This document shows positions 1 through 14,944 of a DNA stretch of 14,944 nt, piece after piece. Within the stretch, counting starts at the first letter, position 1. The number at the start of each line of letters is the position of its first letter. A program made the position numbers and the translations under genes. The notes under the pieces are model-generated. The model saw only the letters and a program-made list of their open reading frames with translations. It was not told the DNA's origin and did no database searches. This DNA comes from a virus (taxonomy: Duplodnaviria; Heunggongvirae; Uroviricota; Caudoviricetes). The stretch lies in the IMG/VR virus record IMGVR_UViG_2850802633_000001; one strand, written 5' to 3'.

Positions 1-662
<662 letters not shown>

Positions 663-760
663 AATAGGTGTTTTTCGTCATGAAGTTGATAAAAGTCTAT
701 ATAGAACCACCTCCTGTAGAGGTGGTGGTAATTTGCCAGAGTGTGGGATTCGTTAGTATA

Positions 761-2038
761 CTATGGGATAAACTTATTTTTACCAATTGTATAAGGCGGT
801 GCATAAGATTCTCGGCATGCTTCCAGATAATCCGACCACCACTGCATCATCGCTTTGCGGGCTTCCAGGTGCTCTGCCTTATGAATATAAGCCATGCGCA
901 CGGTATTGCGCTCCTGATGACTCATCTGGCGTTCTACTGCGTCCTTTGCCCATAAACCCGATTCCATCAGCGCACTGCATGCCATTGCCCGGAAGCCGTG
1001 ACCGCAGATATCCTTTTTCGTGTCGTAACCCATCACCCGCAGTGCCTTATTGACCGTGTTTTCACACATTGGCTTATACGGGTTATGGTCGCCGGGGAAG
1101 ATCAGTTCATTATTACCGGTGATATCCTTAATCTGTTTCAGAATGGCGATGGACTGTTCTGAGAGGGGGACGATATGCGGCATTCGCATTTTTGCCCCGC
1201 GGCCGGAATAACGCACGCCAATAATGGGTTCTCGCGTCGCGGGTATCGTCCAGACTCGGTTTGTGAAATCAATCTCTGACCAGCGGGCGAAACGCAGTTC
1301 ACTGGAGCGAATGAACACATGCAGCATCAGCAGAACGGCATGCCGGGTCAGTTCACGGCCCTGATGATATGCCCCAATACGTTCAAGCAGTTCAGGCAGC
1401 CGCTCCAGCGGCAGGGCAGGATAGTGCCGTCTGACAGGAGGTGTGGTCACGCCGCCAAGGTTTGCTGCAGGGTTCGTATCGATTAACTCCTGATGGACCG
1501 CATGGCGCATTATGTTACTCAGGTGCTGCCGTGTGCGGGACGCAACCTCCAGCAGACCTTTTTCCTCGATCCCTTTCAGCAGGTCAATGAAATGACGGGG
1601 TTTAAGTTCTGATACAGGTAGGTTCCCGATGACCGGAAAGATGTGATTGTTCAGGCTGGCAAGCAGACGGTCGGCGGTGTTCTGCGACCATTTCCTGTTA
1701 CTTTTATGTCACGCCAGCGCCATGTTTTTAAAAACTTTCTCCGGTGTTCGTGAGCCACGTTCAGCAGCCCGCTGCTGTACCGGGTTGATATTCAGCGCCA
1801 GCATTTTACGGATACCTTCACGTTGCTGTCGCGCATCAGACAGGGAGATGGCTGGATAGGCACCCAGCGCAATGCGGGATTCTTTACCGCTAATACGGTA
1901 TTTGAGATACCAGTGGCGGGAGCCACCCGGCTTGACCAGCAGATACAGACCGTGAGAATCGGAGACTTTAAAGGGTTTATCAGAAGGCTTGAGGGGGCGG
2001 ATTTTTGCGTCGGTAAGGGATATATGGGGGTCACTCCA
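761..2038 (-). pseudogene. int: P4-type tRNA-associated tyrosine integrase, inactivated by an in-frame TGA and apparent loss of the start codon
   Basis: One minus-strand frame reads integrase-like sequence from 2038 (SLTDAKIRPLKPSDKPFKVSDSHGLYLLVKPGG...) through to the stop at 761-763, but is broken by a TGA at 1709-1711 (plus-strand TCA). The longest M-initiated ORF is therefore only 761-1510. At the expected N-terminus the codon is ATA (2023-2021), directly after an in-frame TAA (2041-2039). The gene sits next to the 3' end of tRNA-Asn in the same orientation. Confidence 0.7.
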
Positions 2039-2184
2039 TTATCGAACTAACCTGATCCCAGATTTGACCACCAATTTTTCCCGATGCGTAGGGTAAAATC
2101 AAAATGCACCGAGAAGAGTTTTCACACTAACCTGTTGAATCAACATCAGATAAAGATTCGCAAGGATGCATGAAAACAGAAAAT

Positions 2185-2260
2185 TGGCTCCTCTGACTGG
2201 ACTCGAACCAGTGACATACGGATTAACAGTCCGCCGTTCTACCGACTGAACTACAGAGGA
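2185..2260 (-). tRNA. asnT: tRNA-Asn (anticodon GUU)
   Basis: The minus strand reads TCCTCTGTAGTTCAGTCGGTAGAACGGCGGACTGTTAATCCGTATGTCACTGGTTCGAGTCCAGTCAGAGGAGCCA, 76 nt with a CCA end and the cloverleaf. The asnT assignment rests on the adjacent mtfA, as in the E. coli K-12 map. Confidence 0.92.
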
Positions 2261-2360
2261 ATCGTGAGAACGGGGCGCATATTACTTAGCGGTACCTTGT
2301 CTGTCAACACTAAATTTCATAAGCCATTTCAATTGGTTAATTAATCTTCAAAGTTGTTAA

Positions 2361-3158
2361 TTAATGAACATTCGTCGCTGAAAACGAGTCTGTATCATTA
2401 GCGTGATGCAGTCTCTGCAAAGGATCTTGTTGATAAAATTGACAGAAACGTTGCCACAATGAAGGGAAACGAGGAGCAAAAAGTTCTGGGGCGCTAAAGA
2501 AATATTCAGAAAGTACGGCAAAACATTCAGCAGGATCACTGGCAGCATAAGCATCAATGCTCGCCGCATTCTCACCAACTAATTCGATTTCTTCCTGAAT
2601 GTTGTTCATTGCAGCATGAAGATCGTGTTCCCAGCCAGCAACCTCACGCAACGAAATAAAGGGAACTCCGCTGGCGCGATCGCCGTTACGGGTGTCCAGC
2701 TTATGAGCGACTTCATGAATAATCAGGTTAAAACCAGAAGCATCAAAAGAATCTTGTATATCCAACCAGTTCAAAACGATAGGCCCTTGCTGCCAGCTCT
2801 GACCTGACTGAACAATACGTTGGTTATGCACCAGACCGATATCGTCTTCCCATTCATCATCGACCACAAATGGCGCAGGATAAATTAAGACTTCATGAAA
2901 ACCATCCAGCCATTCCAGTCCTAACTCCAGAACGGGCAGGCAAAATAGAAGTGCTATCCGGCAGCTTCTTAATGAATTCAGCTCAAAGCCCTGTAAAGGA
3001 ACAAGCCGTTTTTGCTGTAAAAAACGTTCGGCAAGAGCGACCAATTTGCTTTGTTCCTGTTCTGTCAGACACGTTAAAAGGGGGATCGATAGTGCTTCCT
3101 GCCAGGGAAGGGCAGTTTGATGTGCTGATTCTTGTACTTTCCAGGGCCACTTAATCAT
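2361..3158 (-). CDS. mtfA: MtfA (Mlc titration factor A), zinc-dependent peptidase
   Basis: The translation from [20 protein letters not shown] onward (265 aa) contains the HEXXH metallopeptidase motif ([10 protein letters not shown]). The track ORF starts 13 codons further upstream at 3197; the ATG at 3158 gives the recognised N-terminus. Confidence 0.88.
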
Positions 3159-3251
3159 CGTTTTGCTCGCAAACTCGTCACTTGAACAAAATTGCACGGA
3201 CAGGGACTGTTAAAATGCCAAATTTCCTGGCATCATGGCAACCATCTGAAC

Positions 3252-3341
3252 GGAGAGATGCCGGAGCGGCTGAACGGACCGGTCTCGAAAACCGGAGTGG
3301 GGGCAACTCCACCGGGGGTTCAAATCCCCCTCTCTCCGCCA
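3252..3341 (+). tRNA. serU: tRNA-Ser (anticodon CGA)
   Basis: GGAGAGATGCCGGAGCGGCTGAACGGACCGGTCTCGAAAACCGG...GGTTCAAATCCCCCTCTCTCCGCCA is 90 nt with a long variable arm, a CUCGAAA anticodon loop and a CCA end. This is the same gene order as serU-mtfA-asnT in E. coli. Confidence 0.92.
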
Positions 3342-3387
3342 AAATTCAATCACTTATACATCATTAAGTCAGTGACAAAAATCACAC

Positions 3388-3423
3388 TTGGAATTACTTG
3401 GAATATTTTCTTGGAATATTTTC
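3388..3423. repeat. Short direct repeats (CTTGGAAT, then CTTGGAATATTTTC and TTGGAATATTTTC in tandem) at the serU/integrase junction
   Basis: Seen directly at 3388-3395, 3397-3410 and 3411-3423, overlapping the last codons of the integrase gene about 50 bp from the tRNA-Ser 3' end. Confidence 0.5.
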
Positions 3424-4419
3424 AGGTAACGGGACATCAAGTGTCGGTGAAACTTTAACCTTCCTGTCATAGATTAGCACTTGCCCCTCGGTTTTGTGAC
3501 CAGAGAAAAGTTGCTTATCCCGACTGCTTCCTTCATAGTCTGAAATTCCTTTCGCCTTCAGATCATGAAAGGTGAAGTCGGTTAAAATACCTGAAATTTT
3601 GCCTGCGCGATTTCTTGCTTCTACCCACATTTCGTTAAAGCCTTTGTACATATATCGGTTGCCGTATTGATTGCTGATTACATAGGCGGATGTTGGTAAC
3701 TGTTTTGCTTTTTCGATCGCCGCCTGTAATCGTGGACTCCATGCTTTTATCTGTTTTTTTCCTGTTTTCCCTTGCTGGATAAAGATCCCGTCGTTTCCAA
3801 TCTGCTCCCATTTCAGCGATAACACATCGGAAACCCTCGCTGCACACAGATAGGCAATTTCCATTGCGATAAAAACAGGAAGAGGTGCAACGCTTAATAC
3901 TGCCTGGTATTCTTTGTCGGTTACATATCGTTCGCGGTTTTTGGCCTTGAATTTACTTACACCTGCACATGGGTTAGCCTTCACGTACCCTCGCTCATAC
4001 CCCCAACTGTAAACGCGGGACATACTGCTTTTTTCATGGTTGGCTTGCGTTTTACTCTGTTCCCCTCTCTTGTCCATGTATCGACGGATGTGTTCTGGTT
4101 TTATGGAATCTGCCGGCACCTTACCGAATACGGCAAGCAACTTTTTTTGATGTTGCAGATAATCTTTTTGTGTTCTTGGACTGAGGTCACTGTAATAGGC
4201 GCTGGCGAGGAATTTTTCCCACAAGCGACCGAATGTCATTGCACGATCGCGATTATTTACAGTTTCCTCATACTTTTTCCATAAAGCAGCTAAACCATCC
4301 TTGATGGCGGTTAGTGTTACAGATTCTCTGGATGTTGGTTTCCATACATAACTATATTTATTTGGGTATACATTTGGAGGTAATTTTTCGTGTTCAGGAT
4401 TTTTCCTTCGTCTTCCCAT
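3394..4419 (-). CDS. int: Lambdoid prophage integrase (tyrosine recombinase), apparently intact
   Basis: A 341-aa ORF ending next to the tRNA-Ser 3' end and transcribed toward it. The C-terminal region has integrase-like residues (FHDLKAKG ... LIYDRK). The N-terminus MGRRRKNPEHEKLPPNVYP is typical of phage integrases. Confidence 0.88.
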   Translation of the reverse strand: MGRRRKNPEHEKLPPNVYPNKYSYVWKPTSRESVTLTAIKDGLAALWKKYEETVNNRDRAMTFGRLWEKFLASAYYSDLSPRTQKDYLQHQKKLLAVFGKVPADSIKPEHIRRYMDKRGEQSKTQANHEKSSMSRVYSWGYERGYVKANPCAGVSKFKAKNRERYVTDKEYQAVLSVAPLPVFIAMEIAYLCAARVSDVLSLKWEQIGNDGIFIQQGKTGKKQIKAWSPRLQAAIEKAKQLPTSAYVISNQYGNRYMYKGFNEMWVEARNRAGKISGILTDFTFHDLKAKGISDYEGSSRDKQLFSGHKTEGQVLIYDRKVKVSPTLDVPLPENIPRKYSK

Positions 4420-4579
4420 CAGATCGCACCAAAATTCGGCTCTACCTCGCGTGGTGGTAAAGTTTTATTGCAGGTAAATAGATCCCGGCTGACAATCGGT
4501 TTGCCACTACGATTGGTATAGAACGGAAGCCCGTTTTCCATTAACCATTTTCGCTGGTGGCAGCATTACCAGGGCGGTA

Positions 4580-5002
4580 ATGAAAATGACTGAATTAACA
4601 AAAGAACAATTAATCGAAGAAGCCAAATTAAAAATAGCGATTACGAAATGCCACCCCAATTCAGGGATGGCGCGAGTAGAGGGCGAGTTATTCAAAATTG
4701 CACGGGCATCGCTGGAAGCAGAGCCGATAGCGTGGCGATATCGCTACGTGAAAAAAGGTGTTATGGACTCTCAGGGGGAGTTGTGGGTTGGTGACTGGAA
4801 ATATGTACCGAAAAAAGAGGATTGTAACGACAGGCCGAACTATGAAATTCAGGCCTTATTCACTGCCCCACCAGTCCCGGTTACATCAGAAGAACTGGTT
4901 AAAGCTGTGCACTTTTATGAACAATTAAAACGCGAAAATCCACCAGCATCCGGCAACCAGATTAATGGGTTAACTATGTCGGTTAAACGACCAGCCAACT
5001 GA
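4580..5002 (+). CDS. Hypothetical prophage early-region protein (about 138-140 aa), function unknown
   Basis: ORF transcribed divergently from int, with a second in-frame ATG at 4586. It has a Trp/Tyr-rich central segment (IAWRYRYV, GELWVGDWKYVP). I do not recognise a family with any confidence. Confidence 0.5.
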   Translation: MKMTELTKEQLIEEAKLKIAITKCHPNSGMARVEGELFKIARASLEAEPIAWRYRYVKKGVMDSQGELWVGDWKYVPKKEDCNDRPNYEIQALFTAPPVPVTSEELVKAVHFYEQLKRENPPASGNQINGLTMSVKRPAN

Positions 5003-5214
5003 AAAAGCGGAAACCTGATTATAGGTTGCCAGATAAGGCAATAAGCTACCTGGCGCGGAACGGACTGATAAGTATGGGGAATGTTTTACGATGAGTATTT
5101 AGACTAAAGAGTTTGTAACGCTATGTAAGTGATTTTTTCTGGTTTAGATATTTATATGTCCGGCCAAATTGAGGTGTGTTTAAATGTTATTGCACATTGA
5201 TTGTAGGGGGAATA

Positions 5215-5394
5215 ATGAAAAACGCATTGCAGTTTTTGTTTGTTGCGTTCTGGTTGTTCGCATCATGTATGCCCATCATCTTCACAGCAAGGTATATGGA
5301 AAAAATTGATGTTTTGATATTAATGTTTGGACATATAAATGCCCTTTTTTTAGGGGTGTTCATGGCGGTCATGTGCATTGAATACTGGCGGTAA
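5215..5394 (+). CDS. Small hydrophobic protein (59 aa, two likely transmembrane segments), function unknown
   Basis: The ATG at 5215 follows a strong Shine-Dalgarno-like GGGGGA about 6 nt upstream. The translation MKNALQFLFVAFWLFASCMPIIFTARYMEKIDVLILMFGHINALFLGVFMAVMCIEYWR is mostly hydrophobic. The track ORF begins at 5176, in frame. Confidence 0.45.
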   Translation: MKNALQFLFVAFWLFASCMPIIFTARYMEKIDVLILMFGHINALFLGVFMAVMCIEYWR

Positions 5395-5653
5395 ATACAG
5401 CGAACGCTATTGGTTTAGTTGGATATTTACTGTGCCGGACAAAAACGGTTTGCAGGGAAATCTTAGTTAAGTAGAATGACTGCGGGTGCTTGAGGCTATC
5501 TGTCTCAGGCATGAACACCAAAAGGCAGATAGAGAAAAGCCCCAGTTAACATTACGCGTCCTGCAAGACGCTTAACATTAATCTGAGGCTCAATCCATGC
5601 TGAACACATGTAGGTTAGCCTCTTACGTGCCGAAAGGCAAGGAGAAGCAGGCT

Positions 5654-5809
5654 ATGAAGCAGCAAAAGGCGATGTTAATCGCCCTTATCGTCATCTGTTT
5701 AACCGTCATAGTGACGGCACTGGTAACGAGGAAAGACCTCTGCGAGGTACGAATCCGAACCGGCCAGACGGAGGTCGCTGTCTTCACAGCTTACGAACCT
5801 GAGGAGTAA
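5654..5809 (+). CDS. hokD: Hok/Gef-family type I toxin (HokD/RelF-like, 51 aa)
   Basis: The translation MKQQKAMLIALIVICLTVIVTALVTRKDLCEVRIRTGQTEVAVFTAYEPEE matches the HokD/RelF sequence as I remember it. GGAGAA lies about 7 nt upstream of the ATG. The track ORF 5597-5809 is an in-frame upstream extension. Confidence 0.85.
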   Translation: MKQQKAMLIALIVICLTVIVTALVTRKDLCEVRIRTGQTEVAVFTAYEPEE

Positions 5810-5976
5810 GAGACCCGGCGGGGGAGAAATCCCTCGCCACCGCTGATGTGTCAGGCATCCTCAACGCACCCGCACTTAACCCGCTTCGGCGGGTTTTGTT
5901 TTTTCTGGTCGTTCTGGTTTACAATCCATCCGTCAGCCTGAACAACTGGCACCTGCTGCGCCAGCAGAGAAAACAG

Positions 5977-6255
5977 ATGGCGCACGATACCAAATTTTAC
6001 AATTCGGATAACTCTGCCGCCCCTGCCAGCAGGCACGGGCGGCGTTCTCATGCATTCAAATCTGACGGGTATCAGCACGACCCCTGCACCGAAGAACAGG
6101 CTGAATGGCTGATTCAGCGCTACCGCAGACACGGATACGAGATTAAGAAAGCCCTCAGTCTCGATTATCGTCACTGGATAATCTTCGTCAGGCTCCCTTA
6201 TTCCGAACGGCCACCGCGTCCGTCCTGCACATTCCAGCAACGGATCTGGAGGTAA
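5977..6255 (+). CDS. Small prophage protein of unknown function (Rem-like by position)
   Basis: In-frame ATG at 5977 within track ORF 5848-6255; its stop is 1 nt before the next gene. The position between hok and the DUF968 gene matches the Qin-prophage order hokD-rem-ydfU as I recall it. Naming is by position only. Confidence 0.4.
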   Translation: MAHDTKFYNSDNSAAPASRHGRRSHAFKSDGYQHDPCTEEQAEWLIQRYRRHGYEIKKALSLDYRHWIIFVRLPYSERPPRPSCTFQQRIWR

Positions 6256-6256
6256 T

Positions 6257-7315
6257 GTGCGGGTATTACTTCGACCTGTTCTGGTTCCGGAACTCGGGCT
6301 GGTGGTCCTTAAGCCCGGTCGTGAATCCATGCCGGTATTCCACAATACCCGGGTACTGGTGGAGCCGGAACCGAAAAGCATGCGTAATCTGCCGTCCGGG
6401 GTCGTTCCTGCCGTTCGCCAGCCGCTAGTGGAAGACAAAACATTGCTGCCGTTTTTCAGTAACGCACGGGTGATTCGTGCTGCTGGTGGTGCTGGCGCAT
6501 TGTCTGACTGGCTGTTGCGCCATATTAAATCCTGCCAGTGGCCACACGGCGATTATCATCACAGCGAAACCGTCATTCACCGTTATGGTACCGGCGCAAT
6601 GGTATTGTGCTGGCACTGCGACAACCAGCTGCGTGACCAGACATCCGAATCACTCGAGCAACTTGCTCATCAAAACCTGTCAGCATGGATGATTGACGTC
6701 ATCGGTCACGCAATAAGCGGTACGCAGGAGCGTGAATTATCTCTGGCTGAATTATCCTGGTGGGCGGTCCGCAATCAGGTGGCGGACGCGCTACCGGAAG
6801 CGGTATTACGTCGTTCGCTGGGGTTGCGTGCGGAAAAAATCCGCTCAATGTACCGTGAAAGCGACATCGTGCCGGGAGAGCAGACCGCCACCAGCATACT
6901 GAAGCAGCGCACAAAAAATCTTGCGCCACTGCCTCACGCCCACCAGCAACAGAATCCACCACAGGAAGAGACGGTGGTCAGCATTGCCGTTGATCCGGAA
7001 TCTCCGGCTCAGTATCTCCAGCGCCAGAAACCACAACGGGAAGAGATGCCTGTATACACGCGCTGGGTAAAAACGCAGAAATGCATGACGTGTGGCAATC
7101 AGGCAGATGATCCGCACCACATCATTGGTCATGGACTGGGAGGGATGGGAACAAAGGCTGACGATTTGTTTGTTATTCCGCTGTGTCGTAAATGCCATAA
7201 CGAACTACACGCCGGGGTAAAAGATTTTGAAGAAAAACACGGTAGTCAGTTGTTGTTGCTGATTCGTTTTTTAATGCACGCGAGAAATTCGGGTGTTCTG
7301 AAGTGGAAAGCATAA
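6257..7315 (+). CDS. DUF968-family prophage protein (YdfU-like) with a C-terminal Cys/His-rich HNH-like motif
   Basis: GTG start at 6257 preceded by GGAGGT at 6248-6253. The N-terminus MRVLLRPVLVPELGLVVLKPGRE and overall length fit YdfU-like proteins. The C-terminal motif is CMTCGNQADDPHHIIGHG...PLCRKCHNELH. Confidence 0.7.
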   Translation: MRVLLRPVLVPELGLVVLKPGRESMPVFHNTRVLVEPEPKSMRNLPSGVVPAVRQPLVEDKTLLPFFSNARVIRAAGGAGALSDWLLRHIKSCQWPHGDYHHSETVIHRYGTGAMVLCWHCDNQLRDQTSESLEQLAHQNLSAWMIDVIGHAISGTQERELSLAELSWWAVRNQVADALPEAVLRRSLGLRAEKIRSMYRESDIVPGEQTATSILKQRTKNLAPLPHAHQQQNPPQEETVVSIAVDPESPAQYLQRQKPQREEMPVYTRWVKTQKCMTCGNQADDPHHIIGHGLGGMGTKADDLFVIPLCRKCHNELHAGVKDFEEKHGSQLLLLIRFLMHARNSGVLKWKA

Positions 7316-7681
7316 ATGACCGAACGCATAGAATTTGTTTTGCCTTACCCGCCAACGGTGAACACCTACTGGCGACGTCGTGGCAGCACATATTTTGTAT
7401 CAAAAGCCGGTGAGCGTTATCGCCGTGATGTGGCGCTAATTGTTCGCCAGCAGCGACTGAAATTAAACCTGTCCGGAAGGCTGGCGATAAAGATTATTGC
7501 AGAGCCACCGGATAAGCGCCGTCGTGACCTGGACAATATCCTGAAGGCACCGCTGGATGCGCTGACGCATGCTGGACTACTTATAGACGACGAGCAGTTT
7601 GATGAAATCAATATTGTGCGCGGTCAGCTCGTTCCTGGTGGGCGGCTGGGGATAAAAATCACAGAACTGGGGTGCGCATGA
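7316..7681 (+). CDS. rusA: RusA-family Holliday junction resolvase
   Basis: The translation MTERIEFVLPYPPTVNTYWRRRG...DKRRRDLDNILKAPLDALTHAGLLIDDEQ has the RusA signature, including the acidic DLDN catalytic region. The start abuts the upstream stop (TAAATG). Confidence 0.85.
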   Translation: MTERIEFVLPYPPTVNTYWRRRGSTYFVSKAGERYRRDVALIVRQQRLKLNLSGRLAIKIIAEPPDKRRRDLDNILKAPLDALTHAGLLIDDEQFDEINIVRGQLVPGGRLGIKITELGCA

Positions 7682-8361
7682 ATAACCAGTATTTACAGTT
7701 TGTGCGTGAGCAGCTCATTATCGCCACCGCTGATTTGAGTGGGGCAACAAAAGGTCAGCTTGAAGCCTGGCAAGAGAATGCCATGTTCGATACAGGGCGT
7801 TACAGGCGTAAAAAAATCCGGTACCGCGATGAAGTGACTGGAAAAATGATAACGCGGGATAATCCACCAATCCCGGGAAAGCAATCGCTGGCGAAGGGGA
7901 CGTCAATTCCTCTGGTCAGTCCGGTTGAGTTTTCGACATCATCGTGGCGGCGGGCTGTTCTGTCTCTTGAAGAGCACTATAAAGCCTGGTTGTTGTGGTG
8001 TTACAGCGGGAGTATTTGTTGGGAATATCAGATCGCGATAACACAGTGGGCGTGGAATGAATTTAATGCTCAATCCGGTACCAGAAAAATTGCAGGGAAA
8101 ACGCAGGAACGCCTGAAAAAATTAATCTGGCTGGCGGCGCAGGCAGTAAAAGCAGAACTTTTTGGTGGGGAAGGTTATGAATACCAGGAGCTGGCATTAC
8201 TGGCGGGAGTGACAACTAAAAACTGGTCCAAAACATTTACTCGTCACTGGGTTGCAATGAAACACATTTTTCACCGACTGGATAGTGAGGCTTTATTGTT
8301 TGTAATGAGAACACGTTCAAAAAAAAGACGGCATTTTCAAAGCAAAGTGTTGCAAAAGTAG
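7678..8361 (+). CDS. Putative late-gene antiterminator Q-family protein
   Basis: The ATG at 7678 overlaps the rusA stop (ATGA). The gene order rusA - this gene - terminator - tRNAs - holin is the canonical lambdoid Q position. The assignment is positional; I do not recognise a Q motif in the sequence. Confidence 0.6.
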   Translation: MNNQYLQFVREQLIIATADLSGATKGQLEAWQENAMFDTGRYRRKKIRYRDEVTGKMITRDNPPIPGKQSLAKGTSIPLVSPVEFSTSSWRRAVLSLEEHYKAWLLWCYSGSICWEYQIAITQWAWNEFNAQSGTRKIAGKTQERLKKLIWLAAQAVKAELFGGEGYEYQELALLAGVTTKNWSKTFTRHWVAMKHIFHRLDSEALLFVMRTRSKKRRHFQSKVLQK

Positions 8362-8431
8362 ATTAAAAGGCATATATTCATGCAAATCTGATACTTTGCC
8401 GATTTTGTACGTGATGGCAAAAGCAAACAAA

Positions 8432-8455
8432 ACCCGCCCACAAGCGGGTTTTTTG
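8432..8455 (+). terminator. Rho-independent terminator (tR'-like) downstream of the Q-like gene
   Basis: ACCCGC-CCACAA-GCGGGT stem-loop followed by a run of six T at 8449-8455. Confidence 0.7.
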
Positions 8456-8559
8456 TGCCACTTATCTCGGATAGACATGGTGAATGCGCTGGTGGAGGAG
8501 ATAAGGGTGATTTTTGAATGCTTGCAACATTGATTTCGTAACGTTATTATCCTGCGCCC

Positions 8560-8635
8560 GGCCCTTTAGCTCAGTGGTGAGAGCGAGCGACTCATAATCG
8601 CCAGGTCGCTGGTTCAAATCCAGCAAGGGCCACCA
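8560..8635 (+). tRNA. tRNA with CAU anticodon (Met or Ile2/lysidine type, as ileZ in Stx phages)
   Basis: 76 nt: GGCCCTT acceptor stem, CTCATAA anticodon loop, GCTGG-TTCAAAT-CCAGC T-arm, discriminator A and CCA. One A-C mismatch in the anticodon stem. Confidence 0.85.
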
Positions 8636-8636
8636 A

Positions 8637-8713
8637 CCGCCACTAGCTCATCAGGAAAGAGCGTCAACCCTTTAAGTTGAGTGTGCGAGGTTCGAGTCCC
8701 CGGTGGCGGTCCA
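8637..8713 (+). tRNA. tRNA-like gene, atypical; anticodon loop CCTTTAA would give UUU (Lys) with C at position 33
   Basis: 77 nt with a 7-bp acceptor stem (CCGCCAC/GTGGCGG), a D-arm containing GG, a perfect 5-bp anticodon stem (TCAAC/GTTGA), a T-arm with one A-C mismatch and a CCA end. Isotype is uncertain. Confidence 0.6.
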
Positions 8714-8715
8714 GT

Positions 8716-8791
<76 letters not shown>

Positions 8792-8794
8792 TAT

Positions 8795-8869
<75 letters not shown>

Positions 8870-9161
8870 GTCAGAGTCTTTCAGTCTGCGATGATGGGAA
8901 ATCCCGGAGTGACTGAAAGACGTTTAAGTTATGAATGATCGCTTTTTTTTGCAAAATTGCTGTGCAGAAATACTAACCTTCGGGCAGGCGATCATTCATA
9001 AGCACTCTGCTTTTATTCCGATTAACTGTGAGTGGTTTGTTGGATAGAGTGCTTTCCTTACTGTATATATCGTTTCGCCCGCTTTTGCGGTTTTTTCTTT
9101 TCAAATCCCTTTCATTTCTCAGTGTAAAACTACGCCATCCGTTATTTGCGGAGGTGAGGCT

Positions 9162-14944: not shown

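Follow-up and report, generated by a model that had tools for sequence, protein, structure and literature searches.

A prophage tRNA gene with a lysine anticodon on an arginine-tRNA body: a possible nuclease-insensitive lysine decoder

The second gene of a four-gene tRNA cluster in a lambdoid prophage carries the UUU anticodon of tRNA-Lys, preceded by C instead of the near-universal U at position 33. It was found in a stretch of 14,944 nucleotides, hereafter the window (IMG/VR record IMGVR_UViG_2850802633_000001), and the first-pass annotation of this DNA had proposed three readings: a decaying copy, an unusual functional tRNA, or a misread of the isotype. The question raised by this locus is therefore what kind of tRNA gene it is, where it came from, and what a phage might gain from it.

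The gene lies at positions 8637-8713 on the plus strand and is 77 nt long, with C1-G72, A20, U73 and an encoded CCA. It reads CCGCCAC TA GCTC ATCAGGAAA GAGC G TCAAC CCTTTAA GTTGA GTGTG CGAGG TTCGAGT CCCCG GTGGCGG T CCA. The good cloverleaf described earlier was borne out: all pairs of the acceptor stem (7/7), D-stem (4/4) and anticodon stem (5/5) are Watson-Crick, and the T-stem has 4/5 pairs, the only exception being A51 (8688, +), which faces C63 (8700, +). The anticodon loop CCUUUAA (8669-8675, +) consists of C32 (8669), C33 (8670), U34-U36 (8671-8673), A37 and A38, confirming the loop, the UUU (Lys) anticodon, the C33 and the A-C mismatch of the first reading. ARAGORN called tRNA-Lys(ttt) at exactly 8637-8713. 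The Rfam RF00005 search gave a score of 44.4 bits (E = 8e-7; gathering score 29), which is far beyond chance, and the gene passes this threshold for the tRNA class with a four-arm cloverleaf and a 7-nt anticodon loop. Its score is the lowest among the six tRNAs in the window, the other five scoring 57-73 bits, and MFE folding of the single sequence, which is uninformative here, did not return the cloverleaf (z = -1.46). RefSeq/PGAP annotates the 100%-identical copies as tRNA-Lys; since ARAGORN and PGAP both give Lys(UUU), the suspected misreading of the isotype was ruled out. An ochre suppressor (UUA) was also rejected, because this reading needs a one-nucleotide register shift, with just one base remaining on the 3' side of the anticodon, which is structurally unlikely in a 7-nt loop, and the standard register gives UUU. 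We regard 8637-8713 as almost certainly a genuine argN-family tRNA gene whose anticodon has been switched.

The late-gene antiterminator Q of the lambdoid prophage is located upstream (7672-8361, +; Pfam Phage_antiter_Q, E = 3.7e-91), and the gene order at Q is as annotated in E. coli SMS-3-5. Between Q and the tRNAs, at the tR' position, the terminator scan showed a terminator-like GC-rich hairpin followed by a T-run (8429-8458, +). The scan scored the minus-strand reading of this segment; read on the plus strand, TTTTTTGTG comes after the hairpin. A terminator or tR' is annotated at the equivalent place in the VT2-Sakai and Nil3 records. The promoter scan showed a sigma-70-like promoter (8522-8550, +), composed of TTGCAA, 17 nt and TATTAT and followed by the GC-rich discriminator-like CCTGCGCCC; the promoter ends 9 nt before the first tRNA. 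This block is conserved in the window, VT2-Sakai, Stx2a_F349 and PPompW, the DNA further upstream being unrelated, and is annotated in VT2-Sakai as 'putative tRNA promoter'. It is probably the cluster's own promoter.

The first tRNA of the cluster is an ileZ-type tRNA-Ile2 with anticodon CAU (8560-8635, +; ARAGORN; Rfam 72.5 bits; PGAP label tRNA-Ile), which is identical over its length to Stx-phage ileZ. The third and fourth, both called by ARAGORN and Rfam, are a tRNA-Thr(UGU) copied from host thrU (8716-8791, +) and a tRNA-Gly(UCC) copied from host glyT (8795-8869, +), and in 5421/5426 E. coli genomes they match the thrU-tyrU-glyT locus of the chromosome (99.4%). The order CAU, UUU, UGU, UCC, with spacers of 1-3 nt, agrees with the composition reported before. 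The cluster had also been said to differ from the ileZ-argN-argO set of Stx phages; this holds for the Thr and Gly genes, which are host copies, but not for the first gene, which is ileZ, nor for the second, which is an argN homologue (84%). PPompW phages have an intermediate arrangement, ileZ / Lys-type / argO. Downstream of the cluster, a structured region gave no family in the Rfam search, and the first late gene is a holin (9162-9377, +; Pfam Phage_holin_2_1). The IS1 and IS3-type insertions after the holin (Pfam DDE_Tnp_IS1, rve) indicate that the window prophage is a remnant.

The ancestry of the gene was examined by comparison with its relatives. The nearest are all Arg-type prophage tRNAs, belonging to a scaffold family of enterobacterial prophage Arg tRNAs that includes Stx-phage argN and has C1-G72 and A20 in common. 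The gene has the shared body of this family, namely the CCGCCAY acceptor stem with C1-G72, the D-arm TAGCTCA..GGA.AGAGC with A20, the length of 77 nt and the position after Q. In an ungapped 77-column alignment of 8637-8713 and 23 relatives, the mean column identity was 84%. Standard pairs accounted for 97.7% of pair cells in the 24 family members (shuffles 89.7 ± 0.9; slid controls 33-52%), and both-side changes were found at all five anticodon-stem pairs and at pair 7-66; all four cloverleaf helices are supported by family covariation. The anticodons on this scaffold are UCU, CCU, UCG, UAU and UUU, and UUU with U33 arose independently on it in another member, L153.

The closest comparison is argN itself, the tRNA-Arg(UCG) of Stx phages (933W L0101, VT2-Sakai, Stx2a_F349), which likewise stands second after ileZ, between Q and the lysis/stx genes. 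Like our gene, it has 77 nt, C1-G72, A20, U73 and the same D-arm, with an identity of 80-84% and comparable Rfam scores (43.0 and 54.8 bits). Every stem difference from argN keeps pairing: G30-C40 is changed to A30-U40, a full compensatory change, and the others are U27·G43 to U27-A43, U7·G66 to C7-G66 and G3·U70 to G3-C70. The argN loop is CUUCGAA, which differs from CCUUUAA at positions 33, 35 and 36. As argN keeps C35 it is an Arg acceptor, whereas 8637-8713, with U35 and without the combination of C35 and U/G at 36 that gives Arg identity, cannot be an ordinary Arg acceptor. Host E. coli tRNA-Lys(UUU) (lysT family) has the same anticodon and the same U36-A37-A38, but its body is unrelated (G1-C72, U16U17, stem GUUGA/UCAAU, U33, A73), and the acceptor stem, D-loop and anticodon stem all differ, so no homology to a bacterial tRNA-Lys body was found. 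In short, a body of the Arg-tRNA (argN) family, unrelated to host tRNA-Lys, bears a Lys anticodon; the gene is a member of the scaffold family by descent and not an Arg isoacceptor by anticodon. Our literature searches on prophage or lambdoid tRNA-Lys found no description of this tRNA, and ileZ/argN/argO were not found there as gene names in the relevant sense.

The level of the covariance score can be understood from this family. The first-pass annotation had reasoned that a normal score with a standard isotype call would speak against an atypical gene. The threshold is passed, the isotype call is standard and the score is level with that of argN (43.0 bits), while C33 and the Arg-type body are still atypical. 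C33 was rejected as the cause of the low score, because argN of Stx2a_F349 has U33 and scores no better; the low score therefore comes from the shared body as a family trait. The A·C mismatch, which had been taken as a hint of a decaying copy, was likewise ruled out as a sign of decay: the T-arm of Stx2a_F349 argN is identical, A51·C63 included, and pair 51-63 is polymorphic across the scaffold family as G-C, G-U, A-U or A·C (GU 11, GC 4, AU 2, unpaired 6).

C33 itself is uncommon among the tRNAs compared. U33 was present in 86 of 105 distinct ARAGORN-predicted tRNAs from all 189 fetched sources, and the 19 exceptions comprised 15 alleles of the 8637-8713 gene, three other scaffold-family members and one Yokenella prophage tRNA-Thr. 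All 150 UUU-clade copies examined have C33 and every Arg member of the scaffold family has U33. Loops in the clade were CCTTTAA (146 copies), TCTTTAA (3) and ACTTTAA (1), with positions 33-38 invariant, which is not statistically significant. Within the clade, IMG/VR and metagenomes yielded neither a copy reverted to U33 nor an intermediate; L153, the sole U33 Lys(UUU) on the scaffold, falls on another branch and shows a C31·U39 mismatch. The Yokenella tRNA-Thr(UGU) is a second, convergent case of C33. It was not taken as support for selection, since the cluster around it shows clear degeneration and IMG/VR has no copy of the variant. The anticodon U-turn depends on U33, and decoding of AAA/AAG is aided by t6A37 (PMC5041475, PMC9654439), so C33 should cost function. 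C33 keeps both the yeast and the E. coli enzymes from forming t6A37, and a U33C tRNA is not modified by E. coli TsaBCDE (PMC8887486); C33 in 8637-8713 should therefore block t6A37.

We then compared the gene with the known determinants of tRNA-directed nucleases. AriB requires U36AAUC|A41 and U16: cleavage is lost with U39A and impaired by A41C and by U16C (PMC12409363). At these positions 8637-8713 has G39, U40, U41 and C16, where host tRNA-Lys has U39, C40, A41 and U16. P2-OLD requires paired CNG motifs (PMC12445682), which are absent here, since pair 30-40 is A-U instead of the G-C of argN and the motifs read CAA/UUG instead of CAG/CUG. PrrC cuts 3' of U33 (PMC2610378), and C33 occupies the nucleotide of the PrrC/RloC scissile bond (33p34). 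Thus, at the level of sequence, the gene combines the anticodon of the host target with substitutions at nuclease recognition and cleavage positions, as expected of a replacement tRNA. These determinants are missing by inheritance from the Arg scaffold, and their loss need not have been selected. The companion tRNA-Thr (8716-8791) is not a variant of this kind: it matches host thrU at 99.4% identity, and both the host AriB site U36AAUC|A41 and the paired CNG motifs (CUG/CAG) of the anticodon stem are retained. Host tRNA-ThrU protects little against P2-OLD (PMC12445682). As the Thr and Gly genes are host copies, the whole cluster was ruled out as a matched anti-PARIS/anti-OLD kit.

As for charging, bacterial Lys identity is set by U34, U35, U36 and A73, and suppressors that bear U35 receive Lys (PMC9976931). 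The anticodon determinants of LysRS are present in the standard register (TTT at 8671-8673), and the discriminator is U73 (8710) in place of A73. From the Arg identity set, the gene retains U36 and A20, the latter being the main E. coli Arg determinant (PMC9976931), without C35. The tRNA is probably charged with lysine, and the evidence leans slightly towards a functional Lys decoder.

The explanation we prefer starts from the Arg-tRNA scaffold of enterobacterial lambdoid prophages, on which the anticodon has been switched to UUU. All four tRNA genes would be transcribed together, from the promoter of the cluster itself and/or as part of the Q-dependent late transcript, and RNase P and 3' trimming would then free this tRNA. 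As an anticodon reader, LysRS would most probably charge it, and AAA/AAG would then be decoded as lysine. Owing to its Arg-tRNA body, the tRNA would offer neither the AriB features (U39, C40|A41, U16) nor the P2-OLD motifs, and C33 would both replace the nucleotide at the PrrC/RloC cut and stop t6A37 synthesis by E. coli TsaBCDE. Its most likely role would be that of a back-up lysine decoder, spared when host tRNA-Lys is destroyed but decoding less than optimally. Host tRNA-Lys genes number a median of six per genome, which makes codon supply a weak reason to carry another. We hold the whole chain, a functional, Lys-charged decoder insensitive by sequence to tRNA-Lys-directed nucleases, tentatively and as somewhat short of probable. 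That counter-defence is the selected role is rather unlikely. Still less likely is the bolder version in which C33 is adaptive and makes a 'stealth' tRNA-Lys, free of t6A37 and surviving several unrelated defence nucleases, in ~1/7 of sequenced E. coli; in a more radical variant, partial Arg identity via A20 may make Lys codons ambiguous in late infection. Several findings count against the preferred explanation, including U73 in place of A73, a tRNA-Thr that has the host sequence at its AriB and OLD sites, and the lesions, loop loss and diversity described below; a C33 tRNA-Thr in the plainly decaying Yokenella cluster is a further one.

The reading as a decaying copy is a serious rival to that as an unusual functional tRNA, possible though on the doubtful side. 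According to this explanation, the gene is an early relic: an argN-type gene lost its Arg anticodon by two or three transitions, for example U33C and C35U from a CUUCUAA loop, became redundant owing to the abundant host tRNA-Lys, and is now drifting with little or no role in translation, perhaps still transcribed and processed with its neighbours. C33 fits this well: an almost universal feature is lost with it, and it acts as an anti-determinant of E. coli t6A37 formation (PMC8887486). So does the distribution of variants. The gene is present in 798 of 5426 complete E. coli genomes (~15%) and in the Shigella flexneri representative genome, and over half of the copies in E. coli have additional lesions and lack annotation in RefSeq, only ~43% being annotated and the other sampled copies not. 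The sequenced variant types include a U8C + C4U + C11U haplotype and a 1-nt D-stem deletion; representatives of both, and a third variant, L007, all score under the Rfam threshold. In one Stx2c phage lineage the anticodon loop/arm is gone altogether, and ARAGORN makes no call there. Per-site diversity is 0.0197, the highest of the four cluster tRNAs and 2-4 times the 0.0046-0.0094 of the neighbours. The IS-riddled state of the window prophage, the aberrant loops of other scaffold members (A33 or six nucleotides) and the ready decay of related clusters point the same way. In those clusters, Salmonella has a glyT remnant, Citrobacter an Arg/Gly chimera, and Yokenella a truncated Ile2 and mutated Gly beside the C33 Thr.

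However, the window allele, which is the commonest, has a 7-nt loop, though with C33, and no disrupted stem save the A·C pair common to argN, the lesions being carried by sister alleles. It is identical to 85 of 146 environmental or viral copies, and Escherichia phage vB_EcoM-606R7, a deposited phage genome, carries a 100% identical copy. The pairing-keeping differences from argN, one of them fully compensatory, also speak against decay, as does the pattern of polymorphism, in which C-to-U changes opposite G that keep pairing reach higher frequency and disruptive G-to-A changes, including those that create A·C, occur in only one or two copies each. The invariance of loop positions 33-38 in the 150 copies, short of significance as noted, is on the same side, and decay leaves unexplained a clean in-register sense anticodon with U36-A37-A38. 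In a clade as young as this, and confined to E. coli/Shigella, the intact stems and the fixation of C33 may be owed to descent and not to selection.

A quite improbable alternative is ordinary codon supply, in which the gene encodes a working Lys tRNA for the A-rich codons of the phage, C33 is neutral and there is no defence role; its partners would be Ile2 (AUA), Thr-UGU (ACA) and Gly-UCC (GGA). All four cluster tRNAs indeed read A-ending codons, and the plain host copies of Thr and Gly fit a dosage role. The intact prophage of SMS-3-5 uses AUA 7.8, ACA 10.9, GGA 13.1 and AAA+AAG 60.8 times per 1000 codons, above the typical E. coli values of about 4, 7, 8 and 44. However, tRNA-Lys(UUU) is among the best supplied tRNAs of the host, Lys codons are enriched only ~1.4-fold, and a hypomodified C33 tRNA would be a poor gain in capacity. 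Moreover, the codons that the SMS-3-5 prophage over-uses most compared with the host are AGA (7.8 per 1000), AGG (5.1) and CGA (7.8), and it is the tRNAs for these, argN and argO, that the window cluster has given up.

The weakest alternative, which we consider very improbable, is a non-canonical activity: charging wholly or partly by ArgRS via A20, with Arg inserted at Lys codons; action without decoding, by luring away defence proteins that bind tRNA, Belukhina et al. having raised competition or a decoy role for phage tRNAs; or modulation of -1 frameshifting at Lys-codon slippery sites. Retention of A20 and U36 of the Arg set and absence of A73 of the Lys set (PMC9976931) would suit mischarging, and Candida tRNA-Ser(CAG), a classic anticodon switch, has G33 (PMC5041475), but C35, the other major Arg determinant, is absent and U35-bearing tRNAs are readily charged by LysRS (PMC9976931). 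For frameshifting, the tail-chaperone G gene of SMS-3-5 ends in a slippery A AAA AAG, both codons of which are read by tRNA-Lys, with T in the -1 frame. In a comparison of the separately fetched SMS-3-5 tail region with the four other tail loci that had enough downstream sequence, the site was found in SMS-3-5 only, leaving a tie between the tRNA and this site unsupported.

Replacement tRNAs against defence nucleases have recently been shown, with T5 against PARIS and a phage tRNA-Thr against P2-OLD, mainly in large virulent phages. If the preferred explanation of a back-up lysine decoder is true, the present gene would be a temperate-phage case, found in ~15% of complete E. coli genomes and in Shigella. 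It would also suggest a different evolutionary route, by an anticodon change on an unrelated body and not by mutation of a Lys tRNA, and the scaffold family documents such anticodon switching repeatedly. In addition, it would offer a natural bacterial test case for the roles of U33 and t6A37 in decoding and nuclease recognition. If the gene is instead decaying, it calls for caution in annotation, as pipelines label it a normal tRNA-Lys, and shows that prophage tRNA clusters turn over fast.

Some features of the gene have counterparts in known tRNAs. Candida tRNA-Ser(CAG) also has one identity's body under another's anticodon, with G33 (PMC5041475), and the initiator tRNA-Met of multicellular eukaryotes has a natural C33 and, like 8637-8713, does without U33, although it works in the P site. 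Both are eukaryotic and unrelated in sequence, and the resemblance is one of features only. Host tRNA-Lys, the putative target to be replaced, carries mnm5s2U34, t6A37 and Psi39 (PMC12409363). [quoted passage not shown] T5 supplies variant Thr and Asn tRNAs as well, whereas the cluster Thr at our locus is host-identical. The T5 tRNA is Lys-type, with G1-C72, A73 and a CUUUUAA loop with U33, in contrast to the Arg-type body, U73 and C33 described here. Like 8637-8713, however, it is phage-encoded with the anticodon of the host target, and both differ from host tRNA-Lys at positions 39, 41 and 16, both having C16 and T5 having A39 and C41.

The Lys-type gene (8637-8713, +; anticodon UUU) is a real feature, an anticodon-switched prophage tRNA of the family of argN, the tRNA-Arg(UCG) of Stx phages, which standard tools call tRNA-Lys. 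Its C33 is fixed and truly unusual. The gene reads CCGCCAC-TA-GCTC-ATCAGGAAA-GAGC-G-TCAAC-CCTTTAA-GTTGA-GTGTG-CGAGG-TTCGAGT-CCCCG-GTGGCGG-T-CCA, with the anticodon loop C32-C33-U34U35U36-A37-A38 (C33 at 8670) and A51 (8688) facing C63 (8700) in the T-stem. C33, the UUU anticodon, the A-C mismatch and the cluster make-up, all reported by the first-pass annotation, are present in the sequence. Its reservation about a misread isotype was answered by ARAGORN, which called tRNA-Lys(ttt) at 8637-8713. Against the Rfam tRNA model (gathering score 29) the gene scored 44.4 bits (E = 8e-7), the lowest of the window's six tRNAs. C33 was rejected as the cause of this low score, which lies with the scaffold and its A·C pair: argN of F349 scored 43.0 bits, and the Salmonella CCU, Sakai argN, Enterobacter UCU and Cedecea UAU members scored 54.4, 54.8, 59.9 and 61.1 bits.

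To assess the fold, 24 scaffold-family members (argN-type prophage tRNAs) were aligned without gaps over 77 columns. Standard pairs occupied 97.7% of pair cells (shuffles, 89.7 ± 0.9; slid controls, 33-52%), and both-sided changes were observed at all five anticodon-stem pairs and at pair 7-66. Since pair 51-63 varies among G·U, G-C, A-U and A·C across the family, the A51·C63 mismatch is a family polymorphism. The Lys-type gene is an argN homologue (84% identity) and keeps pairing at every stem difference from argN, with one full compensatory change, G30-C40 to A30-U40. The two share C1-G72, A20, U73 and the D-arm, and the T-arm of Stx2a_F349 argN is the same, A·C pair included. When one genome per bacterial species was scanned by pattern, the scaffold turned up in prophage regions of Salmonella, Enterobacter, Leclercia, Serratia, Yersinia, Cedecea, Hafnia, Citrobacter and others. 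Most members carry UCU, and others UCG (argN) or UAU; those of Salmonella arizonae and diarizonae carry CCU on the anticodon stem UCAAC/GUUGA, exactly as in the Lys-type gene, and one IMG/VR contig (L153) has UUU in a normal CUUUUAA loop. Judged from these sequences, this is one phage tRNA body whose anticodon has been switched repeatedly.

The cluster had been described as different from the ileZ-argN-argO set of Stx phages, and this held in part. Alignment with Stx phages showed that the first gene, tRNA(CAU) (8560-8635), is identical to ileZ, their tRNA-Ile2, and the second is the argN homologue; the difference lies in tRNA-Thr(UGU) (8716-8791) and tRNA-Gly(UCC) (8795-8869), which over 8716-8869 match host thrU and glyT at 99.4% and are copies of them. 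This pair is joined by a 3-nt spacer, and tyrU and the intergenic DNA of host thrU-tyrU-glyT are absent; evidently the prophage captured host tRNA genes. Position 8724 in tRNA-Thr is G in the window and a host-like A in 59 of 70 related loci. In prophages, tRNA clusters turn over fast. The member in Yersinia phage YeP2 (L124:1501-1578) has A33 in a CAUUGCC loop, and a gene annotated tRNA-OTHER in the related phages YeP1 and YeP3 appears to be its homologue; the Hafnia paralvei member (L151:5904-5981) has A33 in a CAUAUAA loop, and the Citrobacter braakii member (L137) is chimeric, with glyT as its 3' half.

We surveyed position 33 in the 105 distinct tRNAs across everything fetched. Non-U33 forms were confined to the UUU clade (the Lys-type gene and its UUU, C33 alleles in E. 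coli and Shigella prophages), three aberrant scaffold members (those of YeP2 and Hafnia with A33, that of Yokenella with a 6-nt loop) and one Yokenella tRNA-Thr(UGU), while all Arg-type family members have U33. C33 was present in 150/150 UUU-clade copies (loops CCTTTAA 146, TCTTTAA 3, ACTTTAA 1), and a scan of IMG/VR and metagenomes found no non-C33 form of the anticodon arm. The clade is young and occurs only in E. coli and Shigella, so this fixation may be mere descent. The tRNA-Thr of the Yokenella regensburgei prophage (L135:2457-2532, -) has C33 in a CCUGUAA loop and an A27·C43 mismatch, a second prophage U33C in an ANN-codon reader; its setting is decaying, a homologous and visibly degenerate cluster in which the Ile2 gene is truncated and a glyT-like gene mutated.

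Bacterial Lys identity depends on U34, U35, U36 and A73, and suppressors with U35 receive Lys, while the determinants of Arg identity are A20 (the chief one in E. coli), C35, U/G36 and A/G73 (PMC9976931). The Lys-type gene has the three Lys anticodon determinants but U73, and keeps A20 and U36 without C35. By these identity rules the tRNA is most likely charged with Lys, and some Arg charging may occur. In the intact prophage of E. coli SMS-3-5, a carrier of the cluster, AUA, ACA, GGA and AAA+AAG were used at 7.8, 10.9, 13.1 and 60.8 codons per 1000. Typical E. coli use of these codons is lower. A dosage role fits Ile2, Thr and Gly, and fits Lys weakly because the host has six genes for tRNA-Lys. 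The rare codons over-used most (AGA, AGG, CGA) are those the cluster no longer serves. In the same prophage (L188:1963-1974) the gene for the tail assembly chaperone terminates in GTT AAA AAA AAG TAG, with the T ORF in the -1 frame, a dnaX-type A AAA AAG slippery site whose two codons tRNA-Lys(UUU) reads; no A AAA AAG site was found in the four other loci that carry the Lys tRNA and extend far enough downstream.

The best-supported reading, a tentative one, is that the gene would encode a decoder that is charged with Lys and, through its unusual body and loop, insensitive to tRNA-Lys-directed nucleases. Its close rival, somewhat less probable, is that the gene is an early-stage relic. The gene was present in 798/5426 complete E. 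coli genomes (279 at >=99% identity, 474 at 95-99%, 45 at 90-95%). PGAP annotated 100% and 98.7% copies as tRNA-Lys and gave no annotation to the classes at 97.4%, 96.1% and below. In sequence, the class at 97.4% corresponds to the 1-nt D-stem deletion of PPompW prophages in EHEC/EPEC, and the 96.1% class fits a C4U + U8C + C11U haplotype. Representatives of the D-stem deletion and U8C, and a third variant (L007), fell below the Rfam threshold, and a Stx2c phage lineage (L128) has lost the anticodon loop of its Lys-type copy. Among 146 viral and metagenomic copies, 85 were identical to the window, 23 had the U8C haplotype and 17 the D-stem deletion. In the 70 loci where the cluster is complete, per-site diversity was 0.0197 in the Lys-type gene; Ile2 had 0.0046, Thr 0.0094, Gly 0.0089 and 15 nt of upstream spacer 0.06. 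The commoner stem variants were C-to-U changes opposite G, which keep pairing; pair-breaking G-to-A changes occurred in one or two copies each. The window allele is present in deposited Escherichia phage genomes. Taken together, these data show weaker constraint than on the neighbour tRNAs, with the main allele not in free decay.

The cluster is tightly packed (spacers 1-3 nt) between the late antiterminator Q (7672-8361) and the holin (9162-9377). After Q come a terminator-like hairpin (8429-8458) and a sigma-70-like promoter, TTGCAA-17-TATTAT (8522-8550), ending 9 nt before the first tRNA. This block is kept in VT2-Sakai, Stx2a_F349 and PPompW, the DNA upstream of it being unrelated, and the VT2-Sakai record labels it "putative tRNA promoter". 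Because it is conserved and so annotated, the cluster would plausibly be transcribed from its own promoter and also in the late transcript. Between tRNA-Gly and the holin lie three perfect inverted repeats (8876-8921, 8929-9001, 9000-9054; arms 11, 14 and 9 nt), then a GC hairpin with a T-run at about 9076-9100; no Rfam family matched the repeat region at E <= 1. Inspection by eye showed the first hairpin again 3' of related clusters in L153 and Yokenella L135, with arms that differ and are still complementary. This recurrence suggests an RNA of conserved structure, perhaps an element for processing or termination.

On the left flank are chromosomal tRNA-Asn(GUU) (2185-2260, -) and tRNA-Ser(CGA) (3252-3341, +); the integrase (3394-4419, -) abuts the latter, the likely attachment site. 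Beyond the holin, an IS1 (9679-10182, -) and an IS3-type element (10257-11291, +) cut the lysis module short, and just past them lies an ipaH-type effector gene (LRR + NEL E3 ligase; 11991-13634, -). The window is therefore a Shigella-type prophage remnant, in which the tRNA cluster persists beside a type III effector. The S. flexneri representative genome has an identical tRNA in an 8-kb locus matching two window stretches at 99.4-99.7%. Rfam also matched CssrB (13762-13941, +; 230 bits), sok antitoxin/CssrC (5484-5659, +; 119 bits) beside a hok-like ORF, and IS009 (14698-14901, +; 129 bits).

We compared the Lys-type tRNA with known targets of defence nucleases. Cleavage by AriB, the PARIS nuclease, is abolished by U39A and impaired by A41C and U16C, and the resistant T5 tRNA-Lys has A39, C41 and C16 (PMC12409363, PMC11464382); the Lys-type tRNA has G39, U40, U41 and C16. 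P2-OLD, the agent of classic P2 exclusion of lambda, cuts tRNAs whose anticodon stem contains paired CNG motifs (PMC12445682). argN has C28AG30/C40UG42, and the A30-U40 pair of the Lys-type tRNA removes both motifs. These AriB and P2-OLD features are Arg-scaffold inheritance, not demonstrably selected. The cluster is unlikely to be a matched counter-defence kit, because its Thr and Gly genes are host copies (of thrU and glyT, 99.4%) and Thr retains the AriB and OLD sites. Descent from host tRNA-Lys (six identical copies per genome) was ruled out, the gene body being unrelated. PrrC cuts 3' of U33, as does RloC (PMC2610378), and the nucleotide there is C in the Lys-type tRNA; a U33C tRNA receives no t6A37 from E. 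coli TsaBCDE (PMC8887486), and PrrC requires ct6A37 (Belukhina et al.). For AriB, P2-OLD, PrrC/RloC and t6A37 alike, the consequences for the Lys-type tRNA are predicted at the level of sequence.
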